Part shown: positions 1 through 64,000 of the stretch, piece after piece | How positions within the stretch are numbered: the first letter of the stretch is position 1 | Layout of the letters: every line of letters begins with the position of its first letter | Source: Epithemia pelagica | Lineage: Eukaryota; Protista; Bacillariophyta | Direction of reading: 5' to 3' | NCBI GenBank assembly: GCA_946965045.2 | Contig: OX337228.1 | Coordinates: 3,596,001-3,660,000 of the forward strand | Length of the DNA: 64,000 nt | Program-made: the position numbers and the translations under genes | The notes under the pieces: generated by a model | Seen by the model: only the letters and a program-made list of their open reading frames with translations | What the model was told of the DNA's origin: nothing | Databases searched by the model: none

Positions 1-2
1 GT

Positions 3-428
3 GTATTGGGCGGCGGATTCAACGCCTTCGGCTACCACCCAATGGACATTGGGACGCATTCCCTTCGGTCAGGAGCAGCCATGGCTCTCTTCCTGGCTGA
101 TTGTTCCGTCGTCAAGATCATGATTCTTGGTCGATGGAGCTCGACCGCCTTCATGAAATATATCCGACCACAGGTTCTTGAATGGACCACGGGCATGGCC
201 CAATTAATGCTCAACACCACCGACTTTCGGCATGTTGACAACTCAACAACAGCTTCCCGCATCGCCTCCTTGGAACAACTGCGGAACCGACTCGACAACC
301 TCGTTGATCCGGCCCTTCAAACGAACAGCGAGACTGCTCTCGAATCACCGGATGAAAACCTCTTTAACACCTTCAATGGCCAAGATCCCCAACATCACTT
401 CCCCACCACTCTCCATCTCGACTTCTAG
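3..428 (+). CDS. Tyrosine recombinase, C-terminal fragment (5' truncated by window edge)
   Basis: THSLRSGAA (HxxR box), LGRW, and MKYIRP (catalytic Tyr). Confidence 0.9.
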   Translation, partial: VLGGGFNAFGYHPMDIGTHSLRSGAAMALFLADCSVVKIMILGRWSSTAFMKYIRPQVLEWTTGMAQLMLNTTDFRHVDNSTTASRIASLEQLRNRLDNLVDPALQTNSETALESPDENLFNTFNGQDPQHHFPTTLHLDF

Positions 429-472
429 CCCAGCTGGACATCGTTGGATTGTAATATCGGGTTTGATGGTAG

Positions 473-645
473 TGGAGCCATTTTTGGTTTCAGAGGCCTT
501 CGGCAAAACTATGTGTCTATCGTTTAGATTTAGCATCTTGTTTACAAATCTCAACGGACCAAGTTTTCGGTGACAGAACCGACTGCGATCTCTCGGACAG
601 ACCGAAACGGCACGTGCCAAGGATGTTTGTCGTAGTGTCTCTTCG
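473..645 (+). repeat. B1 repeat of first YR element (173 bp)
   Basis: Matches 916-1088 with one mismatch seen (C534 vs A977). Confidence 0.95.
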
Positions 646-915
646 GTGTCTGTACTGGGTGGAGTGACGTGGCCGATGCTGGCCAGACTCCGCGACCGAC
701 AACAGAGGTGCGACTGCTCCGCCTCCTCGACGCGAGGCGAGCATCCGATTTGATTCCCACAATCGGAAGTTTTAGGATGACCCTGATGCAGAGTCGTTGG
801 AGCGTGAGAAGAGCTCACTCTTCTTGGGTTCAGCATCTTTGCAACGACTACGAGACGAGTTCGAGATCGCAACGATTCTAGTTAGCTAATCTTAAAATTT
901 CCCCCCCCCCCGCCC

Positions 916-1088
916 TGGAGCCATTTTTGGTTTCAGAGGCCTTCGGCAAAACTATGTGTCTATCGTTTAGATTTAGAATCTTGTTTACAAATCTCAACGG
1001 ACCAAGTTTTCGGTGACAGAACCGACTGCGATCTCTCGGACAGACCGAAACGGCACGTGCCAAGGATGTTTGTCGTAGTGTCTCTTCG
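916..1088 (+). repeat. B2 repeat of first YR element (terminal)
   Basis: Copy of 473-645, preceded by the C-rich linker 901-915. Confidence 0.95.
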
Positions 1089-1119
1089 AATCGATATGGG
1101 TAACCAGTAGCCATCAAAA

Positions 1120-2506
1120 CCCTCGGTATCAGTGTCCACTGCTTAGCTGTTTTTTGTCTGTGCCACCTTCATAGGTTCCCAAGTGGACACAGACAGAAAA
1201 TTTCACTTTTCGTCTGTCCTTTTCACCAATATGGTTCCTCGTGCTGGTGGAAATGCCGGCGTGCAAGTGACAGTTGGCCGTTAGCATCTTCCTGTGACCT
1301 TCAAATTTGGAATCCTTTCACACGACTCTCGTCTCGTCACAAAAATCTCACGCGGTGTCAAAAACATCGACATTGACCATGAAACAAGCTCTTTCCGAAT
1401 CCTTGCGACCTGAAGCAGTATTTTGGTTTTTCTCTCCTGTTGCTTGTTGTTTGTCTCTTAGCTTCTTTCATGTCCTGCATAGTTTTCTCACACGTTATCT
1501 CATTAATCTTTGTCCCTGTTAATGTTGATGCTTGGTGCTCCTTTGATTTTGTCGCAATGAAATGGAGGACAAGTCATTGTAGGCCGTTTGCCACAACTTC
1601 TCCTTGCTTTAATCGTAGTGCTGTTTGATTGTTGGTTGGTTGTGTTCTTATTTTTGTAGCATGTTTTTTTACTCTCATCATTGTGCTTCGCCCATCTCCA
1701 TGTCGACCACAGATCAAGAACCTTTCGTTGTGTGTCGGATACTCAAGTACCTAGACCTAGAGATGACGACAAACTGAGGCAGCTTGTTGCCACTAGGCCT
1801 ACTCAATCTAGTCTTCATAGATCACAGAGTCGATCAGATATGCTTCAAGATGGTCTCAAACCTACACCAGAGTGTCATGGTTGTTGAAAGCACGGCAATA
1901 ACACGCACGATCTTACAAAATCTATGAAAGATTAGAACTAAACTTCTGATAGAAACTCCTAAAATACTCCTACAAAGAAATGAAGCTCTATGTGGTCTCC
2001 AATTTTAAGCCGAGGCTCGAATGGAGAATTGGCATTCCATAGGCACAAACATTCACTCTCAATGAAGTGGACAGAGAGAGAGACAGTTGTCGAATGTCGA
2101 ATATCAGAAGAGAAAAACGAATACAAGTGTGAGGGAGAACTTAGAATGACAGTACAAGAACTGTTGTTGTCATGGAAACATTTTTGTACGTTCAAACTTA
2201 CCTCAATTGCATGAAAGGCGACAATTCATGCCATGCCATTGTGGGTGATGGCCTCTGTATGATTTTATGGGGGATTTGGATGGCGCATTCTGCAAAGACC
2301 AACCAACCGTCATCCACGCAGGGCCGCTTGCTGGGCATGCGTCTGATTCATGAACTGCGAAAACTCCAGCTGTGTATGCGTGCCAATTTGCAATTTAGTC
2401 ATTTCCATTTGCGTCAAAAAGGAAATTTTCTGTCTGTGTCCACTTGGGAACCTATGAAGGTGGCACAGACAAAAAACAGCTAAGCAGTGGACACTGATAC
2501 CGAGGG
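1120..2506. mobile_element. Non-autonomous DNA transposon (1387 bp) with perfect 85-bp terminal inverted repeats
   Basis: 1120-1204 (CCCTCGGTATCAGTGTCCAC...GAAAATTTC) is the exact reverse complement of 2422-2506. No credible internal ORF. Flanks AA|...|AA allow a possible 2-bp TSD. Confidence 0.9.
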
Positions 2507-3753
2507 AATCAGTAATCAGTACGAGATGTAATCAGACATCCGACTTGCTTGCAACCAAATAATATTGTATATCTTACACCTCCTACTCGTACGAGTAAGG
2601 AAAATCGTACTACAAGCTGAGTTCAGACAGAATGTTCCTGTCGTAGCGCTCCAGTAGGAAATCTACGTATTTCGCGCCAGCCATCCACTTAATATAGCCC
2701 TTCTTATCCTTCTTATCTTGCCTCTCTTGTGAAAAGTGTGCTTCCGAAACATCTCGACTCTAGAGAAAAACTTCGTCTTTTGTACGAGACTATCGTGCGT
2801 GGGGTGCGTCCGATGATCGTGTCATTGCGGATGATGCCAACCGTTCGAGATGTTGCCCCATTGGTGGTGGTCCAACGACACCCCAAGGGAGCTGGGTGCA
2901 ACATCTTGAACGGTTGGGATGGCCCTCCACCATGGTCAACAGTCAACCGTTTTTTGTAATTTTTACGAAATTCTAGCGTTCGGAAGAAATCACACACAAC
3001 ACTCTGGATAACAAAATATTAATTTAAGCCACTGGGAAGTCGCGAGTCGGTCACAAACGCTTTCGAGGATTGTTCTTCTGGTACTAATTATACAGGGGTC
3101 TACGACAGGAACATACTCCCTGAACTCAGCTTGTAGTAGAAAACAGCAAACAACAAACGCTAATGCATAGAGTGCATACTCGAAAATATCCCTCATTGTT
3201 ACCTTTTGCTACTAGCTAGAGCTCTACTACTCGTAGTAGTGCGAACTGCGACGCTACCTAAAAAAAACTTCTCCTACTCCTACTCGCTAGCTACGCCTTA
3301 TTGTAGCTGGAGTTTTCGGCACTGATGAATGAGCGATCTACCTTGCGCGTCGTTCGTGGCTTGGCAGTGTGGGTGATCGTCGCTAGTTGCCCCAGTTCCA
3401 TAGAGTAATTGGCAGCGCAGAAAGGTTTGCGTCCAGTGGTCTACCTAGGACCTAGGAAAGGACCTGGAAGTCCGAATCGGTCTCAAAGCATTACTCGCAT
3501 CCTCTTCTAATTTGCTCTGACTATAGATGTCACGGAACCACACATCAGATGATATCAGTACTATCCAAACATATCTCTACGATACAACATGATCACTCTT
3601 GCTCTCTTCCAACACAATCCCACTCTTGCTTCTATCACACGAGCAAGCACTTTGACATACATCATACATCCCCCAAATGGGCTTGGACATTAGACTTTCG
3701 GGCCAAACCCAGAACAAGCAGAAATTATCTTCGAATCTGAATCAACGTCTGCA

Positions 3754-5019
3754 TCATGATGGTTCATCGTCCTCATCATCATCCTCTTCTTGTCGTTTCT
3801 CAGAGTCTGGTTTCTCTTGTTGTTGCTGTTTATGATTGAATTCATCCATTTCTTTCCGGTAGCGTTGCATATCAACCGCTGCCTTATCTTTGTACTTAGT
3901 CAGTGTTTCTCCTTCAATTTTCTTCCATTGTGCTGATATAACTTGAGCCATTTCAGCAAATCCTATCCCGCTCCTCTTCTTTTTCCTGTCATTTTCTTGG
4001 CTCGGCGCTTTCTTTTTGTCTTCGCTACTAGCCTCGCTCTCTTCATCCTCTCCGGTTCCTTGTGCAGCAAGCATCTTAGCGCGCTCATCTTTGAAAAACA
4101 GATTATATGCTGACAAGGGTCGCTTCGGTTTTCCAACTTTCCGTTGAAACTTTCTTTGCTTTACTTTCTTCTTTGGCTGATCTTTCACGACAGCCGAGGG
4201 AGATGACGTCGTATTACCAGAAGACGGCAACGCCGAATGTGAATGTGGACCTTGTGGATAACCATACCCCGAAGCCGGGTGGAAATAATGTGGAGGGTAC
4301 TGGCTCTGACTAAATTGCTGCCCAGACGAGTTGTGTTGAGCTCCTGGGTGTGTCGGAAAGCCTTGGTGGTAAGACTGAATGAATGGCGAAGTTGATGGAT
4401 ACGACATGTTTTGATACGGACCACCGTGATGATGATCCCACTGAGGGTGTGCAGGTTGGCGCCCGGTTAAATGAGAACTCATATGAGCGTAAGATGGTTG
4501 GTTCATCTGACTCATGGGTGGACCAACACTCGGTCCGGGCTGTTGTGACGCGGGAGGGTAAGCCGTGAGAGGAGACGGCCCTTTATATCCGTAGTGTGAA
4601 TGTTGTGGCTGTGGATTGCTGGCATACTCAATGGCAGGAGGACGATGCTGGTTCGATGAGTAGTACATGTTGGAGCCGTCCAGTTGATTTTGTGGATGAG
4701 AATACTGATAAGCGCTGTCTTCGTTGTTTGGATCGTAATCATGAACCAACTGAGAGCGTTGATCCGGATCTCTCGGGGTCTCCGAATACTCGTGATTGCC
4801 GCGATAACTTTGGTAATGCAGCGGAGATGACGGCACTGGTCCTTCAGGGTTACGTTCCATTGGCCCGCCCGGAAAGAAATGGCTCGACATGTGGTCTACC
4901 GCAACAGCACCTGGAGCTTCGGTCCCTCTTTCGCTTGAAGCTGGCCCTGCATAGCTCTGACTATACAACCATGGCGCGTTGCCTCCCATTGATCCTGGGT
5001 ATTGCTCCTGTCCATCCAT
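3754..5019 (-). CDS. HMG-box protein (421 aa)
   Basis: PKRPLSAYNLFFKDERAKM...GFAEMAQVISAQWKKI...YKDKAAVDMQRYRKEM after a long Q/P/S/H-rich N-terminus. Confidence 0.92.
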   Translation of the reverse strand: MDGQEQYPGSMGGNAPWLYSQSYAGPASSERGTEAPGAVAVDHMSSHFFPGGPMERNPEGPVPSSPLHYQSYRGNHEYSETPRDPDQRSQLVHDYDPNNEDSAYQYSHPQNQLDGSNMYYSSNQHRPPAIEYASNPQPQHSHYGYKGPSPLTAYPPASQQPGPSVGPPMSQMNQPSYAHMSSHLTGRQPAHPQWDHHHGGPYQNMSYPSTSPFIQSYHQGFPTHPGAQHNSSGQQFSQSQYPPHYFHPASGYGYPQGPHSHSALPSSGNTTSSPSAVVKDQPKKKVKQRKFQRKVGKPKRPLSAYNLFFKDERAKMLAAQGTGEDEESEASSEDKKKAPSQENDRKKKRSGIGFAEMAQVISAQWKKIEGETLTKYKDKAAVDMQRYRKEMDEFNHKQQQQEKPDSEKRQEEDDDEDDEPS

Positions 5020-7602
5020 CGAACAGTCGACAATTTACAAATTGTCGGGATAGGTCCAGGCTGACCACTTGGTTGCCAATCCGGAAAAGGGAGAAGATAG
5101 GCAACTATGAAAGGAGGCGAAGGAAGATAACTTGGACAAGATAGGTCGGTTGAGTTGTTAAGCGAGTTTAAGCAAAATGCACGAACCGGCGCTTTGCACC
5201 ATACATGTGAGGCAAAATCTATAGCCTTTTCGAGAGCAAGCCTTCAACCAGAAACCAGAACCTGACATGCGAAAGAATAGATAAGCCTGGAGCCCAAGGC
5301 TTGAGTTAAAAATTCACATATTACAATAGCTAAGCTCGTGTGGCTGTTATATACACTAACTAATCGTAAACGACATACCCTCCGACTAGATGTCCGCTTC
5401 TTAGCTCGTCTGTTCGGGCAAGACAAACCCAATCTCACAGACAAAAAAATGAATGGAAATTTCACATCCATCGGTGGAAAGGCTGGCGTGATGTGACAGC
5501 TGGAAGATGGCAGGCGTTCTGCTCAACAAGACTCAAAATAGTGTTCTCAGTGAGATCACGGGTCACAAAATCGTTTTGTTGGCATGCTTCGTCCCTGGCC
5601 ATCTCATCTCATCTTTGTCACTGCACATCCATCATGGTAAGTTCTGGAATGGCTAATACTTGCATTGGAATGGACAATGTTTAGTTGTAGGCTCTCACTA
5701 CGTTGCCAGTTGCCATAGTGTGTCATTTGTTTGTGCCATGTAACATCCATTTTGGTCGATGCCATGTGGGGCTGCTGGCATCATTTGTAGGATTCTTATA
5801 GAACAAAATAGAGCTATAGACCTCAATTAGGAGTAGGTAGGATAAGTGGAGGAAGCCATCCATTTTTCCTCTGCTGTCGCTCAGTTTGGGTCTTTTGTGG
5901 ATTGTGATGTCGACCTGCTCCTGTTGTTCTTTTTTTGTTACCATGAGCATGACTTGTCTTTCCCAGCAGTGCAGGGGACTCTACACTCTATATGCTCCAT
6001 AACGCAACTAGAAAGAGACGTATTCTAAAATAGGACTGTATGTGGTTGCAAAGAGACAAGCCTACGGCAACGGCACGGTGTTGTGGAGGAGGGTCCACTT
6101 TTAAACGGACACAAACACTAGAAACAACCACACTTCTCCTAGAAAAAAACAAAGAAAGGATGGGGTAGAGCAAAACACTATCTATGGTCTATATGTCAAA
6201 TGTCCATGGTGTGCAGATGATAGAGAATGCATTGTGATGGTGCATGTCCATTATCCATGTCAAAAGGTGCGTAGTGAAAATAATGTGGGTCGCAACTTGG
6301 GACGACAATCAAGAATGGGGAAGACCAACGGTCAAAGTGCGCACGCCTGCTCACAAAATTTCAAAACGGTGATCCAGAAGGCCGGTGTGATCATTTTCAT
6401 TTTGACCCGAAATTTTCTTCAAAAACGCAAAAAAACCAAAATTAAAATGGTTGGTCGCGGAGAGCGGCTGGGGGGCTAAGAAGCGGACACCTAGTCGGAG
6501 GGTTGATAGTTGTCAATACATACAATAGAGACAATACAATAGCCGAACAATACTCCTTCCAAAACCCTAGCAGAATAAAGTTTAGTCGCGATGAGTCGAA
6601 TTCAGGAGCCATCAGTATTGAACTTACATACACCATTCAATCACGATCTCACAAGACTAAAACACGCTGGGAAGGAGATAAAAATTGACAGTCTCAAGTA
6701 TCTTGAGTATCGCCATTGTGTACTCCAGTCCCCAGCGGGATTCTCCGGTGTACTGTATTTTGTGACTTACAGAAGATACACCCTATAAGTCATTCTCGCT
6801 AGGGGGTGGTGTACGAGTACTCATACCTCATAAGGTTACTCGTCTACCGTCTACTCGTAATTAGCGATTATTGTTTGTCGCGCACGCAGAAAACGGAGCG
6901 CGAGCGAATTGAAAGAAATCCGCGAATCCGCGAATTGATTCTAGTACATAAGCCCTGTCGCCACGGTGCACGGTTCGCGCAAGTCGGAAGTCGGAGTTAC
7001 CAACAGAAAAACTAGTGGCGACCGGACAAAAAAGAAAGTACTCCTTGCATCATACTCCTACTTATACTCCTTTTTTTTAACGCCATTCGTAATCGAGTAG
7101 TAAATACACTACTCCGAAAAAGTCGAGTAGTAAATACACTATTGTACTCCCATATCTTCCTCTCTTTGTATGATACTCATTATTGACGTCATATCATTTT
7201 GAACCCTTTATTCTGGTAGATTTTGCCATTTGGAACATTTTGATATATGATATTGTACACCGATTCCTTCGTTATCGCTCTCGTCCTCTCGTTTGAAAGT
7301 TCAACAATTGTCCTCATTTTTGTTGTCTGACTCCAAAGGTCCATGTTTGATTGCTGATTTCTTTCTCCCGAAGTACAATCAAGTGCCAACCTTCTCCATT
7401 CTGCTTCGTAACATTACAACGAACTGAAATACAAAAGGCCATGTCGTCAGCTCCTTCCGATTCCATTGAAGATACGCAAACGTCCACAAGCGCCTATTCG
7501 CAACCTTTGCTTTACTCATCAACCCAAGACAACGAATCAAGCCAAGTGTCATCAGTGCCTGCTCCAGTCCCTACCCAACGTTCACGACAACCACCACTAA
7601 CC

Positions 7603-8019
7603 CGGTACTAGTTCCTCTCTCTTCTGAGGACACCGACCCTTCTCGTTCTCACATTCTTACACACTTAGAAAAACTATATTAAAGTACTTGACCAACGCTG
7701 GGGGGGTTATGGCCCCCCACCCATATCCGTAGGAAGGATCCGTAATCGCGCCACAGTCGCAGATCTCCAGAATCTGCTAAACTGTGTTTGCCGTGGGCGA
7801 GTGTGTCTCCAGACCAGAACCCCCACTCCTTATCCTCACAAAGTGAGACCGCATCCTCGAAATATCTTCGCAGCGATGCAGAAGTCAGCTGCAATGAGTT
7901 GCCACACTCAAGCAACCAACCGTGGAGAGAGACTTCCAGTCCATGAAACAGGCCAGCTGACGGACAACAAGCGACCTAGACATATACCACCGAGGTAGTA
8001 GTATAGCCGAGTCATCACC
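7603..8019 (-). repeat. B2 repeat (417 bp)
   Basis: Identical by eye to 8245-8661 (offset 642). Confidence 0.95.
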
Positions 8020-8033
8020 GGGCGGGCGGGTGG

Positions 8034-8246
8034 GCGAAAGAAGCGAATACACAGAACCAATGGGTGATCAAATCCTTGATGACTGTGCTCTTCTTCTTTC
8101 CAACAATTTATGATTGCTGAACTTTTGTTGGGACGGTCATAGGAATGACCATCCCAACCACTTCTTGCTCTTGAGATCTCACTGGGATCAATGTCCTCTT
8201 CATCGTTCGTCCGTCGGTCCCTTCTTGACCGGGGCGGTACGATGCG
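8034..8246 (-). repeat. A2 repeat (213 bp)
   Basis: Matches 16408-16620 with one mismatch (G8131 vs T16505). Confidence 0.95.
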
Positions 8247-8661
8247 GTACTAGTTCCTCTCTCTTCTGAGGACACCGACCCTTCTCGTTCTCACATTCTT
8301 ACACACTTAGAAAAACTATATTAAAGTACTTGACCAACGCTGGGGGGGTTATGGCCCCCCACCCATATCCGTAGGAAGGATCCGTAATCGCGCCACAGTC
8401 GCAGATCTCCAGAATCTGCTAAACTGTGTTTGCCGTGGGCGAGTGTGTCTCCAGACCAGAACCCCCACTCCTTATCCTCACAAAGTGAGACCGCATCCTC
8501 GAAATATCTTCGCAGCGATGCAGAAGTCAGCTGCAATGAGTTGCCACACTCAAGCAACCAACCGTGGAGAGAGACTTCCAGTCCATGAAACAGGCCAGCT
8601 GACGGACAACAAGCGACCTAGACATATACCACCGAGGTAGTAGTATAGCCGAGTCATCACC
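8245..8661 (-). repeat. B1 repeat (417 bp)
   Basis: Copy of 7603-8019; overlaps A2 by the dinucleotide CG. Confidence 0.95.
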
Positions 8662-8735
8662 CCGTTTGGTCTTTCCTTCAACCTTCGTATTTCTCATTCA
8701 TAATCCTCTTCCTCTCCTCCTTCTCCCTGATTTTC

Positions 8736-10142
8736 TTACAAGCCTTCAGAAAACTTAACCAACGCCTCGACTGAGGCCTTGGCGTCCGAGTATCGCTCGA
8801 TCATTGACATAGAAGGAAGTATCCCTCTTCCTTTCAGGTGTTTTTTCCATCGGTTATTCATTTCGATCGTATCTTTCGAAATGCCCCGGTTCTGCGCTTC
8901 CGTCGTAGCTCCTCTTCTGAATGAACGCCGAGTACTAAACACCTCCTCGACCTTTGTGCTCTCGACTATCAAGTGAGGGTGTCGGTGCTGTACCCTTTTC
9001 CAAAGGGCGTGAAACAGTAAGTCGAGATCTCCCACGGACGCACGCTTGATCTTGCCTTGTTTTGTAGAAATCCGAAACATCGGGCCCGACCTTATCTTGA
9101 CCTCATCGAGACTCCGTATTGCTCTTTCCAACCAGACTCTTATTTCAATGCCCGAACTTGTTCGATCGCACAGCGGTTGGATGTAAATCCGAAAGGTTCC
9201 GCTCGTCTGTTTGAAACGTCCAGCAAGAGCCAACGGTACGTGTCTTTTTCGTTGGTAATTGAGTCCTTCTTCCCAATATTTCCTCATCAATCCCACATCA
9301 ATTTGTGGGATCTCTTCTCCTCGTAGAGCAGCTGCGAATCCAACCACAACCAAGGCACCCGTCAACGCCACCTCCCGCTTTCTCTGACCAGTGACACCAC
9401 CTTGCCATTCTTCTTCGAGGATTGCCAGCCCAGCCAAGATCTCATCCAAAGTTACGGCCTGATCCGGAATCCAAACATCTCCCATGCGACGATGGCAGCC
9501 TGCCATAAATCGTCGGAACCAGTAGGAGTTTGTTGAACTGGCGCTAAAAAACAATCCACCTCTGTCCCCTTGGCCCACGGCCGACAATCCACTTCCTCCT
9601 GGCAGCGTATGGCAGAAATTGGAGACCACAGACCGAACCTTCCTGGCCGTCTCAAATTGAATCCGTTTTGAGTTCCGACCTTCTCGTAAAGTTTTCATCA
9701 ACATAAGGCACGCCACATTCAATCCTTGCGTGTCTCCAAGCGGCATTGGGCCTCTATTCGGAAGAGGGTGATCCAAACCTATCGTGTTCCCGATTTCCAG
9801 CAGCCCTTTCATCTCTCTCCAGTTTTTCTCTACCGTGCTCCTTTCTCGCGACCAAAACGCATCCAAGTTCGCCCGTCGAATACACAACATCAAAATCTTG
9901 TCTTGCTCTCGATCCGCAGCGAATCGCCCTTGCAAGTTGTAAAAGGAGCATTCGTCGCATTGGAAAGGACACATCAGGTCGTCCCCGACTCTCGCCTCCT
10001 GAAATCGCCTGGAGTCATCTTCCATCTCTCCATGCAACTCTTCGTCCAACAGAGCATCATCCAAATCTGCGGCTTCAAACACCGGGAAGGTATCATGTTC
10101 CAATTTGGCGTAACAACTTGCATGCCAAATGCTTTTGCACAT
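8736..10142 (-). CDS. Tyrosine recombinase of the retrotransposon (first ATG 10142; reading frame open back to ~10283)
   Basis: AALRGEE (Arg box), TRRSFRRGATTEA, NNRWKK, MIERYSD (Tyr); Cys-rich N-terminus. Confidence 0.88.
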   Translation of the reverse strand: MCKSIWHASCYAKLEHDTFPVFEAADLDDALLDEELHGEMEDDSRRFQEARVGDDLMCPFQCDECSFYNLQGRFAADREQDKILMLCIRRANLDAFWSRERSTVEKNWREMKGLLEIGNTIGLDHPLPNRGPMPLGDTQGLNVACLMLMKTLREGRNSKRIQFETARKVRSVVSNFCHTLPGGSGLSAVGQGDRGGLFFSASSTNSYWFRRFMAGCHRRMGDVWIPDQAVTLDEILAGLAILEEEWQGGVTGQRKREVALTGALVVVGFAAALRGEEIPQIDVGLMRKYWEEGLNYQRKRHVPLALAGRFKQTSGTFRIYIQPLCDRTSSGIEIRVWLERAIRSLDEVKIRSGPMFRISTKQGKIKRASVGDLDLLFHALWKRVQHRHPHLIVESTKVEEVFSTRRSFRRGATTEAQNRGISKDTIEMNNRWKKHLKGRGILPSMSMIERYSDAKASVEALVKFSEGL

Positions 10143-10143
10143 T

Positions 10144-13100
10144 CTACTCGTGCCCCGTGTATGTCCATAATTTGCGCAACAGATTCCCGACAACGGCTGT
10201 ACCGGATGGCCACAACTCAGACAGTTCCCCGTCCACCGTGTCCAGTAAGCCTTTTGCTCGCTTGACCTGCCAAGGTTTCCTGCTTAAAAAAGGGCACAAA
10301 AAGGCAACAATCAACGGTTCGTGTTGAGACTTTGACCAAAGTTCACAGCCAACTGGGATATAAAGCACAAAGTCGGCGACCTTTCCCAACTTCTTCCTCC
10401 AACGATTTGACATGAGCGCGGGGCAAATAAAAACATGGGCAGAGTGTGTGCGTACGTGTCTCGCCTCGCACAACTGATCCACCGCAACATCTGCGATAGC
10501 AGGAGGCGGAATCCACACGAAATTTCCTTGTTCAAACGCTTGATCGAACCAATCTTGCGCAGAGAGAGTCTTCCAGAATGAGAGCGTTGTGGCTTTGTTT
10601 GTGACCCAATTCACAACCCCACTCTGTCGTTCTTCAACGGTCTTATTGAGGGGCACATACAACAACATATCACTCCCGGCCATGACTCCTGTCATCAAGT
10701 CACCTCTCGAGAGCCCATCCGTGCCCTGCTCAATCATCCGTGTGCCTGCCACCCAGATGACACGGAGAAAGATGCAACCTCGCATCTCCATTCTTTTGGT
10801 CCTCAACACTAGCTCATACAACAACTTGGTCGACGAAGTTCCCCTGTAAAAGGCAGCCTCTGCCGTCGAGTTGTCTGTGAACATAAAGACTTCTGAACCA
10901 TGCTCAATGGTTCCATTGTCCACCAAGGCCTCGAGGCGCAACACCAGGTTGTACAACTCGCGGAAGTTCGATGACCTGGCTCCGTATGCCCTTGTCCAAA
11001 GCCCATGTTCGGTTTCTACGGTGCTTGATCCATAGATCCATAACGACGAGCCGAAACCCTCTCCGGAGGCGTCCCCAAATAAAATGGCAACCTTGGAGCC
11101 TTTGAGCGGTCTCGCTAAGATTCTTGGTGGTGTTTTATCCTTCGTAAGTTCCATAAGGGCGGCGATATCCCCATCATACCTCGGGACCTTTGCGACAGTA
11201 TCTGGTGGAATCTCACTCGCCTTTTCCTTCCATTCACAAACTCGCTTTCTGCGATCCTTTTCAGGCAATCGCCATCCTTCTCCATCTCGGTCCTGTCTCC
11301 ACGACTCCAAAGTCAAATGGATTCCCTTTAGATAGGGGACCATAATGTCGTAAGTAAGCGAAACGTACACAAGGAATCCTCGTATGCGCTCGAGTTCCTT
11401 TCGATTGATCCGTTCTGGCGATTCCGCCCATTCACTCAACCTTTCGACGTGAGCCTTTGTCTTGTTCCAGCGATCCTGAGCCACCGTCTTGTATACTCGT
11501 CCATCATTACCAGTTTCAACAATGGCTCCAGCCCAAGCACCCGGTGATTTGCTCGGCTCTCTTCGTTTCCTTGCGGCATCCTGTAACCCAAAGAACGCCG
11601 CACCCTTCGCCATTTTGCTCGCCGCCAGCCAGGCTTCCTCTTCCGAGGGAGCTGTCTCACGTAAGTCATCAACGTATGGGTGGACATCCGCCGCGATGTC
11701 TCCATTCGCATTTATCTTACTGATCCATGGCAGCGATGGGTCATAGTCTGCATCTCCCGGCATATTCAACCTCACATCAACCCAGCCAAATATGTTTTTA
11801 GGATCAGACCGGTCTCCGAAAATTATCCTCTTTACACGTTGGGCACACTGGGTCGTTTGGTAGGGCGAAGTTGTGAGGCCCATCGCACATCTCGTCCATG
11901 CTTCCCAGATTCTTGAGCGTCCGCAACGTTCTTTCAATTCCTCCGGAAACAGGTCAGTGATGTCAATGCCCGTATAACATCTGAGCTCGGGATGAACCCA
12001 AAAGTTAAGGAACATCTCACCAAAATCATTATCTGCTGACCATGTTTTTCCTTCCATCGAACGGAGCATAGCGTTCACATTTCCCAGACCAAACCACGGA
12101 GCGAAAAGCGCCGCATTGAGACCGCTCTTCGTCCCGTCATAAACCATACGTATATCATCCTCCCCTTTCGGGACTGAGAAGAAACTGGTAAGTGATTTGA
12201 TGCCTGGAGTTGGCGCGATGTACCCCCGCTTCCTCACTTTGGTCAACTTCTTCTTTTCCAACGCTTTACTCTCCTCATTCGTGTTGGCATGTTGACGTCG
12301 CCGATATGCAGGTGTCGGTCCAATCCACATGGGAGCGACTCCGTCTCTCATTTCTGTCATCCACCCCAAATCTGGCATCCTCCAGAAGAAAGGGGAAGAA
12401 CCCATGTCCCAATCCCACCAGGATGACCTCGCTGCATGCTCCAAAGCGCTGAGTCCGGCTTTGATGGTCCGATCTCGCACTTCTTCCTCGTCATCGTCAA
12501 ACTTTTGATTCTTCCACCACGACCAGAAATCCGCGCAGACACAACGCTTCCAATATCGTAGCGCCCCCTTGCGAATCGAATTCAGCGCCTCGACCACTTC
12601 CAACCGTTTACCTTCATTCTGGATTCCCAATTTTTGACAGATGCGATTGTCCCAAAGGTAAGTCGGGATTTTTGCATCGTCTGATTTTGTTGCTTTCAGG
12701 TTTCTGTCCTCACGCCTTTCCTCGGTGTTGAGAGAGCCACCCCCTTCCTCACTGTCGGGAATCGAATACAAAGGTATCTCGTCTTCCGTCATTCGTGTTT
12801 CATCGGGGCACTCATCCTCTTCCTTGAGTAAGCCGTTTCGATCCAGAAAACCCTCATCTTTCCTGATTTTCCCATCTTCTGTGAACCCTTCCTTCGATTC
12901 TATCATCCATTCACGCAACGAATTAACAACTTGCACTCTGACCTTGAAGGGAACCGTCACATCATCCAACCAACGAGCCAATTCCGAATCCGATCCTCGT
13001 TTATGGAGACCAGCCGGAAAGTCCATTGTAATCGCGATTTCCTTCGGAGTTAGTCGCCGTTTTACGAGGCCTGTTGATGCAAATACACTTGGCAACTCAT

Positions 13101-13983
13101 GCTCTATGAACCTGTCAATCTTCCATCTCAGCTTGCGGTTCACAATCATTGATGAAGGACGTGCTCCTCGTACACACTCCACAGATGAATTACATTCTCT
13201 ACCGTGGACCGTGGGATCGATCACTCCCCGCATAGTTGTCTTCTTTAAACCATCATCGAGGAAATCGGCCCAACAATCAACGAACCTTGGCATGTTCTTG
13301 CACTGTTCCTTCGTTGGTCCTTGTGTACGCTCTGCAAAATGGATCCAAGAAACCAAATCAGTGACACCTCCAAGATCCTGATGTGGAATCTTCATCACCC
13401 CTTTCGACCATATCTCTATCCGAAGATCCTCCAAAGGAGGTCCCGACCATTTTCGACCGCCTATCCACACCACTACTTGGACTGTCTCCAGGCTCCAAAC
13501 TGGGTGTGATGGACCCGGTGACATACCCCCTTCAAAGAAGACAACATCAACTAGCGAGCGTCTATTCCACTCCTGCGACTCCTGGAATTCAATTCGCTGT
13601 TTTTTCGAACCTCGATTCTTCGTCAGTTTCTGCTCTAACGGAATCATCAGCTCTCGCCATTCAGATGCTCCCGTTTCGTCGCCAATGTCATCTACATCCA
13701 ACACATCAATCCACTTTACACAGCCAAGAGATGTCACCGCCCAAAACCAAAAGGGGGTTCCAATACTTGCTATGCCTATTCGCCACTTTCCTTTCCCTAC
13801 TCTCATCCGCCCAATCTTCTGTTCCGCAACTCCAGTTAGCGACTCGTCACTTGCGTCGATCATATCTACTTTACGTTTCAACAACGAGCCCTTCGCTAAC
13901 TCCCGGCTCTCCACATTCATCCTCTCGCCAAACTCCAGTCCCCGTTTCCTATCTTTCCTCTGAGATATTGCCACAACCTCCAC
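10144..13983 (-). CDS. pol: N-terminal C5-MTase-like region, reverse transcriptase, RNase H, C-terminal DIRS/PAT-type MT-like domain (track start is GTG; first ATG 13920)
   Basis: RT: FFSVPK, DFGEMFLNF, MGLTTSP, PYVDDLR. RNase H: LFGDASG, SSNFRELY, FTDNSTA, QGTDGLSRG. MT-like: FVWIPPPAIA...FICPALMSNRW. Confidence 0.93.
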   Translation of the reverse strand: MEVVAISQRKDRKRGLEFGERMNVESRELAKGSLLKRKVDMIDASDESLTGVAEQKIGRMRVGKGKWRIGIASIGTPFWFWAVTSLGCVKWIDVLDVDDIGDETGASEWRELMIPLEQKLTKNRGSKKQRIEFQESQEWNRRSLVDVVFFEGGMSPGPSHPVWSLETVQVVVWIGGRKWSGPPLEDLRIEIWSKGVMKIPHQDLGGVTDLVSWIHFAERTQGPTKEQCKNMPRFVDCWADFLDDGLKKTTMRGVIDPTVHGRECNSSVECVRGARPSSMIVNRKLRWKIDRFIEHELPSVFASTGLVKRRLTPKEIAITMDFPAGLHKRGSDSELARWLDDVTVPFKVRVQVVNSLREWMIESKEGFTEDGKIRKDEGFLDRNGLLKEEDECPDETRMTEDEIPLYSIPDSEEGGGSLNTEERREDRNLKATKSDDAKIPTYLWDNRICQKLGIQNEGKRLEVVEALNSIRKGALRYWKRCVCADFWSWWKNQKFDDDEEEVRDRTIKAGLSALEHAARSSWWDWDMGSSPFFWRMPDLGWMTEMRDGVAPMWIGPTPAYRRRQHANTNEESKALEKKKLTKVRKRGYIAPTPGIKSLTSFFSVPKGEDDIRMVYDGTKSGLNAALFAPWFGLGNVNAMLRSMEGKTWSADNDFGEMFLNFWVHPELRCYTGIDITDLFPEELKERCGRSRIWEAWTRCAMGLTTSPYQTTQCAQRVKRIIFGDRSDPKNIFGWVDVRLNMPGDADYDPSLPWISKINANGDIAADVHPYVDDLRETAPSEEEAWLAASKMAKGAAFFGLQDAARKRREPSKSPGAWAGAIVETGNDGRVYKTVAQDRWNKTKAHVERLSEWAESPERINRKELERIRGFLVYVSLTYDIMVPYLKGIHLTLESWRQDRDGEGWRLPEKDRRKRVCEWKEKASEIPPDTVAKVPRYDGDIAALMELTKDKTPPRILARPLKGSKVAILFGDASGEGFGSSLWIYGSSTVETEHGLWTRAYGARSSNFRELYNLVLRLEALVDNGTIEHGSEVFMFTDNSTAEAAFYRGTSSTKLLYELVLRTKRMEMRGCIFLRVIWVAGTRMIEQGTDGLSRGDLMTGVMAGSDMLLYVPLNKTVEERQSGVVNWVTNKATTLSFWKTLSAQDWFDQAFEQGNFVWIPPPAIADVAVDQLCEARHVRTHSAHVFICPALMSNRWRKKLGKVADFVLYIPVGCELWSKSQHEPLIVAFLCPFLSRKPWQVKRAKGLLDTVDGELSELWPSGTAVVGNLLRKLWTYTGHE

Positions 13984-13995
13984 CGGACCAACTTC

Positions 13996-16344
13996 TCACG
14001 ACTTTTCTTTCTTGCTCGCCTTGTTGGATGCCGACACCGCCGCGTTTACTGACCGTTGCAGCTTTTCCAACCGTTCTTCCAGACTTGACTTAAGTGTATC
14101 GAATTTCGAACGTGGGGTCGCGAACCGAATCAAGTGTTCGTGCAAAATGAGTGCTATCTTGGGATGGCCGCTGAATTCGGCAGCTCTGTACTCCTTCATC
14201 ACGTCATGAGCTTTCAAGGTCCCCCACAACATGCCAGCTGGGGTATTGGATGCTCTACCCGGAGCACGAGCCTCTCTAAGGCTCTTAAACACCGCCCGCA
14301 CGCAATGCGAGATGAGGATCCAAACCTCCTGCTCGCTGGCTTCACTCTCGGCCTGGACCTGTTGATGGTATCGTACCATCCAGTGACAAAGGTCATCCCA
14401 AAAGGCCTTACTCAAATGCAACATTTCCTTGGCCACACTCGACGGCGCTGTTCCAAAGGCAAACAATTCACCAATTGCTTGCTCAAGAGTCTGCCTCCCA
14501 TCCCGTACATGATCAAGAATCCGCTGATGGATTCCCTCGCGCCCGGACGGAGGGTGAAAGTCTTCAAACTTCGGAACGCCTCCCAGAGCTCGCGAGTTCG
14601 TGGTCTGACTCTGATCTGTCCCTTTACCCAGCAAAGGAGGTACGTCTAAATTGAATGACGCAATATACGCCGTGTGATAAGGGGTCTTATCTCTCACCTT
14701 TGCTGTTGTTGCGCGTTTGTTGGCCGCTCGATCTTCGTCCAAGCTCATATCCGACGTCGCCAACGACAACAAAGAGACAGCGTCAACGAAAACATGCGGA
14801 TCGCTTTCTGCGTGGTGCAAGGTAAGCCAAGACACACAGAAGGTACGAGATGGAAAAACGATGGATCCCACCGTAATCGCCTCATTGTCTACTTGCTCCT
14901 GCAGATCACTAATTCCCATTTTGACTTCCTGCAACTCTTCCTTCATACGGCGCAGCTCGGCCATAGCATCTGCGAGTGCCGAGCCGGTAGATCCTGTCAG
15001 CATCCCGGTGGCTCCCGTTGGTGCACTTGCAGCCGCTCCAACTGAACCTCCTCCCGACATCCATCCAAAACTTCCAACCCCACCAATCGACAATCCACCC
15101 GACGGCGCGGTTGAGGCCGAAACGCCACCTCGCTCCATTGCATCCATTCGTGCTTGGAGATTCTCCAACATCTGGGCCCATTTTCCTCCTGGGTCAGCGT
15201 TGTTACTCGACGACCGAGACAAAAGAGTCAACGTCGGATTCACAAACTGTTGACGAAAATCGCTCTGGTCAGCAAAGAATTTGTCAAGCTCCCCTTGAAC
15301 CATCGACTTCGAGGAACTCTGAACAACATCCATCTTGCGTTCCAGCTCCTCAACCTTAGCCAAGAGTGAAGCGTCCCTCCTCTGGTGGCTCTGGTTCTGA
15401 TTCAACAATTCTCGTACTGTTTGTACTGTTTCAACACAGTGCTTGAGGACCGAAAAGGCCGAATCTGTACCAAATTCCGCAGGCCGTACCCCCAACAACG
15501 CATGCAACACCGACAGCTTAACGTTCAGCTGTTCAATCGCTTCTTCTTGCATTTCCTCCATTACCTTTCTCTTGTGGGAAGCGCGTTGACAATCGGCTTT
15601 GAGATGGTTAACATTCTCTACCAAATTGCTCCACGCTCCACCTTGCAAGACCTTGACCGACGGTGTCGCTTGCTGTGAGCCAATGTCCAAAGGGACCTCT
15701 TTCCATGGAATCGATGAACGACCTGCCGGAGTACGAGGATGGCCTCCTTCCAGGAGTTCCATTTCATCCTCACTATCACTACTAGACACTGTTTCGACCT
15801 TAGCACGCTTGCTAGGTTTAGGTGTCATGGCAGCAAACTTGACTTCACCTTTCGTGTTTGCCATGACCTTGGCAGCAATTGTGGGATCCACACCCTCGCC
15901 TTCCTCGGATGCGACTTGACGTAAAGAGGCGAAAGTGGCCTGCCAACTCTCGAGGGATCGCGGACTCAGTTCCATCTCACTCCAATCCAAATCACGGACA
16001 CAAGCTCCCGGAAGAATGGGATGACTGAAAACCGTGTCCGCGGTATCGGAATTCGAGGATACACTACCGCCCCGAATAAAAATGCATGTGGCATCGTCCC
16101 CCACCAAAGAAGCCCATTCTTGTTTCCGAGCCGAATGGGACGCAACCGAACAGTCGGAGCGAACACACACACGCTGCCCAGTGCCAATAATGCCCCGACA
16201 TAACGACTCAAAACTAGATTGTTCGAAACGAACAACACCGAAGAGAGAACCCGAACGAAGGGTCCCCCCCCCGGTCACAAGAGACTCACCTGACGACCCC
16301 ACAGAGGGTGAAGAATCCGGAGTACTTCCCCACTCAAACTTCAT
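13996..16344 (-). CDS. ORF1 (gag-like, 782 aa) of YR retrotransposon
   Basis: First ATG inside the element; Cys/His cluster LCRG...CVRSDCSVASH; coiled-coil segments; positioned upstream of pol. Confidence 0.8.
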   Translation of the reverse strand: MKFEWGSTPDSSPSVGSSGESLVTGGGTLRSGSLFGVVRFEQSSFESLCRGIIGTGQRVCVRSDCSVASHSARKQEWASLVGDDATCIFIRGGSVSSNSDTADTVFSHPILPGACVRDLDWSEMELSPRSLESWQATFASLRQVASEEGEGVDPTIAAKVMANTKGEVKFAAMTPKPSKRAKVETVSSSDSEDEMELLEGGHPRTPAGRSSIPWKEVPLDIGSQQATPSVKVLQGGAWSNLVENVNHLKADCQRASHKRKVMEEMQEEAIEQLNVKLSVLHALLGVRPAEFGTDSAFSVLKHCVETVQTVRELLNQNQSHQRRDASLLAKVEELERKMDVVQSSSKSMVQGELDKFFADQSDFRQQFVNPTLTLLSRSSSNNADPGGKWAQMLENLQARMDAMERGGVSASTAPSGGLSIGGVGSFGWMSGGGSVGAAASAPTGATGMLTGSTGSALADAMAELRRMKEELQEVKMGISDLQEQVDNEAITVGSIVFPSRTFCVSWLTLHHAESDPHVFVDAVSLLSLATSDMSLDEDRAANKRATTAKVRDKTPYHTAYIASFNLDVPPLLGKGTDQSQTTNSRALGGVPKFEDFHPPSGREGIHQRILDHVRDGRQTLEQAIGELFAFGTAPSSVAKEMLHLSKAFWDDLCHWMVRYHQQVQAESEASEQEVWILISHCVRAVFKSLREARAPGRASNTPAGMLWGTLKAHDVMKEYRAAEFSGHPKIALILHEHLIRFATPRSKFDTLKSSLEERLEKLQRSVNAAVSASNKASKKEKS

Positions 16345-16407
16345 GATGAACAAGAACAAGGATGAGGTGGATGGCACGGTCGACAGGGAGAAAACACCAA
16401 AACCGAA

Positions 16408-16620
16408 GCGAAAGAAGCGAATACACAGAACCAATGGGTGATCAAATCCTTGATGACTGTGCTCTTCTTCTTTCCAACAATTTATGATTGCTGAACTTTT
16501 GTTGTGACGGTCATAGGAATGACCATCCCAACCACTTCTTGCTCTTGAGATCTCACTGGGATCAATGTCCTCTTCATCGTTCGTCCGTCGGTCCCTTCTT
16601 GACCGGGGCGGTACGATGCG
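16408..16620 (-). repeat. A1 repeat (element 5' terminus)
   Basis: Copy of 8034-8246. Confidence 0.95.
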
Positions 16621-17120
16621 TTTCTCATATGCAATTGGTACCTTGCAATGAATGGGCGGACCTCTATCGTGATGATTGCAACGCAGATGATAGTGCGACC
16701 GACCGAACCGGACCGTTTTCAAACCCTGTTAAGGCCGGAGCATTAAATTCGAGCATTTTTACTACTCCGATAATATTTATCCGAGTAGTAAATGCAATGC
16801 TCCAAATCCCTTAAAACGTGTTCCTTACGAATGGCGTTAACCATCAACAGTTTGTTTGTAATGTGGGAGTATTTTGAAAGCTACTCCTAGCTAGCTAGAG
16901 AGGTAATAGAGCCTCTATGAGAGTGCAATTTAGATGTGGGTAGTTTGTGTGATTTTGTGGCCAATCACCCTCTCTATCTTGATGTGAATTACGAATTACA
17001 TTTCTTCGCGATCATACCTGCCATGAAGTCGAATTCAGTCTGAACCAACGCGAGAGGGGATCATGCGATAGGACGACTTCTGTCGGAACTCGATAAAACC
17101 AAATCGATAATAGACTAAGA

Positions 17121-17840
17121 CTATCTGGATGAACACGAAATCCCACCAGAGCATGTCATTTTCTTTTCATCATCACCCAGTCTCTCCTCACCCATCAAAC
17201 CGTTGAGAGTTTCATGAAATGTTCCTTGAATCCGGTCTCGCAGGGTTTTGTTTTTCTCAAGCAAGTCACTCAACAGAAGAGTCGCCGCTTCGACTTTCGT
17301 TGACAAAGATGAAAGTGTCCGCCTGCGTTTATCTCGAGATTTTGCTGCGCAGACGCGATTGTATTCACGCTTCGCTGTCCGTTCAACATCAAGCTCATAG
17401 TCACCGTGAAAAGTTTCAGCATTTAAGCAGATTTCAACCTGAGTGGAATTGCTATAGGACTCATAGCTTTCTTGTGATATCGCAGAAATAAAAGGTGAAG
17501 GCTTTCCAACACTCTGCTCTCTTGCCTCGAAAGATGACTGCCGATCTACGCCCGTTTGGCGACCGCAACTGAAGGACTCTGCTTGTGATAACTTCGAAGG
17601 AGGCTCTACTATGTTTCCCGGAGTTTGGCTTTTTAGCTGCTGTGCCAATGTTTCGGCTCTCCCAATAATAGTCAGTGATCCAACCGACTGACTGCTAGAA
17701 TTCAATCCAGGACTTTGCTTTGAATAGAACCTACGTTCAAAAAGATGACTTTGAGTCAAAGCGTCATCATCCGGCGAATTCACGGTATCCTCTTGTGTCG
17801 ATCGCGCCTTATCCATGTCTACTTCCAGATGTGCCATCAT
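17121..17840 (-). CDS. bZIP transcription factor (239 aa)
   Basis: KREYNRVCAAKSRDKRRR basic region followed by a leucine heptad repeat. Confidence 0.88.
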   Translation of the reverse strand: MMAHLEVDMDKARSTQEDTVNSPDDDALTQSHLFERRFYSKQSPGLNSSSQSVGSLTIIGRAETLAQQLKSQTPGNIVEPPSKLSQAESFSCGRQTGVDRQSSFEAREQSVGKPSPFISAISQESYESYSNSTQVEICLNAETFHGDYELDVERTAKREYNRVCAAKSRDKRRRTLSSLSTKVEAATLLLSDLLEKNKTLRDRIQGTFHETLNGLMGEERLGDDEKKMTCSGGISCSSR

Positions 17841-18367
17841 TCATTTCTATCGTGCGTCGTTCAGACTGTGCGTCTGATTTCCTTGTCCTCACTCCAAGAG
17901 TTTCAAGTATTCCTGGTATGTCCCAGGCCTGATACAATACGAAATACGATACTCGATTTTCTGCTCAACAAACCGAAAAAGTGTCCATCTGCTGTTACTT
18001 CTTCTGCGTTCATAAAGATCGTAGATGTCTCTCCTCTTCGTGCATCTGTTCATTCCTATCCCCCCCCAAGCGCGTCGGATTAGAGTATCTGCCGAATCCT
18101 TCGAATAATATCAATTATCTGCGACTAGCTAGAGCATTCCGCCGCTGGGAGTGTCTTGATTCAGTACTTGTACGGCATAACGCAGAGAAGCCCATAACCG
18201 AAGACTAAGGTACCCGGGCCGAAAGAGGATAAGGTAGGACTACCTTGGAGTAACTCCTCTACTTTGAATTAAAAATTTACTCCAAGGAGTATAAAAATAG
18301 AAAATAAAATGGGATTAATTCTCTATGCCAGGATGTGAAAGACTACCTAGTCATTCGCGACACGATT

Positions 18368-21300
18368 CTACGATCCGTGATGAAGGTTATGGTTCGCTGA
18401 ACCCGAGGCACCATGTCCAGAACCTTGCTGCTGTTGCAATGCTCGAGCTAGCAAAGCCAGTGTGGAAGGACCCGACAGAGTGTTTTCGCCCACTCCTCCG
18501 CTGCTGAGTAAATGTTGTAAAGCTGCAAGGCGGTCGTCGGCCATGAGCTGCTGTTGCTGCTGCAGCTGTTGTTGTTGTTGTTGGCGTTCGCGTTCCAAAA
18601 TTTCAAGTGCGGCCGCCGGGTTTACGAGACTTGCCAAGTTGATTGACTGAAGTTGTTGCTGTTGTTGTTGTTGTTGATGGTGTTGATGTTGTTGTTGCTG
18701 ATGTTGTTGCTGTTGCAGCTGAAACACAGCCTGAAGTTGCTGATGATGTTCAAGCTCCGTCATCGAAGAACCGCTTCGATGCTCACCAGGTCCCACTCTA
18801 GACGGAACAACCCATGGAAGAAAGTTCGATATAACTTGCTGGTGGTGCGACTGGGGATGGTGGTGCAATAGCCGGGCAACCTCTTCCGTGATATGGTGCT
18901 GCTGTTGAGAGGGGACAACCTGCGGATGATGTTGAATATGCTGTAACGTGTTTTGAACACTTTGTGGGTGTTCCCAAACTTTCCGACGTGTAGATGGAGA
19001 GAGACTGACAGGGTCTGTTTCAGCTTCTTCGTTCCGATTTTCATGCAAATAATCCCCTCGAGCTGTCTCATTTACTGGGGTGTCTGTTACTTTCTGCTCG
19101 CGATTCTGCATGACTTCATCCGATTGACTCGGGGGAGCATTTGCAACCGAAGAAATCTTACTTTCTCCTTGAACGACTGGATCGCGGTTGTCGTCTAACA
19201 TGAGAGTTTGTCCAGTGATGGCATGACTACTACCCGAACTAACTTCTTTTCGCTTCGTCTTTTCTGGTTTGGCATGTTTCTTCGTATCTTTCTTTTTCTC
19301 GATCTGTTTCTTGTGGTCATAGTAGAAATTCTTAATTTGGGCTGTCGTCTTGGTGCCGACGGCCTGCGACAAAAGTTCCCAATCCCTTCCATTTTTCTCC
19401 AAAGTTTCCAGAAAAGTCTTCTTCTCTGCTGCAGTCCATTTTTGAGGAGCTCGTCGTGGAGTAGTCCCAGTCATCTGGATTGAAACCGAGTTCTCACCAA
19501 GATCAGATTTCGTCGATTCCTCAGGTTCTGGTAGTTGCTCCGAGGCTGGTTTTGTAAGAGAATAGGGCAATGATTCCACTTCCGAGGCCATTGATCTCAG
19601 GTGCTTTGTTTCTCTTTGATCTAAAACAAAAAGTGGATCAGCATGCCGTTTGCGATCTTGAGATTCTGCCAATGGTACATTAGTAGATTCTGTAACCTTA
19701 GAATCGTAAACAACCAGATTATCCAGAAGCTCAAGTCTGAGCGGGTGAAGAGGGGCCGTCACAAAACTGTTCTCATGGCTTGGTAGGCAGAAAATCACCG
19801 GTCGATTTTCATCAGGGCCTTCTCTTATAACAGCACCTACACTCAGTGCGGCTTGTATCGTGGCATCCCATGTGTGATATTCACCGCGGCGTTTTCTCCG
19901 AAGTATGAACTCCTTCAGTGCAGCCTTATATGGTACTGTTTGTTTCGAGTCGTAGTAAAAAGCGACGCAATCCTGAGTAGATTTGTTTCTCAAAAATGAG
20001 GCAATTTTCCGAAAGTCTTTCGGATGATGCATGAATCTGTCCAGAAATATAACCTTTTCGATATCTGTCCAGACATTCGTGATCGCGATTTCTCTCTCCA
20101 GCTCTTCAGGGTCAAAATGGGAAGAGGTGAACGTTTGGTAAATATTGGCTGTCTGTTCTCGCTCAAGCTTCGTCCTTTGGTGGGGAAGTGCTGAGCCACC
20201 ATGTGCGATCTTTTTCTCCTTCGCCGCAATTTCCGCCATGATCTGTTCTTGTTCGTATTCTGTTCTGATTTCATTCCCCCGTCGAGCTCTGCGATAAGGG
20301 TTTGTGGAGGAATTTTGCACCACCGGCCGGCTTGCACCCGATTCGAGCAAAGGGATCACAGCCTGTCTCGGAACAAGCGAAGATACCGACTGTAAATCGG
20401 CCCTAGCCTTGCGTTTCTTCCATTTCTTTGCAAAAATTTGTCTTCTGTATTCGTATTCAGAAACCAGATCTTCCCATTCACGTTCAAGCTTCTCTTGGTC
20501 GCTCCGAACATACTCCTTGACCAACTGTTGAAAAGTATTGTGTGTGTCGGTGTTGAATGTGTAGTACGGTGCATCACACGGTTGTGTATACAAAGCATCT
20601 GCGAATCCTGTTACCTGTTGTGCCAATTCGGCCCACTCCGAGCTAGTTCTGCCTTCTTTCGGGTCCACCCGTGATTGAAGGTCAGTCTGCGCCATACTAT
20701 TGACAACTTCTTTAGACATCGGGGCCGCGAAAAGAGTGGCATGGGCTTCGGCTGCCTTTTTTCGACTTTGCTCGAGGACTTGTTGAACTAGATCGCAAGT
20801 TTCTAACGACTTCGTTTGGGAACACGATTGCTTGGCTTGCGAAATCTTGGACTTCAATTCTGCTTCCAGCCCCGAAAGCTTGGCCTCTGTCTTACTTGAT
20901 GCTTGACTGAACCTCTCCAAGCTTCGTCGAGCCTGGTTCAGATCAACCTCAAAGGCTTCAGAGACCGAAACAACTTGAACGTTGACTTCTTCATTTGTTT
21001 TTCTCTCCATCTCAGATCCTATGCCCTTCATTTTGTCCTTTAAGGACGAATTAAATTCACAACGTTTATCGTCCAAGCGTACGTTTCCTTCTTTCAATAA
21101 TTTTTTCAGCTCCATGTCCTTCGTTCGACTCTCCGTTTCTTCTTGATCTCGCCTTCTTTTCAATCGTTCTTCACTTCGGGCTTTCGCATCCTCGATAAGT
21201 CTCACTCGTTCTTTTTCTTCCTCTTCTTTTTCCTTCGCGTTTTCAAGGTCCACTAGTCCCGATTTCTTCACGATTTCGTCCTGGGTCTGCTTCATCATCT

Positions 21301-23494
21301 GATCCAATTTTGCCATCGCCCGAAAAAGAAGCTGTTTTGACGGAAGCTTGCTCGGTCGGGCGTCATCGACCATTACCTTATCGACTTCCACAAGCTCAGA
21401 GAGAATCTCAACAGCTTTTTCGGCGCGGTCCACGTTCTCGTCACCCAGAGCTGTGGTGCGCAATGGTGATGGCGCTCTTGGGATCTCTTCTTTATTCGAA
21501 GATGCGGCTTTCGACGGAGGCTTGGATTTTTCGTCAACATGCACCACCACATGTGGTTTCGGACCTACAACATTTTCTCCCCCAATCGCAGAATGGTCAG
21601 GGCCCTTCTCAGTTGCCATCGGTTTTTCGGCGTCAGTCTGTCTCTCCTGTTCGCAAATGTCTTCTTTGGACGAACTGAAAGAGGCGATATTTCTTCTGTT
21701 TATCGGAGAACTCTGCGGAGATCTACCAGATGGCCAATCCCTGACGCGTCCAAACGGATCCGAACTGGGAGTCTCCAGCGGAAGCAGAGAACCGCTTGAT
21801 CTCAATGCGGGGTTCTCTGGTTGAATCCCTGGTCGATCCGCCATTGATGCAAACGAGGGCTTTAGTGCGAGGTCTTCGGAACTCCCGTCCACTGACCTTG
21901 TTGGTTCAGCGCTGTAGTCAGGGAGAAGACCAAAGCGGCTATCACCATTCCTTGAAACCGAACGACTGGCAGAGAACGACGCTGACCGCGGTGGTATACC
22001 CGGTCCGCCTCGTCCAGTGCGTCCAGCAAAGCGGCCACGCGACGAGGGTGACCGACGAAAGTCTTGGTTGCTTCCAGCTGGTCCATAATATGAGTCCGAG
22101 TCAGAAGCACGAATTGCAACTGAGGGTTCTCCTCTTCCCCTGCCTTGGTTTTGAAATCCAGGTCCAAGCGTACCTCTCCCACCAGTGTTCAAGATGGCTC
22201 CACCAGGACCTCTACCGGGTAGTGGTACACCACGTCCACCAACGCCGCGATTGCCTCGTCCAAATGGCATACCCGGTGGACCACCTGGCTCACGAAAATC
22301 GGACCCTCTCCGGTTTCGTCCGAACGGTGGATCTCGACGGAATCCATCAATCCCCTGCGGTGGTTGACCTCGTCCCGCCATTTCCGTAGGTGGGCCTGCT
22401 CCGCGGAAACCAGGATCGCGGCGGAAGTCATCGCCATCCCTCCCTCGAAACCCATGGTCGGGGAACCGCATGTCGTCACTGGCGTCACCACGATTGTTCA
22501 TATCTTCCTTTTCGGAGCCTCGAACAGACCTATCTACATCGTTCCCCAACATGGCGACTTCTTGCCGATAGCCCAATCCACCTTCTAGGAACGGAGAAGG
22601 CGTGAATGCGTTGTTGTCTTGTCCAGGCCTACGAAAAAGTCCAGCAGTATTCGAGTGATGATCTTGCGTCTGGTCCATTTCCCTCGTTGCATGCCCCCCA
22701 ACTCCCCCAGTCGATGTCTTGTCCGGCTCGGCCAAACTAGAATAAGATGGCGGTGGTGGAGGAGGAGGGGGTGGTGGCGGCGGCGGTGGAGGCTTGACTG
22801 CAGGGTAGCCACCGTCGTGGGAAGCTGTTGCGCCCTGGTTGACGTGCGGAGCAGGATTGGGTCCTCGAAAGCGAGGATCAGTGGCCCTTGTTGTCAAAGG
22901 CATTCTTGTATTGCCACTGTTGTTGCCAGTCGTATTGAAAGTACTTCCCGATTGAGACCGTTGTGGAAGTGGGGGTTGCGGTGCGGGGAGACCACCGAAC
23001 GAAGCGTGTCGACCACCGCCCATTCCGGAGCGAGAAGGAACTGAGGGCATGTTATTGAAGGAAGTTCCTGTGGGACGCGACGAAGGTCTTGGTGCCCATA
23101 GCCTTCTGGGCCCAGTAGAAGGTATTTGACTTGTGTGAGAGTTTGGTACTCCAGCAGCGATAGCACCTGCTGTCGGCGTGGAGTCCGAAGGAGGAGGACG
23201 AGAAGGTAGGGGAATGTGCGACAAATCTGGATTCTGCGGACGGTGCTGGCTGGGTTGTATTTGCTTGTCATTGTGCGTGTAACCAACACCAGACTGTCCG
23301 GAAGCTTGTTGAGGAAACGAGTGCGTCAAACGAGAGTCGATGCCCGCCGTACCTGTCGACTTGTTCGTTGAGATTTCGCCAATTTCGCCCTCTTCTTCCA
23401 TTTCACCATCCTCTCCAATGGTACGAAGCTTCTGTCTACTATCTTCTGAAGACTTGGTGTTTCCCTGCGGATTCCAAGACATCCTATCCTTCAT
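18368..23494 (-). CDS. NCoR/Snt1-like protein with two SANT domains
   Basis: WTDIEKVIFLDRFMHHPKDFRKIASFLRNKSTQDCVAFYY and KWTAAEKKTFLETLEKNGRDW...QIKNFYY; poly-P, RGG-rich and poly-Q tracts. Confidence 0.88.
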   Translation of the reverse strand: MKDRMSWNPQGNTKSSEDSRQKLRTIGEDGEMEEEGEIGEISTNKSTGTAGIDSRLTHSFPQQASGQSGVGYTHNDKQIQPSQHRPQNPDLSHIPLPSRPPPSDSTPTAGAIAAGVPNSHTSQIPSTGPRRLWAPRPSSRPTGTSFNNMPSVPSRSGMGGGRHASFGGLPAPQPPLPQRSQSGSTFNTTGNNSGNTRMPLTTRATDPRFRGPNPAPHVNQGATASHDGGYPAVKPPPPPPPPPPPPPPPSYSSLAEPDKTSTGGVGGHATREMDQTQDHHSNTAGLFRRPGQDNNAFTPSPFLEGGLGYRQEVAMLGNDVDRSVRGSEKEDMNNRGDASDDMRFPDHGFRGRDGDDFRRDPGFRGAGPPTEMAGRGQPPQGIDGFRRDPPFGRNRRGSDFREPGGPPGMPFGRGNRGVGGRGVPLPGRGPGGAILNTGGRGTLGPGFQNQGRGRGEPSVAIRASDSDSYYGPAGSNQDFRRSPSSRGRFAGRTGRGGPGIPPRSASFSASRSVSRNGDSRFGLLPDYSAEPTRSVDGSSEDLALKPSFASMADRPGIQPENPALRSSGSLLPLETPSSDPFGRVRDWPSGRSPQSSPINRRNIASFSSSKEDICEQERQTDAEKPMATEKGPDHSAIGGENVVGPKPHVVVHVDEKSKPPSKAASSNKEEIPRAPSPLRTTALGDENVDRAEKAVEILSELVEVDKVMVDDARPSKLPSKQLLFRAMAKLDQMMKQTQDEIVKKSGLVDLENAKEKEEEEKERVRLIEDAKARSEERLKRRRDQEETESRTKDMELKKLLKEGNVRLDDKRCEFNSSLKDKMKGIGSEMERKTNEEVNVQVVSVSEAFEVDLNQARRSLERFSQASSKTEAKLSGLEAELKSKISQAKQSCSQTKSLETCDLVQQVLEQSRKKAAEAHATLFAAPMSKEVVNSMAQTDLQSRVDPKEGRTSSEWAELAQQVTGFADALYTQPCDAPYYTFNTDTHNTFQQLVKEYVRSDQEKLEREWEDLVSEYEYRRQIFAKKWKKRKARADLQSVSSLVPRQAVIPLLESGASRPVVQNSSTNPYRRARRGNEIRTEYEQEQIMAEIAAKEKKIAHGGSALPHQRTKLEREQTANIYQTFTSSHFDPEELEREIAITNVWTDIEKVIFLDRFMHHPKDFRKIASFLRNKSTQDCVAFYYDSKQTVPYKAALKEFILRRKRRGEYHTWDATIQAALSVGAVIREGPDENRPVIFCLPSHENSFVTAPLHPLRLELLDNLVVYDSKVTESTNVPLAESQDRKRHADPLFVLDQRETKHLRSMASEVESLPYSLTKPASEQLPEPEESTKSDLGENSVSIQMTGTTPRRAPQKWTAAEKKTFLETLEKNGRDWELLSQAVGTKTTAQIKNFYYDHKKQIEKKKDTKKHAKPEKTKRKEVSSGSSHAITGQTLMLDDNRDPVVQGESKISSVANAPPSQSDEVMQNREQKVTDTPVNETARGDYLHENRNEEAETDPVSLSPSTRRKVWEHPQSVQNTLQHIQHHPQVVPSQQQHHITEEVARLLHHHPQSHHQQVISNFLPWVVPSRVGPGEHRSGSSMTELEHHQQLQAVFQLQQQQHQQQQHQHHQQQQQQQQLQSINLASLVNPAAALEILERERQQQQQQLQQQQQLMADDRLAALQHLLSSGGVGENTLSGPSTLALLARALQQQQGSGHGASGSANHNLHHGS

Positions 23495-24039
23495 TCTTAT
23501 GTGTCGTCTCTCGCGCTTCACTTCCTTGTCTCCCGCTGGCTAAGCAGACTTTTGCAGTCGCGTGTGTATATGTGGGGGAGGGTGTTTCCGCCCCGTTTTA
23601 CTTTTGGCGCAACTTTTGTAACAGGGGGCGCAGATTCTCATAGCTGATGTATTTTCTCCTCTAGGTACTCCATTAATTTTACATGGGTGTTGCAGTATCA
23701 TCCCTTCGGATCTTTTCAAACAGAAAGTCTGATTTCATGAGACTTGATGTACTCGTATTTATGTTTGGATCATTGACGCACAGATCGACCCTGCGCGAAT
23801 CTCCAACTTCATATCATGGATGGTTGGAAGAAGATTATTTTTTTACATATAGACAATAGACATAGCTTGGGGAGCGTTTACTTCGCCAGCTTTACTTCTA
23901 GGGATGTTACAGCTGAACCAGTGTTATGTACGAATATGAGCCTGCGTCCTGCGTCCGATTGTTTGCTAGCAAAGTGTTTGAGAGAATTATCCTTCCATTA
24001 ACCAATATTCAGGTTCTCCTGCGAACAGCCTGAAAATGA

Positions 24040-27000
24040 TTATAACTCGGCAATTTTCTTAATTCGGCTCAAAACCTTGCTGTGTAGGCTTTTCATAGAT
24101 CGTTGGTTCTCGAACACGGCAATGGCACAGTACCGACTGAGACCAGCATCTCCATTCTCCACATCCAGGGCAAGCCACAAGACATCGTTAAAAGCAAACT
24201 GAACACGTTGCGCTCCATTTAAGGCAATCTTGAGACACGCGTCCAAAACTTTGAGCCCCAAAAAGTCAACGCGGGATTCACGATCAATCATGCGCAATGC
24301 TACCAACAACCCGGAAGCAACCGAACGGTGAATTTCCATTGTTTCCTGACGATTTTCAATGACATCCAAGAAATAGGAATCCATCTCTCTAAGATATGCT
24401 TGAGGATCAGTTGCTCGTCCGACAGTCGCTCCAAGCGCAATCAGAGCGGCTTCTCGAACGTTTCTATCGTCATCATTTATGTGCTCTAGGACACTCTTTC
24501 CCACTTTGAGAACACAGTCAGACAAGTCAGCACCTACAGGGGATAACAAAATCCTCATAATGGCACAAAGTCTTCCGTGTATAGCCTCAGATGATTCTGC
24601 GGGTGAGGACAAGATGTCTTCCTCGAGGGTCTCCCGCGCTCTCTCTGGTCCAAGCAACGAACACGACGCCCCCATGACCTTGGCGGCTCCTTCTCGGACA
24701 CCCAAGTCAGGATGAACGATAAGTTCCCTTGAACAATCCAATGCCGATGGGATACTTGTTGGAAGTTTCGCCTTTCCTCCCCATTCCGGAAGGACTGACG
24801 AGAGGGCTTCCAATGTTGCGGTTTGTACCGCAATCGCGCCAGTACCTTGGGCGATGCTACTTCTTCCCAGTGCCCCTGAGACTAGTTCTTTTATCAGAGG
24901 ATCCACTCTTGCCTGGATAGGCATGAGCAAAGTCAGGGCGTTTATCGCTTCAACCCGGACCTGCCGCGAGGGATCGGAAAGATTCTTGACGAACGTAGTT
25001 TGGAACTGGGGAACAAACGCTCGCAATGCAGGTCCTCCCTTCACTAGAATGAGCCCCAAAGTTTTCAGAATAGCAACTTTGACGTTGCTAGGATTCCGAT
25101 CACCCACAATCCGAAGGAGGGGACCCGTCATCTTGACAATGAGAGGACCCGCCAAATATTTTGATCCGGTTATATGTAGAACTTCTCCCAGTCCAGCTGC
25201 ACTGACTTCACGGATTGATGGGCTGCCGTAAAGGATTCCACGTTGGTAAATTGGAAGTAATGGGTCAAGGCCTTTCAGAAGGAATTGAAATGGTAAGAAA
25301 CGAATAAAAAGTCGAACAGAAGCCGTTTGATGCTATCGCAATCAGCAAGACTAATCGTTTATCATCCTCACGACGACATTGGAATTGAAAGAGCAGTGAT
25401 CATCACATTGCGGACACTTGATGCGAGTTGTACGAACTTACCTTTCGGCATATTGAATCCAGGGAGGATAAATTCTCCGTCCCCAACTCCTCCTTTCCTT
25501 CGTCGAGCATCACTGACCATACTACCTAATAAATTACGCATAAACTCGATATGCTTCACCAACTCTTCAGCGGCTACGTGCTTTGACAGAGCAGTGAAAG
25601 CTGCATTAGTGGATTTGAGCACCGAAGTATCTTCATCATTCAAACGGTAGAGGAGTTCGCGAAGAATCACTGGAATGTGATCGTAGAAATCTTTCTTTTC
25701 CGCCCCTAGGAAGGACATGAAGAATGTTGTTAGATGATCAAGAGGGAACAGTAGGTCGACATTGACTCAGTATGCTGTCAGACAGAAATCTCATAGTAGA
25801 ACGCCGTCATAGAGACACTTCGGAAATCCTGTATCATCATTCAGAGAGGAAAGCCAGATGGAAAAGACAACTTACTTTCTTCAATCATCATTTCGAACAT
25901 GAAACAACTCTCACGTCTGATCGAAGCCTTGTCACTTGGACATTTCGAGGCAATTTCGGAAATTAAACTGTTAACACCTCCTTCATCAACATGGAAACAG
26001 ATGGACCGCACAGCACCCCTTAGCTTGTTCAATCTTGCTTCATCTTCTGGGCCGGCGTCAGATAGATCGAAAAGTAGTGCGGGTATTATCTGAGGGAAAT
26101 GGTAATGGATTGATGCTGTTGTCACTTCAGCAACTCTTGCCAAAGCTTCTGCATGCTTGGTTGAGATGGGGGACTTAATCAATCGTGGTAGAATGTACGG
26201 CAACAGCTCACGGCTTCGCACGGCAAGGATGCCAGTCAGTCCGTTCAACGCACGTGCTCTTGAGGTCTCATCCTCATCATATTCCAAAGCCACCATCAGA
26301 GAAGGTACAACTTCATCGAATGCTCTACTTCCGACAATAGTATGGAGACTCTGGAAACTTGAAGCGGCCATTGCTCGAACATCGTCATTATCGACGGATA
26401 TTGCATCTTGAACAAGTTTCACAATGATTTCGATGTACTTAGAAATCTGTTCTTTGGATGAACACTTTATAACCTCATTCAGACCAACACATACACCAAG
26501 CTTTGTTTTGTCGTCTCCCGTTTTTAGAGTGTCTCGAAGCACAGGGATGATCTGCGGAAGAACAGAATCACTTAGCCTAGTGACTATGTCTCCGAGACAC
26601 TGTGCCGCAGAAACCGTCCGATCATGGTGTCCGCTGGCGAGATTATCAATGATCCGCGACACTAACATGGAGAGGATATCACGCAACGTTCTTGCTGTGA
26701 CACTGACAACCGTCTTCCATACTTGCAGGGCGCTTTGCCGAACAAGGTATGAACCGTCACTTCTGGCCAGATAGAGCTCGCTCAGTACTCTCTTACGAGT
26801 ATCAACACCAAGGACGAGAGCAATCTGAGCCTGAGCCTTTTCAGCTTTACGTATATCATCCTGTGTATCCCCGTCACCTCTAGTGACAGTAGTTCCACCA
26901 ATCATGCTTAGAAGGTCTCCCAAAAGTGAAAGAGAAGCAACTCGAATTCTATGATCGTCGTCTCCCAATCCAACCTCCAAGCTTGGTAAAATCTTGTCAA

Positions 27001-30000
27001 CATGGACCTTTCCATGACTCCTTATGAGGACCCGTCCAGCTCTCATTGCAACATCTCTGACAAGTTCATTTTCGTCAGATAAACCACCTACCAATGCCGG
27101 AAGCGACACATCAATGAGACCTGTAAAACCTTGTCCTAGTGCAGGAGGAAGGAAAGTTAGCATCCACAGGACTCCTTCGCGCGTGCTTGACTCTGGATGA
27201 CTACGCAACGGCAAGATTTCATTTCGCATTGCTTCGTCGACGGTTTCCGTCCCAGAAGCTATCAGAACTTCCGTAAGTCCCTGAGCTGCACCACTTCTTT
27301 CGGCGGAACTGCAAATATCCTCCCGCAGCTTCTTCACAAGCCAAGGGCGCAATTCGGGCAAGATTTGGTCACCAAGATTTCTTGCCAGCGAACCGAGAGC
27401 CTTGGCAGCTGTTCCTCGCACATCGGGAATAGGGTCTAACAAAGAAAGTTGCAAATCGGGGAGCAACGTGGGCACGTAAGGAATGAAGTCGCGGGGATCA
27501 TTTATCATTGTGCAAATGTTCCCAGCTATAAGACCTCCCATTCGTTTCACGGTTGCACCTCGGTCGCGAAGCCCACGATGTAAGATCGGAACAATTAATG
27601 CAAGGCTTGGGGCATCAATAGAGTGCAAGAACTCGGTTCCAATCAGTTGCTCCAGGGCGGGCTGTGTATAATCGGCAGGATCAGTTAGGGCTTTCAGCAA
27701 AGTCGGACTGATTGACTTTATTTCAGGGTTCCTAATGACCATACTGATTTCGTGGAGAGACTCCTGTGCGCTCTCCCGCACTTTCGGATGTGTGTCACCA
27801 AAAGCCTCTGAAAGCTTAGGCACAATCTTCGGTAGAGCTGCCGCTAGTTGCTTAGGGGCTAGATGACTCATGGCGCCAAGCATATGGATAGATGCCTGCT
27901 TCGTTCTCCACGCTGGGTCATCGAACGCAGCAAGAACTGCAGGTGTTACAAGTTTCACGCCATGTGCTGAGAGTTTGCTCATGATAAGTCCCGCTGTGTC
28001 GGCCGCAGCCTTTCTGACGAATTCACTTCCGTCAGAGAACGAAGTCAGCAGAGAAGGCAATAATACGATAACATAGGGCTCAAACAAGAGCCCTAAACGG
28101 GCAGTTAATAGTTCGATTGCGAATAGAGCACCCTCCTTGTTGTTGGAGGTGCCAGATGCGAAAGCCTCTTCAAGGCTATTGACAACTTCCAACTTCTTGA
28201 GAGTGCCGATTCCACTCCCTTTCACGGCAGCAGAAAGCCCATAAGCTGCACCACGTCGAGTGGCGAGACTGGAACCGTGGAGACAATCCCGAACCAGTCC
28301 ATTTACGATTTGCTGGATTCTTTCTGGTGTTCGCCCCTTCTTCATAAGTTTCGAAAGAGCATCAGCGACGCTCGCTTGAACATCTTCACTTGGGGTAGTC
28401 AACACAGAAAGGAGCATATCGACCGTCGAGTCTACTTTGTCCTCATTTTCAGGTCCTTTCAGATGAAGTGCAACAGATCCGAGAGCCACGACAGCTCCTT
28501 CCTTCCTGCGATCCAGTGCTGACAAATCTCTGGGAACTTTTGAAGACGGCAGGGAACCAAGGCCGGTCTCATCTGCTACTCCAGATTTAAGTACCGTCTC
28601 AAGCTGGGGAAGTAGAAACGCCACTGCTTCTTCGGATCCTCCGTGTGCTGCGATAATCTCACAAAAAGTATTTCTAGCTCTTGTCTTCACATTTTCGTCG
28701 ACTTCCGCAATCCCATAAGTGATAAAAAAACTAGTGAGCTGACTTAGGGCCTCCAACTCAAAATTCATAGGAACAGATTTATTCGTAGTGGCACCCAGTG
28801 TCCGCAGAACTCCAATTCTGGTTGCGACATACGACGGAGTGTCCTTTTGTTCATCTGAATCAGTTGTCTCTACTCGGAACTGAATTTCCAATTCGTCTTT
28901 ACCTAACTGCCTCTCTTCTTTTGGCTTCATCATAGCCTTCGTCGCGGCAGATGAAAGCTTCTTTTTTGTCCCGATCTTTGGTTTGCCAATTCCAGCAAGA
29001 CCCGCAGGCGTCTTTGAAGCAGGTTTCTTTTTTGGTAAGAGTGCCGAGGCGGGTTTCTTCTTCGGGACAGGAGTTACTGATAACGAAACATCGGATGATT
29101 TGCTCGATTGCTTCCTTTGTCCAATTGTAGGGAATGCCACTATATATGCCTTGCAAAGGCTCTCAATGTTTCGATTCATCGAACTCTTGTGCATTGCTAA
29201 GGCATATGCAAACGCCTTTGCAGAAGCTTCTGCAATTGATGAATCGTCTGAACTAAGAAGAGGCAAGAGGGGAGCAGCATAAAAGGCCGAAGGTGAAGTC
29301 ATCGTTTCATCTTCAACTCCGTGCATGACGAACCACGTTTTGCGCGCAACACGGCGGATCTCCTCCTCGCTTGAAAAACAGTTTACCCAAACTCTATTTT
29401 CGTTCAGAGGATCTTGTTTAACCAACTTTCCATTCACTGATGCAACTGCTTCAAGCGCCATCATTGACGCAATTCTACAATTGCGTGATCCGAGGGCACC
29501 GCGATCGTCCAGCAGCGGCGCGAGTTCAGATGTGGTTAATGTAAGGATGTCATCACTCTCTGCCGTTGCTTGGTAGCACGCAACCAGTACTTCAAAAGGT
29601 GACGGTTGATGGAATGCTTGAGCCCGATCATGACGGAGAAGCTCAAGGACACTTATCGCCACCTCTTTGCGAACGCCTTTCAGAACCGGGTCATCCAAAA
29701 GCAGTGTGTGCCTTCCAACAATCTCGAGCGCTGACTCGCATCCCTGTGGTGTACGTGGTCCATGGATTACCGCCTTTAACACAGGTAGTATGAAAACAAA
29801 GGAGCCTCTCGACAAAAGGTCGCCATAGATGTCTACCTCATGTACCAACGAAGCGGCATGAACACATGGTGACGGGAGAGCTACCGTGTCAATAGACATG
29901 GCAGTCGACCCGGCAGTCCGACAAGAAATCAAGAGAGATTGAGCAATATCAGGAGCGAACTTCTCTTCAACTTCGTAAACACAAGTTGCCATAGCTTTCA

Positions 30001-32738
30001 AGACTCGGTAAGCTTGCTGACGATAAACGGGAAGGCCTTCAAATGCTGGACAAGCCAACACTGCAACAGTCAAAACGGACTTCGAAGAGATAACCAGTAA
30101 ATTATTTCCAATTTCGATGTCCGACAACACCATTTGTTCCAAACTTTCAAGAAATCGTTGTAACGATCGAAACAAAGCTTTCATTCGTTGTCGTTCCAGT
30201 CGCTGTTCTTCGATCAAAGCCTTATCCTCTGGAGACAAGGTTGCCTCTGCGGTACCATCCACTGTCGCTTTCTTTTTTTCTGCCAACTCTTTCTTCATCT
30301 GTTCTTCCCATTCTTCTTCTTCGGACATTCGTTTCTTATTATCTCCAGTACTACTTTCCACTTTGTTCTCCCGGAACGGTACACCGCTCGCGCTTCGAAA
30401 AAGAGCTATATCTCGTTCCGTTAAACCCATCAGGTTGCTCAATGTTTCATCCAACTTCGTACACAAGGACTTCGCCGCAGCCTCAGCCAAAGCTTTTGCA
30501 ACAGACACAACCTTCTTCACTGAATCTTCCTCGTCTTCGTCAGGTTGTTGACCCCCTATTCGACCAAGAGTGGTCCATAGGCTAAGCAACGCACGGTGGT
30601 TCGCATCGCTCATGCTACCAAGTCCTAGTATCGATGAGACGAAACCATCAACGTTCACATCCATTAAATGAATGTTCGCAAGCTTCATCAGAGCTTTCCG
30701 CTGACAGCCCGCCAAGCGTAACGAAGATCTAGCATGCGATAAAACCCACAATTTCGGTTCAGAAACTGCCTCTGGAATGAGAAGTTGGGCCACCTTCCGT
30801 ACAAGACTCCATGGCACTTTCCGGCTGGAATATGCTAAGGGGCGCATGTCGTTTTCACGAGCTTGTCTTGTGGAATTCTGTTGAGCTTCCAGTTCCTCTT
30901 TCTCAAGACAAACTTCCTCCACTCGATTCCATATCGCATCGGAAAGCTCTTGTGCGAAGTTCGAAACATTCGACTTCAAAATATCAGTCAAAGCAGCAAG
31001 TATCATATCCTTATCTTTTCTCTCAACTTGCGGTGAAGTAATGCAAAGCACCAAGGCATTGAAGGCCTCTTTCTTTTGCGAAAAAAAGGATGACCCAGTT
31101 TTTGAATGTGCCAATGAAAGGCAATTCGCCACGACACCGGGGTGGCTTTCAACGGAGCCTGGGCCCGAAAAAAGAAAACTGTTGGAAGCATTGAGGACCT
31201 TGTTTATCCAAACCGGAAATGAACCGTTCTGTGGGGAGTAATGGATAAGCGACCAATATAGCGCAAAGAGGGCTGCATCGGCTTTCTTGGGTTTGCTGTT
31301 TTGGACAATTTTTTGCATGGCAGCGGACCAATTTGAAGCTTTCCACATTTCACAAGCGAGTTGTCGTCGTATCTCCATTGTTGGACAACCATACACCAAC
31401 AATGGCAAAATATGAACTGCCTGGTCAGATTGCTTTAAGCACGCCTCTGCTATTGATTCTACAAGGATGCGTACATTATCGCAACTGCCAGGATCCAACG
31501 ATCGCTTGATACAATGAAACAGAACACACAACGAAATAGTAGCTTGCCATGACGCAGATTTATGCGTCGTCTCTTTTCTGGCGAGGGAGCACAATCCGTC
31601 AATAAAGGACTTCGACAACGCCAAAACTGCTTGATCACTGTAGCTCTTGTCCAAAACGCGCGTCATAGTAGAGTTCGCCAACTTGGTAATGCCATGAAGC
31701 AGATCGAGCCGTGCAGGAGCCAAAGCCACTTTGGCGTGGACAAGGTCTTCCAACCACACCAAGGAACCATTGACACGCGAAGTTGCTCCCCATTTTTGAA
31801 TCAAAGTATGAGCGATTGAGCGGTTTTCTACCTTGCTCGACTGAATTTGTTTGATAACTAACTTTCGCCACTCTTCTGATGGAAGTGGTAGAGCTCTTGA
31901 GCCAGCAGCTGCAAGCCAGGAAGAAACAACAGGCAGGGCCTTATCTGGGTGCGATTTGAGCTTAACCAAAAGTGCTGGTAAAATTGTTCCTGACCAAATG
32001 TTTTGAGTAATGCCGTCACTAGACAACCAAGCCTCGGCGATGTCGACCAGACAAAAATGATCCAATGAAACCGACAAAAGTCTTGAAAGCCATCGGTTGT
32101 TTTCAGAAAAATTATCCTCTGATTGGCGATAATGCTCAAACAATGCACCCAATACGATGCTCGGAACCATATGTTCTTTAAATGAAGACAACACAGAATC
32201 AGAATTCATCCCTGCCAGTTCTTCAAGCGAATGGCAAGACAAGTCTGTACGTCCTGCCAACTCTTTCGCCCAGATCAGCATCTTGCTTTGCACCTGAGAG
32301 TGTGCACGAGACAAGTGAAAAACCAAGCCCTCCCACAGTTGATGGACATGACTGACATCTTGGGGCGATGACGCAACCAGTGCAATCACGAAAAGATGTG
32401 CCAGGCGACTGTGGGCATAGTTTGATGGACAAGGAAAGTCTAGGCAAATGGGCGAATCGACCGTACCAAGGAACATCAGTTTGTAAGAAACAAGAAACAT
32501 AGTTTGTAAGACGACGACCACAGGATTCACATGGACCGCACGGCGAGAACGTACCCTTCCACTCAAGAAAATGTCTCCGAAAATCTTCCTCGGTCCGAAG
32601 TTGCTCTTCCAATTCTTGCATCCAAAGTCGTCGCCGACTGCTGGAAACAGTGTCGGCTCGAATGGAAGAAACTCGAATCACTGATTTGGTCCATCCATCC
32701 TCACCAACAGGATCTTCTCTGTTGTCTGTGTTCACCAT
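24040..32738 (-). CDS. GCN1: GCN1 HEAT-repeat eIF2alpha kinase activator; inferred introns 32554-32440, 25875-25706, 25441-25272
   Basis: RRGAAYGLSAAVKG, WRTKQASIHMLGAMSH, VKTRAR/VDPLIKEL-type HEAT repeats; GT-AG introns restore one continuous frame. Confidence 0.93.
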
Positions 32739-33393
32739 TGGGTCTTCGTAGATTTCGTATTAGGAGGTGAAGATTAAGTTAAGACAAGACCGGATCTTTG
32801 ATGTGTGCCGATTGCCGATGTTTAAAAAACCTGAGGCGGTACGAGAAGGCCATACAGCGGTATACGTAACCTTTTATGGCAAGAAGCCAGACATGAGGGT
32901 TGGTCTTATCTTCAGGATGAGTGAACGTTTGATATCCACGTTTGATATCAGAACAAAAGGTTATGAGTACGGACGGAGACAGAGTGGAGACGCAGAGGAA
33001 CTGAAACTGGAGATGGATCAACGGAAGGGAAATGATTCATCACGTCCGTTGAATTTAGTATGCGCGCAACCCGCATGTCGTTGAAGCCCGTCGACCCCAT
33101 AGCCTGAATTCAAGTAGCCAAGTGGTAAGTGGTCGTGTGACGCCAGTGAAATTTCTACTTAAAAACTTTTCCGTTGATTCGAAATAAATGCATATGCGTG
33201 ACCATTACTTATCCTATTATTTCAAATTTCGGCCGGCTTGCATGCGTTGGATGCATGTCCTCTCGTATCTTCCAAACGCAAGCCGCTCAAGAACTCCATC
33301 CAAAGAAAAGGGTCCTAAAATCACCATCACACCTCTATTCCTCATCCTGGCAATGTAGACGAGTGTGATTCCGTCCATCGGTTCCAGTAGACA

Positions 33394-34682
33394 ATGATTC
33401 CTTTCCCTTTCGACGGTGAAGTCCGGAGTATCGACGAAAATGCTGCTCGTATACGGGACGTTGAAGGCCAGACAACCACGATCCATTCTTCAAGATGCGA
33501 CACAACGGATTTGACGAAAAGACGTCAGAAAGATGTCATGTCATCGTTTGGGCCGTTGTCTACCTCGATGGATTCATCAACGTATACGGAAAGACGAAAA
33601 CGTCCAAGCAAAGTGGCTGATTTACGTAAATCGGTAAGCTCTGCGGGAGCTGAAAATCAAATCAACCGTAGCCCATCAAAACTGAGCCCGTCGAAATTGA
33701 GTCCAGGTCGATCTTTAAGCGACAGAGTTCTGAATTTGTCTCGATCCCAACGGAAGCAACTTCTATTCGAGAACAAGAAGAAGAGCAGCATTTCAGACCG
33801 ATCCCAGTCGTTACCCAAAGAAGCGACGCCTCATGATATTCCCCAAAGACCTTCGAGCGAAGAATCATCCGTAGAAATGCACGTGGCGGAACTTCGGAAA
33901 ACGCCCAGCACAATATCAAAAGTGTCAAAAGCAAGCAGCAAGAGTTTGACGGAAATACAGACACCCAAAAATAAAATATGCCTGCACGTTTATGACCTCA
34001 TATCGAAAGACGCACTGATGCTCATTCCACCTTTCGGATGCATCGTTGAGATCGGCCGATGCTTCGCCAACATGAATTCAGCCCTGCATGAGCTGGGTAC
34101 AGGAGCATATCATGTGGGTATTGAGGTCAACGGTGTGGAATATGCATACGGTGCAACAAGCCAACCTGGCAGGTACGTCATTTTTCTGCACTGCAGGTAA
34201 TGATTCGATTTTTCGACTGACAACGAGTTTTTTTGGGATCCAGAACTGGTGTGTTCACATGCTTTCCAAAAATGTCTCCGGGCTATCAGTACCGCACAAC
34301 AATAAATCTCGGTGAAAGGCCTTTGACACGTAGAACTGTTGTTCTCACAGGTAGCAGGGGAGAGCAATCGGAATCGGAGCGCACGCTTGAAGCAACAGCA
34401 GTTCTGAAAGAGATGGCGCTGGAATATTTAGGTACCGATTACGACATTCTTCGCAAGAATTGTTGCTCGTTTGCATGTGATGCCTGCCAGCGTCTGGGAG
34501 TCCCTAACGATGAAATTCCTTCCTGGTTTCGGAATCTCGCCGAATCAGGTGCAGCGACTCAGGACGTTGCGATGGCAACAGTTCAACCCATTGCCAGTGT
34601 ATTATCGACGTTTGAAGATGCTGAAAACAACGAAGAAAGGGCTCCAACAAAAAGTTTTGCACTTGGACGGATGTGTGAATAA
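33394..34682 (+). CDS. PPPDE/DeSI-like (DUF862) peptidase; intron 34173-34243
   Basis: CLHVYDL, GAYHVGIEVNGVEYAYG, YDILRKNCCSFA, IPSW. Confidence 0.9.
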
Positions 34683-34874
34683 CTTAAAAATGAAAATCCA
34701 TCTTTAATCTCATGTAAATATATGGTATTTGTGATTGCCCCAAACTGTAAAGAGGTTGGTCAATTGGAAGAAGCTTTCATGTTCCACATTTGGAAAAGGA
34801 TTGGGACTGTTCCCCCTCTGAAAATGATAATGTCTACTCCAAGAAGCAGCAAGAAAACTCCACAAAGTTTGACT

Positions 34875-35159
34875 TTAGCATATCTCCTGTTCCGAAATAT
34901 AGAGATAGTGCTCGTCGCAGGCCACCAAATACCGGGACGCCGCTAAAGTCACCGTTATTCTGCGAATAGATTCTTTTTCATTCTTGTTCATTTTTAATTG
35001 GCCAGCTTCTTGCATCATGGCAAAGAGAATCGACGCATGATTGCTACGTAATCCTCCTTTGACTATGTTGCCTTTCATATCGAGTACAGAAACTTGAGAA
35101 GGCAAGCTATCTTCAGCTAAATTCACATGAGCGAGCGAGTCTGTGTTATCTGTCATCAT
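34875..35159 (-). CDS. Small roadblock-fold protein, LAMTOR4-like (94 aa)
   Basis: Size and pattern (LDMKGNIVKG...RRITVTLAASRYLVACDEHYLYI) resemble Ragulator LAMTOR4; recalled similarity only. Confidence 0.5.
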   Translation of the reverse strand: MMTDNTDSLAHVNLAEDSLPSQVSVLDMKGNIVKGGLRSNHASILFAMMQEAGQLKMNKNEKESIRRITVTLAASRYLVACDEHYLYISEQEIC

Positions 35160-35528
35160 CGGTGATGGGATGCTTCTGCAGTGTGATGTTGAGAGAGTAA
35201 TTCGATGTTGGATTTGCAGATTGGATCTGAAGTCTAAAAAGTGCCCTAATTCGATGTTGGAGTTCTGGAGAGACTAACGTGCCCCATTTTGATGGAGTGG
35301 GGGTGGTGATCATCACCCCCTTGATTTTAGTACTCCTACTCCTATTACGATGGCTATGTGCTCTATGCGTAAAGAAAAGCGCCAATGGAGTGGAGGAGCA
35401 CGAATCTGTGGCCGCGGCGTCTCTTCTTGTCTATCAATTCATCTTTTGCATTTTGCGGCTCCCCTCCGAACATCTATGAAACTATTTACAAAAGTGGTGT
35501 GTCTGCATTGAAATAGCTCAACTTCATC

Positions 35529-37467
35529 ATGGGTATAATGGAAAAAATAAAAGAGATCGAAGCCGAAATGGCTCGGACTCAAAAGAACAAAGCAACTAAC
35601 GTGAGTCGATATGTTTCCATGAGATTGCAGTTGGAGACCACTCGCTTACTTTATCTTTCATCGCATTCAACTTCTCTCCTCCACATAGTATCACTTAGGA
35701 ACGCTGAAAGCGAAATTGGCAAGGCTAAGAAATGAACTATTTGTTGAACAATCTGGAGGAGGAGGTGGTGGTGGAGGTGAAGGATTTGATGTTGCTCGTA
35801 ATGGGGATGCTCGCATTGCGCTTATTGGATTTCCTTCAGTCGGTAAGCAAGTCGTTTGTTGACTCTCCGAAGGAAGAGACAGTTGTTTCAAGAAGCTAAC
35901 GCACTCATGTCGTGATCATTCACAAGGAAAATCTAGCTTGTTGAGTACCCTGACAAGCACGGAATCCGAAGCGGCCGGTTACGAGTTTACGACTCTCACA
36001 TGTATACCAGGTGTACTCAAGTACAAAGGTAACCCCCGACGTTGGCTGGAACAACCGAAACAATCTTGTGGTAGTGCTCCGCCTCCAAATGGACGACGCC
36101 CACTCATTCCACGTCTTCTTGGGTCAAAAATTTAGGTTCAAAAATCCAGGTTTTAGATCTTCCGGGTATCATCGAAGGCGCTGCTCATGGAGCAGGAAGA
36201 GGGAAAGAAGTTATTGCGGTGGCGCGATCAGCTGATGCCATATTAATTGTCTTGGATGCCGGTAAAGAGGGGCTACAGCGTCATCGAGAGATTCTTGAAC
36301 GAGAGCTCGAGACGGTTGGTATCCGCCTGAATCAAAGAAAACCGGACGTAACTGTTACACAACGAAAGACAGGTGGCGGAGGTGTTCGGTTCGCGAGTAC
36401 AGTTCCCCAACCCCATTTGGGACCCGAGCCAGAGAAGCTCGTCACCCAAATACTGCGAGAGTATAAGGTTGTGTCGGCCGATGTTTTGGCCCGAGAACCA
36501 ATAACTGTTGATCAGTTGGTGGATGTGGTTCAAGGGAATCGCGAGTATAAGCCATGCCTATACTTGTACAATAAAATCGATACAGTGACAATCGAGGAAA
36601 TCGGTAAGTCGCTGTAGTCGCTTCCCCAGACGAACTCTACTTGTCGCAGACACCAATTGCAAACCTACCGTGATATTTTAGCAGTTCACTGGTCGCCACC
36701 CACGGTCCCACTTTGGTCGTATTCGATGATTTGCGTTGTACTCTGGTAGCAGGGCCACATGATCAATCGTCTTTGATCTTAGAATTTCTCGACTCATACA
36801 TTCTTCTGTTTTTCGCCTCTCTTATGAAGATACTTTGGCACGAATGCCACACTCGATGGTTGGCAGTGTCTACAAAGGATTCAATATTAGTCTCGATCCC
36901 AATGAGGACGACTTGCTGAAGCAGAAATTATGGGAATACCTCGGGTTGACGCGAGTGTATACTAAGCGAAAGGGTACGTATGAACCCCATTTCTTTGGTC
37001 TCTGATCTGATGGCCGTCTAAAGAGCCTTCTGTCTGTACTGCTTTGGTCACGTCACCATACAGGGTCACCCCCAGATTTAGAGGAGCCAGTTGTGCTATC
37101 AGAAATTCGAAAGGGTACCAATGTTAAATCGTTATGTGCCAACGTTTCATCGGAATTACTTCGTGATTTTCACTATGCACTGGTTTGGGGCACTAGTGCC
37201 AAACATGCACCTCAGCGATGTGGTTTGGCACACAACCTAGAGGATCAAGACGTTGTCCAAATTGTAAGTAAGGGTAGAACGGTAGAACTGTTTTCCTGCT
37301 GTCGACTCTCTAATTTCACTTCCTTCGTGTGCGGTCAGGTTGCGAAAACCGTGAAACAACAACAGCAGGATAAATCATATTCTGTTTTATCACAAGCTGC
37401 AAATGACAAACATGCAAAAAAGCGTCTCGACGCGAAGAAGCAGAAACAGAAGAGATTGCGAGGCTAA
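35529..37467 (+). CDS. DRG2: Developmentally regulated GTP-binding protein, DRG2/Rbg2 type, multi-exon
   Basis: [57 protein letters not shown], and TGS domain [27 protein letters not shown]. Confidence 0.92.
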
Positions 37468-37623
37468 ATCTAAGGAGCATAACTTCCATTCTTGATCATA
37501 ACAGGTAGTTAAACCTTTCTTCATGTCATGATGAATTGTCTCTTCAATTATATTTGTATCACTGAGATGGAAGATTGCACCTGAACAGTATGTTTGGAAG
37601 AAGCACGGAATGAGAAAAAGTAG

Positions 37624-39573
37624 CTAGTCTTTGGATGCATGGACATAGTCCTGGAAAACAAAGCGCTGCGATATTCCGTCGCATAGGAGTCGAATTCTGT
37701 GCATCATGAACGAAAGTCCCCACGCCGACACACCGACCACTAGAGCTGATCGTTCGCTGAATAAAGGCCTGGCTAGCCCCTGGCGTGCCATATTGAAAGA
37801 AATCAGGGCGAAGGCTGTTGCGGCGCCTGCAGCACCTTGCAAGGTGATCGCAAGACTGCGAGAAAGGTTGGACAACCCTCTCCATCGGTGGAGTGCTCGT
37901 TGACAAACAGGACAGTTAACTGTGTGAGAGAAGTAGCGATCAAGCAAGAGAGAGCGCTGCGTAAGATCCGCGCTGTCGTAGGCATTTGGTGTTCCAGCCA
38001 CGGCATCCGAGAAACGAGCATGTCCGCATAACCGCTCCGTTGATTTGGCCACCTTATGGAGATATCTTCGATATCCATTTACTAGAATGTCGCATGAACC
38101 TGGGGTTGAGTAATCACGGAAAGTCAGGCCTGCTTGTGCCATACGCTGTCCCTGTTTATGTAGAAATACGCCGTCGCCGTCAAAAATTTTGTGCAACACC
38201 ATGTGCGAGGAAACTCGGCGAGGATCAAACACCTTGGCAATAATCAAAGAACGAAGGCTTGATTTCCAAGTTTTTGGCTGGAGCACTCGTTTGAGTTTAT
38301 GAAAGAAGGTCTGATCCTCCTGTTGCGACGAAGGGGCAATTGAGGCACGAGCATTAAACAAAAATACACGACTTTTACCGGGGGACAAGGGACACATGAA
38401 CAGCTCTTGATGCGCGGGAGCCCGCCCCGGTCAAATGCGTCGATATCGAATGTGATTCGGTGCATAAAAGGCAGCAGTACATTCCCAACTATTATCGGCT
38501 GTTCGTCCGGAATACTGCTTAAACCCTTGAAAAATAGGATCGTGTTCACCGGCATTCAACACACGAGCTTGGAGGAATGGTACAGGAGGATCCACTAGGG
38601 TATTGACCTGTTGTATCTCTTGCTCATGTTTTAAGTCATAGTCATATTCCCATTTCACATATTCTTCTTTCTCAGTTTGATTCATCATTTGCATGGGAAG
38701 CTTTCCTCCATTCTCTCGACGCAAAGCACCCACACCATGGTGTGAAAATGGCAAATGGCTGACATCGAGTAAATTCTCGCCCAAAATCTCCATGCCATAG
38801 GGTAAATCGCGCATGTAACAAGATTCTTCTCCGTAATAAGCAATGAATTCTTTCATCACTGGGCTAAGTGGGATTGGGGTTTGCTGACCCAACAAATTGT
38901 ATGATTCTGGATCGGTCCATACCCAGAGAATGCCCAATTGTATCTGTGTTGGATAATTTTCCACTGCCAAACGCTTTGGCAATGTTGATTCTCCGTGGGC
39001 GGTGCCTATCTGTGGTACCTTCACGCACGTTCCATTGCCATCAAATTGCCATCCATGGTAAGCGCATTGAATAGTGTTCTGTAGTGGCATGGCGCAATGA
39101 CTGTCACCAGTGTCGTTCCGATTACCAGAGGGAGTTTCACCGCATACAGGGACGAGCCTTCCCTTGGAAAGAAAAGCGAACCGGTGACTGCATCGATCCT
39201 CCAGAACCACCCAATCAGTGTCTTTGTTCCCTGTCGTCGATGACCCGCGCTGGTACGCAACCAAGTGTTTCCCCAAGACTTGGAGAGAGTTTGGTTTTGA
39301 CGGGGAGAGTGAATTGATGGTTGCCAACGGCCACCAGTTCTGATGGAAAGGCCGAAGTTTTGGCTCCTCGTCAGGGAACACATCCTCAATCGGAGGTTGG
39401 CCTTTTGCGGTACTTTGAGAAGCTCGCGTGTCCACCTTCAGTTGACATTGTTTTGTTCGAGTGGAGGTGGAACTGTGATGCTCACCCGTTGGAGCAAAAC
39501 ATTTGGACAACCTGGGTTGCCAGGAAGAAAAGACCAAAAGAGCAAACCACCGGCCAAGGACCATATCGGTCAT
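37624..39573 (-). pseudogene. PAO-family Rieske oxygenase, probably plastid-targeted, interrupted by one in-frame TGA (38433-38431)
   Basis: Rieske motifs DRCSHR and CAYHGW, Fe-site ENLLDVSHLPFSHH, C-terminal HTVNCPVC. The two track ORFs share one frame and are separated only by a TGA; no plausible intron. Confidence 0.7.
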
Positions 39574-40206
39574 TACCTGTTCCTTTGAGAAAGGAATGAG
39601 GAGCCGAAAGAGAAGAGGGAGTCTGGATCTGAGGTACGTGTTTACTGCGACCAATGCGTAGTGCGCACCACACGCAGTCGCAGGTCGCAGACCGCGGACG
39701 CACACCGGACGGGACAAAGCAATGACGAGAGGCCTAAACGAGAATCGTCGCAAAGTGTGAGTTGCTGGCATCTAGACTGTACAAACGGAACAAGAAACGT
39801 TAAAAGTCCAGCAAAACACCCACGATGCACTGTAGATAGCATTGGGATCCACGAAAGACAACCGTTGCTCATTCGTTCCCTCCTTCTTGTTCGGAAACGA
39901 GAGGGAATTGCAACTGGTGTTGGGGAACGGTTATGTGACTCTCAACTCTCAACCTACGTAGCAGCAACCTGTCCTTGGTGTCCTTCTGGAATGTCCAATG
40001 ATCGATGCATTGTCTTGTTTGATAGAACCAAAGCGTGAATGAGTCTATTGCTAAGAAGCATTACCACTGGAACCTAAATTCTTCTTCATCGGCAGCACTT
40101 CGTTCATTTCACTTTTCGAATCGAGCCGAATTCGTTCACTTGTCCTTGGGAGTTTGGAGAGAATTGCCGTACAAGTGGAGTTGTAGTCGGTTGTGAACAA
40201 GACACA

Positions 40207-42261
40207 ATGATGGCAGCTTCGATGAACGGACAGCCGTCCCTATTAGTTTTGCCGGATGGATCCATGATGATGTCATCTAGTTCCGGTGCCTCCTCAAGAT
40301 CGACCTCTCCTCTTTTGATGCAAGCGTCTCTTGAACCATCGACATCAAACATTTCTTCCCCCATACTTACGGCCGCTGCTTCTGCATCCAATTCGTCAAC
40401 ATCTATCCCCACTTCTGTTACATGCTTCGAAAACAACGGTCCATTGCCGCAGACCAATCATCCATACGGTGGTACCATCTCCACCGATCCATCGGTTGGA
40501 GCTTCCACTCTCCAACTTCTTTCTCATCTCCAGTCACACCACCAGCAGCCTTCCTATCACTCGTCGGCACAACAAGCACTGATATCGACACAAGCAATGC
40601 CTCACGTGCTTCCGCGGCCGCCTGTGCCAATGAACATGAGCGACTTCCCTTCGACTGGTTCGGCCGCATCCGGTGGTTCACAGCACCCTTTGCTCCTCGA
40701 GGAGAACCAGGATGTTGGTGCAGTGCAAGTTCTTCAGGCCTTGAGATCCGTCTCACCCAGTGATCGTAGCCGCGAGATTCCATCCCCCACCACCCAGAGG
40801 AGGACAACGACGACATCTTCAGCTCCAGCTGGCACCGGTGGGGCCCTACAGAGCCACGGCTTTGGTCTCGTTGCTGCACAGGAACCAACGTCGTTGATTC
40901 ATCAGCTTTTCCCGTCCGATGTGATCTTGGACGCGGGGTGTACCACGCTGGACCATTCGCAGCGGTCTTGTCACAGCAGTGGTATGTTGTCTATGCCGGA
41001 CAACAAGAACTACACGTGGCGTCATAACACAGTTTTTGCAGAGCTGGTAGCTGCACACGCACAAGCCTTTGCGACAGCAAATCTTAGTTCCAAATCCGTC
41101 ATTGTGGAAGCCATTGCGACCTCCATCCATCGAAATAATGGGCGTTTCTTGGAACGGCATCCGTCTGGAAATGGGGATTCTACATGTTGGAGGCAAGTAC
41201 GTGGTCATACTCTTGTTCTAGGGGTGGCACAGGCGCTTTGGGAGCACTTGCAACAACTCCGTGCCGAGGAGGCGACTGCGACAAGCTCGTCCAACACGGC
41301 CCTTCCCACTTCGGCATCCACTCTCTCAGACACGGAACCTTCGATGCTTCTTGCCGTCATGGATCGGTCAGAGTTGGGACAGCAACACCCCTCTACTACT
41401 GCCAATAAACCGATGACTGGAAATCTTCCGCAAGCTTCCATGACCTCGTTTGGCACAAATGCATCCGTCCAAGTCCATGGCGAGGGTGATTTCTCGAAGC
41501 AGTCGTTGAAGCCCAGCACTGGGCCATCGTCTGATCATCCTCAAGATCTCAATTCCGTTTCCGCACGCGGGGCTCGGAAACTACCTCTCAAATCGATGGT
41601 ACGGGGGCAAGTCAGTACCAAAAGTCCCATGGGTCTCGTGAAAAAGAAGGCCAATCCTGTGAAGAAGTCCTCTACCAAGACCGCACACAATCCTGACGGA
41701 ACGTTTGCTCACAAACGACCCGCTTCATTCACAGTCTCTGAAAAGAAAGGAATACCAGGCGCTCGACAGAGCCAAGGTAAGCGTCTTTCCAAGCTCGCAT
41801 CGAAAACTAAAGAGCAAGCTGCGGCGAATTTTGATCCTCAAACTTGGCTTGCCGAAAATGGGACGACCGAGGCCTTTACGGCCAAGGCTCAAGAAATTGT
41901 TCCACGGCTATCCGTGAAGGGAATCCCACGTGGAGTAACAGTCCGTCCATCGGGCAAGTGGCAAGCACAATTCTATTTTGAGGGTCAATCTAGGTACATT
42001 TCAGTGTTCGAATCGTCCCACGAAGCAGCCATGACGTATGAATGTGTACATCGTCTCCTTGCAGGTTTCCGTGAACTTTCACGTCTCTACAAGCCTTGTA
42101 AGGATGTGTTGTCATGCGTTGCTGAAGGCTCCACCAATCGCCCCAGAGGATTTTTGACCAAGGAAGAGATTCGAACACTGTTTGACAGTGCCAGGGAAGC
42201 GGCCGTCCTTACAGTGTCCCAACACATGAGCAAGCAGCAACGGGACGAAGAATGCAATTGA
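40207..42261 (+). CDS. 684-aa protein with a DUF6824-like domain and a C-terminal AP2-like DNA-binding domain
   Basis: NTVFAELV...KSVIVEAIATSIHRNNGRFL...W...VAQAL; PRGVTVRPSGKWQAQFYFEGQSRYISVFESSHEAAMTYE. Confidence 0.78.
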   Translation: MMAASMNGQPSLLVLPDGSMMMSSSSGASSRSTSPLLMQASLEPSTSNISSPILTAAASASNSSTSIPTSVTCFENNGPLPQTNHPYGGTISTDPSVGASTLQLLSHLQSHHQQPSYHSSAQQALISTQAMPHVLPRPPVPMNMSDFPSTGSAASGGSQHPLLLEENQDVGAVQVLQALRSVSPSDRSREIPSPTTQRRTTTTSSAPAGTGGALQSHGFGLVAAQEPTSLIHQLFPSDVILDAGCTTLDHSQRSCHSSGMLSMPDNKNYTWRHNTVFAELVAAHAQAFATANLSSKSVIVEAIATSIHRNNGRFLERHPSGNGDSTCWRQVRGHTLVLGVAQALWEHLQQLRAEEATATSSSNTALPTSASTLSDTEPSMLLAVMDRSELGQQHPSTTANKPMTGNLPQASMTSFGTNASVQVHGEGDFSKQSLKPSTGPSSDHPQDLNSVSARGARKLPLKSMVRGQVSTKSPMGLVKKKANPVKKSSTKTAHNPDGTFAHKRPASFTVSEKKGIPGARQSQGKRLSKLASKTKEQAAANFDPQTWLAENGTTEAFTAKAQEIVPRLSVKGIPRGVTVRPSGKWQAQFYFEGQSRYISVFESSHEAAMTYECVHRLLAGFRELSRLYKPCKDVLSCVAEGSTNRPRGFLTKEEIRTLFDSAREAAVLTVSQHMSKQQRDEECN

Positions 42262-42705
42262 CTTTGGAGTGCTCATGAACGATGCTCATAAAACTTGGCA
42301 ACCAATTTATTAAATGAGATGACAGCTATCTATCTATCAAACGAGAAACGATCTTCTCCGGGTAGCCTGATAAGTTGTTCTACTTGGCATAATAATATGC
42401 AGAAGGGTTCTGTTCCACTTGTACCTTGCGGGTAGAATTGTTTATACTAGTGAACCTATGCCGCATCTACATACCACCGTTTCGACTAGTGCAACATTTT
42501 CAAGGCAAATCGAAGGATGAGCTACACCAAAGTGCACCGCGAAAGCTGTGGCGAAGCGTTCTGAATGAACAAAAAAATAAAACCTTATAAAATTTTTACG
42601 GTCACTTTTACAACGATCACATACACTTCGAATAGCATTTCATAGTTGTCGTTCTTCGGAACATTTACTTGACAATATCATCCAGTCCGGCAGTTCATGC
42701 GCAAC

Positions 42706-44949
42706 TCACCACGATGATGAGGCACTCGTCTGAGCAGATGCTTTCGACGTCGAGTTCGGGTCATTCAACAAACTTGAGACAGTATCAGCAGACATTTCTT
42801 GAAAGATTGAAAGACCACGTGTATGGGTGGGCTTGTGTGAGGTAGTGACTGGCCGACAATATTCTTCAGTGTCGCTTGGAGTCTTCCTACCAGCCTGATC
42901 ATGATGCTTCTTACACATACCACTCAGAATTGCTTGCTTGATACAACCTTCGACACAGCATAACTTCTTCTTGGCTCCATGGGCTATGCATCGACCCCCT
43001 TGCACAGCAACCTTGGGACAGTCTGGATATTCGCATCGCTTTCTTGCGGGCCCGTGCGTGCTACAAAGTCCTGCCTTCTTAACATTCTTCGTACAACCAG
43101 GATACTTGCATGTCTTCCGTTTCGCTCCATGCGATATACACAATCCACCTTGAACAACACGGTTGGTGCAACCGGGAGCAGTGCACTTTCGACGGACACG
43201 CTTTGATGTGCCTCCAGCAGCTAGTTGGAGGATTCCACTTGGGGTCTCCACTGGAACATCTTCCTCTTCAATTTCGGTGTTACGCTGAATCGGTGACTTT
43301 TGTATGGGATCTCGATCCTGCGTAGTCACACGAGCTTGAGTCGGCGGTGGTGAACCTCGATACGAAGCTGCCGATGCGTTGGATGCCTGCAAGTTTCTCA
43401 AGAAATTAGCATCATCGATCCCAACATCGAGTCCATTCAAAAAAGAAACAGATGACGAAGAAGCACGATGATGTCCGTCCTTCTTCACATATTCAGATTC
43501 AGTTTGTGTACTGGAAGCAGGGAAAACGGACGAAGAGCCCAATATAGTGCCAAGACTGCTGAACGACGACATTTTGCGGTGATGGCCAACTTCAGCGGGG
43601 AGAGCCGCATGACCAGCATCAGTGTTCGTACCGGCATTCTTCTGCTTTGTAGAGAGGGGAAGAACCCGATTTCCGTTGCCAACAGATATTGCCGTCACAA
43701 ATGTCTGTACACCTTGGTGACTTGAAGAGGGGCCGCTATTTTCAACAGATGGAGTACTTCGATAGCTTGGCTCCCATTCGGGCGTGCGACCAAAATGGCT
43801 CACATCGGCATCTTCAGGTCGAGGTCCTCGGTAATTACCGTAATCGCGACTCTTGTGGTATTCCAGTGGCTGTTGCGGATACTGGGCTGGATAATGGTGA
43901 TGAATCGGCCCTTTGCTTCCATAGTGGTGACCGTAGTACGCCGTTCCAGGAATAGGTGGAACGGGGTAGTGGTGGTAGTTACCACTGTTGGTTCCTGGTT
44001 GGTAATGCGGTGCATAGGAAGTGTGGGGGTTCGGATGAGGAAGCGGAGGATGTCGTCCACGCTGCCTGTGAGGCGGGGGCTCCATTTGATGCTGTTGAAC
44101 AGGCCCACTTGACTCATGTTCGAAAGAGTGAGGTCTCTCAGATGCATGGGAGGAAGAGGAGACGGTTGAAGACACGTGTCCACCTGGAGGCAAAGTTCTG
44201 GATGGAGGCTGACTCCAGGCAGGTGTGTCGCTACCAGCGACAGCAGCAATCTCCTCCTTAGTAGCATTCGCGGCTGCCGAGAGAATATCCAGGCCTTCGC
44301 TAGGTTCACGGTGATGTTGACGACGTGAGACAGGGGCAGCGTTGCCAACCGAGTTCAACCTGCGATGAGCCAGATTGGGGTTGGTAACATCACCAGAGAA
44401 GATTCGTCGGTGCTTGCGGTTGACAAGATCAGTATCAATATGCCCGTCAGTAGCTAAGTCATCTGAGATGGAGGTAGCATCTAATAGAGCAGAAAGATTC
44501 CGCGTGTGGCAAGGTTCTCCTTTCCTTTGGCGGTCTGGTGAGGACGGGTTTCGGAGCTCCTCTGTATCTTCCTCTTTCTTATCTCCATCAGGACTTCTGC
44601 TTTGACGTTCGCGTAGCTTGTCATGGGGACTCGATGAACCAGCCGGCAGAAGTGCTCCGTGATCATCAAACGAAGGTTGGACCACCACAACTTCATCGGA
44701 ATCTTCAGTTGACGCGGTGCGAAAATGCCTTGGACTCGTTGGACCTTTCGTATCAGGAAGAACCTGCTCATTCAAGGCATGACGCGCCCTCTCTTCCGTC
44801 AACGATGAATTCGTCATGCTTGCACGGAGCAGCGTTCCGATAGATGAATAGGAAGAGCAGAGATTTGACGGGAAAATCCAATCAGAGTAGTCGGCTGGTG
44901 ATGGCACCTGACTCTCAAAATTGTGTGACAGACTGTGATGAAGCGGCAT
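42706..44949 (-). CDS. Protein with WRKY19-like zinc-finger repeats (747 aa)
   Basis: Four tandem CxxxxC...GG/AG-xCxxHG repeats near the C-terminus. Confidence 0.85.
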   Translation of the reverse strand: MPLHHSLSHNFESQVPSPADYSDWIFPSNLCSSYSSIGTLLRASMTNSSLTEERARHALNEQVLPDTKGPTSPRHFRTASTEDSDEVVVVQPSFDDHGALLPAGSSSPHDKLRERQSRSPDGDKKEEDTEELRNPSSPDRQRKGEPCHTRNLSALLDATSISDDLATDGHIDTDLVNRKHRRIFSGDVTNPNLAHRRLNSVGNAAPVSRRQHHREPSEGLDILSAAANATKEEIAAVAGSDTPAWSQPPSRTLPPGGHVSSTVSSSSHASERPHSFEHESSGPVQQHQMEPPPHRQRGRHPPLPHPNPHTSYAPHYQPGTNSGNYHHYPVPPIPGTAYYGHHYGSKGPIHHHYPAQYPQQPLEYHKSRDYGNYRGPRPEDADVSHFGRTPEWEPSYRSTPSVENSGPSSSHQGVQTFVTAISVGNGNRVLPLSTKQKNAGTNTDAGHAALPAEVGHHRKMSSFSSLGTILGSSSVFPASSTQTESEYVKKDGHHRASSSSVSFLNGLDVGIDDANFLRNLQASNASAASYRGSPPPTQARVTTQDRDPIQKSPIQRNTEIEEEDVPVETPSGILQLAAGGTSKRVRRKCTAPGCTNRVVQGGLCISHGAKRKTCKYPGCTKNVKKAGLCSTHGPARKRCEYPDCPKVAVQGGRCIAHGAKKKLCCVEGCIKQAILSGMCKKHHDQAGRKTPSDTEEYCRPVTTSHKPTHTRGLSIFQEMSADTVSSLLNDPNSTSKASAQTSASSSW

Positions 44950-46083
44950 GATGGCGACGAATCAGAGAGGAAGAGGGAGCGAAAGCAAGTGAGTCTCCAC
45001 GTTCAGATGACAATTTCTCTGGTAAAAAGAGAAAGCTCGTGACGATAAGGCGTTGATTCAATTTGTTTTTGAGACAGAGGATGCACATAAAAAGAACGTG
45101 GAGGTTGGCTTCCTGAGTCCTGAGGAAAAATGAGCACGGAGAAAAAATATTTTGCGCCGTGCGTCGCTCGGAGTCTCAACACACGGTGCTTTACGGTGGC
45201 GACCTTGCGTGCGAAAGGCGGGCGGCTGCTTTTGCTGCACCAAAAACGACTCGCGCATCCGCAATCCGCACCACCACCCGTACGAGGCTCCAACAAAAAA
45301 GAAACTTATTTCTGGAGTACACAGGAGGCCATTATTCGGTTCAAATAATTCGCCAGCAAAGGTGCATCATTATCCCGCCATATCCACGAGGACAAGAGGC
45401 TCACGGGGAAGAGATCCTTTTTTCTCCCAAAAGAACAGAACGATATCGCGCACACGGGTTCATGTGTGGAACCAATTTTTGGTGATCGAGCCGTTGCGTG
45501 ATACGGTGGAAGATGCTTCCAGTTTCTAACCGGACTCTCAAAATCATCGAACGAGGCGATCTCCTCCGTTGATACCCTTCATGATGTGCTTACCTTGCAA
45601 ATATCGAAAGCGAAATACAAAGAGCTTGTTGCCGTTGAGATATCCCAGCAGAGATCTGTCTTACAACCTAGTCTGTGCGCAAAGGGATCCCCGTCATTTT
45701 CGGACGATTTCGTCCAACTCTAAACAAGGACGACTTTTGATACGGCCAATTTGTCCTCGTGACTGAATTGGGCCACGAGTGGTGCGCAAACAGCGCAACT
45801 CCGACGAATTTTCTAAAATTCGCAACGACCACTAAACAGCCAGATTACTATGAGTAGGACGGTTATTATATAACGTGGGGTTAACGACTGTATGGATGAA
45901 AATATGTAGCGGGATCTCGCCCGGCGTAATACGACCTCATTTTTAATCGGAGTGCTTCTTGACGAAGAAGACGAGATGCTTCGTGTTCGGGGGATGACCA
46001 TAATTTGGCCAGCACAAAAAATAATGTCTTTGAGCTCTCCGGCTTGATTGCTCGTCCGCCTGTGCCAATAGAGCGCAGCAACC

Positions 46084-46610
46084 ATGACCCTGCACCATTC
46101 CACCGAGAGTGGACCAACAAAGAGTGCTTGCTCCCGACACATGAAGTCTCGCTTTAGAAAAAAGGGACATCGTAGAAGTGCATTCCGAATCTATGCTGCT
46201 GGCAAGCCTTCTAGCGATGATCAACTCGTTCCAGCGTCGTGTCCGGCACACTCCAAGGAGGACGATGTTTCCCCAGAAGCTTTGGCATCAGAAGCTTTTG
46301 ATGTATCATCTGACTGGGCGCGGATGAATTTTCATCTTCCCGTTGATCAATGCAATCCTCAGGAGAAGCAAACTGATGTTAAAGACACTTCCCCGTGGAA
46401 GTCAATAACGTCCTGGAGAAAAGGAAAATGGAGCAAACAGGGTCGGGGCAACTCTGCAACAACGAACGGTATCCCTGCCACAAAGAAACCCACAAGTCCC
46501 ATCCTGTTGGATGCGCAGCTGCGACAGGTAAGTTGACAGTGCTTTGCCTGTATTCTGAAGAAGATGTATTTCATTTCGGCTCACCATCTCTTCAGTTGTC
46601 TCTAGCCTAA
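46084..46610 (+). CDS. Hypothetical protein with probable intron 46528-46595
   Basis: ATG ORF ends at CAG|GTAAGT; a CTCAC branch-like site and TTCAG acceptor give a short last exon LSLA*; no recognisable domain. Confidence 0.4.
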
Positions 46611-47531
46611 ACTCCTTGGATTCCTCCCACGATGTGTGGGCTCTTCTCCTTACAGGGACATGCAGTCATGAAGCGATCTTAGTTGGACAGCCATGTCAAC
46701 TTGGCTATCGATGCTTGTGTTTGAAAGCTTCTTTTATGAGACTGTACTCCTCCAACTTGCGCGTATCACCGAAAGACTGTGGTATGTCTCTGCGAGAATG
46801 ATATGCACCGTCAAGACGATAGAATGCGGTGCAGGACAAAACTTGTACACCTACTCCTATTTTCTAGAAAATGTAACGTGTTGTCTATAGAATTGATTGA
46901 TTTTCAAGTTGACTTTCGTAGCTCGATCAATGATCGTAGTTTCAATTTGTCCTACCCGTTCTGACGAGTTGACCAGTTTCTAGTAACAACATCCGTCGTT
47001 GGGGTGCCATTATTGATCGTTCTGCATCTGCATGGCGGTGACGAGTCCTATTCCATCGAAGTACAAACGGCGTGTCGAAAAATGGCAAAATTGTGGCGCT
47101 TCGCGGTTTTGTGTGTCTCGAGAGCGCACGCCTGCGCGTGCGCGTGTGTTGGATTTTCGAAAACTTCCAGGGACCCACATTTTGCTTTTGCCGATGCCAA
47201 TTGTATCCGCAATCTAGGAGTTGCCGGCCCTAACGGCTAGATAGACTCCGATCCTGAATCATGAGATCTGTTCCGCCGCTGTCTCTACTAAGGACACAAC
47301 ATTTGCCAACCCACCTTCCACCTTCGTCTTCGCGTTGGACAGGGATTGCTTTGGTGTAGAAGCTCATAGCCAGTGTAATATGGCAGACTAGGTACCTAGG
47401 TACTCGTAGATGTAGATGGTAGGGCGAAAAGACGGATCAAGGTTGCCTGATGTCGTGTTGCTAGGACAACAAGGAGGCGACACCGTCAATACTCACCAAA
47501 TTACACAACATAACCATGTTCTCTATTCTTC

Positions 47532-49214
47532 TTAGAAACATTCTGTGCAGCAAATACAGATTACGGGGGCTTCAACAAAAGCCGTTGGTCTCTTACAATC
47601 CGCATTTAGTAAAGATAAAGATGGCCACATTACGGAAGAGCTTCCCGCTGTCTCATTTTCACACCCTGATATAATTTCCCCTGATAACTGATTTTCCTCC
47701 AATCTCAGCTCTTGCAGCATTCTCCAACCAGAACCGAAATTGCTCGGTATGACACCTCGTAGATTATTGACGTGCAACCAGACCTCAACAAGAGACGCGC
47801 GTTCTTCGTACGACAAGTTCGGTAACTGGTTGAAATTGTTGTTGTCCAAATAAAGGTAAGAGAGACTGGAGGCACTGAAGAAGGACGCAGGAATAGCACC
47901 AGAGATATTGTTGAATGACAAATCTAACACTACCATGTCTTCCGGGATAGTTTCAACGGTAGCAAGCGTCCCAGTGAATTGGTTGTGCTCTGCAATAAAT
48001 GACTTCAGAAGTGGCCTGTTGAAAATCCAGTGGGGTATACTTCCCGAGAAGAGGTTGTTGTCGATCCAAATGTCTTGTAGGAAGGATAGCGTGGCCTCCT
48101 CCTCCATAAAGCTTGAAGACGGTAGCTCCCCGGTGATCGAATTATTTGTCAAATAGACAAGCCGAAGCGAAGGTAAACTCCAAAAAGAAGGATTCAGAGC
48201 TCCACCAAGTTTGTTGAAAGAACAATCGAGCATATACAGAAAAGGCAAATAGAATTCGTCTTGTACAGTTGGACCCGAGCCGCGACTTTCAAACCAAAGG
48301 GAAGGAATGGATCCACGCAGCTCATTGGAGGATACGTTAAACTCTTGCAGATACGTCAATTCGCGAAGTTCAGGAGGCAGCACACCAACAGCATCAACAC
48401 CACTCCATTCAATACGACGAACCACAGGAACTATTACGGTTGTAGTCGAAGTTTGATCTACAATGGCTTGGTCACAAAAAACACCAGTCCAGTCACATTC
48501 GGACTCTTCTGCAAAAATTGTAGCATCCTCCACCTCCGTACTGATGTTGTTCTTGTTAAACTGCATGGAGAAAAATAAGAGAGTCAACACATAGCGTTGT
48601 GTGAATCGTACTGACGTTGGATCCACAAGTATCTCGTCTCGAAGTAAATCACGTGTTAACATCCAGCGACGAGCAAGAGCACGCGCAGGCTCCAAAACAA
48701 GATTCACTTCGTTGCTCGGGTCGGAAAGGGGGACATTGATCTCATCAATCAAAGTATCTAGCGATGCCTCTGTTTCTGGGTCAATGGTCGGAGCCATCGA
48801 TGGAGCCGAAGACTGCGACGGAGCCTCAGTCTCTTCCTCGTTCCCGCCAACTGAAGATCCACCTGTCGTTGTCACAATCACCACGACAATGGCAACCGCG
48901 GCGCTAACCACAACTCCCATAACAACAAAAGATCTCCAGGAGGCCCATCTCCGTTTCCGGCGCCTCCGTTTGCGATCTTTTTTTCTTTTTCTACTATGCT
49001 TCTTCAGCAGTCCATCCCGAGAACTTCCATCGATACCTCTCTGTGCGCCACCCTCTGGATCAGCTACAACTGCAGAAACAACAGACACGGTGGATCGGGC
49101 TTCAGCGTCCCCATCGGAACTCGCAACAGCTCCAACAACACTGACAGATTCCGTAGATTCAGCATCATCCAAAGCAGCGTGGTCCGAAGTATCCTCAGGG
49201 ATCGGACGCAACAT
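47532..49214 (-). CDS. Type II membrane LRR protein (diatom-type)
   Basis: Basic stop-transfer cluster, TM helix FVVMGVVVSAAVAIVVVIV, QRYVL...F / ECDWTGVFC cap, and plant-like LxxNxLxGxIP repeats. Confidence 0.88.
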   Translation of the reverse strand: MLRPIPEDTSDHAALDDAESTESVSVVGAVASSDGDAEARSTVSVVSAVVADPEGGAQRGIDGSSRDGLLKKHSRKRKKDRKRRRRKRRWASWRSFVVMGVVVSAAVAIVVVIVTTTGGSSVGGNEEETEAPSQSSAPSMAPTIDPETEASLDTLIDEINVPLSDPSNEVNLVLEPARALARRWMLTRDLLRDEILVDPTSVRFTQRYVLTLLFFSMQFNKNNISTEVEDATIFAEESECDWTGVFCDQAIVDQTSTTTVIVPVVRRIEWSGVDAVGVLPPELRELTYLQEFNVSSNELRGSIPSLWFESRGSGPTVQDEFYLPFLYMLDCSFNKLGGALNPSFWSLPSLRLVYLTNNSITGELPSSSFMEEEATLSFLQDIWIDNNLFSGSIPHWIFNRPLLKSFIAEHNQFTGTLATVETIPEDMVVLDLSFNNISGAIPASFFSASSLSYLYLDNNNFNQLPNLSYEERASLVEVWLHVNNLRGVIPSNFGSGWRMLQELRLEENQLSGEIISGCENETAGSSSVMWPSLSLLNADCKRPTAFVEAPVICICCTECF

Positions 49215-49395
49215 CTTTCTTTGCCGTCGACTGCTTTGAACTACTGTGAATGTCACGAATTCCAACACTCAGGCAGAACAACCGAAATCGATTGACAAAA
49301 AAATGCAAGATTGCAGTGTACAGTGCACAGAGAAATCGTGCGTGAAATACTCCTAAGATAAGGTTTAAAAATGTAAAATCGCGCTACGGTGCCAT

Positions 49396-49468
49396 GAGGG
49401 TTTAGCTCAGTTGGTAGAGTTTCGGATTCCAGTCCCGAAGGTCATCGGTTCAAGTCCGGTAACCCTCA
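49396..49468 (+). tRNA. tRNA-Trp(CCA)
   Basis: Cloverleaf: GAGGGTT/AACCCTC acceptor stem, GCTC/GAGT D-stem, loop TTCCAGT, GGTTCAAGTCC T-arm; A31:C39 mismatch. Confidence 0.92.
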
Positions 49469-49475
49469 CGAATGA

Positions 49476-49480
49476 TTTTT
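49476..49480 (+). terminator. Pol III oligo-T terminator
   Basis: TTTTT 8 nt downstream of the tRNA. Confidence 0.6.
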
Positions 49481-49627
49481 CCAAGTGCCACTATTGACCG
49501 CAGACTACCTCTAGAAATGTACATCGATGCTCCGCTTCATCATTTTTTTGTCCATCGAAAACACAGTCCCAATTCTACACAGGAGGTGATTCGAAGAGAT
49601 AAGCGCTAATAAGCATGTCTGCAGGAT

Positions 49628-50893
49628 ATGAAGCTGCTTAAGAAACAAATTAGTCACAAAGATGGAGGTGGCATGGTGTTCTTGCAGCCAGAAACAGCCG
49701 AGGATCTTTGGCATGCGTACAATCTAGTTCAGGTGGGAGACGAAGTCAGATGTACAACTGTTCGGAAAGTGGTCAAGGAGTCTTCAACTGGGTCCACAAC
49801 AAGTCAGAAGAAGCGGTTAATGCTTACAATCGATGTCGGCAAAGTTGACTTTGATTCGGATGTCTTGCAGCTGCGAATATCAGGTCAAGTGACGAGCGAA
49901 AACGATGTGGTCAGAATGGGTGCTTTTCACACATTGACTGTCGAACTCAATGTTTCCTTTAGTATTGCGAAAGATGTTTGGGATCAAGTGTACTTGGATC
50001 GAATTGAGGAAGCTGTCAACCCAGACAGACAAGCAGAAATCGCTGCAGTAGTGCTTCAGATGGGTCTTGCACATGTGTGCCTTGTCACTGGTGCCCTGAC
50101 TGTCACCAAAGCTCGAATTGAAACAAACATACCAAAGAAACGCACAGGTTATACAAGTCAGCATTCCAAAGCGACAACAAAGTTTTATGAAGCAATTTAT
50201 CAGGCTATCTTACGCCATGTGGACTTTGCAAAAGTCAAAGTGGTTTTGCTTGGTTCACCTGGTTTTGTAAAAGATGATTTTTTCAAATATTTGATCCAAG
50301 AATCAGTCAAGAGGGAAGACCGAGCACTAATTGAAAACAAGCAAAAGTTCGTACTTTGTAAAGCATCTTCTGGGCACAAACACGCTCTCGAAGAAGTTTT
50401 CTCAGATCCAGCCATCATGGCGCGCATGAATGACACTAAAGTCGCCAAAGAGGTGGATGTCCTAAACAAATTCATGCGTATGATGGAGATTGATCCTGAC
50501 CGCGCGTATTATGGATATGCGCACGTGTCAAAAGCCAATGAGCAAATGGCTATTGATTCTCTTCTTGTTACAGATGAACTATTTAGGAGCTCCGGCGTTA
50601 GAACGCGAAGGCAGTATGTTGAACTGGTTGAATCCGTTCGTGAGAAAGGTGGGCAAGTGTTCATCTTCAGCTCATTGCACATATCAGGTCAGCAGCTACA
50701 ACAACTTTCAGGGGTGGCCGCTATCCTCAGATTCCCAATGCCCGATCTAGACGAATTGGAAGAAATCGCTCAATATCATGCGGACCTGTCAAATCGTGAT
50801 GCGAGTAGCAATTTCGAGGAAGACGATGATGAAGAAGAGTATGTCGACCCTGAAAGACGCATCAGAGAAGACATTGCAGACATGGGACTCTAG
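49628..50893 (+). CDS. PELO: Pelota/Dom34 ribosome rescue factor
   Basis: EDLWHAYNL, RKV...SST, GAFHTL, IPKKR, ASSGHKHALEE, RAYYG, GQQLQQLSGVAAILRFP. Confidence 0.96.
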   Translation: MKLLKKQISHKDGGGMVFLQPETAEDLWHAYNLVQVGDEVRCTTVRKVVKESSTGSTTSQKKRLMLTIDVGKVDFDSDVLQLRISGQVTSENDVVRMGAFHTLTVELNVSFSIAKDVWDQVYLDRIEEAVNPDRQAEIAAVVLQMGLAHVCLVTGALTVTKARIETNIPKKRTGYTSQHSKATTKFYEAIYQAILRHVDFAKVKVVLLGSPGFVKDDFFKYLIQESVKREDRALIENKQKFVLCKASSGHKHALEEVFSDPAIMARMNDTKVAKEVDVLNKFMRMMEIDPDRAYYGYAHVSKANEQMAIDSLLVTDELFRSSGVRTRRQYVELVESVREKGGQVFIFSSLHISGQQLQQLSGVAAILRFPMPDLDELEEIAQYHADLSNRDASSNFEEDDDEEEYVDPERRIREDIADMGL

Positions 50894-52750
50894 CTTCCGT
50901 TTCTGTTGCGAAAGTCAACAGAAGTTGGCCACGGAAATCTTTTTCCCTGACGAATGGAATAGGCAGAGTCTTATTCATTCTCCCACCAGCTTTTGTTGTA
51001 GTGAGGAAATCCCTTGAACCTGGTCTTAGGACCAACTCCTCCTTACCATGTCGTCGGTTTCCGGTTTCGAAAGGAGTAGAAGTATTAAGGCTTCTTGCTT
51101 TCTCGGAGACAACTACGGCTGAGATACTTGTCCTCTACTCCTGACCTACTGAGCTATGGTAGGAGTGTTCCTCTCTAGCAAAATTGTTGCAAGTTGTTGC
51201 GTAGCAAACGTAGCAAACATAAGCTTTTTCTCTTCTGAGATCTGATATTCGCCATTATTTCCCCTCCATATTGGTGAGGCGGCCAGACAAATCCCCAACC
51301 CTATCCTGTTTTCAATGTCGCCCGCCACTGCTTCAGGTAGCTCTAAGTATCTCTAATTGCCAACACCGTTACATCAAGGTCGGCTTGCGTCCTTGTTTGA
51401 GACGAATGCTCATAAATTTGGACAACCCTCTCGCTCTCGTCTGTCACAAAACCCAAAACCCTGGCAAATGCTTGACCATGACGTGAGGTAAGAACCATGG
51501 ACGGATCATGCTTGGCTGAATCACTTCTAACTTCTCACTACTGCTGCTTATTTCTAATCTTGTTGTCTCCTTTTCTTTCTTCTTACTCATCACTGCTGCA
51601 ATCTTTCCTTTTGTTTATGCATGATCCTTTGGTTTTGTCTCATGTTGTACTAGTAGACTAGGTATAAGCTGCTTATGGTCGAGTGGAATATCTTTTCCTT
51701 TCCCCTTCTTGTAATTCTTTTGTTGTTTGATTGTTGGCTGGTTTGTTACTTTCATGTCTTCTGTAGGATAGATGATTCACTATTCATATTGTAGCATCAT
51801 TCTCAATCATTTCTCAACGACCAAACATTTTGTTGTTTTTGCTTCAAGTAGATGGCTCCATCTTGCTCCTCCCACACCCTACTTTCTAATTATCAGCTCC
51901 TAGATCGAGAGTCAAACAGCGAATGATTCAATTTGTAGCTGTACAAGCTTGTAAGAGCTGCTCTGTCATGTGTTCATGGTGCAACTGAGGGTCATTGACG
52001 TGCTCCAAACAGAAAACAGATGTACAACACGAAAACAGAAGGCACTAAACTCTATAGATGGCTAGCACTTGAGTTCTATTTCTAGGAAATAAAGAAAAGA
52101 AGGTTTATAGTCTGTGGATAAATGCAATGAAAGTTTTGGGTCTCATTTCGACAGAAATGAACAATGGCAAGTAATGAGCTGCTGAACCAGAGACACAGCA
52201 GATGAGCAGACTCTCGTCCAATGAGCAGAGCAAGCAAAAGCGACAAGTGTGAGTGAGCATGTGCAATGTAATTGTCATGGCAATCCGCAATGGATTAAGC
52301 TCACCTGGAATGCCATTAATGCGATGTGCTTTGGCAAGAGAAAAGGATTGTGTGTTGTGTGCTTATCCGGCATTATGAAACAACCAACCGTCATCCACGC
52401 AGGGCCGCTTGCTGGCAGTTGGAGAGCTGGCAAAGCCACCCTGTTTGAGAGCAAGCTCTCCCTAGCACGTGTCCAGTACACGCGACCAAAATTGGTCTGG
52501 CCGCCTCACCAATATGGAGGGGAAATAATGGCGAATCAACTTAAGGGCGAGTCCTGCCGTTGCGTATTACAGCCCAGGAGGATATCCAGTGATAATTGAC
52601 TGAAAGTTTGTTGGGAACGACCTTTTGCCGGGATTTATGACCTAAGAAGACCACAACGCTTTCCTATTATTTTTTTATTCCGCTTATGATCCACTTTCCC
52701 ACGAAGACAAACTTAGGCCACAAATTTGCTAGAAAAGTTTCCTTTCCGCC

Positions 52751-53464
52751 ATGATGAAGCAAACCGTAATTTTCGTCCTGCTTGTAGCGTTGAACTCAGT
52801 CTCCGGGGAGATTTACAGGTTGGACAACATAATGTCAGGAAACCCAAGTTTCGAATCCGTCGACAAGACAAGTGGTCGCTCGATGGACGCAAGAAAATTA
52901 AAAATTCTGGACACTGGAACTTTGGGCAGTATCAATGCAACGACAGACACCTGCAAAGTGGTTGGTGCTGGTATTCGTTGTGACGTTCAATCAGTCATCT
53001 CTTCCGATGATGGGGACAGAGCCGACGTCAGAATTCAAGTTAATTGTCCGTTGGACTCCCAGCTTGCCTTTGATTTTCGAAGAGCTCACGGGTGCGCATG
53101 TGGAGCTGCAGTCAAGCATTTTGATGGACGCGAGAAGTTTTGTCCCTGCATAGTCTGTCCCCTTGGTTTTGGAAATTCTCCCATCTCGATTGACTGCTCC
53201 ATGAGAGAAGACCCATTTATCGTTGGCACATGCTCGTACTTGGACTGTGGCTTTGGATGCAACGGGACATGCGAGTTCAGTTGCAAGAATTCCGGGCCAA
53301 GTTGCACATTCTGCGCAAACAATCCTGGTGCTCCAACGCCGGCACCAACGGGGCCGGATGGTCCAGGTTTGCCACCATCCCTGATCCGATCACATGGAGA
53401 AGTAGTTTCCATGCCTTCTGCTGCCATGTTGTTTCTAGTGGGGGGACTCTTTTTCTTACTGTAG
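52751..53464 (+). CDS. Secreted Cys-rich protein with probable GPI anchor (237 aa)
   Basis: Signal-peptide-like N-terminus, many Cys, P/T-rich spacer and hydrophobic C-terminus. Confidence 0.75.
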   Translation: MMKQTVIFVLLVALNSVSGEIYRLDNIMSGNPSFESVDKTSGRSMDARKLKILDTGTLGSINATTDTCKVVGAGIRCDVQSVISSDDGDRADVRIQVNCPLDSQLAFDFRRAHGCACGAAVKHFDGREKFCPCIVCPLGFGNSPISIDCSMREDPFIVGTCSYLDCGFGCNGTCEFSCKNSGPSCTFCANNPGAPTPAPTGPDGPGLPPSLIRSHGEVVSMPSAAMLFLVGGLFFLL

Positions 53465-53584
53465 CCAAACTAAATTAGCGCTATGATTACATGGGTTGTT
53501 ATTTTTATCTCCTTGAGGGAACTCAAAAACAAGGTATAAACAGGATAATCCCAATCCGATCAAGTTAGTCATGTCTTGGTTAGC

Positions 53585-55865
53585 TCAACTTTCCCTCCAT
53601 AGCTGAGATGATGTATTGGGTGGAACTGGAAGAACCATCAAATCCCACGCAGCCGCAACGTGAGCCTCGTCAAGGCCCGATGCAGCAACCGCTATTTTCT
53701 CAATTCGCATCATAATTGATAAGCTCTCGACGGACGCGTCACCTTTGTATCGGGAGGAGAAATGATTCAAAACAAGACTTCGAGCCTTGACTTTTTTCGC
53801 GAAAAAGCCAGCAATTTGTGGAGTAGAGTGACCATGAACCATGGCATCGTGGGTGACAGACCTTAGATTCGTGTCGCGGTCAATACCTGCGAGGAAGCAG
53901 TTGGTGGATTCGTGTACAACAACATCAGCATGCTCGGCTAACTTGACAAGAGACCGACTGCTGCATGTGTCTCCACATATAACAACTTTGCGACCTTGTT
54001 TCGGAGGTTCCACTGCCTCTTCTTGTGTGACAACGGACCCGTCTGGAAACGTGAAAGAGCTCCCAGGAGCAAGGTTCTTTATAACAGCCATAGCTTTCAT
54101 TGGGACTTTGAAACCTGCATCACGCAGAGCAGCAACATTACGTAGAACAATAGGTTCAACGAGTTCATTCCTTAGACGACCCGGGCGAGGCTGTTCTTCT
54201 ACCACATATCCCACGCATGGAATACTATGGCTCATGGGGGCCGCGTAAACCTTGACATCGTCTTCATCTTCGACTTCCCACACCGGGGCTCCATCGGACG
54301 ACAATGGATGGTCGAAAATAGGGAGAATGTTTCTACCGCCATCAATCTCACCATATGCCTTTGATGAGTCCAGTTGTATTTGATTTGCTACTGTAATCCA
54401 GCTCTCGTTGTCCTCTCCAGCGAGCCCCTTTCTTTCCCATGCTTTGTTTTTCAGTCCTCTGAAAAAGTACCGTCGCCCACGCGAAGAGAGGTCCCATTCC
54501 GGTGCCATCGGTACACCTATTATCTCGTGTACTCTGTACGGAGGCACTATGCGACTCACTGAGTAGCGGATGGCAACTCTTAGCCACATGCGGAGTCCCT
54601 CTGGGCCATATATCTCCACAGGTGGGCTATCTCGGTCACGGTGCTGTCCCATAAGACAAAGCAAACCGGGTAGACCGAAGGAGTGGTCTTTCTCGGTTAA
54701 TGAAATGGTACAAATTTATCAGAGAAAATGGACGACCAAAGGCAGGCCGAATGTAGTTCTCGAACGTACCTCCATGAGCATGTGTCAAAAAAATCTTTGT
54801 TATCTTGCTCGGCCTCACGGAAGGAGTCTGTTGTATTTGTAACTAAGAGGGTCGCGAAGAAGGTGGAGTTAGAAGAGTACTACATTCCCATCAAGATACC
54901 ACGTACTAGCACAATGGATTGGCATCAGATGAAGAACGCAAGATGAGAAACGTCATGGTGCACTGAGAACAAGTAGCACACTTGGACGGGTGCCAGCATC
55001 TGTTTTTCCTCATTTGCCTCGATATTCAGTGGTGCCTTGACTCTTGACAACGTACCTGCGTACATTCGCCGACATCGAAAATCCAAGTACCACCTTGAAA
55101 TCCATCAACGCTTTCCCACCGGTTTTTGTCCGGGCTCCAAATCGCCGACCTTCGGCGCCAATTGAGTCTCAAGGCCGTACAGGACACGCCACGGGTGGAA
55201 CCAGGGGTACAGCTCGCGGTACCCACAAAGATCAACTCCATATCCGCATTGGTTGTATTCAGCTCCGAGAGCATGGGATGATGGATCTGTCGCATGTCAT
55301 TTGCAGGAGAAGTGTAGTTGGTCACTGGAGCGTCTTTAAGAGGAGGGTATCTGCGAAGGACGTTCTCGAAGGCTGTGGCTTTCTGAGAAGGTGGCTTATT
55401 GCCTTGGCTAGATGATGTCAGTCTGTCATCGTTTAGATCATTTGAGTATAAGCCGTGACTCACGGTGGCATCAGTCGGAGGCATTCCTAATGGAGTTTTA
55501 CGTTCTGGTTCATCAATCGACTGCGTTCTTGGAGACCGATATCCGTTCAATAATCCAGCTGTTGAAGAGCTTTCCAGAAAGTTTATGAGATCCTGCTTCT
55601 TCTTGAGCTTTGACAACACCCCTCTTTGTTTGACAGATCCCTTCACCAACTCGCGTAGTTCCTTTACGGTTAGGGAATCCAATGAAGCTCGAACAGAGGT
55701 CTGTCGGTGTGTTAAACGACCCCCCGGTGCTGGTGGAGCAAAGGCCAACGAAAACGACGAAAGAGCGCAGAGCGTGAGCGCTACAAAGATGCATCTCCCA
55801 GCCAACCCAAAAGAACTGTTGACCCATTGTCGATTCCTTGGTTTCAGGACAAGTGGCTTTCTCAT
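53585..55865 (-). CDS. tRNase Z (short form) with putative plastid-targeting leader; introns 55055-54843 and 54768-54688
   Basis: GTASCTP, IFDVGECTQ, spliced THAHGDH, HSIPCVGY, GDT, HEST, HGHST, LNHFSSRY. Confidence 0.9.
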
Positions 55866-56365
55866 GCTACATCATGGTCCATCATCTATCAGGATTGATG
55901 TGTGGACGAGATCTCGGTCGGCGAATTCTGATTTCTGATGTGTTTGGGTCGGGTAGGACGACAGCAAGACGTCGCCCACCATGGTGCGACCGCAATTTCG
56001 ACGTGTCCCGCGCTTACGCTTTTTTCGCACTCGCCCCCGCCAACGACAACGGGTACCTGGCATGGAAATCTCAGCGTTACCATCAGATATCCTTTCAAAA
56101 TGTTGTTATATTATGTTTACCAGAAGCGATGAGTCGTAGCTCCAAATACTCTCTTAGAGTGTATCCAAATTCCAAATCCCGAGAAGCATAGAAAAAACCA
56201 GAGTGGAAATCCAACTGTCCAGATAGCTATACAAAAATTCAGAGTGGCGCAAAGCTGGGTATTCGCGTTTTCCCAAAATACTTTTAACAAAAACTAGGAG
56301 TAAAAGGCAAGCGCGAAAACAACAGCACTATTGTAGAGCCTTTCGCATAAGTCCAAAGTTACACC

Positions 56366-58328
56366 ATGGACGTTGCAATGACAATGGAAATGCGGTTTGC
56401 CGCTGTGGTAAATGAACTGAACAGCATTTCGTCAACGCAGCTCTACATTCTCATTGTTATTGTCACTTGTCTGATCAGCACAATTCTTCTTGGAAGCGCT
56501 GAGCAACAACAACCAGTATCGGCAGGGGCACTGGAAATGACAGCCAGTGCTGCTGCCAACGAAGCAGCAGTAACCAAGACTAGTCTGCCGAAAGATAAAA
56601 ACAGTCCTCCGGAACCAAGGTGGTATATTTTCCGGATGTTCAACTATGCGATGCTTGTTGCATTTGCGGCCTCCGTTGCTTCCTTTTTCTGGAACTACGC
56701 GTCTTACACCGTTGATTCGGGTGTGTTGCTAAGGTTTCTTGTTGGTTGGTCTGTATGCCTCCTTTATTTTTTGGGATTCTTTGGAGTTTCCTTTGTCCAC
56801 GATGTTGTTGGTGCACCCCAGACCGACTCCCCGATGATTCAGCTCAACGCTGAAGAGATGGCCGCACGAGCAGTGTAAGTGTACCGTGTTCTCTTAGGTG
56901 ATGTTTTCTCCCCAGAAGGCAGAGGCTTATTTATCGGGATTTACTCTTGTTTCTTGTTTCAGGAAACCTCATATTGCGAAGAAGGTTGTGGTAGAGGCAC
57001 CGTCCCCTAAGGATGTTCCAGTGTGCAGTGACCCGTCATCATTCAACCAGACAAAGGCGATACAACCGCCCAGCCAACTTGAGGAGATGAATGACGCGCA
57101 AGTTGCCAGCCTGGTACTTGGCGGTCAAATGAAAGATCACGAGCTTGAAAAACGCTTGGATGCTCACCGTGCCGTTGCGGTTCGCCGTTTGGTGGTGCAA
57201 GAGAAGTTGGCCGCGGTTGGAAATGATGCATTTTCTCTGCAAGATTTGCCATCACAGCCAAGCCTCGACTACTCTCGAGTTCACGGTGCGAACTGTGAGA
57301 TTGTTGTGGGCTATGTGCCGATTCCAGTAGGTCTTGTTGGTCCCCTCCGGGTTAATGACATGTCAGTTTATGTGCCCATGGCAACTACTGAAGGCTGCTT
57401 GGTCGCTAGCACCAATCGAGGTTGCAAGGCCATTTCGGTGCTTGGAGCGAGCGCAATGATCGTCCGCGACGGAATCACACGGGCTCCGTGCGTGCGTTTA
57501 CCATCTGCCATGGAAGCTGCTCGTCTTAAGCTTTGGTGTGAGAACCCTGACAACTTTGCTCTTCTCAAGGCCGCTTTCGAGAAAACAACTTCTTTTGGCA
57601 AGCTCAAATCGTGCAGCCCAACTGTTGCTGGACGTAATGCTTACCTTCGATTGGTGTGTTTTTCTGGTGACGCCATGGGGATGAATATGGTATCCAAAGG
57701 ATCTTTGGCAGTTATTGAGTTGCTTAAGACCCAGTTCCCTCAACTTCAACTGGTTGCGCTTTCTGGTAACATGTGTACGGACAAGAAGGCCGCGGCCACC
57801 AACTGGCTTGAAGGACGAGGAAAGAGCGTAGTGGTGGAAGCAACCATTCCCAAGGAAGTCGTACAAAAGACGTTGAAAACAACCGTGAAAGCCATTGTTG
57901 AGACCAACATCAACAAGAACTTGATTGGCTCCGCCATGGCCGGGACAATTGGTGGTTTCAATGCTCACGCAGCAAATATTGTAACAGCAGTATTCCTTGC
58001 TACTGGACAAGATCCTGCCCAAAATGTTGAGAGTAGCAATTGCATTACTCTTTCGGAAGAAACAGACTCACATGACTTACACATGTCTGTCACCATGCCG
58101 AGTATCGAAGTCGGAACTGTCGGTGGAGGAACCACTCTTCCGGCTCAAGCCGCTTGTCTGCGGGCAATGGGTTGTCAAGGCGGAGATCGGGAGAATCCCG
58201 GTAAGAATGCTCAACGCCTGGCCCTTATCATCGCATCGGCAGTCATGGCTGGTGAACTCTCTCTCATTGCCGCCCTAGCCGCCAACACCCTTGTCCAAGC
58301 ACATATGACACACAACAGGAAAAAATAG
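56366..58328 (+). CDS. HMGR: HMG-CoA reductase (class I); intron 56875-56962
   Basis: GANCEIVVGY, PMATTEGCLVAS, GDAMGMNMVSKG, SGNMCTDKKAAA, EVGTVGGGT; N-terminal TM segments. Confidence 0.96.
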
Positions 58329-58852
58329 AATTATGTGGTCTATTCTTATGCTGTTCTGAACCAGGATTATGTCCCCTTGTGATTAAAATTGTTGTTGAAA
58401 GTACTTCTACCCATTAGTTGGTCGAAATGTGAACCTTCTTTTTTCCAAAGGCTTTGTGGGAGGTAATCTGGCACGGGATCGGGACATCTAGCTAGGGTGC
58501 TCGGCGTTGGTTGTCTCCAGCCCGAGTCAGCAGAAACAACAAGTGCCAAGGTATCATGGCTAATGGCCACAGTCGTAGTACCTAATAGGATTAGGTCATA
58601 TTTCAAGTCATGTCCTCGGTGTGTTGGTTACCACATGTTGTGAAGAGCCGTGTGCCGTGTCCCGCTTCCCCCACACGGCAAAAAAACCTGAACGCATCCG
58701 CGACTGTTTCTGGCTGCGTGGCCGTGGGTTCGCGTTCCTGACCATCCAACAGTCCAACGTCGTCCATCCGAACACAAAGACGGAATCGTCGGCACACAAC
58801 ACGATCTTTCTGAGGGGTACAAATTAGATACCTCTCGAAGCTCGATCCGAAG

Positions 58853-59638
58853 ATGACAACTCGAACAAGCGAAGCTCTGACTGGATTCCTTGTTGGTGCG
58901 GCTTGTAGCCTCTCCGCTGTTTGGATTTTGAACCGAACGAAGAAGTCGAGCAAACCAGCCTACGATGAAGATGATGAAGAACAGAGAATGAGGGTTGAGC
59001 TTAGTGAGGCGTACCGAATCACTCGAGAGTTCAACATGGACGAGCTCGTCTGGAATCACCTGTCGGTACTTCTTTCAGATGGCTCGTTTCTCATCACTCC
59101 TGGTAGTCGGATGTTCGATGATATCGGTCCAGAAGACCTGGTTAAGAGCTCGGGCAATATCACAGCGGACATTATCCATGATGCAGTGTATAAAACAAGG
59201 CCGGATGTAAAGGCAATTGTTCATTTGCACACTCCAGCAACTGTTGCGGTGTCGTGTCTGGAAATGGGATTTGTACCCTTAGCCCAGGAGGCGGCCCCCT
59301 TTGTTGGTCGCGTATCTCGTCATCCCTGGCATGGTGTGAGCAATGATGTTGAAGAGCAAGAAATTATTGGAAAGGCCGTGAAGGACCCAAATGTGAACAC
59401 ATTGCTCATGGAAAACCACGGATTCTGCACCTTTGGAAGAACTCTTGGAGAAGCCTGGGTATTGGCATATTACTTCGACAAGTCTTGTCAGACGCAGCTC
59501 AATTGTCTCCAGACAGGACAGAAAATCAACTATCCTAGCGAGACGGTGTTGTCGCACGCTGCCGAACAGTCTATTTTGCCCGATTTCCTACCTGGTAACT
59601 GCGAATGGGATGCCCTTCGACACATGTTGAGTCGGTAA
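58853..59638 (+). CDS. Class II aldolase/adducin-family metalloprotein (candidate DsyD-like decarboxylase)
   Basis: WNHLS, FLITPG, HDAVYKTRPDVKAIVHLHTP, LMENHGFCTFG; N-terminal hydrophobic helix. Confidence 0.88.
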   Translation: MTTRTSEALTGFLVGAACSLSAVWILNRTKKSSKPAYDEDDEEQRMRVELSEAYRITREFNMDELVWNHLSVLLSDGSFLITPGSRMFDDIGPEDLVKSSGNITADIIHDAVYKTRPDVKAIVHLHTPATVAVSCLEMGFVPLAQEAAPFVGRVSRHPWHGVSNDVEEQEIIGKAVKDPNVNTLLMENHGFCTFGRTLGEAWVLAYYFDKSCQTQLNCLQTGQKINYPSETVLSHAAEQSILPDFLPGNCEWDALRHMLSR

Positions 59639-59836
59639 AAAGTAGCAGAAAGTGAAATCACAGGAGCAGAAATGAAACATAAAATTCTAAACCATGAAAG
59701 CGGTAGAAAGATGAGCTAAAAGCAATTCAGGTTTAACAATTCATACATCCTTATTATGTAGAGCGTAATGCAACGCAAAGTCGAAGTAGATTCAACCTAG
59801 AAGAACGGCATCTCATCGGGCCGTAAAGATAGGAAC

Positions 59837-60819
59837 CTAATAAACACTACCATCCATGCGAGCAGTGAAGATTCCCCAAGCGAAGACTTTGTATTCCCTC
59901 TGGATTGTCACACGACTGGTCAGGGACGACATCCATTTGGCGAGGTACTCTTCGGAGCATCCCTCTGACATCATGGCATCACGGTGCTTATTGATTTGGT
60001 CAACCATAGCCTGAAAGTAGCATACAAGATGGGGACTGAAGTCGAGAAAAGACGCCTGCAAGAATCCTGCGTCCTTGAGCTCTGACAGATATTCTGTTGG
60101 GCGCGCCATTTTCGTCGTCGCATTCCTGTCCGTGAAGTCTTTCAAGACCTTCTCGTCGGCGCCTTCGGCACCCATAATGTCCGTGAAAACCAAAGCTCCA
60201 CCAGGCTTGAGTACACGAGCCAGTTCTTTCAGGATAGCGGGTTTGCTGGCGGCATGGCAAAGAACCTCGCACGAAATGACGTGAGTGAACATGTCGGTCC
60301 AGTCCTCTGGCAAACCGTCGTTGAAGTTCAAAAGCTTAACATCCACCAATTCTCCGACACCCAGCTTCGCTGCTTCCTCCAGGTTCATTCTGTTCTGTTC
60401 GGGGGAAATGTTCGCCCCCAAGACTTTGCATCCAAATCGTTTCGCGATTTCGTGCGAGATGCCGCCATGACCAGATCCCAAATCAAGTACGTAGCTATCT
60501 TTTGTCACAGGGAATGTCCAGTCCATAGAAGTTAACAGCCTTTCATTCGTAGCCTTAGAAGCTTCGTAGACTGTATCGCTCTCTTTTCGGAAGCAACCAT
60601 AATGAATGTCGAAGCCTCCACCACCCATGACGTACTTGTAGAAAACACGGGCATGTTCCTCGTCATCTACGCAAAAGAATGATACTCAGTTCAGTGCATT
60701 CAGACTACCGCTATTCCAACGACCAACTTTTACTTACATTGCTCCACGACTTTATCAGCAACCTCCGTCTCGGCGAACTGCTTGTCCTTGAAATCTCCTT
60801 TATCAGCTGTCGACGGCAT
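59837..60819 (-). CDS. SAM-dependent methyltransferase, SDMT/DsyG/DSYE-like (303 aa; intron 60737-60667)
   Basis: Spliced N-terminus VVEQYDEEHARVFYKYVMGGGGFDIHYG, VLDLGSGHGG, ISCEVLCH, VLKPGGALVFTD. Confidence 0.85.
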
Positions 60820-61145
60820 GTTGTTTGTTTTGTTTTCTTTGTCTTGTGAGGAATTGGGAACGAAAGGCGAAATGTGGAGGCATACGTGTGTGTGCAACAC
60901 AACACTCGATGTGGATGCGTGGTGCCCGTGCACAGCTTGTGGTTCCGAACGGACGTCTGTCCGCAGCACTGCGATGCTGGTTTACGAATCGCGCCTCGCG
61001 AAGTTTCTACCGCGACCGAATTAAAGATTATCCTCATCTCTAAGCTTTATTCTACTCGTATCATCTTCACAATAAATGTGTCTTTTGTGAGAGTAGAAAA
61101 AGTACTTCTACTCCTCTCTAGGAGTGAAAGTAAAACGACAGCACC

Positions 61146-64000
61146 ATGAGCTCCTCAAACAACAGCATCGGTCACGACGATTCCCTGTCAGCACCCATAC
61201 CACGTAAAAAGCGTTCTTCTCATGGATCGTCTTCAGCAGTGAATATTGGGGCGACGTCGGACAGTATGGACATGCCCATTCCACGCAAGTCGTCCGCCAC
61301 CACCAAGCGGCCGTTTGCCAATCAAAGAGAAGGTCCTCAGCCTCAGACAGGCACGCGAAGGAGGGAATCAAAGCCTCTATCTTCAAAAGGATCTCGCCAT
61401 TCCTCGCGGGAAGAAAGCTTGACCGAATCGTCCCTTGTCTCCATCGTTTCTGAGTCTCCACTTGTGGTACGAATTAAAGCGGCCGTGGATATCTTTCCTA
61501 AACAACGAAGCACACAGCGCCAACATACCAAACGAATTCGACCCATGTATCAAGAAATGGATTTGACAGATTCTGATGATTTCCTTACAGACGACGATGC
61601 ACCCCCGAAGAAGAAAGGTCGGCTTCTTCCCTTTAGTGCCATGCAAGGTTCAAAATCCTCAAAGTCTGCAAAGGAACCTATGGAAACTGGAGTTCATGCA
61701 GAACTACCAGTTCAATCTGACGGAATGACGCCTCCAGAGGGTACGCTGTCTACACTTTGGTACAGTCGCGAGATATTCGCTCAGGTCTTTGTTCTTGAGA
61801 AGGTCTTGGGGTACAAAACTCGTCCCCTCATAACTTTGAAAGCAAGTTCCCCCGCAGAAGAAGCGGGTGCGAGTTCTACGGCGGATATGGATTTTACCCT
61901 TGACGCGATTGCTGCTTCTCATCTACAGCAAGCCATACTTCAGGATGAGTCTATTTGGTCGGACAACCACGTTCGTGTGGAAATTTCGCGCCTTGTCCCC
62001 AATCACTGTCCAGCAATTCTACTTGCGGCATCGCTAAGAGAGGCCGCCGCTGCAAAACGTGAAGGAAGGCAGCCAAAGTTCACACTTTGTGTCTCTCAAG
62101 GACAAGAAGAGGAAGTTCTGCTTGTAAAATGGAGGGGGCGGAGTTACATGCATTGCTCGTGGGAAAGAGCAAGCGACATTCAGCGCTTGGACACTTCGAA
62201 CAATAGTACGGCGCGCAATAAGATCAGAAGGTACTATCAGGCACAAGAGACCGCTCTCGGGCCTAAGTGGAAGACAATGATACAGGCTCAAATTAGGCAA
62301 GATGCGAATTCCGAGAGTGCAGAGGGAGAAGAGTACTTCCTTTTGCAATTTCTTGAAATAGAACGGATTCACGCATGCGACGAGACAGAAATGAATTTAG
62401 ACGTGTTGGCAAAACAAAGGGGTCGGAATCTTTTGCGCGAGCAACAATCGTTGCAACGACGCGACGAGGCACAACAGGGAACAACCAACCCTAGCCACGA
62501 AAACGCAATTGATCCTGCCCACACTCAATCCTTGAATCGGAATCCCGCAATCCCGGCCGTCTACGAATCTTTCAAGAAACTTCTTCTGGATCAAGGCAGC
62601 ATTTTAGATGCCGTTTCACTTGGTCCTGACGATATTCCATGGGATCCAGAAGACAATGTGAGATATGTGGTTAAATGGAAGGGCCTACCATATGCCGAAA
62701 TAACATGGGAATATTGGCGTGATATCAAACTCGATGCAGTCAACTTAGCGGAGGATTTCTGGTACCGTCAAAAAGCTCCAATAAACTTCCAAAACAAGCA
62801 ACACCCTCATGTTCGTGATTTTAAGAAACTTCAGGAATCGCCAACCTTTGGGTTATCAGATCGAAGTAGACCCTCAATTGGCTTCGACGAGGCTGAAAAA
62901 GATGAAGATGCGTTCAAAGGTTTCAAGTTGAGGGCTTATCAGCTTGAAGGCGTAAACTGGCTCCTATTCAACTGGTGGAATAAGAGGTCATGTATACTGG
63001 CGGTACGTAACCCGACTTTGTTTTCTTTTTACTTCTTTCTTGTCTCACGACGTTTTTCAAATTAAGGACGAGATGGGGTTAGGAAAAACTATACAGTCGA
63101 CAGCCTTTCTACGTGAACTCCAGACCAACACGAACACGAGCATCCGTGCTCCTTTCCTTATCGTGGCACCGCTCTCCCTAGCTGGGCAGTGGCAGTCAGA
63201 ATTAGCATCATGGGCGCCGGACATGAATGTTGTCCTGTACCATGGCTCAGCAGATGCTCGAGATTTTTTGGTTCAGAATGAATTTTATTTCCAAGAGCCA
63301 TTCGTTAACAAAAGCACAGCATCCAAATTGAAAAAACAACATGCAACCAAATTCAATGTGCTGATTACAACTTATGAAGTTGTTCTCAAAGACAGCTCCG
63401 TCCTTTCAAAAATAAAGTGGAGAGTGCTTATTGTGGACGAAGCTCATCGTTTAAAGAATCATAAATCTCGTCTCTTTGACGAGCTTGCGGCAGTACCTCG
63501 TGACCATTGTGTCCTCCTCACCGGAACTCCGATTGCAAATGCAACTGAAGAGTTGTGGGCACTTCTTCACTTTGCCAACCCCAATGTATTTTCAACTCGA
63601 GATGAATTCTTGTCAAAATTTGGTGAAATGACAGATGCTGATCAGGTCAACGAACTCCATGCCCTTCTTCGTCCGTATCTTCTTCGACGCGTTAAAGAGG
63701 ACGTCGAAAAATCATTGCCCCCCAAGGAAGAGACAATTCTTGAGGTCTCGCTTACACCGATCCAGAAGACATTTTACAAGGCCATATACGAGAGGAATAC
63801 ATCGTTTCTGTTCAAAGGGGCTAAAGTGAGCAACACACCAAGTTTGGCGAACGTCGCGATGGAGATTCGGAAATGTTGCAACCATCCTTTTCTTGTGCAA
63901 GGAGCCGAAGACAAGATTCTCTCGGATGCAGCAGCCAAACTTAAAGAGAAAGAAGGCACAGGGGGATCGGTGGATTATCTAAAATTGTTCGGTGAGCATC
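61146..64000 (+). CDS. CHD-family chromodomain SNF2 helicase (3' truncated by window edge); intron 63003-63066
   Basis: Two chromodomains (LVKWRGRSYMHCSW; YVVKWKGLPYAEITWE), spliced ILADEMGLGKT, LIVDEAHRLKNH, LLTGTPIAN. Confidence 0.93.

What the first reader, a model, noticed from the sequence alone, without database searches (positions are those of the whole stretch)
58853..60819. Candidate eukaryotic 'split DsyGD' DMSP-synthesis gene pair: DSYE/DsyG-like methyltransferase tail-to-tail with a class II aldolase
Seen: two convergent genes whose stops are only ~198 bp apart. One is a SAM methyltransferase with the SDMT-family N-terminal signature (QYD..ARVFY..VMGGGGFDIHYG); the other is an adducin-type class II aldolase with intact metal ligands (HLH, NHG). 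Established, recalled from memory: the bacterial DMSP enzyme DsyGD (Gynuella sunshinyii) fuses an MTHB S-methyltransferase (DsyG) to a class II aldolase-fold DMSHB decarboxylase (DsyD). Algal DSYE proteins, including diatom ones, are single-domain DsyG relatives, and to my knowledge no algal DMSHB decarboxylase has been confirmed. Inference: this locus holds both halves as adjacent genes, and the aldolase may be the missing last step of algal DMSP synthesis, forming a two-gene metabolic cluster.
Basis: partly seen in the sequence, partly recalled or inferred. Interest (0 to 1): 0.9.

Follow-up and report, generated by a model that had tools for sequence, protein, structure and literature searches.

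The report
DSYE gene beside candidate DMSP decarboxylase
A diatom gene for a known step of making the climate-relevant sulfur compound DMSP sits tail-to-tail with a metal-enzyme gene that, in other diatoms, is fused to further pathway-like enzymes next to the same gene, making it a testable candidate for the still unidentified last step of algal DMSP synthesis.

Summary
An intact class II aldolase gene (58853-59638, +) and a two-exon methyltransferase gene (60819-59837, -) converge with 198 bp between their stops. Spliced RNA contigs confirm the 71-nt intron.

The methyltransferase is a clade-E DSYE, 81.6% identical to the assayed Nitzschia inconspicua enzyme.

DsyD of DsyGD is a PF04115 ureidoglycolate-lyase-like domain, not an aldolase fold, and the aldolase has no similarity to DsyGD.

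The functional idea gains independent support. The aldolase is 87% identical to the C-terminal domain of a roughly 1,200-aa protein: amino-acid-dehydrogenase-like domain, second methyltransferase, D-2-hydroxyacid dehydrogenase, aldolase. That gene lies next to DSYE in Nitzschia, Pseudo-nitzschia and several metagenomic diatoms, in both orientations. Here and in an Epithemia-like relative only the aldolase piece remains beside DSYE, under strong purifying selection.

Bacterial dsyGD is followed by a D-2-hydroxyacid dehydrogenase, so the aldolase occupies DsyD's slot as an analogue. Its nearest characterised structures include NovR and TqaM, iron oxygenases that oxidatively decarboxylate alpha-hydroxy acids.

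The function is untested. An earlier scan note on another piece of this genome (s1-248308) describes a methyltransferase-2-hydroxyacid dehydrogenase fusion, probably the other half.

The parts
58853..59638 (+). Standalone class II aldolase/adducin-type gene (261 aa, no intron); candidate DMSHB oxidative decarboxylase
   Evidence: ORF. PF00596 at E 8e-33. 87% identical to residues 994-1213 of the N. inconspicua 4-domain protein. AF2 model pLDDT 88. RNA contigs cover 58912-59351 and 59439-59737. pN 0.07 against pS 0.87 versus L002.
58868..58939 (+). N-terminal hydrophobic helix (residues 6-29) followed by basic residues. It is absent from the fused forms and is probably a membrane anchor acquired after gene fission.
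   Evidence: Helix 6-29 in the model at low pLDDT. The hydrophobic stretch is conserved in the standalone forms P0139, P0140 and P0148, whereas the fused forms have 2-hydroxyacid dehydrogenase sequence there.
58997..59500 (+). Aldolase_II domain (residues 49-216) with metal-site residues D106, H124, H126 and H189
   Evidence: Pfam match. Invariant or nearly invariant columns H109, Y113, R116, H124, H126, N188, G190. Fold matches at Z 26-28 to 3ocr, NovR, TqaM and pyruvic oxime dioxygenase.
59639..59836 (.). 198-nt space between the two stop codons, holding both 3' UTRs
   Evidence: Sequence. The aldolase RNA contig reaches 59737 and the methyltransferase RNA contig starts at 59757. No overlap was seen.
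59837..60666 (-). DSYE exon 2 (stop codon 59837-59839), encoding the SAM methyltransferase domain
   Evidence: Translation. PF08241/PF13847. 81.6% identical to assayed DSYE KAG7362955.1. Placed in clade E in the tree.
60667..60737 (-). 71-nt GT..AG intron of DSYE
   Evidence: Sequence. A joint 60666/60738 skipping 71 nt is seen in two RNA contigs.
60738..60819 (-). DSYE exon 1 (ATG at 60819; 27 codons plus 1 nt)
   Evidence: An RNA contig extends to 60830, into the 5' UTR.

Best explanation
The pair is a reduced version of a conserved diatom gene cluster for the methionine-transamination route to DMSP.

The - strand gene is DSYE, the SAM-dependent MTHB S-methyltransferase that makes DMSHB. This is shown by orthology to an assayed enzyme.

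The + strand gene is the detached C-terminal module of a multi-domain enzyme. In most DSYE-bearing pennate diatoms that enzyme is encoded right next to DSYE. It joins an amino-acid-dehydrogenase-like domain, a second methyltransferase (probably TpMMT-like, judged from the literature only), a D-2-hydroxyacid dehydrogenase (candidate MTOB reductase) and this aldolase-fold domain.

Inferred: the aldolase-fold protein binds a divalent metal, probably Fe(II), through H124, H126 and H189. It would use O2 to oxidatively decarboxylate the alpha-hydroxy acid DMSHB to DMSP + CO2, as NovR/CloR and TqaM do with other alpha-hydroxy acids. That would make it a non-homologous analogue of bacterial DsyD.

In this lineage the fusion was split. 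The aldolase kept its place at the 3' end of DSYE and gained a membrane-anchor-like N-terminus.
For: (1) DSYE identity. The methyltransferase is 81.6% identical over 299 aa to KAG7362955.1, which had MSM activity in Wang et al. 2024. It falls in a starred clade with that enzyme.

(2) The window aldolase is orthologous to the aldolase domain of the fusion. It is 87% identical and sits among the pennate 4-domain sequences in the tree.

(3) The fusion is one uninterrupted ORF of 1,219 codons. It also occurs as complete transcripts.

(4) DSYE is adjacent to the fusion or a piece of it in several arrangements:
- divergent: L001, L003, L004, L005, L014, L015;
- convergent with the full fusion, aldolase end next to the DSYE 3' end: L016, L017;
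- convergent with methyltransferase-2-hydroxyacid dehydrogenase only: L011-L013;
- convergent with aldolase only: the window and L002.

(5) Chroomonas CCMP1168, which has an assayed clade-C DSYE, expresses a 4-domain version with a Pfam-significant ELFV dehydrogenase domain.

(6) Direct methyltransferase-aldolase fusions exist (P0269).

(7) In Gynuella and Caldora the gene after dsyGD is a D-2-hydroxyacid dehydrogenase. The bacterial module is therefore methyltransferase + PF04115 + 2-hydroxyacid dehydrogenase, and the algal one is methyltransferase + 2-hydroxyacid dehydrogenase + PF00596.

(8) Fold neighbours: NovR Z 27.5, TqaM 26.2 and pyruvic oxime dioxygenase 26.1, against E. coli FucA 22.5 and APIP/MtnB 18.2. 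NovR/CloR use a 3-His iron site and O2 to decarboxylate a mandelate oxidatively. TqaM is a PF00596 oxidative decarboxylase.

(9) Both genes are transcribed and under strong purifying selection.

(10) No DDC enzyme is known for algae.
Against: - No biochemical data exist for any member of this aldolase clade.
- The closest sequence relatives are adducin head domains and uncharacterised bacterial 'aldolase class 2' proteins. Adducins keep the same His motifs without known catalysis, so intact ligands do not prove activity.
- Fold scores separate the oxygenases from the sugar-phosphate aldolases only modestly (Z 26-27.5 against 22.5-26).
- The cluster holds two methyltransferases, which is redundant if both methylate MTHB. 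The fusion could therefore serve a related but different product.
- The amino-acid-dehydrogenase-like domain of the diatom fusions has lost the catalytic Lys and the GxGxxG motif.
- DSYE of Pavlovales and Chrysophaeum has no such neighbour within 10 kb.
- A standalone aldolase 75% identical to this one lies beside a scramblase, with no DSYE on its short contig.
- The predicted Gynuella MTOB reductase showed no activity in the hands of Wang et al..
- The same genome also has DSYB, with another noted oxygenase candidate (unchecked).
Confidence: 0.42

Rival explanations
1. The aldolase-fold protein belongs to the DSYE-linked pathway but is not the decarboxylase. It could be the tetramerising scaffold of the multi-enzyme. 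It could supply MTOB in the manner of MtnB in methionine salvage. Or it could carry out another oxidation, such as DMSP to DMSOP.
For: Class II aldolases are tetramers, and adducin head domains keep the fold and the His motifs as structural modules. MtnB is a member of the same superfamily and its pathway ends in MTOB (established knowledge). The enzyme that oxidises DMSP to DMSOP is also unknown. The neighbourhood and fusion evidence supports only 'same pathway', not a specific step.
Against: The MtnB models score far below threshold: TIGR03328 gives 23 bits against a cut-off of 137. APIP/MtnB is the most distant fold match listed, at Z 18.2. The metal ligands and about 14 other positions are invariant across diatom, cryptophyte and Chromera sequences, and the protein is kept as a separate membrane-anchored gene under strong purifying selection. 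That pattern fits a catalyst better than a scaffold. The decarboxylation is the only pathway step left without a domain.
Confidence: 0.2
2. The adjacency here is a historical leftover. An ancestral convergent DSYE/fusion arrangement lost its upstream domains, and the aldolase and its parent fusion work in a different pathway. That pathway would be some other methylated hydroxy-acid or osmolyte metabolism unrelated to DMSP.
For: The fusion's methyltransferase is only 25-28% identical to DSYE and forms a separate clade. Li et al. 2022 state that large TpMMT-like multi-domain proteins are of unknown function. Related aldolase domains are also fused to TauD-type dioxygenases and to DUF1749, so the fold is used in several contexts. 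P0140 is not next to DSYE. Non-diatom DSYE loci lack the neighbour. The methyltransferases could be neighbours through an old tandem duplication.
Against: The linkage has survived with both orientations and with different retained pieces, across lineages whose DSYE identity drops to 67% and fusion identity to 44-49%. This is unusual for eukaryotic genes without shared function. The domain set matches the four chemical steps of the transamination route. Bacterial dsyGD is independently linked to the same 2-hydroxyacid dehydrogenase family.
Confidence: 0.3
3. One reading: the locus is a eukaryotic 'split DsyGD', with the aldolase homologous to the DsyD domain.
For: Only the methyltransferase half is homologous, at 40% identity to DsyG and E 2e-69.
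Against: DsyD is PF04115 according to the paper and according to my own scan of DsyGD from Gynuella and Caldora. The window aldolase carries only PF00596 and has no BLASTP similarity to DsyGD.
Confidence: 0.01

Closest known systems
DSYE clade E (N. inconspicua KAG7362955.1, F. cylindrus OEU16654.1; Wang et al. 2024, PMC11306096)
   Same: Single-domain SAM methyltransferase, 303 aa against 305-306 aa. 81.6% identical to the assayed Nitzschia enzyme, with the same N-terminal QYD..ARVFYKYVMGGGGFDIHYG signature. It falls in the same starred clade.
   Different: Not assayed. Its neighbour is a standalone aldolase rather than the 4-domain gene found beside DSYE in Nitzschia and Pseudo-nitzschia.
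DsyGD of Gynuella sunshinyii, with its adjacent predicted MTOB reductase
   Same: The methyltransferase half is homologous (40% identity). The logic matches: methyltransferase + decarboxylase + D-2-hydroxyacid dehydrogenase kept together.
   Different: The decarboxylase module is PF04115 (ureidoglycolate-lyase-like), unrelated to the PF00596 aldolase fold. The bacterial modules are arranged as methyltransferase-decarboxylase fusion plus a separate dehydrogenase. The algal ones are methyltransferase-dehydrogenase-aldolase fusion plus a separate DSYE.
NovR/CloR and TqaM (class II aldolase-fold non-heme iron oxygenases)
   Same: Same fold (Z 27.5 and 26.2; TM 0.75-0.76) and three conserved His at the metal site. 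[quoted passage not shown]
   Different: Only 19-24% sequence identity. Their substrates are aromatic or amino acids in antibiotic and fungal metabolite pathways. No evidence here for iron or O2 use.
Adducin head domain and bacterial 'putative aldolase class 2' proteins (3ocr, PA3430, NCBIfam PRK07044)
   Same: The closest relatives by sequence: adducin-1 at E 1.6e-27, 3ocr at 4e-21, PRK07044 at 1e-44 but below its cut-off. Same length and the same C-terminal helices.
   Different: Their functions are structural (adducin) or unknown. None is linked to methyltransferases or 2-hydroxyacid dehydrogenases.
'TpMMT-like' large multi-domain diatom proteins (T. oceanica EJK59074, F. solaris GAX25165), set aside by Li et al. 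2022 (PMC10989797)
   Same: Large diatom proteins with a methyltransferase domain of the TpMMT/DsyG superfamily plus extra domains, function unknown. This matches the fusion family whose aldolase domain is the orthologue of the window gene.
   Different: I could not retrieve those two accessions or TpMMT itself, so identity of the families is inferred. The paper does not name the extra domains or link them to DSYE.

Membership tests
DSYE (algal MTHB S-methyltransferase) | At least 40% identity and at least 70% coverage to a functionally ratified DSYE (the criterion used by Wang et al. 2024) | tested here: met
   81.6% identity over 299 of 303 aa to KAG7362955.1. 70.5% identity to the MMETSP1464 (Exanthemachrysis) DSYE.
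DSYE (algal MTHB S-methyltransferase) | Phylogenetic placement inside the DSYE clade, apart from the TpMMT-like and DsyG branches | tested here: met
   The window gene pairs with Epithemia clementina (100/98) inside a 96/97 clade with the assayed N. inconspicua enzyme. The DSYE clade has 100/100 support. The NCBIfam SDMT model scores 138 bits against a cut-off of 550.
DSYE (algal MTHB S-methyltransferase) | SAM-dependent methylation of MTHB to DMSHB | not testable with these tools
   Needs an enzyme assay.
DsyD (DMSHB decarboxylase domain of DsyGD) | PF04115 ureidoglycolate-lyase-like domain homologous to DsyGD residues of about 300-474 | tested here: not met
   The aldolase has PF00596 only. 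DsyGD has PF04115. BLASTP of the aldolase against DsyGD gives E 5.
Class II aldolase/adducin superfamily (PF00596) | Domain match above the Pfam gathering score, and the fold | tested here: met
   114 bits against a cut-off of 22.2. Z 22-28 to many solved members.
Class II aldolase/adducin superfamily (PF00596) | Metal-binding His triad plus an acidic residue (FucA H92, H94, H155, E73) | tested here: met
   H124, H126 and H189 are present, and D106 aligns with the acidic position. The residues are conserved in 26-29 of 29 sequences.
NovR/CloR/TqaM-type non-heme iron oxidative decarboxylases | Class II aldolase fold with a 3-His iron site | tested here: met
   Z 27.5 (NovR) and 26.2 (TqaM). The 3-His site is described in PMC13111500. 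The three His are present.
NovR/CloR/TqaM-type non-heme iron oxidative decarboxylases | Fe(II)- and O2-dependent oxidative decarboxylation of an alpha-hydroxy or alpha-keto acid | not testable with these tools
   Needs biochemistry. Sequence identity of only 19-24% does not allow transfer of function.
MtnB / APIP (methylthioribulose-1-phosphate dehydratase) | Score above the NCBIfam equivalog cut-off | tested here: not met
   TIGR03328 gives 23.4 bits against 137, and PRK09220 gives 19.8 against 226. APIP Z is 18.2, the lowest of the listed fold matches.
FucA / AraD sugar-phosphate aldolases and epimerases | Score above the NCBIfam equivalog cut-off | tested here: not met
   TIGR01086 gives 25 bits against 400. 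The AraD models give 16-38 bits against 251-369.
DSYE-linked multi-domain enzyme (dehydrogenase-like / methyltransferase / D-2-hydroxyacid dehydrogenase / aldolase) | Aldolase domain orthologous to the C-terminal domain of the fusion | tested here: met
   87% identity to N. inconspicua residues 994-1213. The tree places it among the pennate 4-domain proteins.
DSYE-linked multi-domain enzyme (dehydrogenase-like / methyltransferase / D-2-hydroxyacid dehydrogenase / aldolase) | Presence of the methyltransferase and 2-hydroxyacid dehydrogenase domains in the same gene | tested here: not met
   TBLASTN of the fusion finds only the aldolase part in the 64-kb window and in L002. The gene is standalone with a new N-terminus. 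An unchecked scan note places a methyltransferase-2-hydroxyacid dehydrogenase gene elsewhere in this genome.

The most novel reading that the evidence does not exclude
This class II aldolase-fold protein is the long-sought algal DMSHB oxidative decarboxylase. Together with DSYE and the linked methyltransferase / D-2-hydroxyacid dehydrogenase (/ amino-acid dehydrogenase) domains, it forms a eukaryotic gene cluster, and in most diatoms and a cryptophyte a single megaenzyme, that encodes the whole methionine-to-DMSP transamination pathway. Its decarboxylase would have been recruited independently of bacterial DsyD.
Probability: 0.4. Interest if true: 0.9.

Novelty: new variant of a known kind. 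Interest (0 to 1): 0.78.

Why it matters
[quoted passage not shown] In algae, however, only the methyltransferase step (DSYB, DSYE, TpMMT) has an identified gene. The MTOB reductase and the DMSHB decarboxylase are unknown, and bacterial DsyD has no functional algal counterpart.

The comparative evidence here names concrete, clonable candidates for both missing steps and shows that they travel with DSYE. If confirmed, this would complete the algal pathway. It would give better marker genes for DMSP production in ocean meta-omics, where multi-domain 'TpMMT-like' proteins are currently discarded. It would add a new reaction to the small group of aldolase-fold iron oxygenases. It would also provide a rare example of a conserved metabolic gene cluster and megaenzyme in diatoms, with a natural fission series (4-domain, 3-domain, 2-domain and single-domain forms) useful for dissecting function.

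Tried and rejected
- 'Split DsyGD' homology: rejected.
- N-methyltransferase (SDMT/GSDMT) identity of the methyltransferase: rejected. The NCBIfam SDMT model scores 138 bits against a cut-off of 550, while identity to an assayed DSYE is 81.6%.
- Aldolase as part of a longer intron-split fusion in the window: rejected. No other fusion piece lies in the 64 kb. Only 525 nt separate it from the HMG-CoA reductase stop. The Met-initiated hydrophobic N-terminus is conserved in four standalone homologues. No RNA coverage is seen upstream of 58912.
- Verifying that the fusion methyltransferase domain is 'TpMMT-like' by sequence: failed. TpMMT (Tp23128) is not among the retrievable proteins or the supplementary texts. 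The best 'single-domain' hit, P0275, may be a truncated gene call, because its close relative in L020 is the first exon of a 3-domain gene.
- Looking for the fusion or aldolase near DSYE of Pavlovales and Chrysophaeum: none within 10 kb.
- Looking for DSYE beside the standalone aldolase P0140: a scramblase lies there instead.
- The N-terminal domain of the diatom fusion against PDB by sequence: nothing. Its dehydrogenase nature rests on Pfam hits in Chroomonas and P0226 and on alignment A2.
- ESM Atlas search with the aldolase: only generic bacterial adducin-type clusters.
- The Skeletonema salinity paper's supplement: no gene identifier for its 'TpMMT homolog'.
- Earlier-findings search by sequence: blank.
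Full report
**1. What is in the window.**

The + strand ORF 58853-59638 encodes a 261-aa protein. Its only Pfam family is PF00596, class II aldolase/adducin (E 8e-33).

On the - strand, the methyltransferase starts at the ATG at 60819. Exon 1 runs to 60738, a 71-nt GTAAGT...TAG intron follows (60737-60667), and exon 2 runs from 60666 to the stop at 59837.

The two stops are 198 nt apart.

Public RNA contigs laid on the region support both gene models:
- Two spliced contigs join 60666 to 60738 exactly.
- Near-identical poly(A)-RNA contigs cover the aldolase through 59737.
- A metatranscriptome contig covers the methyltransferase 3' end from 59757.

The flanking genes are an HMG-CoA reductase (56898-58328) and a chromodomain helicase (from 61146). 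Neither is related to the pair.

**2. The methyltransferase is DSYE.**

The best named relatives are diatom proteins. The 90% cluster of the second hit contains Epithemia clementina KAL7580212.1. The cluster of the Nitzschia inconspicua hit contains KAG7362955.1. That protein is one of the two clade-E DSYE enzymes shown by Wang et al. 2024 to methylate MTHB.

Identities of the full spliced protein:

| Compared with | Identity |
|---|---|
| KAG7362955.1 (assayed) | 81.6% |
| Epithemia protein | 89% |
| MMETSP1464 clade-D enzyme | 70.5% |
| DsyG domain of G. sunshinyii DsyGD | 40% |

In a maximum-likelihood tree it pairs with Epithemia (100/98). That pair sits inside a 96/97 clade with the assayed Nitzschia enzyme and Pseudo-nitzschia. 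The clade is separate from DsyG and from the methyltransferase domains discussed below.

The NCBIfam sarcosine/dimethylglycine N-methyltransferase model scores 138 bits against a cut-off of 550. The "sarcosine/dimethylglycine" names given by some sources are therefore family-level only.

**3. The "split DsyGD" premise is wrong.**

[quoted passage not shown] They also report that the nearest algal single-domain DsyD-like proteins lacked activity.

I retrieved DsyGD itself (AJQ93410.1) and scanned it. It has PF08241 at residues 76-175 and PF04115 at 302-474, with no PF00596. The Caldora DsyGD gives the same result. BLASTP of the window aldolase against DsyGD gives nothing (E 5). The aldolase is not a DsyD homologue.

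**4. What the aldolase is related to.**

Several close homologues (80-89% identical) carry a D-2-hydroxyacid dehydrogenase domain in front of the aldolase.

Next to the assayed N. inconspicua DSYE gene lies one uninterrupted ORF of 1,219 codons (L001 4831-8487, - strand). Its parts are:
- an N-terminal region of about 440 aa;
- a SAM methyltransferase domain;
- a D-2-hydroxyacid dehydrogenase (PF00389/PF02826);
- a C-terminal PF00596 domain.

Residues 994-1213 of that protein are 87% identical to the window aldolase from residue 42 onward.

The family is widespread in Bacillariaceae and occurs as complete MMETSP transcripts. Variants:
- Three-domain versions (methyltransferase - 2-hydroxyacid dehydrogenase - aldolase) occur in Skeletonema, Cylindrotheca and Chromera.
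- Two-domain methyltransferase-2-hydroxyacid dehydrogenase, 2-hydroxyacid dehydrogenase-aldolase and methyltransferase-aldolase versions also exist. Some apparent splits are introns.

In Chroomonas CCMP1168, a cryptophyte with an assayed clade-C DSYE, the N-terminal region is a Pfam-significant Glu/Leu/Phe/Val dehydrogenase domain with intact GGCK, GxGxxG and GAAN motifs. The diatom versions have lost these motifs.

The fusion methyltransferase domain is only 25-28% identical to DSYE and forms its own clade. Li et al. 2022 mention large "TpMMT-like" diatom proteins with extra domains and unknown function, which they set aside. These are probably this family, but I could not verify that by sequence.

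**5. Linkage with DSYE.**

Fetched loci show DSYE next to the fusion or a piece of it in four arrangements:

| Arrangement | Loci |
|---|---|
| Divergent, with the 4-domain gene | Two N. inconspicua copies (L001, L003); Pseudo-nitzschia multistriata (L004, where the annotated 621-aa model is shorter than the continuous ORF); L005; L014; L015 |
| Convergent, with the 4-domain gene, so the aldolase end faces the DSYE 3' end | L016, L017 |
| Convergent, with a methyltransferase-2-hydroxyacid dehydrogenase gene lacking the aldolase | L011-L013 |
| Convergent, with the aldolase alone | Window; L002 (an Epithemia-like genome) |

The window arrangement is what remains if the upstream domains are removed from the L016-type arrangement. 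An unchecked scan note reports a methyltransferase-2-hydroxyacid dehydrogenase fusion on another piece of this genome (s1-248308), which would be the other half.

Between the window and L002, synonymous sites are saturated (pS 0.87 and 0.73). Non-synonymous differences are 0.07 (aldolase domain) and 0.05 (DSYE). The helicase on the DSYE side is syntenic, but the reductase on the aldolase side is not.

The standalone forms share a hydrophobic N-terminal helix followed by basic residues, which replaces the dehydrogenase sequence. This is probably a membrane anchor with the enzyme facing the cytosol (inference).

Limits of the linkage:
- DSYE of Pavlovales and Chrysophaeum has no such neighbour within 10 kb.
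- The standalone aldolase P0140 lies beside a scramblase.

**6. Parallel with bacteria.**

In a Gynuella MAG (DsyGD 94% identical) and in the cyanobacterium Caldora, the gene immediately after dsyGD is a D-2-hydroxyacid dehydrogenase (PF00389 + PF02826). It is 28-37% identical to the algal domains. This is the "predicted MTOB reductase" of Wang et al., although it was inactive in their hands.

The bacterial set is therefore methyltransferase + PF04115 + 2-hydroxyacid dehydrogenase. The algal set is methyltransferase + 2-hydroxyacid dehydrogenase + PF00596, plus DSYE. The aldolase fold occupies the position of DsyD, as an analogue and not a homologue.

**7. Could an aldolase fold do the chemistry?**

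DMSHB to DMSP is an oxidative decarboxylation of an alpha-hydroxy acid.

The AlphaFold model of the window protein is confident (pLDDT 88, pTM 0.82). Its best matches to solved structures:

| Structure | Z |
|---|---|
| Uncharacterised Pseudomonas protein 3ocr | 27.7 |
| NovR | 27.5 |
| TqaM | 26.2 |
| Pyruvic oxime dioxygenase | 26.1 |
| Adducin | 23.9 |
| E. coli FucA | about 22.5 |
| APIP/MtnB | 18.2 |

CloR and NovR are also among the Swiss-Prot model matches.

NovR and CloR have a 3-His iron site and use O2 to convert a mandelate to the benzoate one carbon shorter. TqaM is a PF00596 enzyme that performs an oxidative decarboxylation, and it has been crystallised with D-3-phenyllactate.

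The window protein keeps H124, H126, H189 and the acidic D106. These and about ten other positions are invariant or nearly so across diatom, cryptophyte and Chromera sequences.

Caveats: adducins keep the same His motifs, and the margin over sugar-phosphate aldolases is modest. The fold evidence shows feasibility, not function.

**8. Verdict.**

- Shown: the DSYE orthology, the expressed convergent pair, the orthology of the aldolase to the fusion domain, and the recurrent DSYE linkage.
- Inferred: the cluster serves the transamination route to DMSP, the 2-hydroxyacid dehydrogenase is the MTOB reductase, and the aldolase-fold protein is the DMSHB decarboxylase. I give the last of these about 0.4.
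- Main doubts: two methyltransferases in one cluster, no biochemistry for any clade member, and the possibility of a related but different product.

No paper in the searchable library links DMSHB or DMSP to a class II aldolase or to these multi-domain proteins beyond the remark in Li et al.. Recent papers still treat the step as unknown outside DsyGD.

Noticed in passing
L001:4831-8487 (-) and L003:4856-8512 (-): N. inconspicua encodes a 1,219-aa, intron-free four-domain protein (dehydrogenase-like / methyltransferase / D-2-hydroxyacid dehydrogenase / class II aldolase), annotated 'glyoxylate reductase'. It lies head-to-head with the assayed DSYE gene. The Skeletonema three-domain homologue is annotated 'formate dehydrogenase'.
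   Followed up: yes
L004:4911-8516 (-): The Pseudo-nitzschia multistriata gene model beside DSYE is 621 aa. The reading frame, however, is continuous and homologous to the full 1,219-aa Nitzschia protein (78% identity in one HSP), so the annotation looks truncated.
   Followed up: partly
alignment A2 (N-terminal domains of P0230, P0226, P0183 and others): The Chroomonas N-terminal domain keeps the Glu/Leu/Phe/Val dehydrogenase motifs (GGCK, GLGNVGG, GAAN). All diatom versions have lost the catalytic Lys and the dinucleotide-binding glycines, which suggests a pseudo-enzyme domain retained in the fusion.
   Followed up: partly
P0327 (763 aa), P0346 (1121 aa), P0278 (505 aa): More distant members of the same aldolase group are fused to TauD/TfdA-type dioxygenases or to DUF1749 hydrolase-like domains. 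These are other uncharacterised two-enzyme combinations.
   Followed up: no
P0269 (545 aa): A direct methyltransferase-aldolase fusion without the dehydrogenase. It groups with the Chromera protein in both trees, and its architecture is analogous to DsyG-DsyD.
   Followed up: partly
L020:3-2810 (+): The stop codon of the methyltransferase ORF is part of a GTAAGT, and the 2-hydroxyacid dehydrogenase-aldolase ORF follows 289 nt later on the same strand. This is probably one three-domain gene with an intron, so some 'single-domain' methyltransferase calls in metagenomes are truncated.
   Followed up: partly
window:56366-58328 (+): HMG-CoA reductase. The catalytic domain ORF is 56898-58328 (PF00368, E 5e-132). 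An upstream ORF at 56366-56878 with hydrophobic stretches may be its membrane exon. It is not syntenic in L002.
   Followed up: no
window:61146-63065 (+): A long ORF for a chromodomain/SNF2-type helicase upstream of DSYE. It is 59% identical to the gene in the same position in L002, so helicase-DSYE-aldolase is the conserved block.
   Followed up: partly
L024:7413-8447 and L025:7529-8476: In Gynuella and Caldora the gene directly after dsyGD is a D-2-hydroxyacid dehydrogenase. In Gynuella an MFS transporter follows on the opposite strand.
   Followed up: partly
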